A stretch of 64,000 nucleotides of DNA from positions 1 through 64,000 of IMG/VR virus record IMGVR_UViG_3300031963_000063, one strand, 5' to 3'. The stretch comes from a virus. Shown here piece by piece: positions 1 through 64,000 of this stretch. The notes under the pieces are model-generated. The model saw only the letters and a program-made list of their open reading frames with translations. It did not search any database and had not been told where the DNA came from. Positions within the stretch are counted from its first letter, which is position 1; each line of letters starts with the position of its first letter. A program made the position numbers and the translations under genes.

Positions 1-3000
1 CAGAAATAATACCACCAAATCCATGGTTTCTATCAAAACTTAAAGTCGCAATTCCAGTAGAACTTGTAACAGTGGTAATACCTAAACCAAATCCAAAAGA
101 CTTAGCAAACTTATCAGTTGTTTCTCTAGTTAAACTATGCTTTTGATCATTTGTAACAACTTTACCTAGAGGTGTTCTTAATGCATATGATTTTGTCGAT
201 GGTGGGTTATCATTGATGTTGTCTCTATCTAACTGGGGATAAAGGTCAACAACGTTTTGAGTATAAGTGCTATCTGTAAATTCTTCTTCTACGGTGTTTG
301 ATGCATTTAATGCAAATAAATGATAAACACCATCTTTTTGCCCTTCAATATAATCAGAAATGACTACACTTCTGTAGATAATAAAATTATCCTTAACGTC
401 ATTTCTCTCAAATCTTGGCCAAGATGTATTTTTAGTTGTTGGGAATGTTGGGAATGTAGAAACCCCTGCAGTAATTTGATATGTAAATGACATATCATTT
501 ACTACAGATTTGACATCATACTTGCCATTATAACCATACCCAAATTCACCAAATGGGTTTAGAATAGAATCCTTAATACCGTAGATTTTAACGTCATTAC
601 CAACATTAAGATTGTGTGGTTTTTCAGTTTCAACCGTTACTGTATAGACACCATTAACAGCTGCAGACCTTGAACAACTTGAAATAAATCTTGGATTTTT
701 GTTATAGTTGTAATCAGAAGAAGTTAGATTTCTCGTAGTTGGTAAGATAAAGTCAGTATCATTTCTTACACCAGTAAAACTACTCTCTTGTATAATAAAA
801 CCAGGTTCTGGTGCTTTTGCACCTAAAAGTTCTTTTGGAATGACAACTCTAAGTTTGTAAAGTCTTTCATCTAAACTTCTTGTATCTGGAATTCTCTTAA
901 TATAAGATGCATCTGTTCTGATTTGATAACCACCGACACCAAGAGAACTTAATGTTGAGTAAATTGTATTATTTGTAGATTTTACATTGATATACCACTG
1001 TTTCTTGGTGTTATCAAACTGAACAGGGTGACCAAGATCACCAGCTTGCTTATCATGAACTCTACTAAGAATTTTTAACTTTATTCCGCCGTATACTGTT
1101 ACTGGAACTCCCAAACTTGCATCTGCTTGAGATGTTGCAAGTTGAACTTCTGTTGATTGTAACGTTACTCCATCTGTTCTTGTTGCATTAATTGCAGATG
1201 TAATGACATAATAAACCGTATGTTCTGTAATATTTTCTGGTAGGTCACCATCTATACTTTGAATTGTAACTTTCTCTGCATTTTCAAGAGTGTGGGCACC
1301 ACTTAAAACAAATCTATTATTACTTACTTGACTTACAGTATATTCTTTTGCACTTGAAGTAACTCCATCTGACATAACAATGTCAGCAGAATATTCAACC
1401 TTATTAATTGTTGCATATAATTTATCATTTACGGCACCACCAATGCGATATCCTTGAGTTAGAATTGGTGGTACATTATCTTGAGAGTTGAATCCAAATA
1501 GATATATTTTATTTCCAGATGGGTTGAAAGTTGGACTCGTTGTTACTCCAACATCAATTGCCTGCCAGTCAACGGTTTTTGGTGTACCAGTAATTGCTTT
1601 TGGTGTGACAACATTTGTTAAGAATAAATTATTATCTTTATCAAATGCCTTTGCTCTAAATCCATCTCCATTCAAGGAGATTTGACCAAAGTTGGAGTTG
1701 GAGTTTGTGATGCTATAGTCTGCACCAGATTCACCATCAAAATGTTTCGCAAATCCAATCGCAAAAACAGAAACAACCTGAATGAATGAATCATTAGATG
1801 CTTTAATATGAGAGGTTTCCCATCCTTTTCTGTAAATTGCAGAAGCATCTAGGTGATATGCGGTTCCAGGATCTGTTGATGATGATCTAGAAGATAGTTC
1901 TGCTCCTGTTACCTTAGATACACTAATACCAATATATTTTCTTGAGTCTTGGAAATATTTTACAAATGCACGGTCGTCTTTTTGTAGAGAAACACCAGTA
2001 AACTGAGCAACAACCATTGAACGGAAACCTGATGCCTTGCTACCATCAGCGTGCATACCGTTCATACCCCATACAGAACGTAAGGAGATATTAAAGATAT
2101 ATGGAGAAGCACCAGAAACAGTATCAGTTTCAATAACAACTGTTGCTGAAGAAATACTACCATTTAGATCAAGATCTCGTCTTGCATTTGGAATCAGGTA
2201 AGTAAATCTAGTGTCACTTAAAACTGTCTGAACTTTTGTTGAAATATTATAATCAGTAGGAACTACGTTTCTAATTTTAATAGGTGTCCCTTCGTTAAAT
2301 TCGTGAGGAACAGAAGTTGTGACAGTAACTAAATTACTTCCAGAAGAACTAATACTGATTGAGGCAAGTGGAATTACGTCACTATCAAATGCACCTACAA
2401 TTTCCCATTCTGGACGTTGTTTTGCAAATCCACCTGCATCTGCTGGGTATTTCTGATCGATTTCTCTAGTACCAGCACTAGTGCCATATGCATTCGATAA
2501 CTTGGCATAGTACATATCCAGGTCAGTAAGACCCGTATTACCATATTTGTTTACGCCATCAACATATTCAAAACAAGTTAGTTTATGGTGAGAAAATGTT
2601 GGTTTTGCAGTATCAGTAAAATCAGTTGGGTTAGTATATGCTAATTCAGTTTCTCGTGCATCAAAGAATGAAAACTGCCATAAGTAACATGCACCAGTTA
2701 CTCTAAAAATAGCAGACTTTGCGGCAGATGGATCTGTTGGGTTTGGGATATATTTTGGTCTAACCTTTGTCTTTCTTAAGTCAAGACCAACAATAGATAC
2801 ACCTCTTGGTACAATAACACCACCGTAGATGCTATTGAATTTATATAAAATGTTATCAACTTGTGTCAAATCAAAGTTTGATGACAGTGATAAACCTAAT
2901 GCCGACGATGCTGTTGGATTGCTGCCACTAATACTCTGATCTGGTGCTACAACTTTTGCCGTTCCACCATCATTATAAAGTCTAAAACCAGGTCTATTAT

Positions 3001-3241
3001 CAATTAAATGCTCACCAGGTAATAGTAAAATAGTCGTTTTTTCTGTAATATCATTATCATCACCCTTTACATATGAAAATCTTGCTGCCTCTAAAAGTGC
3101 CCTTTGAATTGTTTTAAAAGGTCTCGCAAGTGAATTTCCCTGATTATCAATACTATCAGTGGAATCAAGATCACTTGGACTTACATAAAGAATACGCCCA
3201 TCAGTATTCTTTATAAAATTATCTAACTTATTAAGAGGCAT
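1..3241 (-). CDS. Large conserved cyanophage virion structural protein, truncated at the left edge
   Basis: Not in the ORF track. Manual translation from ATG 3241 gives MPLNKLDNFIKNTDGRILYVSPSDLDSTDSIDNQGNSLARPFKTIQRALLEAARFSY..., a recognisable cyanomyovirus structural-protein N-terminus (YV...GNS...PFKTIQRAL). A late-promoter-like CATAAATA lies upstream at about 3274-3281. Confidence 0.85.
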   Translation of the reverse strand, partial: MPLNKLDNFIKNTDGRILYVSPSDLDSTDSIDNQGNSLARPFKTIQRALLEAARFSYVKGDDNDITEKTTILLLPGEHLIDNRPGFRLYNDGGTAKVVAPDQSISGSNPTASSALGLSLSSNFDLTQVDNILYKFNSIYGGVIVPRGVSIVGLDLRKTKVRPKYIPNPTDPSAAKSAIFRVTGACYLWQFSFFDARETELAYTNPTDFTDTAKPTFSHHKLTCFEYVDGVNKYGNTGLTDLDMYYAKLSNAYGTSAGTREIDQKYPADAGGFAKQRPEWEIVGAFDSDVIPLASISISSSGSNLVTVTTSVPHEFNEGTPIKIRNVVPTDYNISTKVQTVLSDTRFTYLIPNARRDLDLNGSISSATVVIETDTVSGASPYIFNISLRSVWGMNGMHADGSKASGFRSMVVAQFTGVSLQKDDRAFVKYFQDSRKYIGISVSKVTGAELSSRSSSTDPGTAYHLDASAIYRKGWETSHIKASNDSFIQVVSVFAIGFAKHFDGESGADYSITNSNSNFGQISLNGDGFRAKAFDKDNNLFLTNVVTPKAITGTPKTVDWQAIDVGVTTSPTFNPSGNKIYLFGFNSQDNVPPILTQGYRIGGAVNDKLYATINKVEYSADIVMSDGVTSSAKEYTVSQVSNNRFVLSGAHTLENAEKVTIQSIDGDLPENITEHTVYYVITSAINATRTDGVTLQSTEVQLATSQADASLGVPVTVYGGIKLKILSRVHDKQAGDLGHPVQFDNTKKQWYINVKSTNNTIYSTLSSLGVGGYQIRTDASYIKRIPDTRSLDERLYKLRVVIPKELLGAKAPEPGFIIQESSFTGVRNDTDFILPTTRNLTSSDYNYNKNPRFISSCSRSAAVNGVYTVTVETEKPHNLNVGNDVKIYGIKDSILNPFGEFGYGYNGKYDVKSVVNDMSFTYQITAGVSTFPTFPTTKNTSWPRFERNDVKDNFIIYRSVVISDYIEGQKDGVYHLFALNASNTVEEEFTDSTYTQNVVDLYPQLDRDNINDNPPSTKSYALRTPLGKVVTNDQKHSLTRETTDKFAKSFGFGLGITTVTSSTGIATLSFDRNHGFGGIIS

Positions 3242-3276
3242 TTTATTACGACTTTTAATTGTTTTCTATCTTTTAT

Positions 3277-3597
3277 TTATGAAGTCAAATCTTCCTCGTC
3301 ATATTCAAATTCAATATCATCAGGCATATCTTCAGGGTTCTCTAACTCAACTGGGAAGAAACAAGGGTGTACTTCTTCATCTATCAAGTAGAAAGAATTT
3401 CTATACAAATCATCTGGTTCAAATGATCTGTTCTTATCTGCTTCTCTACAAAGATCCTGATCATACAAATGACCTTCTGGCATTTCATCAAACGTAAAAG
3501 GTATATGATTGATGAAATACATTTTCACAATCATACTGCCATTATTGTACCAGCAGTATGCAGAATCGATACGATAAGACATAGGAAAAATTCCCAT
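3277..3597 (-). CDS. Conserved cyanophage hypothetical protein with acidic C-terminus
   Basis: ORF track; alternative start MSYRID at 3582; AATAAATA late-type promoter at 3604-3611. Confidence 0.75.
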   Translation of the reverse strand: MGIFPMSYRIDSAYCWYNNGSMIVKMYFINHIPFTFDEMPEGHLYDQDLCREADKNRSFEPDDLYRNSFYLIDEEVHPCFFPVELENPEDMPDDIEFEYDEEDLTS

Positions 3598-3616
3598 ATC
3601 TTATATTTATTTTCAG

Positions 3617-3700
3617 TAGGGCGAGGGGGAATCGAACCCCCACGGGAATACTCCCAGCAGATTTTAAGTCTGATACGGCTACCAGTTACGTCACCGCCCC
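3617..3700 (-). tRNA. trnL: tRNA-Leu(UAA), intronless, no encoded CCA
   Basis: Minus strand GGGGCGG...TCAGA-CTTAAAA-TCTG, long variable arm, GGTTCGATTCC T-loop, acceptor 3' strand TCGCCCT-A. Confidence 0.93.
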
Positions 3701-3712
3701 GTGTATGGGACC

Positions 3713-3741
3713 ATTATAACTCAGAGAGTTGTAGTGGTCAA
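3713..3741 (-). promoter_or_regulatory. Sigma70-type (early) promoter for tRNA-Leu
   Basis: TTGACC-17 nt-TATAAT, 12 nt upstream of the tRNA 5' end. Confidence 0.85.
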
Positions 3742-3742
3742 G

Positions 3743-3815
3743 TGCTGGTTGTCGGGATCGAACCGACCTGTCTTGCCTTATGAGGGCAGTGCTTTCGCCA
3801 GAGAGCTAAACCAGC
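3743..3815 (-). tRNA. tRNA with CAU anticodon (elongator Met or lysidine-type Ile2; not initiator-like)
   Basis: GCTGGTT/AACCAGC acceptor with G1-C72 paired; CTGCC-CTCATAA-GGCAA anticodon arm; GGTTCGATCC T-loop. Confidence 0.88.
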
Positions 3816-4192
3816 TATTTTATATTCAACGCTCGATAAGTAGGAGTTAATGAATGACAGTTAGGGCATAATACTCGAAGATTGTCTTTACTAGCATTCT
3901 TCCTATTACCATCAATGTGGTCGATTTCTAGTGTTGTATTTCCAGAAACTGGATTGACACCTGCCCAACTACATTGAGAGCATTTGTATCCTGCTTCTTC
4001 TAGCAAATGTCTTCTAACATAACCAGAGAGTGAATTACCCCTTATTATACCAGATTTTGTGCCATTCAACCATTCAGTGATATATTCACGATCTTGGTTG
4101 TCTTGCTGACATTTACGAGAACAGTATTTACCTGTCGATTGTGACGGCATATACTTAAAGTTTTTTTCACAAGATAAACACTTACCAATCAT
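3815..4192 (-). CDS. HNH homing endonuclease with N-terminal Zn-binding motif
   Basis: CxxC...YCSRKC N-terminus and CSQC...LEIDHIDGNRKNASKDNLRVLCPNCH HNH core; lies between tRNA genes. Confidence 0.9.
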   Translation of the reverse strand: MIGKCLSCEKNFKYMPSQSTGKYCSRKCQQDNQDREYITEWLNGTKSGIIRGNSLSGYVRRHLLEEAGYKCSQCSWAGVNPVSGNTTLEIDHIDGNRKNASKDNLRVLCPNCHSLTPTYRALNIK

Positions 4193-4201
4193 TGAACTAT
4201 A

Positions 4202-4237
4202 AGTTAGAACAATAGTATTTATACGATTGTTCTAACT
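4202..4237 (-). promoter_or_regulatory. 12-bp hairpin with a T4 late promoter (TATAAATA) in its loop, upstream of the HNH gene
   Basis: Perfect inverted repeat AGTTAGAACAAT-[CGTATAAATACT]-ATTGTTCTAACT, ending 9 nt before the ATG. Confidence 0.85.
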
Positions 4238-4239
4238 AA

Positions 4240-4311
4240 TGGGAATGCTGGGACTTGAACCCAGTTCTACCGCTTATAAGGCGATGGCCTTAACCCATAG
4301 GCGACACTCCC
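4240..4311 (-). tRNA. trnI: tRNA-Ile(UAU)
   Basis: GGGAGTG/CATTCCC acceptor; ATCGC-CTTATAA-GCGGT anticodon arm (TAT); GGTTCAAGTCC T-loop. Confidence 0.9.
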
Positions 4312-4327
4312 ATAAAAACCCTGAAGA

Positions 4328-4498
4328 TCAGGGTGCTTCGTCGTGCTCAGTGTGTATTCGCACAAAGTCATCATCCGCAGGTATCATCACAGCAGCTCTA
4401 CCTTCTTCATCCACAATTCCTAACGTCTCTCCATTCTCAACTCTTTTGATTAATTCATCCCATCGTTCTTGAAATTCTTCCACGGTAAAAATTTCCAT
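4328..4498 (-). CDS. Phd/YefM antitoxin-like small protein (56 aa)
   Basis: Manual translation MEIFTVEEFQERWDELIKRVENGETLGIVDEEGRAAVMIPADDD... fits the Phd/YefM pattern; TATAAATA at 4505-4512. Confidence 0.7.
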   Translation of the reverse strand: MEIFTVEEFQERWDELIKRVENGETLGIVDEEGRAAVMIPADDDFVRIHTEHDEAP

Positions 4499-4514
4499 TT
4501 TGGATATTTATAAA

Positions 4515-4712
4515 TCAGAGAGGATTGGAATATGCAAGACAATCATCACTGACTTGATCACGAACAACTTCTAGTACATTCATGAATTGATCTACGGTCT
4601 CACACTCCACAACTCGTTCGTTACCTTCACTCGAATACAAATAGAACTTACGTGCCAAAGTATCGACAACACAACGACTCAGGATTTCTTCGGTGGGCAT
4701 TGGGTGATTCAT
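4515..4712 (-). CDS. Small hypothetical early protein
   Basis: ORF track; directly downstream of a consensus sigma70 promoter. Confidence 0.75.
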   Translation of the reverse strand: MNHPMPTEEILSRCVVDTLARKFYLYSSEGNERVVECETVDQFMNVLEVVRDQVSDDCLAYSNPL

Positions 4713-4726
4713 TTGATTACCCCCAT

Positions 4727-4755
4727 ATTATAGGGGGTCTTGGTCCTGGTGTCAA
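4727..4755 (-). promoter_or_regulatory. Consensus sigma70 early promoter
   Basis: TTGACA-17 nt-TATAAT. Confidence 0.9.
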
Positions 4756-4762
4756 GGGGGTC

Positions 4763-5698
4763 TTAGGAAAAACTTTGAACTGCAGCAATTGCCGATGTAT
4801 TTTTAGTTTTTCTTGCGGTAACTCTTTCTCTTAAATTTTTACATCCCCAATTTTGAAGTTCTTTCTCTTTTTTTGTATTTTTTACGGCATTTAAATTCGT
4901 TCTATTTACTGCAGCATCTCGTTGTGCTCTTAAAGATACAATTTGTGCTTGAAGTGCTGTAATTGAATTGGCAATTGATACACAAGTTGCACCAGGTACT
5001 GTTGCTCCAGTATAGTAAACATTAGGGACAGTTGAAATACGTCTGGCACTGTGATCTGTCGTTATTCCAGACACATCAAATCTTCCTTGACTTGTAACTA
5101 ATGATCCACCATCATCTTGCTTTACATTTTCATAACCATATCCAGCATAAGATGTTGATAGTGTTACAGTATCATCCGGATCAAAGGGATCTTCTGCGGC
5201 AAAATTTTGATTTGGTCCAGACATACTTTGAAATATCTTTAATGCATCTCTATCTTGATTGATTACGGTATAAGTGGCAAGATCTGTAGTTACTCCCGAA
5301 CATATTGTATTACCAGGCAATGTGGTGCTGCAAGCAACTCCAGGCCAGCAGTTTCCACTAGTTGCTTGTGCAGATAACGTTGCAATTTGAGATTTTAATT
5401 CATTAATCTGTGCATTGAATGATATAATTGTATTATCAGGAATTGCACAAAACTGTTGAAGAGTTTTGACATCATCCTCAATTTGCTGTTCAACTTTTCC
5501 AACTACACTCTCATCATATAAACCACTATCTTCTTCTACTTCTTCTTTTGACCAAGTTCCATTAGCATTTTGAATGATGTTCACTTTCATCATCTTTGTT
5601 GGTGCCGTAACATCAGATTGTTTATCAAAGACACCGTTTAATTGATTTTGCTCATTCTCAAAAACTTTAAGAGCATTATTTCTTAAATTTTCATCCAT
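4763..5698 (-). CDS. Hypothetical virion/baseplate-associated coiled-coil protein
   Basis: 311-aa ORF at the end of the baseplate operon with two coiled-coil-like segments. Confidence 0.7.
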   Translation of the reverse strand: MDENLRNNALKVFENEQNQLNGVFDKQSDVTAPTKMMKVNIIQNANGTWSKEEVEEDSGLYDESVVGKVEQQIEDDVKTLQQFCAIPDNTIISFNAQINELKSQIATLSAQATSGNCWPGVACSTTLPGNTICSGVTTDLATYTVINQDRDALKIFQSMSGPNQNFAAEDPFDPDDTVTLSTSYAGYGYENVKQDDGGSLVTSQGRFDVSGITTDHSARRISTVPNVYYTGATVPGATCVSIANSITALQAQIVSLRAQRDAAVNRTNLNAVKNTKKEKELQNWGCKNLRERVTARKTKNTSAIAAVQSFS

Positions 5699-5722
5699 TT
5701 AATTGAATCATCGTAATAATTT

Positions 5723-6517
5723 TTATTTATTTCCTTCTAGGTCTGTTATTCTTTGCTTTAGTTCTTCAATTTGTTGTTGTTGTTCTTTAATTGCTTCAAT
5801 TAAAACAGCTGTTAAATTTCCATATTCAACAGTTTTTAAATCTTCATTTTCTATTTTTTCTCTAACAACAACTTCTGGAATAACTTTTTCAACTTCTTGA
5901 GCAATAAGTCCAATTGCAATATCTTGTTTTTTTGCTCTACCAGGTACGACATCAGGATTCCAACTAAAAGAAACTCCTCTTAAACTTAATACTTTTTCAA
6001 GAGAATTTTCTAAATTAACAACGTTGGTTTTTGATCTTTGATCTGATGGGCACGGAGCACAAATAGTAGATCCGTTGTAAAGCCATGCACCTTTAAGTTT
6101 TCCTGCAGGTGATTTTAAATCCATTGTGAATGCGTTTGCATCAAATTTTGGAGCAACTGTACTCCACTCAGGAACTGCGGCAGCTTTAATTCCATTAAGT
6201 TCAGAATTAACACCATTATAAGATATGTCTAATGCTCCAAGAGAAATGTTTGATCCAATTTTGATGTCAGATCCAAAACAATTTCTAATACCAGTTAGTT
6301 GTTCAAGTCCAATCGTATTAATTGATAATGGTGAAGTTGCTGAAGGACCGACTACCAATGAAGCAGCAAAAGGAGTTGCCATTGCACCTTGACCACAGTG
6401 CAATTTATGAATTGATGCAGTTCCAGGTTCCCAAAATCCTTTTGGAATTACAAGTGCTCCACCAACTAGAGGATTAAAAACATCTAATGTACCAACATCT
6501 AGAGTATCAAAAGCCAT
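5723..6517 (-). CDS. Spike/fibre-like protein with C-terminal intramolecular chaperone (peptidase S74)
   Basis: SDQRSKTNV...LRGVSFSW...GLIAQEVEKVIPEVV...VEYGNLTAVLIEAIKEQQQQIEELK. Confidence 0.85.
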   Translation of the reverse strand: MAFDTLDVGTLDVFNPLVGGALVIPKGFWEPGTASIHKLHCGQGAMATPFAASLVVGPSATSPLSINTIGLEQLTGIRNCFGSDIKIGSNISLGALDISYNGVNSELNGIKAAAVPEWSTVAPKFDANAFTMDLKSPAGKLKGAWLYNGSTICAPCPSDQRSKTNVVNLENSLEKVLSLRGVSFSWNPDVVPGRAKKQDIAIGLIAQEVEKVIPEVVVREKIENEDLKTVEYGNLTAVLIEAIKEQQQQIEELKQRITDLEGNK

Positions 6518-6526
6518 AAATTCTCC

Positions 6527-7114
6527 TTATTTGCAACTAAGTGCGATTCCATCAATTAGATCCTTAACTGGACCTGGAATAAAATTTCCTAAAACACCAG
6601 CAAGTGGTGATCCTTTACTTATATCCTTACATAACATGTAAATAATACCATCGGCATTGAAAGTGATTGAATCTGGAGTTGACATGCAGATTTTTGCACC
6701 ACCCAAAGTCATTTGCTCTCCAGCAGTCATGGTAATTGCTTCGTTTGCTTTTACCATAAATGAACCATCATTGCCATCTCCAATGGTCTCAATGAAAATA
6801 TTCTTTGCTTTTAACTTAATATTTCCATTCTCGGCAATAATTGAGATATCACCTTCCTCAACAATAATTGATTTGGTTACGTTCTCTTTTTCTTTTTGTT
6901 TTCGATCATCTCCAGGTTTTTGTCCTTTGATGATCTCATGAGAAGTTCCACGAACTATTTCACCCTTGTTTCCATCCTTGGTATGAGTTTGATTATACCC
7001 ATTTGTTAATGAAACAGTGTATTGAAGTCCTGGATCTTTTTTCTTCTCTGCTCCTGGACCAAAGAATACTTTTCCGTATGGGTTATCACTAAGTAACCAT
7101 TCTGGTTTTGACAT
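6527..7114 (-). CDS. gp5 C-terminal beta-helix-like baseplate spike protein
   Basis: GDISIIAENGNIKLKAKNIFIE beta-repeats; position downstream of the gp5-like genes. Confidence 0.65.
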   Translation of the reverse strand: MSKPEWLLSDNPYGKVFFGPGAEKKKDPGLQYTVSLTNGYNQTHTKDGNKGEIVRGTSHEIIKGQKPGDDRKQKEKENVTKSIIVEEGDISIIAENGNIKLKAKNIFIETIGDGNDGSFMVKANEAITMTAGEQMTLGGAKICMSTPDSITFNADGIIYMLCKDISKGSPLAGVLGNFIPGPVKDLIDGIALSCK

Positions 7115-7117
7115 ATT

Positions 7118-9514
7118 TTACCTCACGCAATCAATAACTCTGATGATGTTTCTCTGCCCAGTTTGAGTTGTTGCTCCAAGTTCATCATCTGTGGCAACTC
7201 TACTTTTAACAGTAGCATCTCGACGTGTCGTTGGATCTAGAACCCTTCTACTTCCTGAGTCGATAGAAATATTTGGAGTTGCATTAGGATCTACTTGTTG
7301 TGTACCATCACCAGGGAGTGGATTGACTCTAATAATTTCAAACACAGGTTTAATCTCGACTCCAGCACCAGCATCACTATTTATTTCTATTTCAGGGATG
7401 TCCGTAATACCACAAATTCTGTTTGAAAGTTGTATGTCAATAATTTGTCCAGATTCTGTCATTTTAACAACTGCCTTAAGACCTTCAAGATTGGGAGTGA
7501 TCTTAACAGTATCAGTTGGTTTATATCCAATACCTGTTGAAAGAATTTTAAATCCAGATAAACAGACGTTGTAATCATTAACTCTTGTTCTGGTTGGATC
7601 AGGATCTATTGGTTCATCAAATTCATTCAATCCTGTTGGTTGACTTACATATCCAGCACCTGAATTTACAACTACAATGTTAGTAACTTCTCCATCATCA
7701 TTAATTTCTGCATATGCCGAAGCGTAATTTCCATTCTCACAGGGATCTAATATCGTGACAAAAGGAGGACTGCTATAATTAGATCCACCAAAGACCAGAT
7801 CAACTCCAACAATTCTACCAATTCGATCTACTACGGCATTACCAATCGCACCAGATCCACCACCACCAAAGATTTCAACTGATGGAGGACCACATCTAAA
7901 TGGTGCCGTATCACATTGAGTGATGCTATCTGGAATTGTGCCATCATATTGCCCTAGTGTTCCACCAAAAATTGGTAGATCTTTTGTCCATCCAGTTGCA
8001 CCTTCAATGATTTGAGAATCGGATGGAATTGGTAAGAAGTTATTAAAATTGTCAATATCCTGTTGATTTGGACCGTCCTTCAGAGGATTACCTATGAAAC
8101 TTTTAACCTGCGGACAGTTTGGCTTTGCACACAAGAATGATTCAAATCCAAGAATAAAATCAAGTGCCTGGAAGACTGATCCTGCAATTTTACCAACACC
8201 ACCTAGTACATCATTGATTTGATCAAGTATAGGACCGATTGCCTTATCAATATCTGATGCTAACTTATTGATTAGAGAATTTGTCCACTGTTCTGCAGCA
8301 CAAAAAGGAATATTAACAACTTTACCAATGAGTTCAAATAAGAAATCACCGACCATTTGTGCCAATCCCTTGACAATATCTTTGAACTTACAAAAAATTG
8401 TATCGACGACTTTTTGTACGATAGTATTCTTAATTGCCTTGGCAACTGTTGGTATAAGAATATCGAGGAGATCTTGTATACCTGCTCTGATTTTTCCGAT
8501 TAGATAGTTTCTCAATCTCTGAATAAGAATTTTAAGAATAGCAGCAATAATACTTCCAGTGTTACGAATCAAACTACTGATCTGACCAATTTTATTGATT
8601 GTTCCATTAACATATAGTTGACCGTACTTTTTAATCTTCTTGAGAGTTTTGAAGAAACTGAGTAGTGCGGTATTGATTCCAGCAAGTTCTGATGTTCCGC
8701 AAGGATCTGGTTGAACTCTTTCCTTTTGATACGTTTGTAGAGCTTCTTGGAATGCTGTTGAATTGATATATTCTTCACACTTGGGAGGATCTACATATCC
8801 AACTCCCTTGTCAGTTTGTAATGTTTTACATGCTGCAGATTTTCTCTTTGCTTTTTCTTTGTCAATTGAATCAAGAATATTTTGAGTTGATTTAAACAGT
8901 TCTTGCTGCTCTGGAGTCCAGGTATCACTACCTTGCTCATTTAATTGTGCAACTACATCATTATTACCCTTTGCAATTCTATCAATTGTTTCGTCCGAAA
9001 CATTTGCCCATACAGGATCTGGTTGAATTGGAGTATCTGGGACAAATACTGATGGTTGCTCTGAATACGTTCGTGCATTTGGACTACTAGCAATTTTTCG
9101 TCTAATACGATTTGCTATGTCGGCACTCATCTCACCAACAATTCTTTCATTAGTTTGTTCATTGATTGCAATATATGCAGATCCATCAGAACTTACTTTT
9201 ATAGTTGTTGGTTTTCCTTCAAGATCAAGTCCAGTAAATGTATTTCCAGCAAGATCTGTTCCTGGTCTTGGTTTTCTGGGTGGTGATACTGGTCCTTGAG
9301 TTACATTTACTCCAGCAGGAATTGAAACCTTTTTTTGTGTTGGTATGTTTGGTATCTGACCTTTTGATTCTATTTCTTTAACTACATCATAATTTTCTAC
9401 AAACGTTGCCGTATAATTATCAGGTCCAAGTAAATACCACTGTGGTTTATTTTCTACTTGAACGTATATTTTTCCACCAATTACTTTAGTTTTGGTTACG
9501 TTATTTACAGACAT
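7118..9514 (-). CDS. Baseplate hub protein, C-terminal part of cyanophage gp5-like protein
   Basis: Helical Cys-containing region followed by CGPPSVEIFGGGGSGA...GSNYSSPPFV repeats, ending VIDCV; has its own late promoter and SD. Confidence 0.7.
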   Translation of the reverse strand: MSVNNVTKTKVIGGKIYVQVENKPQWYLLGPDNYTATFVENYDVVKEIESKGQIPNIPTQKKVSIPAGVNVTQGPVSPPRKPRPGTDLAGNTFTGLDLEGKPTTIKVSSDGSAYIAINEQTNERIVGEMSADIANRIRRKIASSPNARTYSEQPSVFVPDTPIQPDPVWANVSDETIDRIAKGNNDVVAQLNEQGSDTWTPEQQELFKSTQNILDSIDKEKAKRKSAACKTLQTDKGVGYVDPPKCEEYINSTAFQEALQTYQKERVQPDPCGTSELAGINTALLSFFKTLKKIKKYGQLYVNGTINKIGQISSLIRNTGSIIAAILKILIQRLRNYLIGKIRAGIQDLLDILIPTVAKAIKNTIVQKVVDTIFCKFKDIVKGLAQMVGDFLFELIGKVVNIPFCAAEQWTNSLINKLASDIDKAIGPILDQINDVLGGVGKIAGSVFQALDFILGFESFLCAKPNCPQVKSFIGNPLKDGPNQQDIDNFNNFLPIPSDSQIIEGATGWTKDLPIFGGTLGQYDGTIPDSITQCDTAPFRCGPPSVEIFGGGGSGAIGNAVVDRIGRIVGVDLVFGGSNYSSPPFVTILDPCENGNYASAYAEINDDGEVTNIVVVNSGAGYVSQPTGLNEFDEPIDPDPTRTRVNDYNVCLSGFKILSTGIGYKPTDTVKITPNLEGLKAVVKMTESGQIIDIQLSNRICGITDIPEIEINSDAGAGVEIKPVFEIIRVNPLPGDGTQQVDPNATPNISIDSGSRRVLDPTTRRDATVKSRVATDDELGATTQTGQRNIIRVIDCVR

Positions 9515-9523
9515 TTATATTTT

Positions 9524-9547
9524 CACCTCCTTATTCTGATATTTATG
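9524..9547 (-). promoter_or_regulatory. Late promoter (CATAAATA) plus strong SD (AAGGAGGTG)
   Basis: CATAAATA at 9540-9547; SD at 9524-9532, 9 nt before ATG 9514. Confidence 0.7.
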
Positions 9548-9554
9548 GGTCATA

Positions 9555-10313
9555 TTATCCTCTCCCAGCTGCTCTATTGGCATAGAAAGTTGCGGAAGCA
9601 TCATCTCCACGAAGTGTTGCTTCTTTACTCATTTGTAGGTTAAAAGCAGTTTCCTGCATTTTATTAAAGGTTGCGAGAGTGGAAACAGGAATATCTCGGT
9701 CTTTATAAGTATAATTTGTTTTGTTTCCATCAGCATCAATAATAGTAACAGTTTTTGTCCCATCTGGACTTTCTGTGATTATAGGTTCTTTTGGAATTCC
9801 ACTTTCTGATACATTTTTGGATTGGGGATCTTTAGTTGCTCCAGCAATTTCTTCCTTTGTCGGTTGTGCTGGTCCTTTTGGTTTTGTATCATCACCAATG
9901 ATCTGATGAGCTCCAGGAGTTAATCCAGAATTGAAACGATCTACCCTTTTGAATTCTGTCGTACCATTTTTAGATTCTCGTATGTCAAATTGAGTTAGGT
10001 TATTACCAAATACATGAACGACTGCTGGAATCTGTTCACTCTCATCCAAATAACATGCCATGACCCATTCACCACCCCACAATCCACAAGAACCACCATT
10101 CAAGTTACCATGAGAAGTTGATTTTAAAACAATTGCCCAGGGTAAGTTTTCGTCTTTTACTTCATTCATACTAGGATGCTTTCCAGGTATTCGAATTCTA
10201 ACTCGATCTCCATGGGCATCTTGCCACTTTGCATTTTTCACATGCTGATTTTGACCAGGAGCAACTTGGGCAATAAAGAATTTATTGATATTGACCGTTG
10301 CTAAATTATTCAT
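9555..10313 (-). CDS. gp5 N-terminal OB-fold baseplate hub protein
   Basis: RVRIRIPGKHP...DENLPWA...GEWVMACYLD..EQIPAVV, the gp5/VgrG OB-fold signature. Confidence 0.8.
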   Translation of the reverse strand: MNNLATVNINKFFIAQVAPGQNQHVKNAKWQDAHGDRVRIRIPGKHPSMNEVKDENLPWAIVLKSTSHGNLNGGSCGLWGGEWVMACYLDESEQIPAVVHVFGNNLTQFDIRESKNGTTEFKRVDRFNSGLTPGAHQIIGDDTKPKGPAQPTKEEIAGATKDPQSKNVSESGIPKEPIITESPDGTKTVTIIDADGNKTNYTYKDRDIPVSTLATFNKMQETAFNLQMSKEATLRGDDASATFYANRAAGRG

Positions 10314-11599
10314 TACTTGCTTTTATTTGTATATAGACCGTAAGTGTCACGAACTAGTGTCATTGATGTAAAAGATCTTAAAGGATCAAAATGATGACAC
10401 AAATTGACAATCAAATATTTTCCACTGTTGACCGGATCACCAACTCCCTGAGTTTTCTTTCCCTGTGACACAATCTCAAAGTCACATTGAATTGTATTAC
10501 CTGCTCTCAGATTTGGATTGCATGGAACTTGAACTTGAATGATCTGAGTGAATAGCAGATTATATCTCATTGTTGACTTTGCTTGCCATTCCTTTGGATC
10601 ATTATTTGGATCGTCTTTTATTTTAGAACTCAGAACTCCAATGTCTTTAATATGAAAATGAGTTCTTGTATAAGAATCTAATTGTGGAACAGATAGATTT
10701 TTACCTAATGATTTTTCAAGACCATTATCCGTTAACTTATAAATTCCCTCTTCATAACTAAAAGATTGAGGATCCCAAAAAATATTACGACTTTGATACA
10801 CTCCAGACTTAAGTGCCGTGATTAGATCTTCTCTTTTAATGTCTGACTTAAGTGCAATCTTAAAGTCATTTTCATCATTCTCCACACCAGATCTTAAAAC
10901 ATCTGTTCTATAATAAGTTTCAACTGGTGGTTGAGATACTAAGTCATCAATTGCTCTAAAATTAAATCCATCTCTGGTTTCATAGAAAAAATATCCAGGG
11001 TTCCCTCTTCCTGGTACAGATTTTGATGCTAGACTGCAAATGACATCAAACACATGACGAGTATTTCCAATGAATGAATATGAATTTCGAGTTGGTGTTT
11101 TAGTTGCAAGTTTTGTTTTCAGATAATCAGCAACTAATTTTTCTACAGTATTTGTGATATTACCCGAGTATGGTTTAAAAATTGCGGTCTCTTGATTTAG
11201 TACGGCAGATTTTGAAACCAAATTCATGACAATTGCTTCACGGTTTGATTCTTGATTTGGATTGATCTGCTTATCAAATACCAAAGGATTATTAGTAAAA
11301 TCAAGAGTTCCTAGTTTTGATCTGATTTTAAAGGATACATTTACATCACCATTCAGAGGAAGTGCAGAACTCAGTGTTCCAAATCTTGTTTGCTTATCAA
11401 AAGTTTTATCATAGGTAGTAGCACCACCAACATCCATTAAAGATAAAACTGCAGTAATATTTGGTGATAACAAACTCTCGTAGTAATCAAAACTTGTTAC
11501 TCTGGCACCATAAGGATCCTGACCAGTAATATCTACTCTCTTACCATTTTTTTGAATCTCAAAAAGTTCATATGCTGATGCCTGTGCTGCATTTGCCAT
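10313..11599 (-). CDS. Baseplate hub protein (gp27/late control D-like)
   Basis: YYESLLSPNITA; GYFFYETRDGFNFRAIDDL; VPCNPNLRAG; SGKYLIVNLCHHF...LVRDTYG. Confidence 0.75.
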   Translation of the reverse strand: MANAAQASAYELFEIQKNGKRVDITGQDPYGARVTSFDYYESLLSPNITAVLSLMDVGGATTYDKTFDKQTRFGTLSSALPLNGDVNVSFKIRSKLGTLDFTNNPLVFDKQINPNQESNREAIVMNLVSKSAVLNQETAIFKPYSGNITNTVEKLVADYLKTKLATKTPTRNSYSFIGNTRHVFDVICSLASKSVPGRGNPGYFFYETRDGFNFRAIDDLVSQPPVETYYRTDVLRSGVENDENDFKIALKSDIKREDLITALKSGVYQSRNIFWDPQSFSYEEGIYKLTDNGLEKSLGKNLSVPQLDSYTRTHFHIKDIGVLSSKIKDDPNNDPKEWQAKSTMRYNLLFTQIIQVQVPCNPNLRAGNTIQCDFEIVSQGKKTQGVGDPVNSGKYLIVNLCHHFDPLRSFTSMTLVRDTYGLYTNKSK

Positions 11600-11604
11600 T
11601 TATC

Positions 11605-13404
11605 TTATAATCTCCATATTTCTGGTAACTTCTGTCTTTGTGGTGATGAACTGGATGCCTGTTGCATTGGGACTGGATATGGAAATGGTACAAAAGTTTC
11701 TACTGGTTGTACCGCATAAATGAACAGTGATTGATTTCCACGACTACTTGTATTATTTAATAGTTTTCTGTTACCACCTCCACCAGGTCTTTCTAATGCC
11801 TTTAAAAGGTTTCCGGCAGCTCCAGATACTGGATCACCTGATCCTGCAGGAGATAATTGTACTCCACTGGGTGGTTGTACAATCTGTGCTGGTTTGATTG
11901 CTGTTGCAGGTGGTTGTGAACCAGGAGATGGTTTTCCTTTTAAAATATCTTTAGAAACATCAACCAAAACAGAGTTTGATGCTCTAAATCCAACACCATT
12001 AACATGAAGTGATATATGAGGATATGGTTGGTTTCCTGCACCAATCGTTCTTCCAGATGCACCTTGATATCCTAATAAAGTTCCTTTAGGTATTACTTGT
12101 CCTTCTTTTGCTCCTTTAAATGGTAAACTTTTAAAGTGACCCATCAGAACTTCATATTCTTTATTACCTCTCTTGAAATAATAAGCACCATAGTATCCAA
12201 AACCTCTACCAGATCCTCCTAAAACATTTGGTGTTCCTTGAAGACCAACGGAAGGCATTCCATCTGTTCCTCTACTCTTATAAATTAAGTCAAATGGTGC
12301 ATAAATTGGTGCCCCAATACCACCAGCAAGATTCATATCCAATCCAGTTTGATTTCCGTCTGTATCTCCAGTTGGCCCAATGGAAGCACCAGATGCATAA
12401 GTTTGTCCAGAATATTGTTGCTGTCTAATTGATTGTTGATCCGGAGTCGGTTGAGGACCAAATCCAGGACCAGTTTTTCTTGTGTCAGATAACCCTGAAA
12501 GAGAACTCCATTCCCTAAAATTCTTTGACAGTTCTGCAAATGCCATTACATTTTTTTCATCTCTTTGAGCCGTTTGATTAATATTTTCAACTGCTAAAGA
12601 AAAATCTTCAAATCCATTACCCATACCTCGTTCTGCTCTTTTGAGTTGACCACTTTTTCTTGGTTGATATGGTGCTCTAGTTTGTGGTTCTGGTTGTACC
12701 GTTCCACCTTTAGAAAACTTTTGTGGTGGTTTTGCTGCAGGTGTTGGAGTTTGGGATGATTGAGATGTTGAAGACTGAGGAGTAGTTGCTGGATACATTG
12801 AACCAGGTGCCATGAGTGTCATTGGCACATTTGGTGTTGAACTTGGTTTATTATTTTTTTCTCTTTTACTGAGTTCCTTTTCTAGTTGCGATATATCTTT
12901 ATCTGATTGATCTGCCATTTTCAGACCATCATCAGCCTCTTTTTCAATTGCCTTTAAATCTTGATCTATCTCTTTTTGCTTTTGTGGTGTTAAGAGATTA
13001 ATAAGTTCTCCGAGTTTTTGAAATCCTGTTCCAATTGTTGTCAATACATTTCCTACTGATTTTATAAAGTCACTATTGAAAAATTCTTCAATTTTTGCGA
13101 TAATGGCAGGGAGTTTTTGAACTAAAATGCCAAGTGCAATTAATCCAAAGAAATCTAAAATTTGATCAAATATATTTCTAGCAGGAGCAGTTACAACACT
13201 TGCAAGTCTTGAGAATCTCGCACCAATTCCTAAATTTTTACTTTCTACTCTGGTTTCTTCTGCTCTTAATTCTCTTTGCTTCTCTAATTTAAAGAATAGT
13301 TCTTTTTTCTGAACTCTAAGTTTTCTTAGTTCTTTATTTGAACTAATCAAATAACTTTTAATGTTTGTGACATTCAGTTTAAGATTCTTGACTTGATTAT
13401 CCAT
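11605..13404 (-). CDS. Tape-measure/hub-like virion protein with M23-peptidase-like domain
   Basis: Helical N-terminus, then TGLDM...APIYAP...GFGYYG...LMGHF...KGTLLGYQGASG...PHISLH, an M23-like fold. Confidence 0.65.
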   Translation of the reverse strand: MDNQVKNLKLNVTNIKSYLISSNKELRKLRVQKKELFFKLEKQRELRAEETRVESKNLGIGARFSRLASVVTAPARNIFDQILDFFGLIALGILVQKLPAIIAKIEEFFNSDFIKSVGNVLTTIGTGFQKLGELINLLTPQKQKEIDQDLKAIEKEADDGLKMADQSDKDISQLEKELSKREKNNKPSSTPNVPMTLMAPGSMYPATTPQSSTSQSSQTPTPAAKPPQKFSKGGTVQPEPQTRAPYQPRKSGQLKRAERGMGNGFEDFSLAVENINQTAQRDEKNVMAFAELSKNFREWSSLSGLSDTRKTGPGFGPQPTPDQQSIRQQQYSGQTYASGASIGPTGDTDGNQTGLDMNLAGGIGAPIYAPFDLIYKSRGTDGMPSVGLQGTPNVLGGSGRGFGYYGAYYFKRGNKEYEVLMGHFKSLPFKGAKEGQVIPKGTLLGYQGASGRTIGAGNQPYPHISLHVNGVGFRASNSVLVDVSKDILKGKPSPGSQPPATAIKPAQIVQPPSGVQLSPAGSGDPVSGAAGNLLKALERPGGGGNRKLLNNTSSRGNQSLFIYAVQPVETFVPFPYPVPMQQASSSSPQRQKLPEIWRL

Positions 13405-13407
13405 ATC

Positions 13408-15288
13408 TTATCCGATTAACTGAATTCCATATAATCCAGGTGTGACTTCCATATAAGGATTGGCAAAGTTCACTGGAGATATCACAGGAACATCTGTTGC
13501 TTTACCTTGCATTTGTGGTATTTGTGGTGGTTTTGATGATTGTTTTGGTAATACCATTGGTAGGAAAGTCATTCCACCACCAGAACCAGCAGAAACATTC
13601 ATACTGATGTTTGTAATTCTTGGTGCCGCAGATACCGATGGAGATGGAGCACTAGTTTTTGGAGAGATTGATGGTGATCTCATCCCACCTCCACCAGGTT
13701 TAGTTGGTTTAGTTTTTTTCTTTAAGATCTCTTCCTTTAAATATTTGTCAAAATCTTTAATAACTTTTGAAAATTCTTCAGATACATCTCGTTGATAATC
13801 AGAAACCGTGAACAATTTACGAATTGCTTGTGTAAAAAGTACCCATAGTCTTCCAGCATTATCATTGATGTCTTTTAAGAGAGGTCTGAACAACATTGAA
13901 GAAGTTGTTCGAATAACTTCCTCTCCTGGAGCAAGCATTGCTTTGACACTATCAACAAATCCGGATCCTTTACCAGGAACTGTTCCCCCACTTGCAAATC
14001 TTGGTGTTTCTCCAAGATCTTTCAGAAGTGATAAAAGAAAGTCCATTTTTACTTCACTCTGTGTAGCAGAACCTAGATTTATTATTTTTTCAAGAGAATG
14101 TTGCGGTGAAGATTGATAATTTTTTTCTTTCTCTAAATCAGATTGTATCCTTTCAATAGTTTTACTTCTTTTATTTGGATCATAACTGTTAATCCTATTA
14201 ATGGTATCTTTTCTAGTTTTTTCCATCAATGGATCAGTCACTTTTTTAATTGCAAACTTTCCTAACATCTCAAGTCCAATACCTATTCCAAGAGTAGCTC
14301 CACCTCTTAATAAAGAACCTGGTGAAATTTTAGGCAGACTAGGTAATTTAAATCCTCCAGTTCCCTTTAAAGTTCCTTCTGGTGTAAAACCACCTTTAGT
14401 TAACATTCCAGTTGGATCTATCAATCCCTTGCGAAGTAGTCTAAATCTATCTCCAATATTTGATTTTCCTTCGATAAATCTGGCGAAAGATTGATTTGTA
14501 CGACTTACTGACGGTCCAGATATTGGTTTTGGTACACTTGGTTTTGGTCCCTCAGGAGGTTTTTTTTGAAATATATTAAATAATCTTCCAGGCAACTTCC
14601 ATAAAAATCTTCCAAGCAGAAAAAGTCTTCGAACCCACTTAAAGACTTTAAATCCTATAATTGTAATAACTGCTGGTACAAATGCCTTACCAATCCAGTA
14701 GAAAATTTGATCTAATAACTTTCTATTATTTTCGTCTTGTAACCACTTAAACGCAACATTTAAAACAATACCACTAAGAATAAGAGAGAAAAATTCTTTG
14801 ATCTTATCAAAAACACTTTTAATTGGAGCAGTAACTCTTTCTGCAATCGACTGTCCAACACCAGCAATTTTTTTACCAACACCTTCTACGGATTTTTCTT
14901 TTTCTGCGACTTTTCTTTTTGACTCTGCTGATTTTATTTTTTTAACTGCTTCTTTCTCTTCTACAATTCGCATTGCAAAGTCAAGAGACAGTTGCTTCTG
15001 AATCTCAACAAGAATTCTATTTGTTTCTGCTAGTGCTTTGTAAGTATTTTCTTCTGTATCTTGCTTTTTAGATAAGACTTTTTCAGCATCTAATGGCTTT
15101 GGTTTCAGTGCCTCAAGTTTTTCTGATAAATTGATTGGTGATCTAAAACTAAATCTCGTAGTTCTTAGTTTTGGTGTGACTGGACTTGTGGATGAGATCG
15201 CAGAAGATGCACGAAGTACCGAAGAAGAGATATTTCTCTTGCTCAACTTCGGTACTGCTGGTGCTCTATAGATCTGATTAATGTCCAC
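13408..15288 (-). CDS. Tape-measure/baseplate hub-like protein (gp29-like position)
   Basis: Helical and Lys-rich, FASGGTVPG.G..DSVKAMLAPGEEV motif; follows gp26/gp51. Confidence 0.6.
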   Translation of the reverse strand: MDINQIYRAPAVPKLSKRNISSSVLRASSAISSTSPVTPKLRTTRFSFRSPINLSEKLEALKPKPLDAEKVLSKKQDTEENTYKALAETNRILVEIQKQLSLDFAMRIVEEKEAVKKIKSAESKRKVAEKEKSVEGVGKKIAGVGQSIAERVTAPIKSVFDKIKEFFSLILSGIVLNVAFKWLQDENNRKLLDQIFYWIGKAFVPAVITIIGFKVFKWVRRLFLLGRFLWKLPGRLFNIFQKKPPEGPKPSVPKPISGPSVSRTNQSFARFIEGKSNIGDRFRLLRKGLIDPTGMLTKGGFTPEGTLKGTGGFKLPSLPKISPGSLLRGGATLGIGIGLEMLGKFAIKKVTDPLMEKTRKDTINRINSYDPNKRSKTIERIQSDLEKEKNYQSSPQHSLEKIINLGSATQSEVKMDFLLSLLKDLGETPRFASGGTVPGKGSGFVDSVKAMLAPGEEVIRTTSSMLFRPLLKDINDNAGRLWVLFTQAIRKLFTVSDYQRDVSEEFSKVIKDFDKYLKEEILKKKTKPTKPGGGGMRSPSISPKTSAPSPSVSAAPRITNISMNVSAGSGGGMTFLPMVLPKQSSKPPQIPQMQGKATDVPVISPVNFANPYMEVTPGLYGIQLIG

Positions 15289-15457
15289 TCTGCTGCTGTG
15301 CTTTTAGGTTTTCTTCTTCAATATACTGTTCAAGTAAAGTAAGGTATACTTCTCTCTCCCAGGGAATCATATTTTCGAGCTCTGTTAATGAATATTTATG
15401 GTGCTGCATGAGGGCAAAATTAACCTTGTAGTATGACTCAAGATTAGTATGAGCCAT
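15278..15457 (-). CDS. gp51: Baseplate hub assembly protein gp51 (59 aa)
   Basis: Manual translation MAHTNLESYYKVNFALMQHHKYSLTELENMIPWEREVYLTLLEQYIEEEN... Confidence 0.9.
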   Translation of the reverse strand: MAHTNLESYYKVNFALMQHHKYSLTELENMIPWEREVYLTLLEQYIEEENLKAQQQSGH

Positions 15458-15459
15458 AC

Positions 15460-16182
15460 CTAGCTGAAAAAACTTGCCAAACCCTCCAGAACTACTTCAC
15501 TTTCAACACCAGTGTTTGGATTTTTTACCGTGACTGTATGAGACAGTTTGGGCATCGTGACAAAAAATGTTTCGATCTCTTTGAATTGCTTTGTATTAAG
15601 TTGCTCTAGAAATTCATCAAGTTCTTTTTTGGTGCAATCTGCTGCACTCCAACTTTCTTCCGAATCGTAGATGATGTCAATACAAGACGTGATCATACTC
15701 AGAGACTTATTAACATCACTTGAATCATCACTAGTTTCAAAGTTATTTTCAACAAACTGTTCCAGTGATGGATACTTCAGTTTCATTGAAAGATTGTCAT
15801 CAAGTTTGATAATGTTCGTGTGATCCTTATTTTTCTGAACCTTAATCGAATCAATATCAATCTCCATCTGAACTGTTGTTTCACCATCATCTGGGCAAGT
15901 TATATTCACTTCCACAGTTTCACCAACAGACTTGGCACGAACATTCAGGAACAAGTATTCGATATCAAATGTAGAAAGATCTGATACCTTGACAGATTTT
16001 GTTAAAATACAATCTGATAAAATCTGAACAATAGCATCCGTAATTTGCTTCATGTTCTCAGATTCGAGTGCCATGATGAGGATTTTTTCTTCTCTGACTA
16101 GAAAGGGTCTGTATCTAATTTTCTTTCCAGTCGAAGGCAATTCCAACTCATAGGTTGGAGTATTAATTTTTGGTAAAGGCAT
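15460..16182 (-). CDS. gp26: Baseplate hub subunit gp26
   Basis: MPLPKINTPTYELELPSTGKKIRYRPFLVREEKIL...FDIEYLFLNVRAKSVGE. Confidence 0.92.
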   Translation of the reverse strand: MPLPKINTPTYELELPSTGKKIRYRPFLVREEKILIMALESENMKQITDAIVQILSDCILTKSVKVSDLSTFDIEYLFLNVRAKSVGETVEVNITCPDDGETTVQMEIDIDSIKVQKNKDHTNIIKLDDNLSMKLKYPSLEQFVENNFETSDDSSDVNKSLSMITSCIDIIYDSEESWSAADCTKKELDEFLEQLNTKQFKEIETFFVTMPKLSHTVTVKNPNTGVESEVVLEGLASFFS

Positions 16183-16216
16183 AATAACCTATGATAACTT
16201 CAGTTGTGATTATTTA

Positions 16217-17086
16217 TTATCGTTCTCTGGGTCCTCTAGGAGTGGTGCTTTGAGATCCTTGATTAATTCTATTTGTAGTGTCTCTGAAAGCTTGATCTCT
16301 AAATTGTTGTAATTGCTCTTGTGTATATCTCCAAGATGTATTTTTTGTAGGAGGTTGTCCAGGTTGTGTTTGTTTTGGTGTTGGTACTTGTGGAGCAGAA
16401 GAAGATCTCGTACCTAAATCAACTCTTCTTACAACATACCTATCAAAATTAAATGTAACTGTAACCTTTAATATGTCGGCAGGACCGTATGCTACTGGAA
16501 GAGGAGTAACTGCTTTTGGGAAAGCATTAACAAACTTATATTCTAAAACTTTATTAAAATCTCTCTCAAATTTGTAAATTACCATTTCTTGAACTTTATA
16601 ATCATCTGGGAAATTGAATCTTCTGTAAATATGAGGGCTCAATCCGCTTGGTATGTTTGGTGAAGAACTTGTGTATGATGCTGCTGCTGGTTCTACGTTG
16701 ATTTGATTTCCACCGGCAATATAATCCATCCAACCTTCAAAAAATCTTAGAGTACTATATTCATCATCAACGTAAAAAGTTAGATCAATATCAGTATAAA
16801 GACGAGTATGAGCAAACTCCTGAGTAACTCCCATATAATTATCTTTGACTTCGGCAGTTGCATAAGAAGATGTTGGCAACGTTGCCTCAGAACAAAGATA
16901 TCCCAATCGACTCATAAATCTGTTAATTTCTTTTAGTTGTGGGTCATCATTATAGCTAGTAGAAAAATGTTTTTGTAATGCAGTACTCAAAGGTATATTT
17001 ACAAGATAGTAATTATTTTGAGCCAGAGTCCCTATTACACCCTTAACCTGACTCATTTTAAGTTTTTGAACAAGAGAATCGCCCAC
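16217..17086 (-). CDS. gp54: Baseplate tail-tube initiator (gp54/gp19-like fold)
   Basis: LCSEATLP...FAHTRLYTDIDLTFYVD...FFEGWMDYI...YKFVNAFP...VTVTFNFDRY. Confidence 0.7.
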   Translation of the reverse strand: MGDSLVQKLKMSQVKGVIGTLAQNNYYLVNIPLSTALQKHFSTSYNDDPQLKEINRFMSRLGYLCSEATLPTSSYATAEVKDNYMGVTQEFAHTRLYTDIDLTFYVDDEYSTLRFFEGWMDYIAGGNQINVEPAAASYTSSSPNIPSGLSPHIYRRFNFPDDYKVQEMVIYKFERDFNKVLEYKFVNAFPKAVTPLPVAYGPADILKVTVTFNFDRYVVRRVDLGTRSSSAPQVPTPKQTQPGQPPTKNTSWRYTQEQLQQFRDQAFRDTTNRINQGSQSTTPRGPRER

Positions 17087-17087
17087 T

Positions 17088-17127
17088 CTAAATACCTTAT
17101 ACGAGTCTTACATTATTAAGTATTTAG
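17088..17127. promoter_or_regulatory. Face-to-face late promoters serving the divergent gp54 and gp4 operons
   Basis: CTAAATA on + at 17088-17094 and CTAAATA on - at 17121-17127. Confidence 0.65.
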
Positions 17128-17574
17128 ATGTCATACAAAGGATATTACAACACTGATACTATTTCCAAAATTTTAAATATTCCATCTATTGGTAATATTT
17201 GGATTGACACTTCCCATGACGATGAGTGGAATTGTTATGACGATTCAACCCGCAAATTATACAGTAAAGTAACTGCATTTTACTGGAACAATCTTTCAGA
17301 AGAAGATAGAAAACTTAGGCTTAAAAACCATGGTATGACAGGAAAAAAACACTCAACAAAAACCCGTGAAAAAATGAGTAAATCTGCTATTGGAACTACA
17401 AAACCATCTTTACACAAGGGTGGAACTGTAGTATCTCCAACAGGTGAAATTGTTCACTTCAAGTCTCTTAGACACTTTTGTAAAGAACAAGGATTATCTG
17501 TAAGTCATGTATCAGAATTAATGAGTGGCAAAAGAAAATCTGTAAAAGGATGGAAAAATGGCACATCATTATAA
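17128..17574 (+). CDS. NUMOD3/HTH DNA-binding protein derived from a homing endonuclease; no evident nuclease domain
   Basis: NHGMTGKKHSTKTREKMSKSA (NUMOD3) and SPTGEIVHFKSLRHFCKEQGLSVSHVSELMSGKRKSVKGWK (NUMOD1/HTH-like). Confidence 0.75.
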   Translation: MSYKGYYNTDTISKILNIPSIGNIWIDTSHDDEWNCYDDSTRKLYSKVTAFYWNNLSEEDRKLRLKNHGMTGKKHSTKTREKMSKSAIGTTKPSLHKGGTVVSPTGEIVHFKSLRHFCKEQGLSVSHVSELMSGKRKSVKGWKNGTSL

Positions 17575-18004
17575 TAAAAGTAAATATAAACCATCATCAC
17601 CAGAGAAATATAAGGGAGATCCCAATAATATCATATGTCGATCTTCTTGGGAGAGAAAATTTTGTAGATATTGTGATACCAACCAAAACATTTTGGAATG
17701 GGGAAGTGAAGAGATGTGTTTGCCATACAGATCTCCTGTGGATAATCATTATCACAAATATTTCCCTGATTTTTATATCAAAGTTAGAGAACCGAATGGT
17801 AAGATTAAGAAATACATTATTGAGATCAAACCACTGAAACAAACCATTGAACCAAAAGTTCAAAAAAGAAAAACAAAAGGTTATATCTATGAAGTTGTTG
17901 AATATGCCAAAAATCAGGCAAAGTGGGAAGCAGCACGAGAATGGTGTGCAGATCATGGTTATGAGTTTAAGGTCTTAACAGAAAACGAACTCGGTATTCA
18001 GTAA
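17558..18004 (+). CDS. gp4: Head completion nuclease gp4
   Basis: KYKGDPNNIICRSSWERKFC...WGSEE...YFPDF...IEIKP...NQAKWEAA. Confidence 0.93.
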   Translation: MAHHYNKSKYKPSSPEKYKGDPNNIICRSSWERKFCRYCDTNQNILEWGSEEMCLPYRSPVDNHYHKYFPDFYIKVREPNGKIKKYIIEIKPLKQTIEPKVQKRKTKGYIYEVVEYAKNQAKWEAAREWCADHGYEFKVLTENELGIQ

Positions 18005-18414
18005 TGCCTAGAAAAACTCTGAGAGAAAGAAGAGAACAAAACCCCACTGATGATGACAGTAATCGTCTGCGAGAGATTGTAGACGAAATCAATGGTCTTG
18101 AAAAACCTGCAGACATGATGCAGAAGATAAAACAAACTCTTCCTGCAGTTAGTAAAACCAGTGCTCGGGTCGGGGAGATTTATACCTTTGTTTACAATGC
18201 CAAAACTCCTGGAATGAGTTATGATCCTTATCCTTTAGTTGCCGTAACTGGAGTATTTTACTGGGGATTTATGGGAATCAACTTTCATTGGGGAGAATCT
18301 CGACAGTATACTTGGAGTGAAATTATTGGTGATCTTCATCCAGTTCAAGAAGAAGAACTTTCAGACATGAAACGGATATCATATGCAGATCTTTTAGAAA
18401 ATCCTTCTAAATAA
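18004..18414 (+). CDS. gp2: DNA end protector gp2-like (short cyanophage form)
   Basis: YTFVYNAKT...YDPYPLV...GFMGINFHW. Confidence 0.7.
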   Translation: MPRKTLRERREQNPTDDDSNRLREIVDEINGLEKPADMMQKIKQTLPAVSKTSARVGEIYTFVYNAKTPGMSYDPYPLVAVTGVFYWGFMGINFHWGESRQYTWSEIIGDLHPVQEEELSDMKRISYADLLENPSK

Positions 18415-18429
18415 TTAAAAAATAGCCAA

Positions 18430-19332
18430 ATGGCAAGTATACTAAGATATCCATACGAAGCACTATTAGATACTACTGACTATTTGCGAGTTGATCTACT
18501 TTCATATGATGCAGTTAGATCAACTGGTCCTGGAAATTTAATAAGAAATAGTGTTGCATTTGATACAACAGTAACTCAACCAAAAAAAGCAAAAACATTA
18601 AGTAGTAGCATAATATTACCAATGCCATCTAATATTCAAGATGGTAATAGTGTCTCTTATGCTGATTCTAGTTTAGATGGTTTAACTGCACAAGTTTACA
18701 ATGTTGTAAATGATAGCATAACTGGTGGTGGACGTAATGGAACACTTGGATCAGTGACAGATGCATTGGCAAATACTTTAAAGGGTTTAGCAGATGTAAC
18801 TGTGTTAAATCCAGACGCTCAAAAAATATTTACAAAATCAATTGCAGCACAAGCAGCTAATATTCCATTTGGAGGCAACTTAACACTAAGTCAAATTCTA
18901 GCAAGAGAATCTGGTCAAATTCTAAATCCTAATATGGAACTTCTTTTTAATGGAGTGACTCTGAGATCTTTTAAATTTTCTTTTAAAATGACTCCTAGAA
19001 ATCCAGATGAAGCAAAGCAAATTAGAGCAATAATAAAAACATTTAAATTAAATATGGCACCAAAGGCTCAAAGTGATGTATTTTTGAAAACACCAAATCT
19101 TTTCCAATTAAGTTATAGAAAGGGTCCAGAGATTCATCCATATTTAAACTTATTCAAACAATGTTTTTTAACTGATATGTTGGTGAATTACACTGGTGAA
19201 GGTGTTTATTCCACCTATAGTGATGGATCTCCAATTTCATATACAATGGATCTTGGATTTAAAGAACTCGAACCAATTTATGAAGGAGATTATGCAAGTA
19301 ACATTACTCCAGCAAACAGTGTAGGATTCTAA
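18430..19332 (+). CDS. gp48: Baseplate tail tube cap gp48
   Basis: ILPMPSNIQDGN; NPNMELLFNGVTLRSFKFSFKMTPRN; FKELEPIY. CTAAATA at about 18407. Confidence 0.9.
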   Translation: MASILRYPYEALLDTTDYLRVDLLSYDAVRSTGPGNLIRNSVAFDTTVTQPKKAKTLSSSIILPMPSNIQDGNSVSYADSSLDGLTAQVYNVVNDSITGGGRNGTLGSVTDALANTLKGLADVTVLNPDAQKIFTKSIAAQAANIPFGGNLTLSQILARESGQILNPNMELLFNGVTLRSFKFSFKMTPRNPDEAKQIRAIIKTFKLNMAPKAQSDVFLKTPNLFQLSYRKGPEIHPYLNLFKQCFLTDMLVNYTGEGVYSTYSDGSPISYTMDLGFKELEPIYEGDYASNITPANSVGF

Positions 19333-19333
19333 A

Positions 19334-20023
19334 ATGGGATACTTCAGAGAATTACCAGACTTAGATTATCAATCATTTCTTTCTGACAGTATCTCGTCAC
19401 AGAGTTACTTAAGAGTTAAAAACTTATTCAGAAGAAATAAACTACGTGATGATTTAAAAAACGTATTTACTATTTTCAATAAGTATGAAATTGTTGATGG
19501 TGCAAGACCAGATACGGTTGCAGAAGAGTTTTATGGTGATGCAGAACTCGATTGGGTAGTTTTAATGACTGCTGGTATAGTAAATGTTAGAAATGAATGG
19601 CCACTATCGAACTATAATCTATACAAATATGCGGAAAATTTGTATGGTGGTGCAATTAATGATATTCACCATTATGAGACTATTGAAGTAAAAGACTCTA
19701 CAGGAAAATTAATTTTACCTGCTGGAAAAATTGTCCCAGCAGATTTTAAAATTCACTATTACGATCAAAATCAATATTATACAAATGATGCTACAGTTTT
19801 AGGTCAAAATGTTGTAAAAATATCAAACCCTGTCGTAGGTGTTAATAATTTTGAATATGAAACTAAAAAGAATACTGAGAAATCTTCAATTTACTTGTTA
19901 AAAACTTCATATCTTCAACAATTCTTGAATGATATGCGGCAAATTATGATTTATGATCGTTCTTCTCAATATATTGACGAATCTTTAGTTCGTACTGAAA
20001 ACACTAGAATCACGATGCCATAA
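19334..20023 (+). CDS. gp53: Baseplate wedge subunit gp53
   Basis: YFRELPD...RPDTVAEEFYGDAELDWVVL...EWP...IHHYET. Confidence 0.9.
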   Translation: MGYFRELPDLDYQSFLSDSISSQSYLRVKNLFRRNKLRDDLKNVFTIFNKYEIVDGARPDTVAEEFYGDAELDWVVLMTAGIVNVRNEWPLSNYNLYKYAENLYGGAINDIHHYETIEVKDSTGKLILPAGKIVPADFKIHYYDQNQYYTNDATVLGQNVVKISNPVVGVNNFEYETKKNTEKSSIYLLKTSYLQQFLNDMRQIMIYDRSSQYIDESLVRTENTRITMP

Positions 20024-20602
20024 GAGTTCTAGTTTCTTATCAAATATCATCACATATCGGTGTTTGCGGGAGCGTTCTTTCCATTCTCCTGCAGCACCTT
20101 TAACTTTGCCTCTAGAGTGTTTAGTTCCGTCTGCATAGTAGAAATCTTTCTTTGGGTCCGAAAGTCCGCAATATTTAAAATTACAAGCCCGATAGATTGT
20201 ACCAGAATGGAAATCACTATCAGCGTAAGAGATGATTGCTTTAACTTTAGTATCCTTCCGTAACTGTCTAATCGATCTTGAAACAAACCAAGAAGTGATA
20301 TTATGTTCGGTTCCTTGGATTTCAGGGTGTATGCAAAGTCGTGAAAGTTCAAAGAGTCCTTCTTGCTCATTTCGTTCTAATCCAAATGCTCCTTGTGCGA
20401 TTTCAGGCACAGGAAGTCCAGTAAAGACACAGACTCCCAGAATACCACCGATATTCAAAGGGCAAAAGTCATTGCCCTTATACAGACCATAATTATACCC
20501 TGATCGAAATCCTTTAGAAAAGTCCTTAAGATAATGAAACCGCAGAAGTAATTCTGCGGCTTCGGACTTACTTACACGATCAATGTAGTAATCAGACTTC
20601 AC
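19985..20602 (-). CDS. Mom-like GNAT-fold DNA modification protein
   Basis: HYL...GVCVF...ELSRLC...SWFVSRSIRQL...IISYAD...HSGTIYRACNFKYCG, the Mu Mom family pattern. Confidence 0.75.
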   Translation of the reverse strand: MKSDYYIDRVSKSEAAELLLRFHYLKDFSKGFRSGYNYGLYKGNDFCPLNIGGILGVCVFTGLPVPEIAQGAFGLERNEQEGLFELSRLCIHPEIQGTEHNITSWFVSRSIRQLRKDTKVKAIISYADSDFHSGTIYRACNFKYCGLSDPKKDFYYADGTKHSRGKVKGAAGEWKERSRKHRYVMIFDKKLELLWHRDSSVFSTN

Positions 20603-21525
20603 TCTTCGGCAAGACGAGCAAAGTAAGACAGAGCATCGTCATCATCATCCTCCACAGGTGCCGCAGCACGGCGGGTTGGTTGAAGACTGTTGAGTTCGGT
20701 GCGGAGGTCTTCATCAAGATCCTTCACAGGACCACGAGAATACTCTTCTTCATCAGCAACATCAGGATCTTGATAACGAGGAGTGCCTTTGTTACCCAGC
20801 ACATATTCAAGACGCTTCTTCAGTTCATCATAGGACTTGAACTGGTCTGCAGCAACGAGTTCGGCAAGTGAATACTGCTTCTTCCACACTGCTTCCATCA
20901 CATCATCATCGTCCAGAAGAGGTGCAGAGGCAGCAAACTCACTGGAGTCATAGTTGCGATAACCAGCAACGTTCTTTGCCTTCAGTTTGAAGTTGGCACC
21001 CTGCCAGAAGTCAAACGGATCAATTGCTTCCTCATCTTCAAACTCAGGTTGCATTGCGGCAGTCAGTTTGTCAAAGATTTTTTTACCATACTTAAACAAG
21101 AAGACTTTACCCTCATTTTCAGGGTTGGCAGGGTCTTTCACCACATAGATGTTGGACGCATATGTCAGTTTGCGCTTCTGCTTACGTGCCAGTTCTTTGC
21201 CAGCATCAGTACCATTGTTCCACAGTTCAGAGTTCAGTTCCGACACAGGATCTTTCTGACCCAGAGTGGTGAGACTGTTCTCAATGTACCAACCGCCAGG
21301 ACCCTGGAATGCATGACTGTAGAGTTTCACGAACGGCAGGTCTTCACCGTTGGGGGCAGGCAGGAAACGGATTACGGCATAACCATTGCCACTCTTATCT
21401 ACATCCAGTTTCCACAGACGGTCATCACTAGAACCGCTGCTAGTATTCATTTTTTCAACTTCTTTAACCAGTTTGGCAGTAAGATTGCCAAGTTTAGATT
21501 GCTTCTTAAGGTCAGCAAAAGACAT
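20599..21525 (-). CDS. gp32: Single-stranded DNA-binding protein gp32
   Basis: DDRLWKLDVDKSGNGYAVIRFLP...WYIENSLTTLG; acidic tail DDDALSYFARLAEE. Confidence 0.97.
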   Translation of the reverse strand: MSFADLKKQSKLGNLTAKLVKEVEKMNTSSGSSDDRLWKLDVDKSGNGYAVIRFLPAPNGEDLPFVKLYSHAFQGPGGWYIENSLTTLGQKDPVSELNSELWNNGTDAGKELARKQKRKLTYASNIYVVKDPANPENEGKVFLFKYGKKIFDKLTAAMQPEFEDEEAIDPFDFWQGANFKLKAKNVAGYRNYDSSEFAASAPLLDDDDVMEAVWKKQYSLAELVAADQFKSYDELKKRLEYVLGNKGTPRYQDPDVADEEEYSRGPVKDLDEDLRTELNSLQPTRRAAAPVEDDDDDALSYFARLAEE

Positions 21526-21568
21526 TTGGATTACCTCGGATTAATTGGATTCGGGGGATTACTCGGAT

Positions 21569-21597
21569 AGTATAACAGGGTTTCTCTCAACGGTCAA
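21569..21597 (-). promoter_or_regulatory. Sigma70-type promoter for gp32
   Basis: TTGACC-17 nt-TATACT. Confidence 0.8.
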
Positions 21598-21919
21598 TGT
21601 ATTTCTTGAGAGATTCAATTGTCTTGTTCATACTATTGAATAAAAATTGCATATCGGTCTCTGGTGGGAATCCCATCAGCGCCACCGACTTGCGTAGTTG
21701 CTCTTTCATTTCAACCGCTTCTGGATCGTCTGAAAGGGACAACCTAGTATACATCACTCTCTGCTTTTCTAGCAAGAGCTCAAGTTTCTCAATGTGTTCC
21801 AGTTTGGTCTCACGGGGCATTCCACCAAAAGTAAGAATACTTCCGTAAATTTCTTCCTGTAACTTATTGATTTCTTTCAGTTCATCTTGAATAATATCGG
21901 AGTCAAAAAAGCTACTCAT
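21587..21919 (-). CDS. Conserved cyanophage protein (DUF1825-like)
   Basis: FFDSDIIQDEL...LLEKQRVMYTRLSLSDDPEA. Confidence 0.75.
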   Translation of the reverse strand: MSSFFDSDIIQDELKEINKLQEEIYGSILTFGGMPRETKLEHIEKLELLLEKQRVMYTRLSLSDDPEAVEMKEQLRKSVALMGFPPETDMQFLFNSMNKTIESLKKYIDR

Positions 21920-22502
21920 CTATGATTTCCCGTAAAATCTTTTTAAATTGGAACACATCAATATTTAGAAACGGATTATATTTCTTGATTTTTAGACTGA
22001 CGATTTCCCACACCGGGTCCAGCAGTTTCTTATCAAACTTATTCCCGAACAGGAATATTTTATCATAGATCACTAGGGTTTCTAGGCTAATCTTCCCGCT
22101 CAGGAACTTCTTAAGAACGGGTGGATGACCTTTGGAACAGTTCAAGGCATCGTCTAATTTTGTCTCCGAGAAGAATTCGTTGCTTTGTTCTTTGAACAAG
22201 TATGTCAAACTCTGTTGTCTTCGCATCCAATCTGCGTAAGTCCTTTCTCCAGAATTGATAATTTCTCCAATCCATATTTGATTTACACTAGTAGATTCTA
22301 CAAAATTTGCAACTAAAAAATCAACAACTTCTTTATCAGAATATTTTCTCGACGTTTTTTCGAAAAAATATTTATCACGACGACGATTAAAAGATGTAAT
22401 AGTTGCTCTTACTTTTTTGTTATATTTGAAGTAATCATATTTTGGATTTGTGAAATGCGACTTTAATGCGAGATACTCACAATAGACTTCAAACGGTGCC
22501 AT
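21912..22502 (-). CDS. gp59: Helicase loader gp59
   Basis: YLALKSHFTNPKYDYFKY...RRDKYFFEK...ISLETLVI. Confidence 0.9.
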   Translation of the reverse strand: MAPFEVYCEYLALKSHFTNPKYDYFKYNKKVRATITSFNRRRDKYFFEKTSRKYSDKEVVDFLVANFVESTSVNQIWIGEIINSGERTYADWMRRQQSLTYLFKEQSNEFFSETKLDDALNCSKGHPPVLKKFLSGKISLETLVIYDKIFLFGNKFDKKLLDPVWEIVSLKIKKYNPFLNIDVFQFKKILREIIDE

Positions 22503-22504
22503 AA

Positions 22505-23005
22505 CTATTTTTTCTTTTCTCTGTGGTATTTTTCCCTCTTATATTTTAGCACATCATCTCTATTTTGTTCATACCATTTTTTATAAGTTTCTTTTCTTTG
22601 TTCTTTTCTTTTTTCTCTATATTGTTTTTGTTTATCTGGATTATCTTTATAATACTGTCTATGATATTTTCTATTCCACTCTTGAATATGTTTTTCTCTT
22701 TCAGCAAGGTCTCTGGATATTATGTTTCCATCTACACCACCATCCCTTAAATTAATTAGAATGCCTCCGTCACTTTTTCTACCATAAAGAGAAATAAGCC
22801 ACTTTTCATATTCGTAACTTTCTTCTTCATTTTCAAATTCTTTAACGATTACTATTCTATCTTTTGGGGGACAGATATTTGCCCCGCCTCTAATATGAGG
22901 TTTATAGCACCTTCTACCAATACCTTTACCAACATAGTAAGGAGTCCTGTCTTCTCTCAAATAGAGATAAACGTAATACATTTCTGCTCTTAACTTAGGT
23001 GACAT
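22505..23005 (-). CDS. Free-standing GIY-YIG-family (Seg-like) endonuclease; alternative start at 22981
   Basis: YYVYLYLREDRTPYYVGKG.GRR...EKWLI..YGRK...GILINL.DGG plus a basic helical tail; inserted between gp33 and gp59. Confidence 0.85.
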   Translation of the reverse strand: MSPKLRAEMYYVYLYLREDRTPYYVGKGIGRRCYKPHIRGGANICPPKDRIVIVKEFENEEESYEYEKWLISLYGRKSDGGILINLRDGGVDGNIISRDLAEREKHIQEWNRKYHRQYYKDNPDKQKQYREKRKEQRKETYKKWYEQNRDDVLKYKREKYHREKKK

Positions 23006-23016
23006 AAGTATTTATA

Positions 23017-23077
23017 CAAGAAAAGGGCAGCAAGTGCCCCCTTCTCACCTGAAAAGTGTCACCTAAGTCAGGCACTA
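23017..23077 (-). ncRNA. Candidate ~60-nt small RNA or structured leader upstream of the GIY-YIG gene
   Basis: GATAAATA (23079-23086), then a CCTGA/TCAGG hairpin, then an 11-bp terminator-like hairpin, then a second late promoter TATAAATA (23009-23016). Confidence 0.55.
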
Positions 23078-23091
23078 TTATTTATCTCCCA

Positions 23092-23352
23092 TTATAGAGG
23101 CAATCTTGCTCGGGAAGTTTTCTTCATGAAATTGAGACGAGTTGCATCCCACTTAAGTCTTTCTTTTAAAGGTTTTGAAATGAGTTTAGTAACTGATTCT
23201 ACCTCAAGACTATTGATTTCACAGTAATGACAAATAGCATCAATATAATTCATATTTTCTGCTGCCACAATATGTTCAATCTCAAGAGCAAACTTGGAAG
23301 GTGTTAAAAACTTATTCTCGATTGCCTGTTCTAGTTCTTTATTTGGTTCCAT
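23092..23352 (-). CDS. gp33: Late transcription coactivator gp33
   Basis: KFALEIEHIV...YIDAICHYCE...KLISKPLKERLKWDA..LNF; likely start MEPNKEL at 23352. Confidence 0.88.
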   Translation of the reverse strand: MEPNKELEQAIENKFLTPSKFALEIEHIVAAENMNYIDAICHYCEINSLEVESVTKLISKPLKERLKWDATRLNFMKKTSRARLPL

Positions 23353-24022
23353 ATAGTTCCAGTCTATCTCTAACAAACTCTCTAATGTATTGGGTGAGGA
23401 GTTTGATGTACTTTGATTTGTCTCTTTCTTCATAAACGACGCATTCTCCATTTTCACAAGCCATGATGATTACAAGTTTTTTGACTGGAATACCAGTCAG
23501 TTCGTATAGCATACAACCATATGCCATACACTGAACAAAATAATGTTCAATCCACTCTCGTGGTTTAGGTTTTTTAGAAGTTTTAAAGTCGATTATTGAT
23601 AGTTCGCCATCAAACTCGGCAATACAATCTACGGTTCCAGCAATACCTAACTGCTTGCTATAAAGAGAACCTTCAAGAGCATGAATATTATTTATACGAC
23701 TAAAAGTTGACTTAGAAATCTTGAATAAGAAATCTGAAAGAGGTTGAACTTCTGGAAGATCTTCATTTCTAAGATGATGTTCTGCAAGAGTGTGCATATC
23801 AGTTCCACGACTAGTTGCCTGTCGTGTAATTTTATCTGCTTCTTCCTCTCCAACTTTTTTACGCCAGTTTGCAAAGAATTGACGATTTTTGTGACTGGTT
23901 ACAGACGTAATCGATACGAGTTTTAAGAGTTGATCTTCGTCAGGAACTTTATAATAACGAACACCATCTATAGTTTCTCTCTCAAGTTGAGGGAGATTCA
24001 AATCAACATGATTAAACATCAA
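23339..24022 (-). CDS. PD-(D/E)XK exonuclease
   Basis: SITSV...RGTDMH...IAGTVDCIAEFDGELSIIDFKTS...YFVQCMAY. Confidence 0.88.
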   Translation of the reverse strand: MMFNHVDLNLPQLERETIDGVRYYKVPDEDQLLKLVSITSVTSHKNRQFFANWRKKVGEEEADKITRQATSRGTDMHTLAEHHLRNEDLPEVQPLSDFLFKISKSTFSRINNIHALEGSLYSKQLGIAGTVDCIAEFDGELSIIDFKTSKKPKPREWIEHYFVQCMAYGCMLYELTGIPVKKLVIIMACENGECVVYEERDKSKYIKLLTQYIREFVRDRLELYGTK

Positions 24023-24777
24023 AAACCTGCTTCCATTTTTGCCATAATGTATTCTTTAACAAGTCCAGAACGAACAATGTCTTCTACACCAAATTCAATT
24101 ATATCAAAAGATGGCATTTTACGCAATACAGTCATAAAATCTACAATACCATTTCGTTCGTTAGTCTTCTGTAAGTCTGACTGAGATGCATCACCACAGA
24201 AGCAAATTTTGGTATTTTCACCAACACGAGTGATAATAGAATCCAATTCGTGGAAGTTTAGGTTTTGAAACTCATCTACAATAATAATTGCATTATCAAG
24301 AGTTGTACCACGCAAAAATGAAGTGGACCAGAACTTGATGGTTTCTTGTGATTTGAGATTTCCATAGAGCATCTCGAAGTCTGCATCAGAGGGCATCTGG
24401 AACATATACTTCACCATATTCTTATAAGGAATCTGGTAAATATCTGCCTTATCATCGTGAGTACCAGGCAGGAATCCAATCTCTCTTGTGGCGACTAAAG
24501 AACGAACAAGATAGATTCTCTCGTAAGGTGATTGCTCATCAAGAACATCTTGAAGTGCATTATAAAGTGTAATAAATGTTTTACCTGTTCCCGCACAACC
24601 ATAAGCAACAATATGCTTGTCGTCATTATAAGATTCAAAAAACTTTTTTTGATTTTCAGTAATTGGTTCAATATCAATTAGATATTCTGCACTCAGAGGT
24701 TTTCTCCTCTTCATTTGTTTTGCTGTCAGACCAACTCCGATTGGTTGGTCAATAGATCCTCTTTTCCGTCTTGCCAT
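24019..24777 (-). CDS. phoH: PhoH-family ATPase
   Basis: GCAGTGKT Walker A; REIGFLPG; FLRGTTLDNAIIIVDEFQN; DIVRSGLV. Confidence 0.95.
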   Translation of the reverse strand: MARRKRGSIDQPIGVGLTAKQMKRRKPLSAEYLIDIEPITENQKKFFESYNDDKHIVAYGCAGTGKTFITLYNALQDVLDEQSPYERIYLVRSLVATREIGFLPGTHDDKADIYQIPYKNMVKYMFQMPSDADFEMLYGNLKSQETIKFWSTSFLRGTTLDNAIIIVDEFQNLNFHELDSIITRVGENTKICFCGDASQSDLQKTNERNGIVDFMTVLRKMPSFDIIEFGVEDIVRSGLVKEYIMAKMEAGF

Positions 24778-25025
24778 TAGATTTTCTTTACTCGTGAACC
24801 AGGTGCTTTTGATGCTTTTCCAAGAACATCATTCCAACCAGGATGTTTAGAAATTAATTTGTTTTGCCATTCACCAACCTCTCCAGGAGAAGGACAAGTT
24901 GATGGATCGGACCAATCACGGATCCAATCTGGGTTATCTTTTTTCCACTGGTCCCAATCGTGGATGCTCATTTCCACTTCTTTTTGTTCACCAGTTTTTG
25001 TATTCACTACGGGGTACGTTGGCAT
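24777..25025 (-). CDS. Conserved cyanophage hypothetical protein
   Basis: MPTYPVVNTKTGEQKE...GWNDVL...PGS. Confidence 0.8.
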   Translation of the reverse strand: MPTYPVVNTKTGEQKEVEMSIHDWDQWKKDNPDWIRDWSDPSTCPSPGEVGEWQNKLISKHPGWNDVLGKASKAPGSRVKKI

Positions 25026-25049
25026 TGTTAGAAATTCAAGATAATTTAT

Positions 25050-25685
25050 TTAGATCCACTCAAGGGCGTCTGATACCGTTGGAAATTGTTCGATAAACAC
25101 TTTCTTACAATCAAGTGCAATATCCATATGCTCTCTCTGAGTTCCATTTGCAGAACGAAGATTGATATAATGTATCCATGACCTGCATGATCCACTCATA
25201 TAGATGCGTGTGGGGGTCGCCAAGGGCAATACAAATCTTGCACACTCCTTTGCCACCTCAGCATCTAGAAGTTGCTTGTAGAGTTCCATACCTGCCTTAA
25301 AATGGTCATTGATCTTCAACCACAAGTCTGCTTTTAGTTCTTCAGGAAGATCATTAGTGGAATTCTGACGATTCTTGGTGTCCTGACGACGAAGTTCTGG
25401 TACAGGAATTTCCTCACCTAGCAAAGAAGAATCTGCATAACGTTGTGAAAATTCTTGGTATGTAAAACTCCTGTGTCGTAAAATTTGTGCTGCGATGCCA
25501 CGATTTGTTTCGATCTCAAGAGTCATAAAAGACTGCTCAAAAACAGACCAATGATTATGCTTAATACAATAAGCAAGCAACTTGGCATAGTTTTCGTTGT
25601 CTTGATTCGCAGGGTTGCTAACTCTAGCAACATACGCCATTGTTTTTTCTGCATCGGGTGTCACACTGATGAGTTTTACTGTCAT
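25050..25685 (-). CDS. thyX: Flavin-dependent thymidylate synthase
   Basis: HWSVFEQ; ThyX motif QILRHRSFTYQEFSQRY; ECARFVLP. Confidence 0.96.
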   Translation of the reverse strand: MTVKLISVTPDAEKTMAYVARVSNPANQDNENYAKLLAYCIKHNHWSVFEQSFMTLEIETNRGIAAQILRHRSFTYQEFSQRYADSSLLGEEIPVPELRRQDTKNRQNSTNDLPEELKADLWLKINDHFKAGMELYKQLLDAEVAKECARFVLPLATPTRIYMSGSCRSWIHYINLRSANGTQREHMDIALDCKKVFIEQFPTVSDALEWI

Positions 25686-25849
25686 TTCTTTCCAAATCCT
25701 TTTGATGTTTTTGCTTCCAGTTCTGCAAGTTCTTTCTTTACTGCTTGCAGTTGTTGTTTCATTTCTACAATTCTTTCTTCAGTATAAAGGTGATCTTGCT
25801 TGACAAGTCTTTCAAGCAATTTCACGAGTTCTCGTGCTCTACTAGTCAT
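25682..25849 (-). CDS. Small coiled-coil hypothetical protein (55 aa)
   Basis: Manual translation MTSRARELVKLLERLVKQDHLYTEE...SKGFGKK; ATGA overlap with thyX. Confidence 0.75.
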   Translation of the reverse strand: MTSRARELVKLLERLVKQDHLYTEERIVEMKQQLQAVKKELAELEAKTSKGFGKK

Positions 25850-26018
25850 CTAAATCAGAATCCTCAAAAATTTCATCGTAATCTAAAATTGGTCTGTTTC
25901 TGACTTCTGGTTCAGTATATTTACTGTATGCAGAAACATCAGAATACACTTCTGCTTTGAGAGAATCAACTAAGAGTTCTAGATTACGAACAATGAGTTT
26001 TAGTTTGTCTTTATCCAT
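25842..26018 (-). CDS. Small acidic hypothetical protein (58 aa)
   Basis: Manual translation MDKDKLKLIVRNLELLVDSLKAEVYSD...DYDEIFEDSDLDD. Confidence 0.78.
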   Translation of the reverse strand: MDKDKLKLIVRNLELLVDSLKAEVYSDVSAYSKYTEPEVRNRPILDYDEIFEDSDLDD

Positions 26019-26049
26019 AAGATATCATTCTCTCAAAGCATTTTATCAT

Positions 26050-26077
26050 AAAAAAAGGAGGGGATCAACCCCTCCTT
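26050..26077 (-). terminator. Rho-independent terminator closing the nitrogen module
   Basis: AAGGAGGGG-TTGAT-CCCCTCCTT followed by a T-run. Confidence 0.88.
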
Positions 26078-26083
26078 AAAAAT

Positions 26084-26170
26084 TTACTTATAAATCCACT
26101 GAATGTACGTTGATAACAATATCGTCATTAACGCAATTGCAGCAGTTGAAGAAATTAGAAATTGTACCAT
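26084..26170 (-). CDS. 28-aa hydrophobic single-transmembrane peptide
   Basis: MVQFLISSTAAIALMTILLSTYIQWIYK; TGATG overlap with the upstream ORF. Confidence 0.55.
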   Translation of the reverse strand: MVQFLISSTAAIALMTILLSTYIQWIYK

Positions 26171-26268
26171 CACTTTGCTCCAACTAGTTGTGCTAGTTGT
26201 GCTTGATGACGACGATCTTCTTTTTGTTTTTGTTCTTTAATAAGTTGTAGGAAGTTAAGTTTTTTCAC
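26170..26268 (-). CDS. 32-aa basic helical peptide
   Basis: GTG start overlapping the upstream stop, preceded by GGAGG; MKKLNFLQLIKEQKQKEDRRHQAQLAQLVGAK. Confidence 0.65.
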   Translation of the reverse strand: MKKLNFLQLIKEQKQKEDRRHQAQLAQLVGAK

Positions 26269-26423
26269 TTCTGCACCTCCGCATTTCTGCAAGGACGGTA
26301 TGCTACTCCACGATATGTGTTTTGTGGATGAGCAGGAGCGTGTGTTTGGTTATACCATGACACATACTCTTTCTTTGCATTTTCGGTGTCGTACTGACAA
26401 CCTCTATAAACGACTTTAGACAT
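26265..26423 (-). CDS. DUF4278-like peptide (52 aa)
   Basis: MSKVVYRGCQYD...NTYRGVAY with two YRGxxY motifs; SD AAGGAG at 26432-26437. Confidence 0.82.
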   Translation of the reverse strand: MSKVVYRGCQYDTENAKKEYVSWYNQTHAPAHPQNTYRGVAYRPCRNAEVQK

Positions 26424-26455
26424 TAGGTTTTCTCCTTAATTTTGAGGCTAAAGAG

Positions 26456-26624
26456 CGTTCCTTCAGTCGGCTTTTGCGTCTATGGGACAAGTTTTTGGAG
26501 AGACTTGTTTAATCTCCCAAATTAAATCATTCTTTGCTTGTTTGGGAATATCTACTGTGTAAATTCTCCCAACCATTAATTGTGCCTGTAAGCAAGTTAA
26601 AATGATTGCTTCCATAGATGAACG
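26456..26624 (-). ncRNA. glnA-type glutamine riboswitch-like aptamer 2 with expanded P2 loop
   Basis: CGTTCA-TCTATGG...[insert]...CCATAGA-CGCAAAAGCCGACTGAAG-GAACG; P1 is CGTTC/GAACG and P2 is 7 bp. Confidence 0.72.
26463..26615 (-). CDS. 50-aa two-cysteine protein nested in aptamer 2
   Basis: Manual translation MEAIILTCLQAQLMVGRIYTVDIPKQAKNDLIWEIKQVSPKTCPIDAKAD. Confidence 0.65.
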   Translation of the reverse strand: MEAIILTCLQAQLMVGRIYTVDIPKQAKNDLIWEIKQVSPKTCPIDAKAD

Positions 26625-26627
26625 TTC

Positions 26628-26880
26628 CGTTCCGAGTCGGCTTACTTCCGTCCTATTTAATTTTTAGCACTTTATAATTACGTCTTTTCGCAATTCTAAT
26701 AGCAATCGGTCTTCAATCTTTTGGTGAACAACATCGTCGTTTTTAACGATGTCCATTAGTTCCCACGCTGCATTACAACTTATTGTGACTGGATATTCAG
26801 TTTTGATAAGTTGTGGTGAAGCAACAGAAAGAAGTGGAACCCATGCTAAAAGCAAAAGTGCTTTAGTCATAGGATGAACG
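26628..26880 (-). ncRNA. glnA-type glutamine riboswitch-like aptamer 1 with expanded P2 loop
   Basis: CGTTCA-TCCTAT...[~210 nt]...ATAGGA-CGGAAGTAAGCCGACTCG-GAACG; contains the GACGGAAGTA junction/E-loop motif. Confidence 0.72.
26664..26870 (-). CDS. 68-aa two-cysteine protein with signal-peptide-like N-terminus, nested in aptamer 1
   Basis: ORF track MTKALLLLAWVPLLSVAS...ISCNAAWELMD...LLLELRKDVIIKC. Confidence 0.65.
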   Translation of the reverse strand: MTKALLLLAWVPLLSVASPQLIKTEYPVTISCNAAWELMDIVKNDDVVHQKIEDRLLLELRKDVIIKC

Positions 26881-26890
26881 TTAGGGGATT

Positions 26891-26943
26891 ATTATACCCC
26901 TATTCATAGTATATAGGTAGTTTTGTGTGTATTTCCTGATACA
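26891..26943 (-). promoter_or_regulatory. NtcA-type box plus -10 element
   Basis: TGTA-TCAGGAAA-TACA (GTA-N8-TAC at 26929-26942); TATAAT at 26891-26896, 10 nt before aptamer 1. Confidence 0.72.
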
Positions 26944-27003
26944 ATTTTAAAAAACTTTAGAAACCAAAAATTTTGCCGGAAAAATTTCCCCCTATTTGGG
27001 GAA

Positions 27004-27357
27004 TCACTTCCTCTTTTTGGTTTTCGGTGCTTGATAACCCCACAGTTTAGGATTGATTCTACCATAACCAAAGTCAATACTCTTCAAATTCTCACGAAAC
27101 TTATCCCAGTACATATCAAACAATTTAGATCTCGTACCTCTTGTGAGATCAAAACAAATATTTTCTTCTACAAAATACTTGACAATATAAGCATCATTTG
27201 GTGCTTCTTTAGTGCAAACTTCAGCATACGAACCATTTTCAATCAGAACATCACACCCATAACGTGCTTTGCAATTCTCTTTTTCTGCTGGTGTCCAATA
27301 ATCCATATGCTTTTCCGTATTGTGGGGTTTTTCAACTACATCACGAACTTGACTCAT
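27004..27357 (-). CDS. Conserved cyanophage hypothetical protein
   Basis: LFDMYWDKF...GYGRINPKLWGY; ATGA overlap with the upstream gene. Confidence 0.78.
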   Translation of the reverse strand: MSQVRDVVEKPHNTEKHMDYWTPAEKENCKARYGCDVLIENGSYAEVCTKEAPNDAYIVKYFVEENICFDLTRGTRSKLFDMYWDKFRENLKSIDFGYGRINPKLWGYQAPKTKKRK

Positions 27358-27953
27358 GAACGACCTCCCCACCTAATTTGAGGAAATGCTTCTGAAACAA
27401 TTTCTTTTGTAATTTTATATTTTTCTTGCAGTTTTTTGTCTTTAACCAGGCAAATAATTTCTGCTTCAAGAGGATGAAGACCTTGTAAAAGATTAATAAA
27501 CATTGACTCACGCCGAATAGCACTCATACTATCGTTACCACCTTTGATAAAATGATAGAAGTGCTTGAACTCTTTACGAATTGTGGTTCTTGCTTGAGTA
27601 TCAGATACTCCTAGAGAGAAAGAACCTGATTCATACATGGCACGAATCTCTTCTGTAATCTTAGTTGAAAGAGTTCCACTATGAACGGTCTGATCATCAT
27701 AACTTGAATAAGGAACTGGTCCATCAGGAAGCATCGTGATGATAGATTCATCAAAATTCCAAATCAAAAGAGCCCGAATTGAATCGTGGTTATATTTCTG
27801 AAGTAATTCTACTTTCTTTTCTTTAGATCTTTGTTTTGAGATTAAATCAAAAATTTCAAAAGCAAGAGGATTATTGGGAAGTTCTACAATAGGAGTTTCT
27901 TTTACTGCCTTTGTTTTACTCGTCGTTGTCTTCTTCTGTGTCGTCGTAGTCAT
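27354..27953 (-). CDS. Conserved T4-like hypothetical protein
   Basis: LIWNFDESI...LPDGPVPY...RRESMFINLLQGLHPLEAEII...KDKKL. Confidence 0.82.
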   Translation of the reverse strand: MTTTTQKKTTTSKTKAVKETPIVELPNNPLAFEIFDLISKQRSKEKKVELLQKYNHDSIRALLIWNFDESIITMLPDGPVPYSSYDDQTVHSGTLSTKITEEIRAMYESGSFSLGVSDTQARTTIRKEFKHFYHFIKGGNDSMSAIRRESMFINLLQGLHPLEAEIICLVKDKKLQEKYKITKEIVSEAFPQIRWGGRS

Positions 27954-28146
27954 GATAGTTCTCAAAATTAAATGCAATCACCTCATCTGGAATCAGGTTA
28001 CCCTGGTTATCAAACATCTCGGGGTGAGGTCTTGGAATTTCCCGATAGTTCATCATATATTCTCGTGCTACCCAACCCGCCATTACTCCCACTATAAGAA
28101 ACAAAACGGTTAGAAAGGAACCGAAAACTAAACTAACTGCGAGCAT
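27916..28146 (-). CDS. Small membrane protein
   Basis: N-terminal transmembrane helix, then HPEMFDNQGNLIPDEVIAFNFE. Confidence 0.75.
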   Translation of the reverse strand: MLAVSLVFGSFLTVLFLIVGVMAGWVAREYMMNYREIPRPHPEMFDNQGNLIPDEVIAFNFENYHDYDDTEEDNDE

Positions 28147-28387
28147 TTCTTTTACCTCGGGAAACTACTTTTCTTTTCCTGGACTTAAAGGAAAATTCAA
28201 AATAGATGGTTACTTCCCGATTGAGAAAGCAAACCATCTTCTCAAAGATGAAGATGATGTGGAACGGTTGAGTCTGCTTTCTTTTGCCTCCATGAAGAAT
28301 AAGTTCAACACCACGATTTCTATGGTTGGAATTATTTATGTCACTGTTTAATGATTTGTTGTTCTTTGAGGAATTTGATTGTGTCAA
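28133..28387 (-). CDS. Possible small basic hypothetical protein
   Basis: Fills the gap between glutaredoxin and the membrane protein; start uncertain. Confidence 0.4.
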   Translation of the reverse strand: MTQSNSSKNNKSLNSDINNSNHRNRGVELILHGGKRKQTQPFHIIFIFEKMVCFLNREVTIYFEFSFKSRKRKVVSRGKRNARS

Positions 28388-28583
28388 CGGATCCTCCTAA
28401 TTTTTTATCATCACAAATAACTTGTGGAAATGTAGAACCTTCACCAAATTCAGAATAAAATTCTTCTTTAGTAAAGTGTTCATTAAGATTATATACCACA
28501 AAGCTACTTCCTGTCAATTCCAATACTTGCTTAACTTTATAGCAATATGGACAATCTTCTTTTGAATAGACTGTAAAATTCAT
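28341..28583 (-). CDS. nrdC: Glutaredoxin
   Basis: CPYC active site; TFPQV; LGG. Confidence 0.92.
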   Translation of the reverse strand: MNFTVYSKEDCPYCYKVKQVLELTGSSFVVYNLNEHFTKEEFYSEFGEGSTFPQVICDDKKLGGSVDTIKFLKEQQIIKQ

Positions 28584-28616
28584 AATTTTTTGACGACTTA
28601 TATTAATTTATAAGAG

Positions 28617-28713
28617 AAAAAAGGAGGGTTTAAACCCTCCTACTAACCACCAACTCACCTCTCCCACCACAGAGAGGGTCTTCATTCCCAAAGATACAAG
28701 GATGTTGAAGACT
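28617..28713 (-). ncRNA. Standalone ~95-nt small RNA with two hairpins and an intrinsic terminator
   Basis: Directly downstream of a consensus sigma70 promoter, no credible ORF; stems GTCTTCA/TGAAGAC and CCTCTCT/GGAGAGG; terminator AGGAGGG-TTTAAA-CCCTCCT plus T-run. Confidence 0.75.
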
Positions 28714-28718
28714 TGATT

Positions 28719-28747
28719 ATTATAAAGGGTTTTATTGTGGTTGTCAA
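28719..28747 (-). promoter_or_regulatory. Consensus sigma70 promoter of the sRNA
   Basis: TTGACA-17 nt-TATAAT. Confidence 0.9.
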
Positions 28748-28941
28748 CCCTCTTCCGAAGATTCGGGAGTAATATCAGGCACTGGATGAGTGATAGTTAT
28801 TTCTATTTTATGTTCTGGTCCATGCTCTTCTAACATTTGTGTCACTTGTTCGATTGTATAACCAGTATCATTTGCTGGGTCTGCAGTCAAATGATAAACA
28901 TGCATCAAAGGCATGGTAAGTGTTTCAGTTCTTGTTGCCAT
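28744..28941 (-). CDS. Small acidic hypothetical protein ending the glyco operon
   Basis: ORF track; 1-nt spacing after the GT gene. Confidence 0.65.
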   Translation of the reverse strand: MATRTETLTMPLMHVYHLTADPANDTGYTIEQVTQMLEEHGPEHKIEITITHPVPDITPESSEEG

Positions 28942-28942
28942 T

Positions 28943-29971
28943 TTAATTTTTCCTCCAAAGTTCTTTTGAAAACTGGACCCAATCTTCTATTCGGGTATCC
29001 CAGCTGTACTGTTTATTTATTACTTCAACTTGATATTGTGAATCAAATTGACCAGTTCGGTATTCCGTAAGTGTTCTTTTTAGTTCTCTAGTAAATCTTT
29101 CAATATGTTTTTTTCTGTCTGGAATAAACCCATAATGACGAGAAAATCCCATTCCAGTTTCTGGAAGAGCACCAAGATTACTGGTGAGAACAGAACATCC
29201 AGCAGAAAGTGCTTCGATCATGCAAATGCATGATGTTTCTAGAAAATAAGTTGGGTACGCAAAGATATGCGTATTCATAAGTTGCTCTCTAATTTTTGAG
29301 TTATTTGTTCTAGTGTGGCGAACAACTCTTTTATCAGCATTGGCAAGTCTTAAACAATAACGAAGAAACTCTTCCTCTTGAGGAAGAACATGAGAATACT
29401 CATAAGTCTGAAGTCCTTGCTGATATTGTTTTTTACGTTCATCTGGATCAAGTTCATGAAAAATATGAAGTTCAAAATCTTCCTCTGGAATAAGTTTAAT
29501 TGATTCAAGAAGAATATCTAAACCACGAATTGGATTCGGATGAAATATTAACTGCAATTTACCATCGGGTTTTTTGTGAGGTTCAAAAGGTTTAATCGCA
29601 TTTTTCAAAACATAACATTTTTCCATTGGCATTTTGAAAGCTTCCATGAACCTTTCATATTGCCAATTAGAAACGAAGACAAATGCTTTGAAATATTTTA
29701 CAAATTGAGGATCCATTAGATTCTCAAGATCTTGCTCTACATGATGAGGATGCAACCAGACAATATTTGAATTGTCTGGTGCGATTACATTATCTCCAGG
29801 TATGACACACCAATGCCAATCAGCAAGATCTGGTGCTGCTGGAAGAACAAGGTCTTGCCATGCACGACCCATGATTTCTGTCCCACCAACCCCATCAGGG
29901 TTGAGCACTGCCTCAAGAAGAGGTGGCATATTGTTATGCAGATATTCTGGTTTTGTATTAACTTCAGTCAT
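28943..29971 (-). CDS. GT-B (GT4-like) glycosyltransferase
   Basis: GGTE; FVFVSNWQ; RGLDILL; YPTYFLETSCICMIEALSAG...GALPET (EX7E motif). Confidence 0.88.
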   Translation of the reverse strand: MTEVNTKPEYLHNNMPPLLEAVLNPDGVGGTEIMGRAWQDLVLPAAPDLADWHWCVIPGDNVIAPDNSNIVWLHPHHVEQDLENLMDPQFVKYFKAFVFVSNWQYERFMEAFKMPMEKCYVLKNAIKPFEPHKKPDGKLQLIFHPNPIRGLDILLESIKLIPEEDFELHIFHELDPDERKKQYQQGLQTYEYSHVLPQEEEFLRYCLRLANADKRVVRHTRTNNSKIREQLMNTHIFAYPTYFLETSCICMIEALSAGCSVLTSNLGALPETGMGFSRHYGFIPDRKKHIERFTRELKRTLTEYRTGQFDSQYQVEVINKQYSWDTRIEDWVQFSKELWRKN

Positions 29972-30810
29972 AGTACCTCCTCAATAAATTTAGACATTGG
30001 CGATTTCTTAAAGATTTCAAGACCCCTTTCTGCCTGAGCATCAAGTTCTTCTGGTTTTTTAAGAAGTTTGTATGCTGTATCAACAAAACGATTGTAAGTT
30101 GATGTAAATACTGTACCCTCCATGTACTCAGGGAAATCAGTGTCATGATTTCTTTCAGAAAGAACGGGAACTTTATTTTGAATAAGATGTGTCACTCTTA
30201 CCATCTCAAAGATTTGATTATCCATATTATGGAGATTGATAACTAACTTTGCTCTTTTAATAAGTTCATCTCTTTCATCTCCATAGGTACTTTGAATATG
30301 CATAAAATTTATTTTTTTATTTGATGCAAATTGATCTAAAATATGAGTTCTTCTTGGAGTTGGACACCCATAAAAAAGAATGTCAATATCACGATCTTCT
30401 GGTTTGTTTCTTTCAAAGTAGGAAATTTCAGGAACGTAACCGATCTTACAGTGCTTAATATTTTCTACACCTACTTTACGTAATATCTCAACATTTCGCA
30501 TTGAATAATCCCACACTTCAAGACCACGATATTTGCGGCACCAACGTAAACATTCTGGTCCGTCTTTCATCTGTTCAAGAGAATAGACGATTGTATCTTT
30601 TGGAATATCATGCCTCACCACATCTACTGGACAGTGGTGCATTCCAAAGACAATATTTTTCTTATCGGTAGCAAAATCATTTACACTATTTGTAACATCA
30701 TGTCCCAACTCTTGTAAAGAAAAGAACATTGCTGCTTCAATCTCATGAAAGACTTGAGAGTGAACATAAAAACCATTATCAGGTACAATTCTTACTAAAT
30801 TAAATTTCAT
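29968..30810 (-). CDS. Glycosyltransferase-like protein (GT-B C-terminal domain)
   Basis: VWDYS; DIDILFYG...RR; YGDERDELIKRAKLVINLH...FEMVRV...VLSE. Start MKFNLV at about 30810. Confidence 0.72.
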   Translation of the reverse strand: MKFNLVRIVPDNGFYVHSQVFHEIEAAMFFSLQELGHDVTNSVNDFATDKKNIVFGMHHCPVDVVRHDIPKDTIVYSLEQMKDGPECLRWCRKYRGLEVWDYSMRNVEILRKVGVENIKHCKIGYVPEISYFERNKPEDRDIDILFYGCPTPRRTHILDQFASNKKINFMHIQSTYGDERDELIKRAKLVINLHNMDNQIFEMVRVTHLIQNKVPVLSERNHDTDFPEYMEGTVFTSTYNRFVDTAYKLLKKPEELDAQAERGLEIFKKSPMSKFIEEVL

Positions 30811-32227
30811 GAATAAACTCTCCAAAATTCTTTTTAATTTCATCAATTAAATTTATATCCGCACAAATAACACCCAATCCATTACAATGACCAAAATTTG
30901 TTTTTGGTATATTGATTTCTTTAAAAAACTCACCTACACCAAAATCTTTGACCATAGTATCATGCATTATTATTATGCCATTTTTCTTTACAAATTTTGT
31001 CCATTTTTCAAAATCATTTTTAACTGCTTCATAAGTATGCAGTCCATCAATATGAAGGACATCAATTTGCTTATCCCAGTTTTTAACTACATCATCAAAG
31101 AATCCTTTAATAAAAGTAATATTATTCAGTTCAAGTTCTTTTTGCTTCTCTAAAACATAATCATAGGTATTTCTAATTCCCGCATGTTGATCTCCTTCAA
31201 AACTATCAATACCATAAATGTGTCCAATCTCTGGAAGTGCGAAGCAAAATGTAGAATAACCATAATCAACACCTAAGTCTACCACAACTTCTGGTTGAAC
31301 TCTACGAATTAACCAGTCAGCAAAAAGTCTGTGATCTCTCCAGTTAAAATTGCCCATAGAACCAATTTCTGTGAGAGTATGAACTTTGCTATATCGACGA
31401 TTTTCTTCATCACTCTTTATACTTTCATCATACATCTCTCTCGGATAATAAATGAAATATCTTTCCAGACCTTGATTATCATACTGATGATGACGACGAT
31501 AATGAAAGCAATGTTGTTTTGGAATACCAGTTGCCATCCAAAGTTCAAAACAATAACGATAGTTTTGTAGCTCTCTCATCATTGCTTCAACATCCATGTA
31601 CTCTTCAATCTTAAGTGGATGCTTCAGTTTGCGGATGTAATCATTTCGTGCCCACCAGAAGTTTCCTGCATAGTGTTGAACAACAAAATCAAGTTTAATA
31701 TCGTGCCGTTCTACCCAATCAACACCACAACAATCATATCCCTCATCTAATTTAGCAATACAGTCCTCCCACTTTTCAATGTTGTAATACTGCATATAGT
31801 GTCTCCAGTCCTTAATCGCACCAGGAATATGGGTTGAATAAGAAACCATTCCTTTATTATGGAAGTAAAAAACATATCCATCATCTTCTTGGCAGTGATC
31901 ATAAATTTTTGCAAGAGTCTGACCCTCATAAAAATTTGGTTGTTCACCTACAGACCTCATATCAATAATATTAACAAATGGATATCTATCTTTTATATAA
32001 CCAGTTACCATCTGGTCATAGGAATGTCCAGTTTTAGAATTATAAAGACCTAAAGGTAGAGTAATACACATATTAATGATTGCCTTCTCAGAAAGACCAA
32101 CCGTTTTTAGTAAACTCATTTGTTCATCAACCCACCAGATCCACATATTATTAGTGTCTGGTATATAAAGATGGTAAAATACCGTGATAGTTTTTGGTAT
32201 CTGCTTTTCGTTCTTATAATTTAACAT
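30800..32227 (-). CDS. Fusion of a putative glycosyltransferase-like domain and a class I SAM methyltransferase (Methyltransf_24-like)
   Basis: N-terminal YFHNKG...HYAGNFWWA domain; C-terminal VVDLGVDYGYS...GIDSF...LHIDGLHTYEAV..D...HD. Confidence 0.78.
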   Translation of the reverse strand: MLNYKNEKQIPKTITVFYHLYIPDTNNMWIWWVDEQMSLLKTVGLSEKAIINMCITLPLGLYNSKTGHSYDQMVTGYIKDRYPFVNIIDMRSVGEQPNFYEGQTLAKIYDHCQEDDGYVFYFHNKGMVSYSTHIPGAIKDWRHYMQYYNIEKWEDCIAKLDEGYDCCGVDWVERHDIKLDFVVQHYAGNFWWARNDYIRKLKHPLKIEEYMDVEAMMRELQNYRYCFELWMATGIPKQHCFHYRRHHQYDNQGLERYFIYYPREMYDESIKSDEENRRYSKVHTLTEIGSMGNFNWRDHRLFADWLIRRVQPEVVVDLGVDYGYSTFCFALPEIGHIYGIDSFEGDQHAGIRNTYDYVLEKQKELELNNITFIKGFFDDVVKNWDKQIDVLHIDGLHTYEAVKNDFEKWTKFVKKNGIIIMHDTMVKDFGVGEFFKEINIPKTNFGHCNGLGVICADINLIDEIKKNFGEFIHEI

Positions 32228-32913
32228 ACAATAGCACTCTTAACGTGACCAACAATTACTGAAGGATCTACATAAACATTATAACCACTTTCGGTTACTC
32301 TTTCACAAAAATATAAATCTTCTCCTAGTGGAAGTTCATAATTAACACCATCAACCTCTTGAATAACTTTTCCAAGTCCAAACCAAGGTCTTTTAAGTGA
32401 TTCGAAAACACCAAATTTTACACACATGAAACCCAATCCAACACCATAGACTGGTATTGGAGTTTCATTTTTTTGCAATTCTTTTAATTCTTCTCTTGTC
32501 ATTGGTCGAAAATCATTCTTTTTACGATGGACCATAGCATCCATTCCTCTAGATTCAAAATATATTCCAGAAATTAAATCTTTATCCGAAACAAGAAGTT
32601 TTAAAAAATGTTCTGGATTCCAAACGATATCACTATCAATCATAAAAAGTTTATCGTAAGTGTATAGATGCTTTCCAGGAGAAGAATTGAAAACTTCTAA
32701 GTTACGACTTCCAGTGATAGTAGCCTCTCTTGCATTTGTAACTAGAGAGGCGTGTTCACTTTGATAAAACCAAGAAATTTTATTTTCTTGAAGGGTTTGA
32801 ATTGTTGCCATTAAACATTTTACATATTCGGCACACATTTTATCCCCAGGTGTTGTAATAACCACATTATAATGTGGTTTCTGTTGCTTTACTTGATTAG
32901 AATAATTTAACAT
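32221..32913 (-). CDS. GT-A (GT2-like) glycosyltransferase
   Basis: FMIDSDIVW (DxD); GLGFMCVK.GVFE; GEDLYFC; VGHVK. Confidence 0.82.
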   Translation of the reverse strand: MLNYSNQVKQQKPHYNVVITTPGDKMCAEYVKCLMATIQTLQENKISWFYQSEHASLVTNAREATITGSRNLEVFNSSPGKHLYTYDKLFMIDSDIVWNPEHFLKLLVSDKDLISGIYFESRGMDAMVHRKKNDFRPMTREELKELQKNETPIPVYGVGLGFMCVKFGVFESLKRPWFGLGKVIQEVDGVNYELPLGEDLYFCERVTESGYNVYVDPSVIVGHVKSAIVC

Positions 32914-32917
32914 GTTT

Positions 32918-33637
32918 TTAAATAATTATCATTTTTTGATGTCCAACACGTACTTTTGGATTAACCCAAATATCAAATCCGTGCTTTCTAAATTCTTCAC
33001 ACATAGAAATGTCCTCAGACCCAACATCTTGTAAAATTACACCATCTGGTCTTTTTAATTCAACAACACGAGGAACAAACCAAGGATAAGGAATTTTTTC
33101 ATATACACCTTTTTTAATTAAAATCCAACCAAATCCACAATAATCAACCTTAAAGGGTTCGGATCGTCTTGCCATATCTTCTGCTGTTTCATATCTATTT
33201 GATCCTTTTTCGTAAAGTTCTTGATCATCTTCATGCTCTACAACGGTCGTTTTATTAGTTACTAATCCACCATTTGACTGCAAATACCATCCAGAAGCAA
33301 CATCTTTATTCATTTTGATAAGTTCAAGAAGGTCCTCTGTTGTAAAAATAATATCACTATCGATCCACATAATATAGTCATATGGAATTTTTCCCCTAAA
33401 AGGCGTTAACATTGTTCCAGCATAATTATCTGCTTCCAGACAATCACTCCTTGCATGATTGACCATTGAGCTATATTTTTGAGAAATATAAAAATTAATA
33501 CCCAATTGATTTAGATCAAAAATTAATTTTATAAATTGCGTCATGAAAGTTCCAGAGTACATTAGACCTGGAAGACAAAATGCTATTGTCTTTCCTTTCA
33601 AACTATTATTCGATTGATTTGTATAATTTAGAGGCAT
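32918..33637 (-). CDS. GT-A (GT2-like) glycosyltransferase, paralog of the previous gene
   Basis: MWIDSDIIF; GFGWILIKKGVYE..PWF; SEDISMC; VGHQK. Confidence 0.82.
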   Translation of the reverse strand: MPLNYTNQSNNSLKGKTIAFCLPGLMYSGTFMTQFIKLIFDLNQLGINFYISQKYSSMVNHARSDCLEADNYAGTMLTPFRGKIPYDYIMWIDSDIIFTTEDLLELIKMNKDVASGWYLQSNGGLVTNKTTVVEHEDDQELYEKGSNRYETAEDMARRSEPFKVDYCGFGWILIKKGVYEKIPYPWFVPRVVELKRPDGVILQDVGSEDISMCEEFRKHGFDIWVNPKVRVGHQKMIII

Positions 33638-33683
33638 ACAATAAAGTCAATATAGAATTCATTATAACATAGTTATACAAGTT

Positions 33684-36600
33684 TTACCACCATGTAATTC
33701 GAATATATCCATCACCACCATTACCACCGAGTCCAAAAAAATCTTCCTCAGGTGCATAACCTCCGCCACCACCTCCGCCGCCTCCAGTGCCGCTTCCACC
33801 ATTTCCTGCACCATAGGCAGGTGATGTGTCTGCAAATGAATAAAAACCAGATAATCCAACCGCATATAATTTATTATTAGCCATTGCAGTATCCATTATG
33901 TCATTAAAAGTATTATTCCAAATTCCTCTCCAAACAATCAAATCTGTAGAGACTCTCAATACTCCCGAAGCCGCAGTAAGAGCATAATATCCACTCATAT
34001 AATTAATAGAATATATTGGCTGTACTGTTGCTGCAGTTCTAAGTTGCCAATGTATAGTATCAGTTGAAGATGCTAAAAATCCATTACCACCTCCAGTTAT
34101 AAAAATATTACTAGACTCATTAATAACCAAAGATCTCAATTCATTCGTGGTAGGAATTCCTGAAGTTCTCAGTACCCAATGAATTGCATCACTAGAAACA
34201 GACACTCTGGCGGCAGTGCCAGCAGTGATATATCTATGAGCAGTGCCTACAGATGCCCGAACTTTATAGTATGGGGGAGTATGTGCGCCAGTTCTTAAAG
34301 TCCAATGAATCGTATCTGTTGATGATGCCAGACGATTTGAACCAGTGAGTGCTGCAACCCATTTTTCTGTTACCAAATTATTGTAAGCTACAGAATAGAT
34401 GATCAGACCAGCCGAGGGAACTGTTCTTACACTCCAATTTACTCCAGAATTAGTAGATACTGCAAGACCACCAGCATTATTAAATGCCACTATATCAAAA
34501 GGTGCTCCTGCTGGAGGCGCATATAATAAAACGTCTCCGCCGCCAAAGACATAGGTAAGAGTCCAATCTGAACTTTGAACAGGTGAAGAATTAACAGCAT
34601 AATAATATCCCCCATTAATACTACCAACAAAGTATCTTCCCGAAGTATTAGATATCTCAATAGAACCATGACTATTGAAACTTAACGTTCTTGTATGCCA
34701 AGTATGAGGTCCTCTAGACTCTGCTCCGCCGCCACCTCCTCCACTACCAATATACATTACAGATGATAATGAGATCGCTGATGGTGCATTTAATGTTTGG
34801 GATAACTGCGCTTTTTGATTTATAGATAGATCAGCAGTTCCACCAAGACTAACACGACTAGTTTGATCATTATATGCTATTATACCAGCAGATCCACCTC
34901 TAGCAGATCCCCATCCACCACCCGCACCACCAGTTGATATATAAGAAAATGTACCAGCAATATTACTACCAGCACCGGCACTAGAACTTGGACTAACTCC
35001 ACCTTGACCACTTCTTGAAATTAAAAATCCTTTTTTTCCTGTAGGAGTAATGATTGCTCCAGCTCCTCCTCCGCCAGCTGCCGCAACACCACCAGATCCA
35101 GATGTTATAATAATTGATGCAGTGGTTGTTCCTAATTGAGAATGCTTATATACAAAATTTATCGAGGTATTACCACCAGATCCACCATTGCCATTGATAC
35201 CACCAACAGCTGCAATTGTGGTTCCATCCGAATCAATTGATGTAATTGATTTAGTTGCAAATAATGCAGTTCTATTAGACCAGTGAATTGTATCTGTTGA
35301 AGTAGCCAATTGCCCTAGACTATTTCCTGCAATATAAAGATTTGAACTAATAGAATTTACAATATTAGTAACGCCAGTAAATCCAGGAACAGTTCTTAAA
35401 GACCATTGAATTCCATCTGTAGAAACTATGAATTGATTAGTAGTTTGTGTAAAAGATGCAAAATATTTAAATGCAGATGTAAAAGAACTGGCGGTAATAT
35501 TATTAATAGTATTAATAGTTCCGGATGTTCTTGCAGTCCAGTGAATTGCATCAGTTGAAGATCGTATAAGACTTGAATTTCCTAAAATAAAGAGAGAATC
35601 TTTAAAAGCAAGAAATGTACTATTAACACCGATAGATGCACCTACAGTTCTATTAGTCCAGTGAATTGTGTTCGTCGAAGTAACATATCCACCAGAAGTA
35701 GTAGCGACCAGATATACTGTTCCTGTTGTATTTGTACCCTCAGATATAGAAGTAACATTGCCAGAAACATTTGATCCAAGAGTTCTTAAAGACCATTGAA
35801 TTCCATTTGTGGAGGTAGCAAGATGTCTATTTAGAAATGACGTACTTAGCATAGATATTGAACTCAATTTTGAATTAAAAACCTTACTGACTTCATTACC
35901 TGCTAAAGTTCTTAAGGACCAATTAATACCATTTGTGGATGTAATTGGACCAAAGGGTCCACCAATGATAAATTTCATATTAGAACTATATGAAATGGCA
36001 GAAAGTGTTGCACTATTAGTCGCAAGACCAGATCTTCCTTGAGTCCAAATGATACCATCTGTGCTGATGGATACACCTCGATTATTGCCACCCACACCAC
36101 CAGATCCAACAGTTAGATTTAACCAATCCAATCCATATAAATCACGATCTATAATATAAGATTCATAAGCACCCGAACCGCCGCCAGCACCAGCATAAGA
36201 TCCAAAGAAAGAAGCCCCAACTGATGCAGATGCACCACCACCTCCTGCACCCATTGCTTCAATATACAAAGTAGAAGCTGATCGTGGAATATTAAATGTA
36301 TATGAACCAGGTATATCATAAAGCACTGAACCTCTTGCACTTTCCGTAGTTCCTTTTTTAGGAACCCATTTTTTAGAAGCTATATTAGAAGTTACAATTT
36401 TTCCGGTTTGTAAAGGTGTACTACTACCATTTAAAAGTAGAATGTTTTTACTATTTGAATAATGTAAATCAGAAAAATAAGTAAAAGTTCCTATATTAAT
36501 AGTTGTTTTCAAACCCCAATGAATTGTATCTGTTGAACTATGTACAGATGTTGTATTAAAACTCGATAGAGCAAAAGCCTGATTGTTAGCACTAACAACG

Positions 36601-37514
36601 TCAACAAAACTACTAGAACTAGGTATACCACCAGTTCTCATTACCCAATTAATTGTGTCAGTTGATACTATAACAGAACCAATAGTACCGACAAGTAAGT
36701 ATAAATTATCGACATACGTTTGGTCATAATAGATATAATCTGTTGGAATAGTTCTAAGTTCCCAATGAATTGAATTAGTGGAAACTGAAACTCTACCAAC
36801 ATTACCAATATCATTTTCTTCTGTTGTCATTATATAAAGGCTATTTACATAATTAATACTTCTAATAGTAGAATTTGCTGAGAAAGCAGCACTTGATCTA
36901 GATTGCCAAAAAATTCCATTGGTAGATGTTACATACGCATTTAGTGGTCCAAATAAATGGTGAGATCCATTAAGATATGAGTAATCATAATAATAGTAAT
37001 TTATACTAGGTGGAGGTTGTAAAGTTCTTAAAGTCCAATGAATTGTATCTGTTGAAGTTACTGCAAAATTTCCACCACTAACGGTATATCTACCAGTTGC
37101 AACATATACTCCACCACCAGCTCCAACGACGTAAACACCTTGAACTATTGTGGGGTCAACACCAGGATATCCTGGGACTGGATCAGATGGAAAAGGTAAG
37201 GTGCGTATAGACCAAGTAATTGCATCAGTAGAAGCTAATAATAATCCAGAAAGAGAGTATACACCCAAATCCTGTTGCAAATATCCAGTGATAAAATAAT
37301 CATTGGTAGATGCAATATTTGCAACATCTGTAAAACGTGGAGGAATCGTTCTTATTATCCATTGTTCTCCATCATAATTTGTGACGGATAAAACCAATTC
37401 TGAACCACTGGGATTCGGATAAGAGTTATTATCCAAATATGCTTTATTGACAGCATCATCTGGATTATCTACTACATATACTTCTGTGACTTTATTAGAA
37501 TCTAGTCTAGCCAT
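33684..37514 (-). CDS. Adhesin/fibre-like protein: Gly-rich scaffold with three beta-propeller repeat blocks
   Basis: About 21 S-T-D/N-x-I-x-W-x-x-R-T repeats; DAVNKAYLD N-terminal motif; GGDGYIRITWW end. Confidence 0.8.
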   Translation of the reverse strand: MARLDSNKVTEVYVVDNPDDAVNKAYLDNNSYPNPSGSELVLSVTNYDGEQWIIRTIPPRFTDVANIASTNDYFITGYLQQDLGVYSLSGLLLASTDAITWSIRTLPFPSDPVPGYPGVDPTIVQGVYVVGAGGGVYVATGRYTVSGGNFAVTSTDTIHWTLRTLQPPPSINYYYYDYSYLNGSHHLFGPLNAYVTSTNGIFWQSRSSAAFSANSTIRSINYVNSLYIMTTEENDIGNVGRVSVSTNSIHWELRTIPTDYIYYDQTYVDNLYLLVGTIGSVIVSTDTINWVMRTGGIPSSSSFVDVVSANNQAFALSSFNTTSVHSSTDTIHWGLKTTINIGTFTYFSDLHYSNSKNILLLNGSSTPLQTGKIVTSNIASKKWVPKKGTTESARGSVLYDIPGSYTFNIPRSASTLYIEAMGAGGGGASASVGASFFGSYAGAGGGSGAYESYIIDRDLYGLDWLNLTVGSGGVGGNNRGVSISTDGIIWTQGRSGLATNSATLSAISYSSNMKFIIGGPFGPITSTNGINWSLRTLAGNEVSKVFNSKLSSISMLSTSFLNRHLATSTNGIQWSLRTLGSNVSGNVTSISEGTNTTGTVYLVATTSGGYVTSTNTIHWTNRTVGASIGVNSTFLAFKDSLFILGNSSLIRSSTDAIHWTARTSGTINTINNITASSFTSAFKYFASFTQTTNQFIVSTDGIQWSLRTVPGFTGVTNIVNSISSNLYIAGNSLGQLATSTDTIHWSNRTALFATKSITSIDSDGTTIAAVGGINGNGGSGGNTSINFVYKHSQLGTTTASIIITSGSGGVAAAGGGGAGAIITPTGKKGFLISRSGQGGVSPSSSAGAGSNIAGTFSYISTGGAGGGWGSARGGSAGIIAYNDQTSRVSLGGTADLSINQKAQLSQTLNAPSAISLSSVMYIGSGGGGGGAESRGPHTWHTRTLSFNSHGSIEISNTSGRYFVGSINGGYYYAVNSSPVQSSDWTLTYVFGGGDVLLYAPPAGAPFDIVAFNNAGGLAVSTNSGVNWSVRTVPSAGLIIYSVAYNNLVTEKWVAALTGSNRLASSTDTIHWTLRTGAHTPPYYKVRASVGTAHRYITAGTAARVSVSSDAIHWVLRTSGIPTTNELRSLVINESSNIFITGGGNGFLASSTDTIHWQLRTAATVQPIYSINYMSGYYALTAASGVLRVSTDLIVWRGIWNNTFNDIMDTAMANNKLYAVGLSGFYSFADTSPAYGAGNGGSGTGGGGGGGGGYAPEEDFFGLGGNGGDGYIRITWW

Positions 37515-37540
37515 TTATGTTTATCCATATAAAATATTTA

Positions 37541-40360
37541 TTACCACCAGGTAATTTTTACATATCCATCACCACCTTTCCCACCAATACCAACTGTCTC
37601 TCGATTAGCAGCGCCACCTCCTCCACCACCACCTCGAATACCATCAGCACCTCTTCCTGCTGAAAGTTTTAATTGACCGATAGAGGGAAAACCTCCTCCA
37701 GAATCAGAAGCATACACAACATCATTAAATTTATATCCATATGTAAGTCCATAAATTCCAGTTGAAGTATTAGATGTCCTCAATGTCCACACAATACTAT
37801 TCGTTGAAGTGATTATTCTACCATCACTATCACCTATAATAAATAATGAATTTCCATATGAAATTGCACGAACATCACCAGTTAATCCAGGAGTTGTTCT
37901 AAGTTCCCACCAAATTGAATTAGTGGAAACCGAAACTCTACCGGCATTGCCACCAATAAACAAAAGATTACTAGTAGTATTGCTTACAGTAGAAATAATA
38001 TTAGTATAATAAACTGTGTATATTGCTGTAGAAAAAGTTCCAATAGTTCTTAATGACCATTGAATAAGATTTGTAGACGCTCGTAGTCCCCCATTTGCGC
38101 CTGCAATCATATATCTAGCACCATCAGTAAATGCACCAGTACCAAGAGAAATAACAGAAGATTCACCACCACCAGATGTTCTAAGAGTCCAATGAATTGT
38201 ATCTGTTGAGGTTGTTGTTGCTGAAAGACCAGTGGCAATAAAAGTATTGAGTGCAGAGTTATAATCAATACTATTTAATGCTCCAAGAGCCCCAGTTCTG
38301 TATGTCCAAGTAATTGTGTCTGTTGAAGTTAGTATATATCCACCAATGGCACTTGGAACAAAAGATCCTACTGCAACATATTTACCTTGACCAAAAGTTA
38401 TACCTTCTGTTTTAACTGCCGCAGAAGGCACTGTTCTCAAAATCCAAGTAATTGTGTTTGTTGAAGACGCTATATATTTACCACCAACTAAATAAATGTT
38501 ACTAAAATCAAAATATTTAATAGTCAACATTGTATCATTAGAACCAAAACCAGAAGTTCTTAAAGTCCAAGACCAAGTATGTGTATCATATGAGACTCCA
38601 CCTCCACCTCCACCTGGACCATAAGGAATACCTGGATAAGCATATATGATATCTGGATTATTTTGCAAAGGTGTTCCACCAGATGATGATGTTGTCATAC
38701 CGTACATATTAATAGATCCTCCAGCACCTCCAGAGAAAGATGTACCTGCAGCACCATTTCCACCAGGAGTGGGTTGAAATCTTAATGATTGGGTTGTTGC
38801 GGTATTACCAACACCATGACTATTAAATTGAACACTTGCACTAAGTCCTGATTGGTTTAAAAAAACAAAATTTCCTTCAAGTAGACTACTTAAAGAAGCA
38901 CCCGCAGAAACAGATGGATAATTGAAATTCGATTGAACAGTCCCTTTCGCAGAAATTTGACAATTAATATTACCTGGACCAGTCCAGGAAACAATTGTTG
39001 ATCCTCCGTTACTACCAACAATAGTATTAAATGAAGCCCCAGTTCCACCTGCACCAACTTGAACAAATATATTTTCTGAAGTTATAAGTCCCGCGGGAAC
39101 ATACCAAGAAGTATATGCACCACTAGCACCACCCAATCCAGAAAGTAAACCATAAGATACAAGAACAGTTGTCGCAGATGCAAGATATACATTACCATTA
39201 ACTATTACAGAATCAGAAATATTCTCAGCTGTTCTACTAGTTCTTCTAGTCCAAACAATACTGTCAGTTGAACAAGATATAACACCATTCGCACCTGCGA
39301 TACCAATATATTTTCCATTATAAAAAGAAGTATTCAAAAATTGAGCAGAACTGGTTCTTAAAGTCCAATGAATCGAATCTGTAGATACATCGGTCTCAAC
39401 GGGACCTCCACCTCCAGTAAGAGCAAAGTATAAATTCGGGCCCTCAAGATAATTAATATCGGAGTAATTTCCAAAACTAATGGCTCCCGTTCTAGATGAC
39501 CAGTGTATGGTATCTGTTGATGCACTTATGAGTTTTGAATTCCCTACAATGAAAAATGTATTATTGGCATAATATGTTTTACTAATAGTATTTTGATTAC
39601 CTGCAGTTCTTAAAGTCCATTGAATTGCATTTGTTGATACAGCTACTCCACTGGTAGTTGCAGTGCTAACATGGGCTAGATAATAATTAGTTCCACCAAC
39701 ATTTCCAAAAGCAAACTCAAGAGCACCATCTGACGTTGGAATAGTTCTTAGTGTCCATACAATTCCATTAGTAGAAGTTTGAGTATAAGGAAGAGATGTA
39801 GCTTTGGAGCTCAATAAATAAAGACCATTAAAATATCTTAAATGACGAACTGAATGATTAACTCCACCAGTAAGTTGTGTTCTTCGATTCCAAATAATAC
39901 CATCAGTTGATTGTACTACATACGCAGGAAATCCAAGAGCTGCTGTTAGGATATTATTTTCATCTTTCACAATAGAATATTTGTCAGCAGAAGATCCAGA
40001 TGTAGTGGTTGTTCTTAAATACCAAGTAAAAGTTGATTCATCTAGATTTTGCCCAGCACCACCGCCTCCACCAGCACCATAAAGTTCAAAATAAAATAAG
40101 TTTGCATTTTTTGGTTTTGGAAAACCTACGGCTGCGGGTGGTGGTACAGGAGATCCAAATTCTGCAGTACCAGAAAGTTCTTCCCATGATGTTGATACTC
40201 CATCAGTGCTAACAAGAAATTTTCCAGAATTTCCAGTTTGTGTGGGTAAACTTACTCCACCCGTTAGGTTAGCATCAACATATTGCTTATTTAAAACATC
40301 ATAGGTATCAAAAATTGTAGTTGTAATTCCAGAAATAAAATTAGATCCTGCTGTTGTCAT
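37541..40360 (-). CDS. Adhesin/fibre-like protein with two beta-propeller blocks
   Basis: Same repeat (about 14); DVLNKQYVD; GGDGYVKITWW. Confidence 0.8.
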   Translation of the reverse strand: MTTAGSNFISGITTTIFDTYDVLNKQYVDANLTGGVSLPTQTGNSGKFLVSTDGVSTSWEELSGTAEFGSPVPPPAAVGFPKPKNANLFYFELYGAGGGGGAGQNLDESTFTWYLRTTTTSGSSADKYSIVKDENNILTAALGFPAYVVQSTDGIIWNRRTQLTGGVNHSVRHLRYFNGLYLLSSKATSLPYTQTSTNGIVWTLRTIPTSDGALEFAFGNVGGTNYYLAHVSTATTSGVAVSTNAIQWTLRTAGNQNTISKTYYANNTFFIVGNSKLISASTDTIHWSSRTGAISFGNYSDINYLEGPNLYFALTGGGGPVETDVSTDSIHWTLRTSSAQFLNTSFYNGKYIGIAGANGVISCSTDSIVWTRRTSRTAENISDSVIVNGNVYLASATTVLVSYGLLSGLGGASGAYTSWYVPAGLITSENIFVQVGAGGTGASFNTIVGSNGGSTIVSWTGPGNINCQISAKGTVQSNFNYPSVSAGASLSSLLEGNFVFLNQSGLSASVQFNSHGVGNTATTQSLRFQPTPGGNGAAGTSFSGGAGGSINMYGMTTSSSGGTPLQNNPDIIYAYPGIPYGPGGGGGGVSYDTHTWSWTLRTSGFGSNDTMLTIKYFDFSNIYLVGGKYIASSTNTITWILRTVPSAAVKTEGITFGQGKYVAVGSFVPSAIGGYILTSTDTITWTYRTGALGALNSIDYNSALNTFIATGLSATTTSTDTIHWTLRTSGGGESSVISLGTGAFTDGARYMIAGANGGLRASTNLIQWSLRTIGTFSTAIYTVYYTNIISTVSNTTSNLLFIGGNAGRVSVSTNSIWWELRTTPGLTGDVRAISYGNSLFIIGDSDGRIITSTNSIVWTLRTSNTSTGIYGLTYGYKFNDVVYASDSGGGFPSIGQLKLSAGRGADGIRGGGGGGGAANRETVGIGGKGGDGYVKITWW

Positions 40361-40376
40361 TTTTTACTTTTCCTCC

Positions 40377-43175
40377 TTATACCCAACTGATACGAACATA
40401 TCCATCACCACCTTTTCCACCAATACCAAAAAGAGTAGAACCACCATTATAACCACCCCCTCCTCCACCAGAACCACGTTTTCCATCTCCACCATCACCA
40501 ACAAGTCCCCTTTTTGGTGATGTTAATAATACATTTGAATTTGCACTTAGAAAAAGATCTTGAGAGAATAACAAAGAACTACATGAATTAACAGTTCCAG
40601 ACGTCCTTCGTATCCAATGAATTGTATCTGTTGAAATACATAAAAACCCACCCCCACCTCCGATTAAATGAGTAATATTTCCAAAAGTATATCTAATAGG
40701 TCCAGAAGTAATGGTAGTGGTTCTTAACCTCCATTCAATTCCATTCGTAGAACTAAAGAGTTGTTGTCCAACAGTGGTCCCAATATTAAAAATTCCGTTA
40801 CCAATATTAATGTCTTCGAGAGTATTTAGTGTTCCAACCGTTCTTAGTGTCCAATGTATTGTATTTGTTGAAACAATTAATACTCCATTTGCACCAATAA
40901 CATAATAATTTGAATTATGATATAATATCTCTTTAAGAGAACCAACAAAATTAGATGTTGTTCTAAAAGTCCAATGTATACTATCCGTAGAGTGATTTAA
41001 AATAAACGGTGATCCTCCCCCATATATGAATTCATTATTACCATATTTGATAGTAACTGCAATGCGACTGTCTGCTGTACCAACTGTCCTTCTTTCCCAA
41101 GTAATTAAATCTGTAGATGCTAGTATTCCAGTTTGGGATGTACCAGCAGATATAACATATATACCATTTCCATAAGCAATATCGTGGATTAAATTACTAG
41201 TGCTTATGTTAGAAAGTGGTAAAGGTAAAAGAGTCCACGATATTCCATTAGTGGAACTATGTAGCATTCCATTCTGTGTACAAATAAAATAATTATCATT
41301 TAAATATCTCATTTTACTTACTGAGGTTGATCGAAGTCCAACTGTTCTGAGAATCCAATAAGATGCATCAATAAGAGTAGCCCCGCCACCATTTGCCCCA
41401 GAAGAAACAGGATAACCATTAACTATAGGAGAATTAGCATTAGTGTAATTTCGAGAAGCAGTATTAATGTTACTGCCATAAAGAGATGATACTCCACCAG
41501 TACAACCAAAAAATCTAAATTCATCAATAGTAGAACTTAGAGGTAACACAATTGGGGGAGATGCATATCCACCACCACCTCCTGTAGACATTGATTGATA
41601 ATGATCTAAAGATGATGGGGCAGTCCATTCTGTATTATTAAATAGTTCTCCAAGAGTTGTTCCTGGTATGGGTATTAATCCTGGTCCTCCTCCACCTCCT
41701 GGGGCTGCATATAAATAACCAGTATTTGCGGAAGGTTCAATACCTCCCGCACCTCCGAGCAAATCACCGTTGGTAGATCCACCTTTTCCACCATTTAATG
41801 TTAAAATACTAGTATCACCATTCCAAGAAACTGTAGTATTACCACCATCTGTTGCAGCAGTGCCACCAGATCCAACCGTTACTGTTAAATCAGTTTGAAT
41901 AAAACTACTTGGAATTTTCCAGGTGGCAGTTGCTCCACCTCCTCCACCTCCGCCAGCAAATCCAGAAATCAATGTATATGATGGTGAGTAACCAATCAAT
42001 TGCCCTGTATTAGCAAAAAAACTTCCATTTAAGTATCTAATACTACCAGCACTACTATTGGTTCCAACAATACCTCTTTGAAACCAAACAATACCATCAG
42101 TTGAAGTTCTCACTCGACTATAGCTTGAATCAGCAGTAGTCGCAGCAAATATATTTTCTCCAAAATCAACACCACTAAGAACTACTGCTGTTCCAATAGT
42201 TCTTAGAGACCATATTACAGAATTAGTTGAAGTATGTAACCCATTAGACCCGACAACTACGTATATTCCATTTCCATATGCAACATCATACAATGATGGT
42301 GATCCAGAAAGAATATTATTAGTCCAATTAATACTATCTGTAGATGTTGCAACTTGACCAAGATTTGCTATTAAAATAAGACCTGTTGCAAATTCACTTG
42401 GATAATATCTAATCCTAAGGATATTCTGAGCACCAGATATACCACTAGTTCTGGATCTCCAATGAATCGCATCAGTAGAGACAGAAACAGCACCAGCAGA
42501 ACCAGATATGACATATAAATTTGGAGATGGTGTACCAAATTCTGTGGCAGAAAATATAGTAGTAGAAATTAATCCAACTGTTCTTGCAGTCCAATTAATT
42601 GTGTCAGTTGAACTTGAAAGGATTCCATTGCCGCCAACGCCACCAATAATATATTTTTGTGCAATTGTTGGTATAGATGCAAGACCAACAGCATTACCTA
42701 AAAGAGAATTACCTACGGTTCTTGCTATCCATTGAATACCATTTGTTGACACACGCAACATTCTTGTACTCCCAGCAAACATATAAATTCCACCATTTTG
42801 AATGTACAAAAATTCCCAAATTGTACTGCCCGCACCAGAAGTCCTAAAAGACCAGACAGAACCAATCTTATAATTACTTGGATTAGAACTGCCACTGGCA
42901 CCGCCACCCCCAGCACCAGTAGCCGAAATTGTTACGAGTTCCGCATTTGATGGTATAGTAAAATTGTAAGTTCCTGCGGCATCATATTCCACATAACCAG
43001 AAAGTGGTTCCCAAGAAACTACACTACCATTTGTAAATAAAGACTCATTTTCATTTGATATTACCCCAGGAATTACAGTTGCTCTGTCATCAACATATTG
43101 TTTATAGACAGCATCAGTTGATGAAGTTGCTGTCGTAATTCCCGTAATCTGATCTGATTTTATTTCGACTGCCAT
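40377..43175 (-). CDS. Adhesin/fibre-like protein with two beta-propeller blocks
   Basis: Same repeat (about 14); DAVYKQYVD; GGDGYVRISWV. Confidence 0.8.
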   Translation of the reverse strand: MAVEIKSDQITGITTATSSTDAVYKQYVDDRATVIPGVISNENESLFTNGSVVSWEPLSGYVEYDAAGTYNFTIPSNAELVTISATGAGGGGASGSSNPSNYKIGSVWSFRTSGAGSTIWEFLYIQNGGIYMFAGSTRMLRVSTNGIQWIARTVGNSLLGNAVGLASIPTIAQKYIIGGVGGNGILSSSTDTINWTARTVGLISTTIFSATEFGTPSPNLYVISGSAGAVSVSTDAIHWRSRTSGISGAQNILRIRYYPSEFATGLILIANLGQVATSTDSINWTNNILSGSPSLYDVAYGNGIYVVVGSNGLHTSTNSVIWSLRTIGTAVVLSGVDFGENIFAATTADSSYSRVRTSTDGIVWFQRGIVGTNSSAGSIRYLNGSFFANTGQLIGYSPSYTLISGFAGGGGGGGATATWKIPSSFIQTDLTVTVGSGGTAATDGGNTTVSWNGDTSILTLNGGKGGSTNGDLLGGAGGIEPSANTGYLYAAPGGGGGPGLIPIPGTTLGELFNNTEWTAPSSLDHYQSMSTGGGGGYASPPIVLPLSSTIDEFRFFGCTGGVSSLYGSNINTASRNYTNANSPIVNGYPVSSGANGGGATLIDASYWILRTVGLRSTSVSKMRYLNDNYFICTQNGMLHSSTNGISWTLLPLPLSNISTSNLIHDIAYGNGIYVISAGTSQTGILASTDLITWERRTVGTADSRIAVTIKYGNNEFIYGGGSPFILNHSTDSIHWTFRTTSNFVGSLKEILYHNSNYYVIGANGVLIVSTNTIHWTLRTVGTLNTLEDINIGNGIFNIGTTVGQQLFSSTNGIEWRLRTTTITSGPIRYTFGNITHLIGGGGGFLCISTDTIHWIRRTSGTVNSCSSLLFSQDLFLSANSNVLLTSPKRGLVGDGGDGKRGSGGGGGGYNGGSTLFGIGGKGGDGYVRISWV

Positions 43176-43176
43176 T

Positions 43177-43920
43177 TCAGATCTCCTTCAATTTTTTCTC
43201 TAACTCATCTATTCTTAAATTTTGTTCTTTAATAGCTTCGATTAAAAGTGCAACTAGGTTACCATAAGCAACTGATTTTACTTCGTAGTCAGGTGCTGGT
43301 CCTTTAGGATAAACAATATCTGGTATTACTTTTTCTACTTCTTGTGCAATAACACCGATTTGATGCTCCCCATTATCAATACGATCATATTCAACACCAC
43401 GTAAAGATAAAACTTTTCCAAGAGCATCTGAAATTGTTTCAATATTAGTTTTTAATTTTTCATCAGAGTTTGCAGTTACAGTTCCTGCCGCGACAAGATT
43501 TCCGGTTGATGGATTAAATGTAAGTTTTGTTGATGAAACATATAAAGAAGAGGCAGTTCCTGAAGTAGTATCTTGAAATGCTATGAAACGAGATGCATTT
43601 GTGGTTGTATCATCAGAAATTGTAACAGATCCTCCACCGCCACCACCGGTAGCACTTATAGAAATATTTGCCGTACCTCCAGCAAGAGTTGCCGTTACAC
43701 CCGATCCTATAAAATTAAGCACGGTAGCAGTCCCTAAAGAAGATCCTTCTTCTTGCACTGTGAGAGAACCGCCACCGCCAGATATACCCGTTAATTGAGA
43801 ACCATCTCCTCTGTAAGAAGAAGCAGTAATAATTCCAGAAGCATTTATAGATGCTATGGTAAGTCCTGCATCAACAGTAGCAGACCCATAAATTCTTGTT
43901 CCAGATTTAAGTTTTGCCAT
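43177..43920 (-). CDS. Short fibre protein with peptidase S74 chaperone domain
   Basis: NSDEKLKTNI...LRGVEY...GVIAQEVEKVIP...VAYGNLVALLIEAIKEQ. Confidence 0.85.
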   Translation of the reverse strand: MAKLKSGTRIYGSATVDAGLTIASINASGIITASSYRGDGSQLTGISGGGGSLTVQEEGSSLGTATVLNFIGSGVTATLAGGTANISISATGGGGGGSVTISDDTTTNASRFIAFQDTTSGTASSLYVSSTKLTFNPSTGNLVAAGTVTANSDEKLKTNIETISDALGKVLSLRGVEYDRIDNGEHQIGVIAQEVEKVIPDIVYPKGPAPDYEVKSVAYGNLVALLIEAIKEQNLRIDELEKKLKEI

Positions 43921-43923
43921 TTT

Positions 43924-46900
43924 TTATGCCTGTGCCTCCGTCCAGGAAATTCTACATGCAAGGTTCTTACTACCATTAGGTTCCAAGTTAGTGGCCGCAA
44001 TAAGAAGAATATCTGGTCCAACTGGATAACCAGGATTTACTGATCCTACGTCACCATTACCACTAAGAATTGAAGTTCCAAGATCACGAACTTTTTCTAG
44101 GTTAAATGAAGTTGCCGAAAAGTTGCTACCACCGGAGTTTTCTGTATAGAAACCAAAAATTCTATCTCCACCGGTAAATGCACCGGTGGCATTTACCGCA
44201 GTAGCTGCATACGATTGAGTGCCATTGAAATAAACTACTTGAGCAAGAGAACCCGAACCAACAGGAACCGTTTGCCAATCTGAAGGTAATGTTAAATCAC
44301 CACCAGTCATGGTTTGAGGATTCAAAATTCCCTGTATAAGAAACTGTCCTTGAGAATAAACTCCCATACCAGATAATGTTAATTGCATTCTATTTACAAT
44401 TTCTCTAACACCAAAATTCTTTCCGACACCAAAATCAACAGAAGGTGCGATACGAATTGCTAGAAGTGGTTTAGTAGTACCAGCATCAACTCTCAAATAT
44501 CTATTCATACCAGCAGTGAATAAGATCGCCTTATCATCATCATATCTACCATCCATAATAACCGAAACACCCCAATGACTAACAACTGGAGCACATGTAC
44601 AATGCAAATATTGAACATTAACTTGTGCTGTTCCCGAAGCAGATGATTGCACACCAGGATCTGGAGTAAACGTATAGTTTGCTGTTCCTCCAGAAAGTGT
44701 ATATGCGGATGAACTAAAATTACCTTGTGTGGAAATACCAGCAACACTATAACTAGTCCTTCTAGTTAGTCCAGTAAGTGGGTAACCACGGACACTAGCA
44801 TTATATGCACCAATTCCAGTATATTGAACAAGTTCAGAATTGGTAGAGTCCTGAATCATTACAAATCCAGCTGTGGGCCAATTCAAAGCGTTGTCAATGA
44901 ACAATGTTGTATCATTGGAATTTAAAGCAGATCCTCTAGATGCACCGCTACCAGAAACTAATCTACTAAAAGGTCCTTGATTGATTGCTTCAAATCTACC
45001 AGGAATATTTCCAGAACGCATATACGCAGCAGTATTTACGTTATTATTTGGCATCTTATGGCAGTAAATAATATCCCCATTTACAGCACGAAATCCAAAA
45101 CGAATAAAACCAGCTCCATACCAGGTATAATCAATGTATGCCATCTGCATCTTGGAAATTTGCAGATTATACCCACTTGGTCCAGATCCATCCATCTTAT
45201 CCATGTTCCACTGGTTTTGTGGTACACGATAATTTTGTGTTTTTAAATATTTTACAGGTCTTGATGGATTAGGACCGATGTATGCTGGGTTGATTCTAAG
45301 TGTAACATCATCTGTAATTTGTGCTATTTCATAAGATTGACCTTTAATAATAATTTTTTCCCCAACAACTAATTGCTCTCTAAATTTTGTATTAGTTCCT
45401 GTAACAGATCCACTATTTTGAGTTACTGTGAGAAGACCAAATAATTCTTTAACAGAATCTCTTCTACAAGCGTATAAAGTTGCTCCATCAAATTCAAAAA
45501 AGAATCCATTCTGTTCATCAAATAAACCAGTTCTAACAGATGCACCCCTCCATGCAGTAACAGTAACTAAAGCATTTACTCCACCAGGAGATGTATCTGT
45601 TGGTACTCCAGATGCGGTATAGGTAAATGTTTTTTCACCAGTGACGGTTTGTACGGTAAAACTTCCATTATATAAATTGCTATCCGTAGATCCATTAGAA
45701 GATTCAATACCTTCGATTAAAACAGTAACTCCGACTTGAACATTATGTGGTTGTATAGTTGTTAATGTGATAGTATTTCCAGATGCAGATATCGCAGCAA
45801 TATCATAGGTTGGAGTAAATTTTGCCCCAGTAGAAAATTGCATTGCCTTACCAGACTGATAACGAAAATATCTTCTGGTCTGACGAATTTGTTGAACTCC
45901 AGTTACATTATTGCCAGTGGTTATTAATACTCCACCATCTGTTGCTCTATGCTGTTGATATCCTTCTGGTGCAGTATATAATAAGGCGTTTGCAAAATTT
46001 GTACCTGATGCAAGAGACCCCGTTGGAGCAACATTAACTGGAAATACAAATGTTGTTGGTGATTCTACAGTTTTGATAACCCATGATCCATTTGGTGCGT
46101 TAGTTGTTGCAGTTACTCCAGAAATCATAATTGGTGTGCCGGGGTATAAACCATGGGCTGCTGCAGTAGTGACTGTAATATCAGTCCCATTATAAGTCAT
46201 AGCAGAAGCAGAAACCGCAAGTGGAATTCTTGCTCCAGGAAATATACCACCAGCTGCAACTACAGTATAACCAGTATCTAAAACAGATCCATTTACTTGA
46301 CCTTTTGCATAATAATTAAATTCTGTTGCGTTAGCTGAAGCAGTAATCAAATATGTTCCATCTGCACGTTCATTCAAAGAATCTTGTACAGACACAACGT
46401 CTCCCACTACTAATCCATGATTAGTAGAAGTAGTTACAGTCATTAAAGATTTTGTGGCATTATTACCAACAATTGAAACAATATCAAGTGCTACTCCACC
46501 ACTCCCCTTTGCATAAAAAGATGGATAATTTTGTACAAGTGCCAAGGATTCCCACTTTGATGGTTGCACAGAATACTCAAAGTCAGTATCAATCAATGTT
46601 TGAGGAGTTGATACCCTCATTTTTGATACTGGATCCGTAAAAGTCTCTGAAGGAGTAAATTTCTCATCATATTCATCTACGATAATTTGAAGTTTATCAT
46701 TGGCACTCATCGATGTTGTATTATAAACTAAATCAATCGTAGTTGTATCTCTTGCTCCAGTTACAACTTTACTATCCGCATCCTGAGTAACTCCCTGTGC
46801 ATAGTTAGATGAGTTTACTGAATAAGCAGTTGCCCCCAAATTAGAATCTGAAAAATTATAAATTACTGTATTGGTCGTGACATTTGTAATCAGAATCAAT

Positions 46901-46989
46901 CTTTCACGAAGAATAGCACGAGGAATAGTTATTCTTCTACTGATAGGAACAAATGTATATGCGGTTTCCAGTATTGCCTTTCTTGCCAT
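43924..46989 (-). CDS. Large conserved virion structural protein
   Basis: MARKAILETAYTF; DPVSKMRVSTPQTLIDTDFEY; RQTRRYFRYQSGK; YTWYGAGFIRFG. Confidence 0.8.
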   Translation of the reverse strand: MARKAILETAYTFVPISRRITIPRAILRERLILITNVTTNTVIYNFSDSNLGATAYSVNSSNYAQGVTQDADSKVVTGARDTTTIDLVYNTTSMSANDKLQIIVDEYDEKFTPSETFTDPVSKMRVSTPQTLIDTDFEYSVQPSKWESLALVQNYPSFYAKGSGGVALDIVSIVGNNATKSLMTVTTSTNHGLVVGDVVSVQDSLNERADGTYLITASANATEFNYYAKGQVNGSVLDTGYTVVAAGGIFPGARIPLAVSASAMTYNGTDITVTTAAAHGLYPGTPIMISGVTATTNAPNGSWVIKTVESPTTFVFPVNVAPTGSLASGTNFANALLYTAPEGYQQHRATDGGVLITTGNNVTGVQQIRQTRRYFRYQSGKAMQFSTGAKFTPTYDIAAISASGNTITLTTIQPHNVQVGVTVLIEGIESSNGSTDSNLYNGSFTVQTVTGEKTFTYTASGVPTDTSPGGVNALVTVTAWRGASVRTGLFDEQNGFFFEFDGATLYACRRDSVKELFGLLTVTQNSGSVTGTNTKFREQLVVGEKIIIKGQSYEIAQITDDVTLRINPAYIGPNPSRPVKYLKTQNYRVPQNQWNMDKMDGSGPSGYNLQISKMQMAYIDYTWYGAGFIRFGFRAVNGDIIYCHKMPNNNVNTAAYMRSGNIPGRFEAINQGPFSRLVSGSGASRGSALNSNDTTLFIDNALNWPTAGFVMIQDSTNSELVQYTGIGAYNASVRGYPLTGLTRRTSYSVAGISTQGNFSSSAYTLSGGTANYTFTPDPGVQSSASGTAQVNVQYLHCTCAPVVSHWGVSVIMDGRYDDDKAILFTAGMNRYLRVDAGTTKPLLAIRIAPSVDFGVGKNFGVREIVNRMQLTLSGMGVYSQGQFLIQGILNPQTMTGGDLTLPSDWQTVPVGSGSLAQVVYFNGTQSYAATAVNATGAFTGGDRIFGFYTENSGGSNFSATSFNLEKVRDLGTSILSGNGDVGSVNPGYPVGPDILLIAATNLEPNGSKNLACRISWTEAQA

Positions 46990-47024
46990 GATTAATGAGT
47001 ACCTTTTTTATATTTATGTGTTAG

Positions 47025-47315
47025 TTAAATAGTAGTAATTTCATCAATCTCATTATAAACAATCACAGACATATCAGTATTTTGCCTCATAAATGTTCCT
47101 TGCCCTGGACCATACAAGACCCCAGCAAAGTCATCATATACAATATCATAAGGAGCAAAGACATTTGCAGTAATTGTTGTAACACCAACATTTTCGGCAA
47201 ATTCTGAGGCATAAAAAGTTCCAAGACCAGTTATACTTGGATTATTTGCTGTGGTCTCATCAAACTCCCCAGCAAGCATTGAACCGTATTGATCTAATCT
47301 TCCTACGACTGGCAT
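47025..47315 (-). CDS. Small fibre-associated protein
   Basis: ORF track; tightly packed within the fibre operon. Confidence 0.7.
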   Translation of the reverse strand: MPVVGRLDQYGSMLAGEFDETTANNPSITGLGTFYASEFAENVGVTTITANVFAPYDIVYDDFAGVLYGPGQGTFMRQNTDMSVIVYNEIDEITTI

Positions 47316-47319
47316 AATC

Positions 47320-48699
47320 TTATCCTGCTACAAAGTCCAAACTATTTGCAGTTGAGTTATACTGTATGTAGAAGTTCGTGGTGCCTGCAGTTCCACCAAA
47401 TCTCATTTTGTTTTGTGATCGAACTCTTACATCTCCATTTACATCAATTTTAAATAATGCATTTGTCGTTCCAATACCAACATTTGATGTTGTCGTAACA
47501 CCTGTGGCAGTTGTAATCCACTGTGTACCAATTCCACTACCACCACCTCCAGCAGATCCAGTTACAGTAACAATACCAGAAGACGGAGCAGATACACTTA
47601 AGTTGGCACCAAAATCAATAATAGTTGCAATTCCAAGTGGTGCGGTATCATCCCTAATACTAACTCCAGAAGAACCTCCACCACCAGTGGCAGAAATTGT
47701 GATTGATTTTGGAGTAGAGGAATTATTTGCAGTAATTGTAACTCCTGTACCCGCAATAAGGTTTAATGGTTCTTCACCAGTTGCGGTTACTCCAGTATTG
47801 CCATTAATTTGTATAGGGTTAAATGATGATTCTGAATTGATTAAAATTTCACCATTACCAAGATCAGTTACACTAAAAGGTGCTTTAGCGAATCTAATTG
47901 CCTTTACATTAGAAACTGCATCACTGGAGTTAATTCCAGCAATTCGTGTGCTGACAGTTAATGCTAAACCAGCAGATGCCCCAGAAATTGCAATAGTGGC
48001 AACACCATTAGAGAATGTTGCCGTCGCCCCTGCACCGACAAAGTTAATTGTTGCCGCGGTCCCTACAGTAGATCCTTCTTCTTGAACAACAACACCAGAT
48101 CCAACAGCTGTAATTCCAGTAAGACCAGAACCATCCCCAACAAATGATTGTGCAGTTATAATTCCAGTGGTATTAATGCTGCCACTAGACCCAATTCCAA
48201 CTCCACTGCCAGAACCAACACCCTTTGTACCAACATACTTATAAAAAGAAACTCTTGGTAATTGTGCTGCACTAACATTAGCTGGGTTACCAGCATAGAA
48301 AAATACTGTTCCTCCAGAATAATTTAAAATCCAATCATTTGTTCCAAAAGGAATTTCTGTAGTTCCATTACTTTGATATAACTTTGGATTATAAGTAGCA
48401 TCAAATCCATAAGGAATACAATCTACTAAATCGGATAAGTAGTATGCACTAGCGGCACCAGATACCGCGGTCATAGTTCTTTTTTCAAAAAATCTAATGA
48501 CCCCGCTTGTAGCACCATTAGCCAAGGCAGGAGCAGTTGCTGGAATTTGATCTGCTTGTTGCCACACTTGAGAAGGTAAAACAATATCTCTCGCACTAAT
48601 ACTTTCATTAAAGAAATCTCTAGGTAAAGCAGTTTCTGCTACCTGTGCAACTGCCTTTTTATATACAAAACTAGTTTTTTGTGCGTCTGTTAATGCCAT
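47320..48699 (-). CDS. Tail fibre-like protein
   Basis: GIITAQSFVGDGSGLTG, QEEG..VGTAATINFVG and NVGIGTT modules. Confidence 0.78.
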   Translation of the reverse strand: MALTDAQKTSFVYKKAVAQVAETALPRDFFNESISARDIVLPSQVWQQADQIPATAPALANGATSGVIRFFEKRTMTAVSGAASAYYLSDLVDCIPYGFDATYNPKLYQSNGTTEIPFGTNDWILNYSGGTVFFYAGNPANVSAAQLPRVSFYKYVGTKGVGSGSGVGIGSSGSINTTGIITAQSFVGDGSGLTGITAVGSGVVVQEEGSTVGTAATINFVGAGATATFSNGVATIAISGASAGLALTVSTRIAGINSSDAVSNVKAIRFAKAPFSVTDLGNGEILINSESSFNPIQINGNTGVTATGEEPLNLIAGTGVTITANNSSTPKSITISATGGGGSSGVSIRDDTAPLGIATIIDFGANLSVSAPSSGIVTVTGSAGGGGSGIGTQWITTATGVTTTSNVGIGTTNALFKIDVNGDVRVRSQNKMRFGGTAGTTNFYIQYNSTANSLDFVAG

Positions 48700-48713
48700 T
48701 TATTTACTCAGTA

Positions 48714-50525
48714 TTAAGATACGTTACTAATTGTTATATTATTAAAAGTTTTATTACTTGAAGCTGGAAGACCTATACGTATGTATAGTTGACCAGTTCT
48801 AGTAGTTGCACCGAAAGTAATTCTTTTCACAGTGGCAGTGCTATTACCAACTACCAGTGCAGCTGCTCCATCTGCAGATGGACTTGTTCCAGGTGAGAAT
48901 GCTGCATTACCGTCAATCCACCCAGTAACTCCTTCAATTTTTGCATAGATTTTAATACCACTCATAAGTGCACTACTACCAAAGTTAGAAGAACCAGTAA
49001 AAGTTAAATCAAAACTACTACATGCGGTAACAGATTGTGGATTAAACGTTACCCACCGATCACCAGCGCCCATACCAGTAGCATAGTCTGGTCCCACTAC
49101 TGGAAGATTATTGGTATAAGTACCACTAGGCCATTGGAATTTTCCATTTAGAAACTGAAGTTCATTAGTATATGTTGTTTTTAAATCAGCATTAGAATCA
49201 TAAGTAGAAGTATATCCAGTTGTTGGATACTGACCTGTTCCAGAGGGTTTTCTACTATTTTCGTTAGTGGCAGATAATGTATCAACTCTTACTCTAAGTG
49301 AATGTGTCGCTGTTCCTGAGGATCCTTGTGAGTTATAACTCGTTATTGTTATAGTATTTGTTTCTGAATACTTGTTACTTCCAACAGTAAGTGGCAAATC
49401 TGAAACAGTTACTGCTGCACTGGGGGTTTGAGTTCCAGTGAGAACTCTTGTTGCACTTGTACTTAAAATTGTGGATGCACTAACTTCTGCGATTCTGGTG
49501 GTATTATAAAAACTTTTTATTGCATTGTTAACAGTAAAATTGACAGAAAATGTTGATCCAAAACTCACTGTTGGAACACCACTAATATAGTGTGAGGTCG
49601 TATTTGGATAAGTTGTACTAATTCCAGTAACAGTTGTGGCTACTGGATCATCCACATAAAATGTCAAATTTGGGGTGCTTCCAGTTCCACTATGCGTAAG
49701 GTTATATGTATGAATACCAACAGACAATGAAGAAGCTGGAACTATTCTTGCGGTCATTTGTTTCCAGAATCCTTCTTTTCCAGCTTGACCAGAATAAGGA
49801 TCTGATTCTGAAACAACATTTAAAGAACCGAAAGTTCCGGTATTAGTTGCAGTTGTCAATGCAGTTGTTCCTACACCAACATTATCAATAAATGCTGTTA
49901 GAGTTCCAGAATCAGCATCATAAAAATTAGAAGTAGTATTTGTCGCAGGAGATGCACTGTTAGTAACAATAGTTCTTACTGTTCCGGTGCTTGTTTGTGT
50001 TGCAGAATAAGATGATGCAAGAGAAAGAGTTAAAGTTGATAAATTAGCTGGTTTTGATGGTGCAAGTTTATTTAAAATCTCATTAACTTCATCAATAGCA
50101 TCAGTAACTGTAGTGGTTGGAGTAAAAGATAATAGACCATCGGCAAAAGAAGTGTCAGTGGGTGTCCCAAGTGTAATTCCTGTACCCACACTAGAACCAC
50201 CACCACCACCACCTTCACCACCAGAGATCGTAATAGTGGCAACACCATTAGAGAATACTGCAGTGGCACCTGCACCAACAAAATTAATAGTTGTTGCTGT
50301 TCCTACATTAGCACCTTCTTCTTGAACAACAACGCCAGATCCTGTTGCAGTAACTCCAGTAAGACCAGAACCATCCCCAACAAATGATTGTGCGGTTATA
50401 ATTCCAGTATTAATACGAATTCCACTAGATGAAATAGTGGCACCAGATCCAACAGTAAGAGTACTTGCATTGATAATATTTCTACTATCATCAATAATAG
50501 TTGATCCTGATATCTTAATTGCCAT
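48714..50525 (-). CDS. Tail fibre-like protein
   Basis: MAIKISGSTIIDDSRNI start; shares the FVGDGSGLTG/QEEG module; Ser/Thr-rich beta C-terminus. Confidence 0.78.
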   Translation of the reverse strand: MAIKISGSTIIDDSRNIINASTLTVGSGATISSSGIRINTGIITAQSFVGDGSGLTGVTATGSGVVVQEEGANVGTATTINFVGAGATAVFSNGVATITISGGEGGGGGGSSVGTGITLGTPTDTSFADGLLSFTPTTTVTDAIDEVNEILNKLAPSKPANLSTLTLSLASSYSATQTSTGTVRTIVTNSASPATNTTSNFYDADSGTLTAFIDNVGVGTTALTTATNTGTFGSLNVVSESDPYSGQAGKEGFWKQMTARIVPASSLSVGIHTYNLTHSGTGSTPNLTFYVDDPVATTVTGISTTYPNTTSHYISGVPTVSFGSTFSVNFTVNNAIKSFYNTTRIAEVSASTILSTSATRVLTGTQTPSAAVTVSDLPLTVGSNKYSETNTITITSYNSQGSSGTATHSLRVRVDTLSATNENSRKPSGTGQYPTTGYTSTYDSNADLKTTYTNELQFLNGKFQWPSGTYTNNLPVVGPDYATGMGAGDRWVTFNPQSVTACSSFDLTFTGSSNFGSSALMSGIKIYAKIEGVTGWIDGNAAFSPGTSPSADGAAALVVGNSTATVKRITFGATTRTGQLYIRIGLPASSNKTFNNITISNVS

Positions 50526-50569
50526 TTACGTTACCGTCGTCGTGTTTCCACTGGGTATGTTATTATTAT

Positions 50570-53500
50570 TTATGATAGTTTTGACTTCAATTCATTTATT
50601 TGATTTTGCTGTTCTTTGACAACCTCAATGAGAAGACCAATCAAACCATTATAGTTAACAGACTTGATATTATCTGTTGAATTTCTAACTAGTTCTGGCA
50701 TAATTTTTTCAATCTCTTGTGCAAGTACACCAGCAGAAGACTGACCATTTTCTTTCCATTCAAAATTAACACCACGAATTGACATCACTTTTGCAAGTGG
50801 ATCTTCAATCGTGCGTACATTATTCTTTAATGCAGCATCAGAACTTGAGTTAAAGTCTGTTGCAGTTACGACACCAGTTACAATAATGCCACCAGCAACA
50901 GTCAAGGTATCAGTTGTCTTATTATAAGTTAATCCACTATCACCACCGAAGGTGGATCCACCATCGTTAAATTGAATTTGAGTATCAGAACCACCAGGTG
51001 TTCCTCCACCCCCGCCTCCACCACCAGAAATAGTAATCGTAGCAGTTCCACCAGAATAAGTGGCAGTGACACCAGAACCGACAAAGTTAAGTGTTGTCGC
51101 AGCAGTGCCTACATTAGATCCTTCTTCTTGAACCGTAAGAGAAGAACCACCACCTCCACTAGCATTAATAGTTACTTTACCAGTAGAACCAGAGATGGTG
51201 ACATTAGTACCAGCAACAATACTGGTAACAATACCTGTTAGATTTACTCCATTACCAGTTGTAGTTAGATAAGTGTTAGCATCAGTAGAACCATCTCCCT
51301 TCAAGAATTCTGATGATGTGGATCCAGGTTTGACAAAAGAATTTGCTGTAATAATTCCTGTCGTATTAATATTTTCATCGATAGCAACAGAAGTATTGCC
51401 AATAACCATGTCTCCATTTATTGCAGGAAGAACAACAACGGCATTGCCACCATATTGATTATGAGGTGCAGCTTGAAGTCTGGTATAATGAGCATTTCCA
51501 ATTTCACAGAATAGATCAATTCTTCCTGGATTTGAATCAGAACTTTGAATTTTTATCTGATTTGCTGCTGTTATAATTCCAACAGAAATACCATTAGTAG
51601 TGGTTCTTCCTCTAGTCGTTACACTATCTAAAGTATCAGTTTCGGTATAAGAAGTCAGATAAGTGCTAGAATCAACTGAACCATCTGCCTTTAAGAACTG
51701 TGATGAGGTACCACCAGATCTTACGAATTGAGATGCCGTTACAATACCAGTGTTTATTCTGATTCCACTAGGTAAAATTGTAACTCCAGTACCAACATTA
51801 ACTCCACCAGTGACACTTAAAGTATCAGTGGTCTTATTATAAGTTAATCCACTATCGCCACCAAAAGTTGATCCACCATCGTTAAACTGAACCTGAGTAT
51901 CAGAACCACCAGGGTTAGTGGATCCTCCACCACCTCCACCAGAAATAGTAATAGTTGTAATCCCAGCATTGTAGGTTGCAGTAACTCCAGCACCAACAAA
52001 ATTAAGAACTGTTGCTGCGGTGCCAACTTGACTACCTTCATCCTGAACAGCAATATTTGAACCACCACCTCCAGCATTAATTGTAACTTGACCAGTAGAA
52101 CCAGAAATGGTTACATTAGTTCCAGCAACAATACTAGTAACAATACCTGTTAGGTTTATTCCATTACCAGTCGTAGTCAGATAGGTACTAGAGTCAACAG
52201 AACCATCTGCCTTTAAGAACTGAGATGAGGTACCACCAGACTTAACAATTGATGTTGCCGTTAAAAGACCAACAGAAATACCATTAGTAGTGGTTCTTCC
52301 TCTAGTCGTTACACTATCTAAAGTATCAGTTTCGGCATAAGAAGTTATATAGGCACTAGAGTCAACAGAACCATCTGCCTTTAAGAACTGTGATGAAGTA
52401 CCACCAGACTTAACGAAAGATGATGCCGTTACGATACCAGTATTCGTTCTTAAACCACTAGGGAGAATAGTAACTCCAGTACCAACATTAACCCCACCAG
52501 TGACACTTAAAATATCAGTTGTCTTATTATAAGTAAGTCCAGAGTCACCACCGAAGGTTGATCCACCATCATTAAATTGAATTTGAGTATCAGAACCAGA
52601 AGGCACCGAATTAAATGTAATTGCCTTAGAGAAGGTGGTTCCAATACCAGCAGATGCAACTTCTTTTGTCGTAATTGCAATGCCAGGTCCAGCAATAAAT
52701 TCAATTGGCTCTTCACCAGTTGCCTTTAGTGTTCCTTGCCCATTAACATACCATGGGTTAAAGGTTGATTCAGACTGAATCAATACCTCTCCACTACCAA
52801 GATCAGTTACGCTGAATGGTGTCTTAGCAAATCTAATTGCTTTAACATTTGATACTGCATCATTATTGTTTACTCCCGCAGTTCTTGTTCCGACTGTTAG
52901 GGCAAAACCAACTCCAGTAAGTCCAGAACCATCACCGACAAATGATTGTGCCGTTACAATACCAGTGTTTATTCTGATTCCACTAGGCAGAATCGTAACT
53001 CCAGTACCGACATTAACACCACCAGTAACTGATAAGGTATCAGTTGTCTTATTATAAGTAAGTCCAGAATCACCACCTAGAGTTGAACCACCATCATTGA
53101 ATTGAACCTGAGTATCAGATCCACCAGGAGCACCACTACCTCCTCCACCACCAGAAATAGTGATAGTTGTAATACCTGCATTATAAGTAGCAGTAACTCC
53201 AGCACCAACAAAATTAAATGTTGTTGCGGCAGTACCAATTTGAGTTCCTTCTTCTCTTACTTCAATTTGTCCTGAATATGTTGAAGAGTCAACTGAACCA
53301 TCTGCCTTTAAGAACTGAGATGAGGTACCACCAGACTTAATAAGTGATGTTGCAGTTAGAACTCCAACCGAAATACCGTTAGAAGTTGTTCTTCCTCTTG
53401 TGGTTACAGAATCTAGAGTATCAGTTTCGGTATAAGAAGTCAGATAAGTGCTAGAATCAACTGAACCATCTGCCTTTAAGAACTGAGATGAGGTACCACC

Positions 53501-56500
53501 AGATCTTACGAATTGAGATGCCGTTACGATACCAGAGTTTATTCTTAAACCACCAGAAGTAAGAGTTACACCTGTACCAATGACAAGTTGAGTTACAGTT
53601 ACTAAACCTACTGAAATACCATTACTGGTAACATTACCTCTAGTTGTAACACTATTGAGTGTGTCAGTCTCAGTATAAGAAGTCAGATAAGTGCTAGAAT
53701 CAACTGAACCATCTGCCTTTAAGAACTGAGATGAGGTACCACCAGACTTAACAAAAGATGATGCGGTTACGATACCAACAATTTTAACATTGCCACCAAC
53801 ATCAAGTTTTGATGTTGGATCTGCAGATCCAATGCCGACTAATCCTGTTCCACGAATAGTTATAGCATTTAACTCACTAAGCCCAGTATAAAAAGCACCT
53901 AAAACAATAGCAGTTCTATTCGATCCACCGACATTTCCATCTGCATGAATCCTTATTCCACCAGTATATGAGTCATTTGAATCTACAACTCCTAGATCCA
54001 GCAATGAATAAGTATTTGAAGGCCAAGGAGTGATATTTAATTTGTTAATTATATTAAAAGTATTGGTATTATTTGTTCTCAGGTCCTCAGATCTAATGCC
54101 GTCAGCACTAACATTTAGTTTTAATTGTGGAATATCTGTTGAGAAAATTGTAATTGGTGCAGTTGGATTTGTGGTTCCAATACCAATAGATCCAGCAGCA
54201 CCTACACGAATACCGCCTGTTGCTGTAACAATACCAGTTACATTTAGTTGTGGTGACTGTAAGGTTCCAAAGACAGTAGCACCATATCCTGTGGTTTCAA
54301 ACTTCTTGGAGGCATCATAATAAAGTTCCACTGCTCCGTTAGTAATAAATCTTGCTTTATACTCTGAAGCAGCAGTATTTCCAATCCATACCTCATTATC
54401 ACCAAGAATAGCTAAATTTCCAGTCCCTTGATCTGTAATATAACTATTTGATCCATCATGAACAATTCTTAAATCATTTCCATCACCAAAATACAGATTA
54501 TTATTATCACCAAGTTTTACATCACTCTGGAATGTGGCAACACCAGAAACATTCAGTTGTCCTAATGTTCCAACCGAAGTCAGTGAAGAATTAACAACAC
54601 CACTTCCAAGAGTAGTAGATGAAAGAACATTAGTACCATCAATCTCATAAACTTTACCAGAAGCAAGATTAAAATTCTCACTTGACTTTAATGCTGTATT
54701 GGCATGATCATATAATAAGGTATTATTTGGTCCAATTTTAATACCAGCACCATCTGCTAATAAATCAGTAGTAGCAGTTGAGGCAATACCAACAATAAAA
54801 TCAGCAATTTCTAAAGAAGTGGAATTGATTTGTGTTGTAGTGCCATCAACATATAAGTCACCTTTAATTCTTACTGATCCAGTGTTATCACCAACACCAG
54901 CGGGATCAATAATAACTTCAGAAGGACCACTAATAGTATTCTGAGTAATATTAATACCAACTCCAGAAGCACCAGTAGAAAGTCTTGTGGTTGCTGTAGC
55001 AATGCCAGAAATAAAATTAGTACTATTTAAAGTTGTGATAGTACCAACACCACTATAATTTAAAGTAGTACCAGAAATAGTAGTAACTAATCCAGTAACA
55101 ATATTACCAGTAGTGGCATTAAGAGTATCAATATTTCCAGTCGTATAAGTTGCTGTTGTACCAGAAATAGTGGTAACTAAACCAGTAACAATATTACCAG
55201 TTGTAGCATTGAGAGTTGCAATCGTAGCAATACCAGATGTAGTTAAGTTGGTTATAATGCCAGTCTTAACATAACCAAGATCAACTGAAGCAGTAGCAAT
55301 TGTACCAATACCAGTTGTAGTCAGATTGGTTACAATACCAGACTTAATGTATGCTAAGTCAATTGATGCCGTATTGATAGTGCCAATACCCGAAGTTATT
55401 AGATTGGTGACAACACCAGTTGCAATCGAAGCAATACCAGTTGTAGTCAGATTGGTTACAATACCAGTCTTAACATAACCAAGATCAACTGAAGCAGTAG
55501 CAATTGTACCAATACCCGAAGTTATTAGATTGGTTACAATACCAGTTACAATATTACCAGTCGTATAAGTTGCGGTAGAACCACTTAAATCAGTTATAAC
55601 CCCAGTAACAATATTACCAGTGGTTGCATTAAGAGTGGTTATCGTACCAATACCAGTTGTAGTCAGATTAGTTACGATACCAGAATTAACGTATGCTAAG
55701 TCAACTGAAGCAGTATTAATAGTTGCAATACCACTTGCAGTTAAGTTGGTTATAATACCAGACTTAACGTATGCTAAGTCAACTGATGCAGTAGCAATAG
55801 TAGCAATTCCACTAGTGGAAAGGTTGGTTACGATACCTGTGTTAACATAAGCAAGATCAACTGATGCAGTATTGATAGTACCAATACCAGTTGTGGTTAA
55901 ATTGGTTACGATACCAGACTTAACGTATGCTAAGTCAACCGAAGCAGTATTGATAGTACCAATACCAGTTGTGGTTAAATTGGTTACGATACCAGACTTA
56001 ACGTATGCTAAGTCAACCGAAGCAGTATTAATAGTTGCAATGCCAGTGGTCGTTAAGTTAGTGACAATACCAGACTTAACATAAGCAAGATCAACTGATG
56101 CTATTGCAATCGTAGCAATTCCAGTTGTTGTTAAGTTGGTTACAATACCAGTCTTAACGTAAGCAAGATCAACTGATGCTATTGCAATCGTAGCAATTCC
56201 AGTTGTTGTTAAGTTGGTTACAATACCAGTCTTAACATAACCAAGATCAACTGATGCAGTATTGATAGTACCAATACCAGTGGTTGTTAGGTTAGTAACA
56301 ATACCAGACTTAACGTATGCTAAATCAACCGAAGCAGTATTGATAGTGCCAATACCCGAAGTTATTAGATTGGTGACAATACCAGTTGAGATTGTAGCAA
56401 TACCAGAATTTAATTGACCATCAAATTTTAAAGCAGTTATAATACCAGTAAATCTAGAATCACCAAATACATCAAGCCTTGCAGTTGGATTTGTGGTTCC

Positions 56501-59101
56501 TATACCAATATTTTGAGAATTATTAATTCTAAATGCTTCTATATTATCAGTATTGAATCTGATTGTTCCATTAGAACCAGTATCATCAATTGCAATAGAA
56601 GAATCTCCTATTTGTAAGGCACTGGTTTGAAGAACAGATGCTGTCAGAATACCACTGACATTTAGGTTACCATCAATATTAGTTTCGGAATTTCCCGATG
56701 GATTGATATTGATATCACCAGAAGTTGATGTGATCTCATTTCCAGATATCTGAATATTACCAACTGTCAGATAAGTTGGTGTTAAAGTATTTGTATTTGT
56801 CCCGTCCGTAACATTTAGATCAGAAAGACTATTAAGTGTAAAGTTCTGTCCACCAAAGTTTACAGTACCTGCTTCCTGATTGACATAAAATGCCTCACCA
56901 ACTCTAAAGTCTCCAGACTGGTCAATAGAAACAAAATAAACATTTGCATTATTAGAAGTTACAACCTCATCTGCTTGATTGACTAAAGATATGTCTTGAC
57001 TAAAATCTTTTCCTGATCCAATGTGTCCGAAGTTAAATGCAAACAATCGGAGACCAACACCTGGTCCATCAGCACTAATACCAGTATTACCAAAGACTAC
57101 AGCAGATCCGATAGATCTCATTTCAGCACCAAACTGCTGATAGTCTGCTAATGTAATTTTAGTTGCCGTTGCAATTCCTACACCAGAACGAACCCAACGA
57201 ATGTCTTGTGCTGGAATTGAACTATCAATAAAAGAAGTACTGGCAGATGCACCATCAAGATGGAGAAGAAGTTTATCACTACCATCAGAATTAAATTGAG
57301 TTGTTGATGGAGTGAAAGTTCCAGTATATCTTGCAGTATTTGAAATTCTAACTTCATCAATATAACCAACAAAAACATTGGATGAAGAACTATCAGCACC
57401 AATTGTCAGTTGTCCAGTGTTACCAATGGATGAAGAATTTGTTTCTGTCGTACCAAGTGCAGTTCCATTAACATAAGCAGTAATTGTTGATCCAGAACGA
57501 ACTAATGCAATGTGTGTCCAGGTATTGATCGAAATCGAACCACCAAACGTTGTAGAAGCACTGCCAAAGAAATTACCAGTTACAACTCCACTTTCCAATG
57601 AAAGGTGATATCTACCAGTTGTTTCGGTTCCTAATGAGAAAAGATAACGACTTCCAGTTACACTTGTTGGATAAATCCATGTTTCTGCTGTAAAGTTTCC
57701 AGAGAATGCAAAGTCTGATCCACCTTCACATCTCGCATAGTCTCCTGTACCATCAAGATATAAAGATGCAGTTCCAATCTTTTTCTGCAGTGTCGATAAC
57801 TGGGCATCACCATAAGCAGTTACAGTCTTGCCAAGTCTCGATGTTGGGAGTTCAAATAGTCCCTCACCCTTACCAGTAATTGAAGAAAGACCAGTTGCTG
57901 AGGTATAACTCCTAACCGTACCAAATCCAAGTGCTTCTTTGTAAGATATATTACCACTGGTGGTTGCAGAACCTGCCATGGTAACAGAGAATGTATTAAC
58001 TCCAACGTATCCAGTAACACGATAGAATCCATCTGTTGCCGTACCAGAAGTAAAGTCAGCAAAAACTCTATCTCCAACAGTCAAACCATGGCCGACTCTG
58101 GTGATTGTAAGTGCAGTTCCTACTTGAGAATAAGTACCAGACCTATAGTTTGCTTCAAGGTAATAAAGTTCGTCATTCGTGGTTGGATATCCAGAACCAC
58201 CGGTAATAATTCCAGAAGTTTTAATTCTTACATAACCAGTACTTGCTACACCAACAGTTCCATCATATGCATGAATTCCTTTATCAGCAAGATAAGAGAA
58301 ACAGTTGACCCATTCGGTTCTTGCACCGTTGGTCATCTCTAGTGCAGTGTTGTTAGGAGTGATAAATGTACACTCATTGAACAACATTGCTGGTTCAAGT
58401 GTGTCTGTAGTAACGACACTACCATCAATTAATGCACCACGACCTGCTTTGTAAGTAGATGGTGGCGAATGTGGAGTATCAAATCCATATGGATCTGTAG
58501 AGGAAGTGACTGATCCTCTGTTTAATACTGTTACTCTCTGAATGTATGGTGAACGAGTTGTGGTCTTACTGTTGTTTGCGAATCTAAAACCATAACCAGG
58601 TTCATAAAAATTACCAATACTTAAATCTTCAACTGTCGTTTCACCATTAAGCAAGAATCCATCATTCTGCTTTGTTCCTTCTGTTGGTTGAATGAATGTA
58701 CCACGAAGACCAACACCTCTAATAGTTACACCAACTGGAACTGTTAGTGGAAAAATTTCAGTGAATGTACCTGACTGAACAAAAATCGTATCACCAGACG
58801 TTGCAACACTCAGAGCATGTTTAAGTGTGGCATATGGTTCGTTTAAATTATTTCCAGTATTACCATCACTTCCATTTGTCGCAACATAATATGTCTTACC
58901 TGGTGCATTTATACTTCCATCAAATCTAGTAGCACTAATGATTCCACTAGCACCATACATTGTAATTGCGGCACCTACTTGAAATGTACCTAATGGATTT
59001 GTTATCCCTACACCAACATTTCCTAACGGTGTTGCAATTAAAACTGTACCACCTACACCTACTTCTAGCCCGCGCTTTACCCTAAAGTTCTGTTCTGCCA
59101 A
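50570..59101 (-). CDS. Giant tail fibre (2843 aa): beta-helix domain, LamG-like domain, Thr-rich repeats, S74 chaperone
   Basis: TTG start with SD and GATAAATA promoter at about 59132-59139; YYVATNGSD...PYATLKHAL; FTAETWIYP...WTHIALVRSG...GYIDEVRIS (LamG-like); SDAALKNNV (S74). Confidence 0.88.
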   Translation of the reverse strand: MAEQNFRVKRGLEVGVGGTVLIATPLGNVGVGITNPLGTFQVGAAITMYGASGIISATRFDGSINAPGKTYYVATNGSDGNTGNNLNEPYATLKHALSVATSGDTIFVQSGTFTEIFPLTVPVGVTIRGVGLRGTFIQPTEGTKQNDGFLLNGETTVEDLSIGNFYEPGYGFRFANNSKTTTRSPYIQRVTVLNRGSVTSSTDPYGFDTPHSPPSTYKAGRGALIDGSVVTTDTLEPAMLFNECTFITPNNTALEMTNGARTEWVNCFSYLADKGIHAYDGTVGVASTGYVRIKTSGIITGGSGYPTTNDELYYLEANYRSGTYSQVGTALTITRVGHGLTVGDRVFADFTSGTATDGFYRVTGYVGVNTFSVTMAGSATTSGNISYKEALGFGTVRSYTSATGLSSITGKGEGLFELPTSRLGKTVTAYGDAQLSTLQKKIGTASLYLDGTGDYARCEGGSDFAFSGNFTAETWIYPTSVTGSRYLFSLGTETTGRYHLSLESGVVTGNFFGSASTTFGGSISINTWTHIALVRSGSTITAYVNGTALGTTETNSSSIGNTGQLTIGADSSSSNVFVGYIDEVRISNTARYTGTFTPSTTQFNSDGSDKLLLHLDGASASTSFIDSSIPAQDIRWVRSGVGIATATKITLADYQQFGAEMRSIGSAVVFGNTGISADGPGVGLRLFAFNFGHIGSGKDFSQDISLVNQADEVVTSNNANVYFVSIDQSGDFRVGEAFYVNQEAGTVNFGGQNFTLNSLSDLNVTDGTNTNTLTPTYLTVGNIQISGNEITSTSGDININPSGNSETNIDGNLNVSGILTASVLQTSALQIGDSSIAIDDTGSNGTIRFNTDNIEAFRINNSQNIGIGTTNPTARLDVFGDSRFTGIITALKFDGQLNSGIATISTGIVTNLITSGIGTINTASVDLAYVKSGIVTNLTTTGIGTINTASVDLGYVKTGIVTNLTTTGIATIAIASVDLAYVKTGIVTNLTTTGIATIAIASVDLAYVKSGIVTNLTTTGIATINTASVDLAYVKSGIVTNLTTTGIGTINTASVDLAYVKSGIVTNLTTTGIGTINTASVDLAYVNTGIVTNLSTSGIATIATASVDLAYVKSGIITNLTASGIATINTASVDLAYVNSGIVTNLTTTGIGTITTLNATTGNIVTGVITDLSGSTATYTTGNIVTGIVTNLITSGIGTIATASVDLGYVKTGIVTNLTTTGIASIATGVVTNLITSGIGTINTASIDLAYIKSGIVTNLTTTGIGTIATASVDLGYVKTGIITNLTTSGIATIATLNATTGNIVTGLVTTISGTTATYTTGNIDTLNATTGNIVTGLVTTISGTTLNYSGVGTITTLNSTNFISGIATATTRLSTGASGVGINITQNTISGPSEVIIDPAGVGDNTGSVRIKGDLYVDGTTTQINSTSLEIADFIVGIASTATTDLLADGAGIKIGPNNTLLYDHANTALKSSENFNLASGKVYEIDGTNVLSSTTLGSGVVNSSLTSVGTLGQLNVSGVATFQSDVKLGDNNNLYFGDGNDLRIVHDGSNSYITDQGTGNLAILGDNEVWIGNTAASEYKARFITNGAVELYYDASKKFETTGYGATVFGTLQSPQLNVTGIVTATGGIRVGAAGSIGIGTTNPTAPITIFSTDIPQLKLNVSADGIRSEDLRTNNTNTFNIINKLNITPWPSNTYSLLDLGVVDSNDSYTGGIRIHADGNVGGSNRTAIVLGAFYTGLSELNAITIRGTGLVGIGSADPTSKLDVGGNVKIVGIVTASSFVKSGGTSSQFLKADGSVDSSTYLTSYTETDTLNSVTTRGNVTSNGISVGLVTVTQLVIGTGVTLTSGGLRINSGIVTASQFVRSGGTSSQFLKADGSVDSSTYLTSYTETDTLDSVTTRGRTTSNGISVGVLTATSLIKSGGTSSQFLKADGSVDSSTYSGQIEVREEGTQIGTAATTFNFVGAGVTATYNAGITTITISGGGGGSGAPGGSDTQVQFNDGGSTLGGDSGLTYNKTTDTLSVTGGVNVGTGVTILPSGIRINTGIVTAQSFVGDGSGLTGVGFALTVGTRTAGVNNNDAVSNVKAIRFAKTPFSVTDLGSGEVLIQSESTFNPWYVNGQGTLKATGEEPIEFIAGPGIAITTKEVASAGIGTTFSKAITFNSVPSGSDTQIQFNDGGSTFGGDSGLTYNKTTDILSVTGGVNVGTGVTILPSGLRTNTGIVTASSFVKSGGTSSQFLKADGSVDSSAYITSYAETDTLDSVTTRGRTTTNGISVGLLTATSIVKSGGTSSQFLKADGSVDSSTYLTTTGNGINLTGIVTSIVAGTNVTISGSTGQVTINAGGGGSNIAVQDEGSQVGTAATVLNFVGAGVTATYNAGITTITISGGGGGGSTNPGGSDTQVQFNDGGSTFGGDSGLTYNKTTDTLSVTGGVNVGTGVTILPSGIRINTGIVTASQFVRSGGTSSQFLKADGSVDSSTYLTSYTETDTLDSVTTRGRTTTNGISVGIITAANQIKIQSSDSNPGRIDLFCEIGNAHYTRLQAAPHNQYGGNAVVVLPAINGDMVIGNTSVAIDENINTTGIITANSFVKPGSTSSEFLKGDGSTDANTYLTTTGNGVNLTGIVTSIVAGTNVTISGSTGKVTINASGGGGSSLTVQEEGSNVGTAATTLNFVGSGVTATYSGGTATITISGGGGGGGGTPGGSDTQIQFNDGGSTFGGDSGLTYNKTTDTLTVAGGIIVTGVVTATDFNSSSDAALKNNVRTIEDPLAKVMSIRGVNFEWKENGQSSAGVLAQEIEKIMPELVRNSTDNIKSVNYNGLIGLLIEVVKEQQNQINELKSKLS
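55240..56400 (-). repeat. Coding tandem repeat, 78-nt / 26-aa unit
   Basis: KSGIVTNLTTTGIGTINTASVDLAYV repeated about 10 times, near-identical at DNA level. Confidence 0.9.
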
Positions 59102-59137
59102 GGTTCACTATCCCCTATGGTTCTTTTTATCTATTTA

Positions 59138-62100
59138 TCAAACTACGATAGAAGTAAAACTAATCTTAAATGTTGTTGAAGAAGAACTTGCAGGGGTTGC
59201 CAGTAACCTTATATTTGCACCAGAAATATCCACATCATAACTAGCAACAGTTCCATTATTATAGACAGTTCCATATTCAGTCAAATATGCATTTGTACTA
59301 TCATGAACTACAAGTATCTTTGTAGTATGGAAATTAGTTCCTTCAACTGCCTGAACAAGGTATTCGACAGAACGATACTGGTTTCTTGAAATAGTATGAA
59401 TAGATGTTTGTGATGTTGTAGTTGTTGTTGCAGTTGCTGATCCTGTTCTGGTTGAAGTTGTATCATGAGTTGGTGCAGTTATTATACCAGAAACATTTGC
59501 ATTGGTGTAAGTTAAGTCAGTACCAGAGATTGTGGTAACAACACCAGTTACAATGTTTCCAGTAGTAGCATTAGCAGTCGTAAAGTTACCAGTAGTATAA
59601 GTAGCATTAGAACCACTAAGTGTGGTAACAACACCTGTTACAATGTTACCTGTGGTAGCATTAGCAGTCCCAAAATTACCAGTCGTATAAGTTGCTGTTG
59701 TACCGGAAAGAGTTGTAACGACACCCGTAACGATATTACCAGTTGTCGCATTAGCAGTTGTAAAGTTACCAGTGGTGTAAGTTGCATTGGTGCCACTTAA
59801 GGTTGTGACCAAACCAGTAACAATGTTACCAGTAGTAGCATTAGCAGTTGTAAAGTTACCAGTGGTGTAAGTTGCATTGGTGCCACTTAAGGTTGTTACG
59901 ACACCAGTGACAATGTTACCAGTGGTGGCATTAGCAGTTGTAAAGTTACCTGTAGTGTAAGTTGCCGTGGTTCCAGAAAGAGTTGTTACGACACCAGTTA
60001 CAATGTTACCAGTGGTGGCATTAAGAGTCGTGATAGTACCAATGCCACTGGTGATTAAGTTGGTAACAACACCAGTAACAATGTTACCGATATTGGTATT
60101 AGCAGTTGTAAAGTTACCTGTAGTGTAAGTTGCCGTGGTTCCAGAAAGAGTTGTTACGACACCAGTAACAATGTTACCAGTAGTTGCATTAGCAGTTCCG
60201 AAGTTACCGGTCGTATAAGTTGCCGTGGTTCCAGAAAGAGTTGTTACGACACCAGTTACAATGTTTCCAGTAGTAGCATTAGCAGTCGTAAAGTTACCAG
60301 TAGTATAAGTAGCATTAGAACCACTAAGTGTGGTAACAACACCTGTTACAATGTTACCTGTGGTAGCATTAGCAGTTCCGAAGTTACCAGTGGTGTAGGT
60401 AGCAGTAGTACCACTGAGTGTGGTAACAACACCAGTGACAATGTTACCAGTGGTGGCATTAAGAGTCGTGATAGTACCAATACCACTGGTGGTTAAGTTG
60501 GTTACAATTCCAGTCCTAATATTTGCTCTATCAATTGAAGCATTAGTATAGGTAGCAGTAGTACCTGATAAAGTTGTTACGATTCCAGTAACGATGTTAC
60601 CTGTTGTAGCATTAAGAGTCGTGATAGTACCAATGCCATTTGTGATTAAGTTGGTAACAATACCTGTTACAATGTTGCCATTCGTAACATTGATATTTGT
60701 AATGGTACCAATTCCAGAAGCACTGATATTTGCTACTGTTAATAGAGTCGAACTTAAAACTTCAGTGCCATTAATCTCATAAGATTTACCAACAGCAAGA
60801 TTAAAGTTCTCACTAGACTTTAAAGCAGTATTAGCATGATCATATGTTAATGTATTATCAGGACCAATTTTAATTCCAGCCCCATCTGCTAATAAATCAG
60901 TTGTTGCTGTAGAAGCAATTCCAACGATAAAATCAGCAAGTTCGATTGTTGCAGAATTGATGATGGTTTGTGTTCCATCAACGAATAGATCTCCTTTAAT
61001 TCTTACGGCACCAGTATTATCTCCAACTGCTGCCGGATCAATAATAAGTTCTGAAGGGCCTTGAATTTGACCAGTTAATTTAATATTACCAACTACATCT
61101 AATTTTGATGTTGGATTTGTGGTTCCAACTCCAAGATTACCAGAAACATAAGCACCACCAGTGACTTGAAGTTGTTGTGCCGTTAAATTAGTTGTTGAAG
61201 TAATACCAAGAGTGCTTATTCCAGTATAATTTAAATTTGTACCACTTAGAGTTGTGACTACACCAGTAACAATGTTACCAGTGGTGGCATTAAGAGTCGT
61301 GATAGTACCAATGCCACTGGTGATTAAGTTGGTAACAACACCAGTAACAATGTTACCAGTGGTGGCATTAAGAGTCGTGATAGTACCAATGCCACTGGTG
61401 ATTAAGTTGGTAACAACACCAGTAACAATGTTACCAATATTAGTATTAGCAGTTACAAAATTACCAGTCGTATAAGTTGCTGTTGTACCAGAAAGAGTTG
61501 TTACTAAACCAGTAACAATATTACCAGTGGTAGCATTAAGAGTGGTGATAGTACCAATACCACTTGTGATTAAGTTGGTTACGACACCAGTGACAATGTT
61601 ACCAGTGGTGGCATTAGCAGTTGTAAAATTACCGGTCGTATAAGTAGCAGTAGTACCTGATAAAGTTGTTACGACACCAGTTACAATATTACCAGTGGTG
61701 GCATTAAGAGTCGTGATAGTACCAATGCCACTGGTGATTAAGTTGGTAACAACACCAGTAACAATGTTACCAATATTAGTATTAGCAGTTACAAAATTAC
61801 CGGTCGTATAAGTAGCAGTAGTACCTGATAAAGTTGTTACGACACCAGTTACAATATTACCAGTGGTAGCATTAGCAGTTCCGAAGTTACCGGTCGTATA
61901 AGTTGCCGTGGTTCCAGAAAGAGTTGTTACTAAACCAGTAACAATATTACCAGTGATGGCATTAAGAGTTGTGATAGTGCCAATGCCACTTGTGGTTAAG
62001 TTGGTTACAATACCAGTCTTAACATATGCTAGATCAATTGATGCGGTAGATACGGTAGCAATACCAGATACAATAAAATTAGTAACAATACCAGTTCTAA

Positions 62101-64000
62101 TATTTGCAGTATTAATTGATGCATCAGTGTAGGTAGCAGTGGTACCAGATAAAGTAGTTACAACACCAGTTACAATGTTACCTGTTGTGGCATTAAGAGT
62201 CGTGATAGTACCAATGCCACTTGTGCGTAAATTAGTTACGATTCCAGTAACGACATTACCGATATTAGTATTAACAGTTGTAAAATTACCTGTAATATAA
62301 GTTGCTCCTACACCAGAAAGAGTTGTAATAACACCAATATCTACAATAGCGTTAGTTACATTAGCAGTGTCAAAATTACCGGTCGTATAAGTAGCAGTAG
62401 TACCTGATAAAGTTGTTACGACACCAGTTACAATGTTACCAGTGGTGGCATTAAGAGTCGTGATAGTACCAATGCCACTTGTGCGTAAATTAGTTACGAT
62501 TCCAGTAACGATGTTACCTGTTGTGGCATTAAGATTTGTGATAGTGCCAATGCCACTTGTGGTTAAGTTGGTTACAACACCAGTTACAATATTACCAATG
62601 TTAGTATTAATAGTTGTGAACGTAGATATTCCTATTACATTCAGTTGGGATGTGTTTAATATTCCATAAACAGTTGCCCCAGCACCTGTAGTTTCAAATT
62701 TTGTGCTACTGCCATGATAAAGTTGTACAGATCCATTCTCAGTAGCAACAACCATTGGTTGACTATTAAGAATTAAACTAATATTTCCACCATTAGATCT
62801 AAGATTTAAAGTTCCAGGTCCTTGTTCATAAATCCAACTATCAGTTCCATCATGATAAATTTTTAAATCATCATCATCACCTAAAATTATTTGATCATTA
62901 TCTCCCAATCTTATATTGCTTTGGAATGTAGCAACACCAGATACAGTTAGATTAGTTACAATACCAGAAGTAATGCTGGCAATACCAGTGGTTATTAAGT
63001 TAGTTGTAATACCAGTCTTAACATATGCTAGATCAATTGATGCTGTAGCAATAGTACCAATACCAGAGGTGGTTAAGTTGGTTACAATACCAGTAACAAT
63101 ATTAGCATTTGTAATATTGGTAGTAGTACTATTAAGTGTTGCAATAGTACCAACACCAGTTACATTCAGGTTATTGGTTGTCGTTAAACCACTAGAGTTA
63201 ATATTTGCTACGGTTAGAAGAGTTGAACTTAAAACCTCAGTACCATCAATCTCATAAACCTTTCCAACAGCAAGATTAAAGTTTTCACTAGACTTTAATG
63301 CCGTATTAGCATGATCATATGTTAATGTATTATTAGGACCAATTTTAATTCCAGCACCATCGGCAAGTACATCTGTTGTTGCCGTTGAAGCAATACCAAC
63401 GATGAAATCTGCAATTTCTACTGTTGTTGAATTGATAACAGTCTGAACACCATCAACGAATAGATCTCCTTTGATTCTAACTGATCCAGTATTATCACCA
63501 ACACCAGCAGGATCAATAGTAATTTCAGAAGGACCACTGATTGTATTTTGAGTAATATTAATTCCTGTACCAAAATTACCAGTAGAAAATCTGTCGAAGG
63601 ATGTTACTACTCCAGTTGAGATTATATTTTCATTTACTTCTACGTTACCAATGAACTTAGCATTCGTATTAAAAGTAGAAATACCAGAAACAATTAATCT
63701 ATCGTCAATGAGTATAGTACCATCTGCAGAATCAATAGTTAGATTTCCGACAGTAGTATCAATTTCATTATCACCACTAATTCCTATTTGAACATTATCA
63801 ATTGTGACACCATTATTTGCATCTAAAAGTTGACTAAAAGTTGCTATGCCAGAAACAATTAATGATGAATCAATGTTAACAAGATTATTATCCGAATCTA
63901 GGATTAAATCCCCAGTGTTGGTGTAAATTTTATTAATATCCCCAACACCAATTAAAATATTATCAATAAATGCACCCTTTTCTGCAAAAATAGTTTCGGC
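59138..64000 (-). CDS. Giant Thr-rich repetitive tail fibre, 5'-truncated (more than 1620 aa)
   Basis: The frame read manually from 64000 (AETIFAEKGAFIDN...) is open and in frame with the 62908 TTG, which follows ...VATFQSNIR. The C-terminus YRSVEYLVQ...TKILVVHD...TEYG is a typical cyanophage fibre end. Confidence 0.85.
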   Translation of the reverse strand, partial: AETIFAEKGAFIDNILIGVGDINKIYTNTGDLILDSDNNLVNIDSSLIVSGIATFSQLLDANNGVTIDNVQIGISGDNEIDTTVGNLTIDSADGTILIDDRLIVSGISTFNTNAKFIGNVEVNENIISTGVVTSFDRFSTGNFGTGINITQNTISGPSEITIDPAGVGDNTGSVRIKGDLFVDGVQTVINSTTVEIADFIVGIASTATTDVLADGAGIKIGPNNTLTYDHANTALKSSENFNLAVGKVYEIDGTEVLSSTLLTVANINSSGLTTTNNLNVTGVGTIATLNSTTTNITNANIVTGIVTNLTTSGIGTIATASIDLAYVKTGITTNLITTGIASITSGIVTNLTVSGVATFQSNIRLGDNDQIILGDDDDLKIYHDGTDSWIYEQGPGTLNLRSNGGNISLILNSQPMVVATENGSVQLYHGSSTKFETTGAGATVYGILNTSQLNVIGISTFTTINTNIGNIVTGVVTNLTTSGIGTITNLNATTGNIVTGIVTNLRTSGIGTITTLNATTGNIVTGVVTTLSGTTATYTTGNFDTANVTNAIVDIGVITTLSGVGATYITGNFTTVNTNIGNVVTGIVTNLRTSGIGTITTLNATTGNIVTGVVTTLSGTTATYTDASINTANIRTGIVTNFIVSGIATVSTASIDLAYVKTGIVTNLTTSGIGTITTLNAITGNIVTGLVTTLSGTTATYTTGNFGTANATTGNIVTGVVTTLSGTTATYTTGNFVTANTNIGNIVTGVVTNLITSGIGTITTLNATTGNIVTGVVTTLSGTTATYTTGNFTTANATTGNIVTGVVTNLITSGIGTITTLNATTGNIVTGLVTTLSGTTATYTTGNFVTANTNIGNIVTGVVTNLITSGIGTITTLNATTGNIVTGVVTNLITSGIGTITTLNATTGNIVTGVVTTLSGTNLNYTGISTLGITSTTNLTAQQLQVTGGAYVSGNLGVGTTNPTSKLDVVGNIKLTGQIQGPSELIIDPAAVGDNTGAVRIKGDLFVDGTQTIINSATIELADFIVGIASTATTDLLADGAGIKIGPDNTLTYDHANTALKSSENFNLAVGKSYEINGTEVLSSTLLTVANISASGIGTITNINVTNGNIVTGIVTNLITNGIGTITTLNATTGNIVTGIVTTLSGTTATYTNASIDRANIRTGIVTNLTTSGIGTITTLNATTGNIVTGVVTTLSGTTATYTTGNFGTANATTGNIVTGVVTTLSGSNATYTTGNFTTANATTGNIVTGVVTTLSGTTATYTTGNFGTANATTGNIVTGVVTTLSGTTATYTTGNFTTANTNIGNIVTGVVTNLITSGIGTITTLNATTGNIVTGVVTTLSGTTATYTTGNFTTANATTGNIVTGVVTTLSGTNATYTTGNFTTANATTGNIVTGLVTTLSGTNATYTTGNFTTANATTGNIVTGVVTTLSGTTATYTTGNFGTANATTGNIVTGVVTTLSGSNATYTTGNFTTANATTGNIVTGVVTTISGTDLTYTNANVSGIITAPTHDTTSTRTGSATATTTTTSQTSIHTISRNQYRSVEYLVQAVEGTNFHTTKILVVHDSTNAYLTEYGTVYNNGTVASYDVDISGANIRLLATPASSSSTTFKISFTSIVV
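59510..62620 (-). repeat. Coding Thr-rich repeat arrays (about 5-aa periodicity; 26- to 30-aa units)
   Basis: TTGNIVTGVVTTLSGTTATYTTGNFTTANA and NLITSGIGTITTLNATTGNIVTG repeated many times in two blocks, about 59510-60620 and 61250-62620. Confidence 0.9.

Follow-up and report, generated by a model that had tools for sequence, protein, structure and literature searches.

Small two-cysteine genes nested in the first-hairpin loops of tandem glutamine-riboswitch-like aptamers of a T4-like cyanophage

Coding frames housed in the loops of structured RNAs are known from homing-endonuclease genes in group I intron loops and from the tag ORF of tmRNA. The locus described here resembles them in that a frame occupies a loop at the periphery of an RNA that must still fold its core, whereas the host RNA is here a small ligand-sensing aptamer, the start codon belongs to the helix that closes the loop, and no endonuclease is encoded. 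Helical hairpins with cysteines near the helix ends are likewise familiar from CHCH twin-CX9C proteins and plant alpha-hairpinins, in which each helix carries two Cys (four in total) arranged in CX9C or CX3C motifs. The proteins considered below share the helix-turn-helix and could also be bridged between helices, but they have one Cys per side (two in total) and no sequence or significant fold match to those families.

The closest described RNA is the glutamine riboswitch (RF01739), known so far as a short leader of IF17-like genes, whose consensus first hairpin (P2) has 5 bp and a 4-nt loop. Tandem glnA RNAs have been described, and genes nested in them go unmentioned (PMC2864571), while DUF4278 genes have been tied to glutamine riboswitches (PMC6212724). 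The present locus shares with these leaders the aptamer halves, which form the flanks of its ORFs, the tandem layout and a DUF4278-like downstream gene (PMC2864571, PMC6212724), whereas each sensor hairpin here encloses a whole conserved gene, in a loop of 150-207 nt instead of 4 nt. A literature search found no paper on genes within glutamine-riboswitch hairpins.

The interrupted tandem leader and its three genes

The window, i.e. the whole stretch of 64,000 nucleotides that was analysed (positions 1 to 64,000 of the virus record IMGVR_UViG_3300031963_000063), is T4-like cyanophage DNA with ThyX, glutaredoxin and tRNAs, and its relatives are Kyanoviridae. The region containing ORF1, ORF2 and ORF3 has its genes on the minus strand and shows the following features, listed in the direction of the genes.

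26884..26900, minus strand: promoter-like TATAAT (26896-26891) in a GGGG/CCCC stem, directly upstream of aptamer 1, putative from its sequence
26628..26880, minus strand: glutamine (glnA type 1)-like aptamer 1, read from the sequence and from the compact homolog of DSL-LC02
26664..26870, minus strand: ORF1 (P0001), 68 aa, nested in the P2 loop of aptamer 1; predicted helical hairpin with two Cys (C32, C68) and a signal-like N-terminus
26456..26624, minus strand: glutamine-like aptamer 2, read from the sequence and from the compact homolog of S-CREM1
26463..26615, minus strand: ORF2 (P0002), 50 aa, nested in the P2 loop of aptamer 2; predicted helical hairpin with two Cys (C8, C43), phrog_504 family
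26265..26423, minus strand: ORF3 (P0003), 52 aa, DUF4278/IF17-like small protein, the conventional downstream gene of the switch

The two nested ORFs had been pointed out in an earlier note on this DNA, and its coordinates and peptides match the ORF calls exactly. The CGTTCA...GAACG flanks that it saw around them are the two halves of glutamine-riboswitch aptamers and are present at both ORFs. On the minus strand, the first unit runs through CGTTCA, UCCU, the start codon and body of ORF1, AUAGGA and CGGAAGUAAGCCGACUCGGAACG, and the second through CGTTCA, UCU, the start codon of ORF2, ORF2 itself running into CCAUAGA-CGCAAAAGCCGACUGAAGGAACG, and then AAGGAG and ORF3. In aptamer 1, CGTTCA (26880-26875) is the 5' strand of P1, the P2 arms are UCCUAU (26874-26869), which includes the AU of the ORF1 start codon, and AUAGGA (26656-26651), and the core with the 3' strand of P1 is CGGAAGUAAGCCGACUCGGAACG (26650-26628). 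The corresponding parts of aptamer 2 are CGTTCA (26624-26619), the P2 arms UCUAUGG (26618-26612), which includes the ORF2 start codon, and CCAUAGA (26485-26479), and the core with the 3' strand of P1, CGCAAAAGCCGACUGAAGGAACG (26478-26456). The 3' half of aptamer 2 also encodes the last six codons of ORF2 and its TGA stop (26465-26463). Read in this way, the elements of a type 1 glutamine riboswitch follow each other in the right order, namely P1 CGUUC/GAACG, the first hairpin, the junction CGGAAGU and the 3' GGAACG. Aptamer 1 keeps CGGAAGUA, and aptamer 2 has CGCAAAAG in its place, as do the compact aptamer-2 copies of S-CREM1 and S-PM2.

Compact relatives locate the ORFs within the aptamer fold. 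In S-CREM1, the same leader occurs free of ORFs and carries the annotation glnA riboswitch. In DSL-LC02, the first aptamer is compact and the second encloses a homolog of ORF2. RF01739 matches these compact copies over their full length, with 35.6 bits for DSL-LC02 and 33.5 bits for S-CREM1 (gathering threshold, 35 bits). Since the model covers them end to end, the ORFs occupy the terminal loop of its first hairpin, P2. A search of the window with Rfam, at the gathering threshold and at E<=10, returned no glutamine riboswitch match, which is explained by P2 loops filled with 150-207 nt, and the glnA model run against the whole virus record gave only weak matches elsewhere.

The closing helix is maintained around the inserts. 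At least five contiguous P2 pairs are present in 208 of 231 long-loop units collected from cyanophages, and the arms show many compensating variants, such as UCCUAU/AUAGGA, UCUCAU/AUGGGA and UUACUAUCAU/AUGAUAGUAA; in some units, the first codons pair with the last ones, over up to 14 pairs. Conversely, nearly all homologs of the two ORFs lie between aptamer halves that are both present (55 of 59 ORF1 loci and 47 of 49 ORF2 loci among the matches listed, ~95%), which bears out the association of gene and aptamer proposed in the earlier note.

ORF3 has a strong Shine-Dalgarno sequence, AAGGAG, at 26437-26432; none is seen at either nested ORF on reading the sequence. ORF3 matches phrog_5049 (1e-11) and scores 22.5 bits (E 1.5e-4) against DUF4278 (Pfam PF14105), which is below the cut-off of 25.3.

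The nested genes and their products

On the evidence of their codons, ORF1 and ORF2 are genuine, conserved protein-coding genes. Metagenomic homologs fall into 251 clusters for ORF1 and 106 for ORF2, and dN/dS amounts to 0.30 and 0.25, respectively (64 and 78 distinct DNA copies). Variability peaks at the third codon position in both families, and lengths change by whole codons only, within 66-69 aa in the ORF1 family and 50-54 aa in the ORF2 family. Two cysteines are invariant in each, C32 and C68 in the ORF1 family and C8 and C43 in the ORF2 family; as their codons vary at the third position while the Cys itself does not, selection appears to act on the amino acid. Finally, the ORFs are kept at loci from which the aptamer halves have gone (L028, L068, L079, L080 and L408).

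To widen the sample, nested ORFs were gathered from other cyanophages, including the marine isolates P-SSM4 and P-SSM2. The 231 long-loop units, from locus samples of limited size picked by sequence patterns, encode 221 distinct proteins that fall into four BLAST groups.

phrog_504 type: aptamer 2, 130 distinct proteins, including ORF2
ORF1 family: aptamer 1, 68 distinct proteins, no PHROG match
phrog_6471: aptamer 1, 16 distinct proteins, marine
Leader-bearing group: aptamer 2, 7 distinct proteins, signal-like N-terminus

These phage-only proteins obey one strict rule. All 221 contain exactly two Cys, separated by 31-41 residues with a mode of 35-36; the spacing is 36 in ORF1 and 35 in ORF2, in line with the distance of about 35 residues given earlier. 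The first Cys usually follows an S or a T in the phrog_504, ORF1 and phrog_6471 groups and mostly an N, R or K in the small leader-bearing group. Members with and without a leader both occur among the nested proteins.

The helical hairpin proposed for both ORFs agrees with structure prediction, as AF2 models built on the family alignments are helix-turn-helix in both cases. For ORF1, helices span residues 32-44 and 50-67 (pLDDT 65, with a low-confidence hydrophobic N-terminus), C32 standing at the start of helix 1 and C68 just past helix 2. For ORF2, they span residues 2-20 and 25-38 (pLDDT 84, pTM 0.63), with C8 inside helix 1 and C43 just past helix 2. With the first Cys at or in helix 1 and the second past helix 2, a bridge across the hairpin is plausible in these models. 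Foldseek searches of BFVD and PDB found nothing significant, the matches in PDB being only generic helical hairpins with E>=4. The top 50 BFVD matches of the two models have at least eight small cyanophage proteins in common, these matches being non-significant and the fold generic. The ESM Atlas search returned only clusters resembling the proteins' own.

NblA, CP12 and IF7/IF17 are small cyanobacterial proteins related to nitrogen or redox. Such domains were considered for ORF1 and ORF2 and are countered by a Pfam search at E<=10, which found nothing in either protein. Nor is the [S/T]-C motif around the first Cys read as a lipobox. In lipoproteins following the PROSITE PS51257-type pattern, the Cys lies at positions 15-35, the six residues ahead of the box are uncharged and A, G or S stands at -1. 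ORF1 departs from this pattern by K and E among the six residues preceding its T-I-S-C, and ORF2 by a Cys at position 8, an acidic N-terminus and a T at -1.

A hydrophobic leader had been ascribed to the first ORF only, and this holds. By inspection, the N-terminus of ORF1 consists of an n-region with K3, a 13-residue hydrophobic core (A4-V16) and a c-region of the S-V-A/S-x-S type, read as S-V-A|S in ORF1 and S-V-S|T in homologs, with small residues at -3 and -1. The maximal Kyte-Doolittle value over 11 residues is 2.55 for ORF1 vs 1.72 for ORF2. The leader of ORF1 thus looks like a Sec signal, with a membrane anchor as the alternative.

By sequence comparison, ORF1 belongs to a tight family that occupies aptamer 1 in freshwater or estuarine phages and has no PHROG: no PHROG match was obtained for the family, with 0 of 50 members matching phrog_6471 and 0 of 50 matching phrog_504, and tblastn of ORF1 against 50,697 phage records found no relatives. 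The marine family of the same slot, phrog_6471 (T4-GC 429, PSSM4_169.2 in P-SSM4), shares with ORF1 the aptamer-1 P2 loop with UCCUAU/AUAGGA arms, a length of 66-68 aa, the hydrophobic character of the N-terminus and a distance of 36-37 residues from Cys to Cys. It differs in an N-terminus without the positive n-region of ORF1, and comparison with the ORF1 family shows no similarity by sequence or by profile (z 0.2). The phrog_6471 profile, which matches P-SSM4 gp169.2 at 1.2e-29, has no match at E<=10 to P0001 (ORF1), P0110 or P0116.

ORF2 in turn belongs, by its profile matches, to phrog_504, a widespread aptamer-2 family that corresponds to the T4-like cyanophage gene cluster GC 430, with PSSM4_169.3 of P-SSM4 and PCMG_00321 of P-SSM2 as examples. 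The P-SSM4 and P-SSM2 members also lie in the aptamer-2 loop and have two Cys and an aptamer-encoded D-A-K/E-A/V-D tail, as does ORF2, in whose family the tail is fixed as IDAKAD. Fifty-two of 54 ORF2 family members match phrog_504 (best E 2.5e-6), and the positional homologs of P-SSM4 and P-SSM2 score 5.6e-16 and 4e-8, whereas the ORF2 of the window reaches only E 0.041 and ORF1 has no match.

An ORF2 profile run against 1.84 billion representatives gave 47 matches, all of them ORF2-like (one, of 409 aa, being a repeat artefact), with none like ORF1 and none in named families. Among divergent ORF2-like proteins, the alignment is too variable to serve a locus search. No ORF2 relatives were found in 185,579 cellular species genomes. 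The phage-type aptamer junction itself occurs there on five contigs only, four in MAGs of non-cyanobacterial taxa and the fifth a single-cell Prochlorococcus contig of 189,106 bp, exactly as long as a viral contig in IMG/VR; all five are read as mis-binned or phage DNA.

Kinship of the two genes and history of their slots

The layout may have been invented once and then spread, or genes may have been captured repeatedly; the kinship of the genes in the two slots would tell which of these applies. The earlier note took the ORFs for paralogs on the strength of an alignment that is reproduced as written. It has 39 columns, 6 of them identical, and the Cys are 36 residues apart in ORF1 (C32-C68) vs 35 in ORF2 (C8-C43), but it stands at chance level beyond the Cys pair: when the interior is shuffled and both Cys stay in place, z=1.37 and p=0.10 are obtained for the global score. 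BLASTP of ORF1 against ORF2 yields no alignment at E<=100. HMM-HMM comparison of the two families by themselves finds no profile similarity either, which counts against the claim in that form (narrow hhalign probability 0.24%, in another register than that of the note). What survives of the proposed paralogy is a weak Cys-to-Cys match between broader profiles. The groups were compared by hhalign with the RNA-encoded tails trimmed, against a null of 60 column permutations; the profiles are shallow.

Leader-bearing group vs phrog_504: probability 89%, P 2.5e-6, z 11, permutations as high 0/60
phrog_6471 vs phrog_504: probability 49%, P 1.7e-4, z 5.9 (5.0 with Cys masked), permutations as high 0/60
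ORF1 family vs phrog_504: probability 10.8%, P 0.0028, z 3.7, permutations as high 0/60, over 18 columns around Cys1
ORF1 family vs merged profile of the other three groups: probability 22-24%, P ~1e-3, z 3.5-4.9, permutations as high 0/60, over 33-39 columns
The same, Cys masked: probability 1.7%, P 0.03, z 2.1, permutations as high 3/60
ORF1 family vs phrog_6471 (same slot): probability 0.4%, P 0.17, z 0.2, permutations as high 22/60, no signal
ORF1 family vs leader-bearing group: probability 0.3%, P 0.21, z 0.2, permutations as high 24/60, no signal

The 39-column full-length alignment of the ORF1 family with the merged profile runs from Cys1 to Cys2 in the register of the earlier note. The match between phrog_6471 and phrog_504 implies that families of the two slots can be distantly related. 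For ORF1, distant homology has a chance of about one in two, the case for it being drawn mainly from the Cys pair, a short motif of helix 1 and the common context, and descent of ORF1 and ORF2 as copies of one another is unproven.

The reading that we prefer, to which we would give an even chance, is that ORF1 and ORF2 are real genes belonging to a cyanophage-only class of two-Cys helical-hairpin miniproteins (~50-70 aa) carried in P2 loops, with the first Cys in a hydrophobic-[S/T]-C motif. The two would be at most very distant relatives and not recent duplicates, each tied to its slot and gained or lost independently, with a mode of action as proposed in the next section.

The same comparisons also fit convergence, in which unrelated genes would have entered the aptamer loops separately and then come under common constraints, i.e. 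the small size tolerated by the loop, ends that pair in P2 and the need for a Cys pair. The empty BLASTP search, the narrow hhalign value, the anchored shuffle and a profile signal that falls to z 2.1 once the Cys are masked all point in this direction, as do the lack of a PHROG for ORF1 when the ORF2 family matches phrog_504, the independent presence and absence of the two ORFs (see below) and the tightness of the ORF1 family, which has no intermediates. Nevertheless, exactly two Cys at near-equal spacing, usually with S or T ahead of the first one in three of the four groups, would be much to converge on. Moreover, the broad profile aligns ORF1 Cys to Cys in the expected register, a score equalled by none of the 60 permutations, and phrog_6471, the other aptamer-1 family, is linked to phrog_504 even with Cys masked. 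We therefore regard convergence as a real possibility, although one that falls short of even.

The occupation of the slots bears on a further explanation, the route of the earlier note, in which a single ancestral aptamer with a nested two-Cys gene was copied in tandem as a whole unit and the compact aptamers arose by later deletions. From 100 non-redundant IMG/VR loci of a freshwater sample, chosen only by the 3' half of aptamer 2, 83 could be parsed. Both aptamers are compact in 38 of these, the commonest state; 24 carry ORF2 only, 10 ORF1 only and 11 both, against ~9 expected for both under independence. Every long loop in aptamer 1 encloses a homolog of ORF1, and every long loop in aptamer 2 one of ORF2. 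In a marine-type sample, loops measure either <=20 nt or 125-213 nt and aptamer 2 is usually filled. Each lineage thus keeps to one aptamer, and its gain or loss does not depend on that of the other lineage. As the two ORFs occur independently and ORF-less tandems are common, a recent duplication of aptamer plus gene is unsupported, and the duplicated unit of the earlier note is not favoured.

Other observations are what such a unit duplication would leave behind. The two aptamers are clearly homologous, with start codons equally placed in the 5' arm of P2 (CGUUCA-UCCU-AUG and CGUUCA-UCU-AUG), and both slots hold nested ORFs in marine as well as freshwater phages. Only 10 of 189 isolate records with the tandem are uninterrupted, with both aptamers compact. 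One locus (L282) has ORF1 within a single aptamer. Against this, the 4-nt loop and 5 bp of P2 in the Rfam model (a consensus only), the tandem glnA RNAs reported with nested genes unmentioned (PMC2864571), the frequency of the doubly compact state in the freshwater sample and the marginal similarity of ORF1 and ORF2 make duplication of the whole unit unlikely; in addition, recombination that moves an ORF from one of the homologous aptamers to the other would look alike.

It is very improbable that the inserts are structured RNA expansions of P2, open by chance and not genes: ORF1 does have stretches nearly free of synonymous change (codons 35-46 and 53-62), RNAalifold predicts inner helices in it, including a hairpin at codons 40-47, and both ORFs lack a Shine-Dalgarno sequence, but the low dN/dS (0.25-0.30) with a most variable third position, the whole-codon length changes, the frames open in 221 distinct variants with Cys invariant over varying codons and the retention of the genes after aptamer loss all speak for coding.

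A possible glutamine-gated thiol switch

If ORF1 and ORF2 are the slot-tied genes of the preferred reading, their position suggests how they may be expressed. Because both genes start within the 5' arm of P2 and ORF2 ends within the aptamer core, translation of a nested gene and glutamine-bound folding of its aptamer would be mutually exclusive. A ribosome on the nested gene would block folding of the aptamer of that gene, and the folded, glutamine-bound aptamer would conceal the start codon. In the Synechocystis gifB system, glutamine is an ON signal that raises synthesis of the downstream gene (PMC6212724). If glutamine turns ORF3 on in the same manner, low glutamine would favour the nested genes, and the miniproteins would be produced mainly under this condition, the IF17-like ORF3 at high glutamine.

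The Cys pair provides a direct handle on function. It may staple or switch the hairpin, through an intramolecular disulfide or as a thiol switch. A thiol/disulfide switch is the best guess at function, with a metal site in a dimer as the alternative. ORF1 may be exported or anchored in the membrane through its leader, and ORF2 would be cytosolic. Since the majority of sequenced T4-like cyanophages have a member of the ORF2 family, its role may have a bearing on the way in which phages handle nitrogen-limited hosts.

A bolder proposal, which we consider doubtful, is that a single two-Cys helical-hairpin gene, born within the P2 loop of a glutamine aptamer or taken up by it and later passed between the two slots, is the ancestor of every gene nested in cyanomyovirus aptamers (phrog_504, phrog_6471, the ORF1 family and the leader-bearing group), the products being glutamine-gated thiol-switch miniproteins, some cytosolic and some exported. 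If so, the phage would couple the nitrogen state of its host to redox-sensitive targets, in counter-phase to the downstream IF17-like gene.

The start of the transcript can be placed tentatively. With the TATAAT at 26896-26891 as promoter, the leader of ORF1 would measure only ~15-18 nt. A strict promoter scan did not call this element; comparable TATAAT-in-stem elements stand upstream of the aptamer in S-PM2 and at another locus of the collection (L183).

Coding capacity of the aptamer core and possible RNA signals within ORF1

Members of phrog_6471, the marine family of ORFs nested in aptamer 1, often terminate with I-G-R-K followed by a stop codon (e.g., L290, L306, and L328), and this ending is wholly encoded by the aptamer sequence AUAGGACGCAAGUAA. 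The C-termini of these marine proteins are set by the RNA core, like the D-A-K-A-D tail of ORF2, the frame nested in aptamer 2.

Within ORF1, the frame nested in aptamer 1, synonymous variation is nearly nil in codons 35-46 and 53-62 (window 26730-26765 and 26680-26715, respectively, minus strand). In addition, RNAalifold predicts an 8-bp hairpin within codons 40-47, a GUUCC/GGAAC pairing of codons 10-12 with codons 36-38, and a GCACUU/AAGUGC helix joining codons 4-5 to the last codons. Together, these stretches of low synonymous variation and the predicted helices point to a putative RNA-level role within the ORF1 gene, with no covariation in support of the inner helices because their positions are invariant. 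Several motifs of these predicted helices resemble the aptamer P1 strands.

Flanking promoter-like element and small frames

Three features flank the tandem aptamers and ORF3, the DUF4278/IF17-like gene downstream of them; the last two, located at 26084-26292 of the window (minus strand), are further small frames standing between ORF3 and the terminator at 26077-26055:

26884-26900, minus strand: GGGG/CCCC stem whose loop contains a TATAAT box, directly upstream of aptamer 1
within 26084-26292, minus strand: 40-aa frame with a TTG start, downstream of ORF3
26173..26084, minus strand: 29-aa hydrophobic peptide, downstream of ORF3

Similar TATAAT boxes enclosed in stems are found upstream of the aptamer in cyanophage S-PM2 and in L183. 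The element in the window is similar to the promoter-early stem-loops known from T4-type phages. With the box at 26884-26900 as promoter, ORF1 would have a leader of only ~15-18 nt, formed by the P1 strand. The 40-aa and 29-aa frames may form part of the same small operon, p191 and p192 being the parallel in S-PM2.

Aptamer decay, apparent fusion, and insertion in homologous loci

Nested genes are retained beside decayed aptamers in L028, L068, L079, L080, and L408. In L028, ORF2 directly follows ORF1, the 3' half of aptamer 1 and the 5' half of aptamer 2 being absent. L068, L079, and L080 carry a mutated CAGTTCA at ORF1 and a terminator replacing the 3' half. The ORF2-like gene of L408 lacks the 3' half of the aptamer. 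In L282, the ORF1 homolog lies in an apparently single, not tandem, aptamer, with a junction of aptamer-1 type joined to a 3' end of aptamer-2 type.

A 214-aa ORF is inserted between two compact aptamers (short P2 loop, no nested ORF) in L183 (3531-4175, minus strand) and likewise in L219. In PHROG comparison, it matches the HNH endonuclease phrog_10820 (7.6e-9) and also the homing endonuclease phrog_314 (2.3e-6). Its frame runs through aptamer 2 and stops at the same TGA as ORF2. A remnant of this insert, comprising its two ends only, is found in L175.

Follow-up and report, generated by a model that had tools for sequence, protein, structure and literature searches.

A conserved small RNA gene with exposed GUGGU motifs, probably trans-acting, in freshwater T4-like cyanophages

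Why does a viral genome carry a perfect sigma-70-type promoter and an intrinsic terminator around a short stretch of DNA that holds no credible protein-coding gene? We sought to answer this question for a locus within a window of 64,000 nucleotides, which is the whole stretch of DNA that was analysed and corresponds to the first 64 kb of a viral contig from IMG/VR that is 85.5 kb long (estimated completeness approximately 44%). The contig was found to encode both psbA and psbD. Its psbA was 92-94% identical to psbA of freshwater Cyanobium and Synechococcus genomes, and its glutaredoxin was 86% identical to the glutaredoxin of Synechococcus phage S-SRM01, a freshwater isolate of the Kyanoviridae. 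Based on the photosystem genes and these identities, the contig was assigned to a freshwater T4-like cyanophage. The locus lies at the border between a variable island of fibre and glycosyltransferase genes and the core genes. It is flanked by a 65-codon open reading frame (ORF) at the end of the glycosyltransferase block and by an 80-codon gene for an NrdC-type glutaredoxin (ATG at 28583). A sequence-only reading had proposed an orphan non-coding RNA with its own promoter and terminator at this position, and the proposal was borne out by the conservation of the unit, the covariation of its helices, its variable neighbours and the lack of a conserved ORF.

The promoter, both hairpins, the linker and the terminator were all located on the minus strand where that reading had placed them. 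The -35 hexamer TTGACA (28742-28747) overlaps the TGA stop codon of the upstream 65-codon ORF and is separated by a 17-nt spacer from the -10 hexamer TATAAT (28719-28724), with 12 of 12 positions matching the consensus. Across both strands of the 64 kb, three perfect consensus promoters with 16-18-nt spacing were seen, compared to approximately 0.1 expected from a base-composition estimate. The RNA would start at or next to G28712, six bases past the -10 hexamer, and would have a length of approximately 95 nt (28712 to about 28617). Its first element is hairpin 1 (28678-28712), comprising 35 nt, in which an outer stem of 7 bp and an inner stem of 4 bp carry the 9-nt apical loop UGUAUCUUU (28698-28690). 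This is directly abutted by the 20-nt hairpin 2 (28658-28677), which has a 7-bp stem and the loop GUGGUG (28670-28665). The following 16-nt linker UGAGUUGGUGGUUAGU (28642-28657) was unpaired in both the minimum-free-energy (MFE) and the centroid folds and contains a second GUGGU motif, as GGUGGU at 28651-28646. The unit is closed by the intrinsic terminator (28617-28641), with an 8-bp stem that includes five G-C pairs (28641-28622), a 4-nt loop and a run of five U residues. The MFE fold from RNAfold consisted of exactly these three hairpins (-36.7 kcal/mol; z = -3.0), and none of 200 shuffled sequences folded as well.

It was noted that the sole ORF within the RNA comprises 25 codons from an ATG at 28685. 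This ATG was absent from 14 of the 71 distinct variants described below, and in others the frame was shifted by 2-nt indels, with differing ORF lengths. The AUG is paired inside the hairpin-1 stem and has no spaced ribosome-binding site. A small protein was rejected as the product because the 25-aa ORF is not conserved, in agreement with the original statement that no credible ORF is present.

We then examined the distribution of the unit among related viruses. From IMG/VR, 80 glutaredoxin loci were fetched, of which approximately 45 kept the element, and a degenerate pattern of hairpin 1 plus GGTGGT identified at least 117 IMG/VR contigs with the unit. All loci were pooled to give 71 distinct variants. 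Homology among the relatives begins at the -35 hexamer, and every variant (71/71) was found to carry TTGAC[A/T/G] and, after a spacer of 16-18 nt, a TATAAT-like hexamer whose end lies 6-7 nt before hairpin 1. The -10 hexamer was TATAAT in 68 variants and TATACT, TATGAT or TATTGT in the remaining three. A covariance model (CM) returned one significant match per complete genome, namely in two genomes of 211 and 213 kb (G001 and G002) and in S-SRM01. The copy in S-SRM01 (NC_070963) is located at 10977-11080 (80.9 bits), within a 227-nt stretch without annotation that separates gp012 from gp013 (thioredoxin domain), before the glutaredoxin gene. A divergent member was encountered on a 104-kb contig that also carries psbA. 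The model detected no copy in the marine phages S-SKS1 and S-T4.

Searches outside this group were negative within their respective scopes. An exact pattern for hairpin 1 that also required GGTGGT downstream gave no match in 185,579 species genomes, and the covariance model gave no match in five Cyanobium and Synechococcus genomes; on these two results, a host origin of the RNA was rejected. BLASTN against 50,697 phage records returned nothing useful. No Rfam 15 family matched positions 28612-28750 even at E values up to 10, while across the whole window three tRNAs alone reached the gathering score. Membership in a known Rfam family was consequently rejected, and the novelty suggested earlier stands with respect to Rfam. 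The paper describing S-SRM01 makes no mention of promoters or small RNAs. A 2023 catalogue lists 8,495 structured-RNA candidates from IMG/VR (PMC10690425), and this motif may already be among them.

Conservation of the secondary structure was assessed in two alignments. In a MAFFT alignment of 28 sequences, 97.2% of cells were paired, compared to 51-73% for slid partners, and seven pairs had changed on both sides. In a CM alignment of 65 distinct sequences, 99.1% of cells were paired and double changes were found in 16 of the 26 pairs, with none of 500 shuffles reaching any of five measures; a CM-fitted alignment leans towards the model structure, and the MAFFT result is the more conservative of the two. 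Compensatory changes were recorded in all four helices. Within hairpin 1, double changes in the CM alignment affected pairs 6 and 7 of the outer stem and pair 3 of the inner stem, while five of the seven pairs of the hairpin-2 stem and all eight terminator pairs had changed on both sides. The loop sequence of the terminator was found to drift freely, with a mean pair probability of 0.90 for its stem across the 65 sequences, and all helices were near 0.9 in individual ensembles. The check for covariation across relatives therefore returned a conserved structure. The decisive argument against chance is that all 71 variants keep the promoter and that the helices covary.

The relationship of the unit to its neighbours was also examined. 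The next gene after the RNA was glutaredoxin in 58 of the 71 variants. In the other variants, the RNA is followed by a glycosyltransferase-like gene, by small ORFs that have a TTGACA promoter of their own, by an inserted ORF of 66 codons, or by a different gene. In the window, the sequence TATAAAT (28606-28612, minus strand) lies outside the RNA and marks the boundary of the unit, 4 nt past the U-run and approximately 23 nt before the glutaredoxin ATG at 28583. TATAAAT is the T4 late promoter motif, as used for cyanomyoviruses (PMC3037559). It was found close behind the U-run in 63 of the 71 variants, with a spacing of approximately 4 nt in most, and it was also kept in glutaredoxin loci without the RNA. 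Among the minus-strand TATAAAT[AT] sites in G000, 8 of 13 lie 11-47 nt before an ORF start. The promoter motif belonging to the next gene indicates that the unit is insulated from that gene, and in combination with the variable neighbours it points to an independent sRNA gene and not a leader.

While stems changed in a compensatory manner, certain unpaired bases hardly changed at all. The hairpin-1 loop Y-G-U-R-W-C-U-U-U (UGUAWCUUU) was almost invariant, and its G, C, U and U were invariant in the 65 distinct sequences. The hairpin-2 loop GUGGUG was kept in 62-63 of the 65 sequences and the linker core UUGGUGGU in 60-63, with the extended form UUGGUGGU-A-UA also almost invariant. Two copies of GUGGU were present in 65 of the 71 variants. 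The divergent members L098, L149 and L137 keep hairpin 1 and a GGUGGUG loop, and their second motif is found in the terminator loop instead of the linker (L149 and L137) or is degraded to GUGGA (L098). The relocation in L149 and L137 indicates that the motif, and not its position, is what is kept. In a short 82-nt subtype (L074 and L086), the hairpin-2 stem has been lost and one motif is retained. The exposed UGGUG or GUGGU motifs noted in the sequence-only reading are hence real and rank as the most conserved unpaired bases of the RNA. The hairpin-1 loop and the two GUGGU motifs presumably form its working surface.

On this evidence, we are confident that freshwater T4-like cyanophages do carry a conserved sRNA gene at this locus, in a single copy, and it is likely that the RNA acts in trans. 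Our view of the mode of action is more tentative, with base pairing put forward as a possibility and protein capture as a somewhat doubtful one. The best overall explanation, to which we assign a probability of roughly 0.5, is an independent early sRNA gene whose product acts in trans by pairing with C/A-rich host RNAs. We thus favour a pairing RNA, with a protein sponge as a close second and a role at tRNA ends as a low-probability third.

Transcription probably begins as soon as infection does and would use the host polymerase in its unmodified form. The host RNA polymerase with its primary sigma factor would read the consensus promoter, presumably from the first minutes of infection, and the constitutive intrinsic terminator would stop transcription to give an RNA of hairpin 1, hairpin 2, linker and terminator hairpin. 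It is the agreement of the promoter with the sigma-70 consensus that suggests an early RNA and a strongly expressed or abundant one. The exposed bases may then act in trans on a partner that is invariant across the hosts, which would be freshwater Cyanobium and Synechococcus. In the preferred form of the mechanism, the G/U-rich motifs would pair with C/A-rich (ACCAC) stretches of host transcripts, two copies of the motif could provide avidity or serve several targets, and the outcome would be a changed translation or stability of host RNAs during takeover.

We compared this proposal with small RNAs of related kinds. DicF and IsrK are phage-encoded RNAs that act in trans and have a promoter and an intrinsic terminator of their own. 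Further examples are Misc_4 of phiR1-37, IpeX of PA-2 and the psbA antisense RNA of cyanophage S-PM2 (PMC10690425). Similar to these, the present unit is self-contained from promoter to terminator, spans approximately 100 nt, lacks an ORF and combines hairpins with a conserved single strand beside the terminator. However, it shares no sequence or model similarity with any of the five (Rfam 15), and it does not run antisense to any gene beside it. We class it as a new family of an established kind, the phage-encoded small RNAs. The GcvB-type sRNAs of enterobacteria use G/U-rich seeds to pair with C/A-rich mRNA elements. The cyanophage RNA resembles GcvB in having an unpaired, conserved G/U-rich region followed by a terminator and in carrying the motif more than once, whereas its sequence and host are unrelated and no Hfq or Sm-like chaperone gene was detected in four phage genomes.

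Searches for a pairing partner were conducted in both the phage and the putative hosts. Neither the 85-kb phage contig nor a set of 156 start regions yielded anything beyond the background tail when scanned for duplexes. The best match among the start regions was a 73-codon ORF outside the window (G000 81603-81824, minus strand), in which codons 2-8 face the apical part of hairpin 1 in a duplex of 13 bp with one bulge (-14.4 kcal/mol with a 14-nt loop query; -18.7 kcal/mol with a 17-nt apical query). This site was kept in the close relative G001 and absent from the orthologues in G002 and S-SRM01, and the ORF was rejected as a target on account of being lineage-specific. A host-like rRNA operon contained no extended complement, and its sole match was the 8-nt AAAGUUAC in 23S rRNA against the A-variant of loop 1.

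In a BLAST search of 61 Cyanobium genomes, a 15-mer, GTGGTGGGAGAGGTG, recurred. The 15-mer was located at nine sites, and in five of these (e.g., L317-L320 and L324) it is antisense to the gatA codons SPTSPTT of the amidase motif, where the gatA mRNA contains a perfect 15-nt complement of the hairpin-2 loop and 3' arm in the window subtype. Equally good matches run in sense orientation (VVGEV) through three other genes, and the complementarity is not kept by RNA subtypes with other hairpin-2 arms. The gatA match was attributed to composition or chance for both of these reasons, namely the sense matches elsewhere and the dependence on a variable arm. It was the only tRNA-related match seen. The density of ACCACC discriminated between host and phage by only approximately 3.5-fold in crude ORF sets. 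Several considerations weigh against the pairing reading: no target was found in the phage contig, the rRNA operon or the Cyanobium BLAST search, the four phage genomes showed no chaperone gene of the Hfq or Sm type, and a repeated motif of 5-6 nt fits recognition by a protein as well as it fits a seed.

A role for the motif in DNA was separately considered. The sequence GNTGGTGG occurs in 54 copies on the minus strand compared to 4 on the plus strand. A Chi-like DNA site was rejected, as the strand bias reflects GGT glycine codons of the fibre genes.

The strongest rival to pairing is a protein sponge or decoy, in which the exposed GUGGU motifs, and perhaps the hairpin-1 loop, would titrate a host RNA-binding protein, a nuclease, a defence factor or a phage protein. 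We regard this as unlikely, though it leads the alternatives. The motif is short, repeated and found in varied contexts, including the loop, the linker and, in L149 and L137, the terminator loop, and this pattern together with the failure to find an RNA target fits capture by a protein. A decoy is also conceivable because GGUGGU is common in the phage's own mRNAs, occurring 1.3 times per kb as Gly-Gly codons. The sponge reading is purely inferential, however, with no candidate protein or co-occurring gene, and the persistence of a short variant with a single motif (L074 and L086) speaks against it. An established system of this type is CsrB/RsmZ, which titrates CsrA through repeated GGA motifs. 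As in CsrB/RsmZ, a short motif recurs in loops and unpaired stretches and is retained even where its position shifts; unlike in CsrB/RsmZ, there are only two copies and the motif is GUGGU, not GGA. To our knowledge, cyanobacteria lack CsrA.

A second rival concerns the 3' ends of tRNAs. In T-box antiterminators and in RNase P RNA, tRNA 3' ends are bound by pairing with a UGGN bulge and a GGU loop, respectively. In a comparable manner, UGGU in the hairpin-2 loop and linker could pair with the ACCA-3' of uncharged tRNAs or with a tmRNA end, and thereby sense such ends or protect them, for instance from tRNA-directed defence enzymes. UGG(N) is present in all copies of the motif, including the GUGGA of L098, and the motifs are predicted to be unpaired in the hairpin-2 loop and linker, where UGGN would be able to pair with NCCA-3'. 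The linker heptamer GGUGGUA is also what we take to be the core of the T-box consensus. Nonetheless, four base pairs are too weak without the extra tRNA contacts of T-boxes, the conserved G on the 5' side of UGGU has no partner past a 3' end, Rfam gave no T-box match, and no acceptor stem of a phage tRNA extends the pairing. Capture of tRNA ends is accordingly rated improbable. More improbable still is its most specific form, a free-standing, trans-acting counterpart of the 'UGG' device of T-boxes and RNase P that grips the ACCA-3' of host or phage tRNAs or of tmRNA. We know of no phage RNA of this tRNA-end-gripping kind. If it were true, the RNA would serve as a shield or decoy against host defence enzymes directed at tRNA ends, or would report the charging state early in infection.

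The comparison with T-boxes also bears on a reading as a T-box-like riboswitch, against which the results speak. The RNA resembles the T-box (RF00230) in exposing UGGU next to a terminator. It differs in being 95 nt long, in lacking Stem I and its specifier, in having no antiterminator switch and no Rfam match, and in preceding variable downstream genes. By inspection, L098 and L149 keep no antiterminator alternative, and the terminator, which dominates the predicted ensemble of the 65 sequences, appears constitutive.

A constitutive terminator likewise weighs on the idea of a cis-acting leader or attenuator of glutaredoxin, such as one that senses tryptophan through a leader peptide. Such a peptide would be encoded by the 25-codon ORF, in which two UGG codons stand in tandem and which extends through the terminator. 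The RNA is located directly upstream of the glutaredoxin gene in 58 of 71 variants, tandem Trp codons are available in two alternative frames, and inspection of the window subtype suggests that an alternative duplex could form between the pyrimidine arm of hairpin 2 and the purine arm of the terminator. However, this alternative pairing is impossible in L098 and L149, again by inspection, and the predicted pair probability of the terminator is approximately 0.9 in the 65 sequences, as expected for a constitutive element. The missing ATG in 14 of 71 variants, the frames that differ between subtypes, the AUG buried in hairpin 1 without a spaced ribosome-binding site, and the variable downstream genes with their own promoter are equally difficult to reconcile with a leader, which we consider highly improbable.

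It was also considered whether the transcript could be a by-product of a regulatory DNA cassette, with an early promoter and a terminator that insulate or shuffle modules. The PeSL (promoter-early stem-loop) cassettes of T4-type phages occur in many dispersed copies flanking early genes. Similar to PeSL, the unit joins a sigma-70-type early promoter to stem-loops at module borders of a T4-like genome, and its border position, the onset of homology at the -35 hexamer and a partial second copy in L088 are in line with a cassette. In contrast to PeSL, it is single-copy within each genome and not repeated, and its order is that of promoter, a covarying RNA of approximately 95 nt and terminator, with conserved loops. 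A promoter and terminator alone need neither the covariation of hairpins 1 and 2 nor the invariance of their loops. The cassette explanation is as hard to sustain as the leader.

Least credible is an RNA anti-CRISPR in which hairpin 1 mimics a host CRISPR repeat and traps Cas6 or effector subunits: hairpin 1 is indeed 35 nt long, its ends are complementary and 8 nt follow a small hairpin inside it, a length and layout that we take to resemble Cas6-type repeats with a 3' tail AUGAAGAC that presumably recalls AUUGAAAC-type handles, but when 401 Cyanobiaceae genomes were searched for its core with up to two mismatches, 13 held only single matches, below the count for the reversed control, and no arrays were seen, and the 'handle' varies together with compensatory changes in the 5' arm, which shows that pairing and not sequence is selected. 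A hairpin-1-like 27-mer was common to four Prochlorococcus-sized genomes. As a link to CRISPR repeats it was set aside as coincidence, since in the three that were translated it is antisense to ATP synthase beta-type codons (QRYKELQD).

The favoured reading of a trans-acting sRNA gene is of interest for several reasons. Few phage small RNAs are known and almost none are understood in cyanophages, which control globally and regionally important picocyanobacteria. The RNA occurs widely among freshwater T4-like cyanophages, and a phage and host that are both in culture, S-SRM01 and Synechococcus sp. KCZYC6, make it directly testable. Should it act on a host RNA or protein on which takeover or defence depends, the RNA would represent a new RNA-based layer in the interaction between cyanophages and their hosts. 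It merits an Rfam family of its own and annotation in S-SRM01.

Several additional features were observed in the course of this analysis. A second, partial copy of the unit was found in L088 (12585-12649, minus strand), comprising the promoter, hairpin 1 and the 5' half of hairpin 2. It is fused to a Gly-rich coding sequence and lies approximately 11 kb away from the full copy, which is on the same contig of 15.7 kb. Recombination may have left it as a scar, or two strains may have been joined in the assembly. In L149 (6150-6370, minus strand) and L137, another TTGACA promoter directly follows the sRNA terminator and precedes a conserved leader of approximately 190 nt before the next gene; this leader may be a second RNA element.

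Other promoters were noted within the window. A second perfect sigma-70 promoter, TTGACA-18-TATAAT, is located within the glutaredoxin coding sequence (28488-28517, minus strand), and TTGAC[ATG]-18-TATAAT/TATACT was kept in 51 of 52 distinct glutaredoxin genes from related contigs. Because of this retention, the internal promoter is probably real, early and used for downstream genes. Two further perfect or near-perfect consensus promoters were found at 3713-3741 and 4727-4755 (both minus strand). One of them ends approximately 12 nt before tRNA-Leu(taa), and the other lies upstream of the region containing tRNA-Ile(tat). The strongest promoters in the window thus seem to serve genes for stable RNAs.
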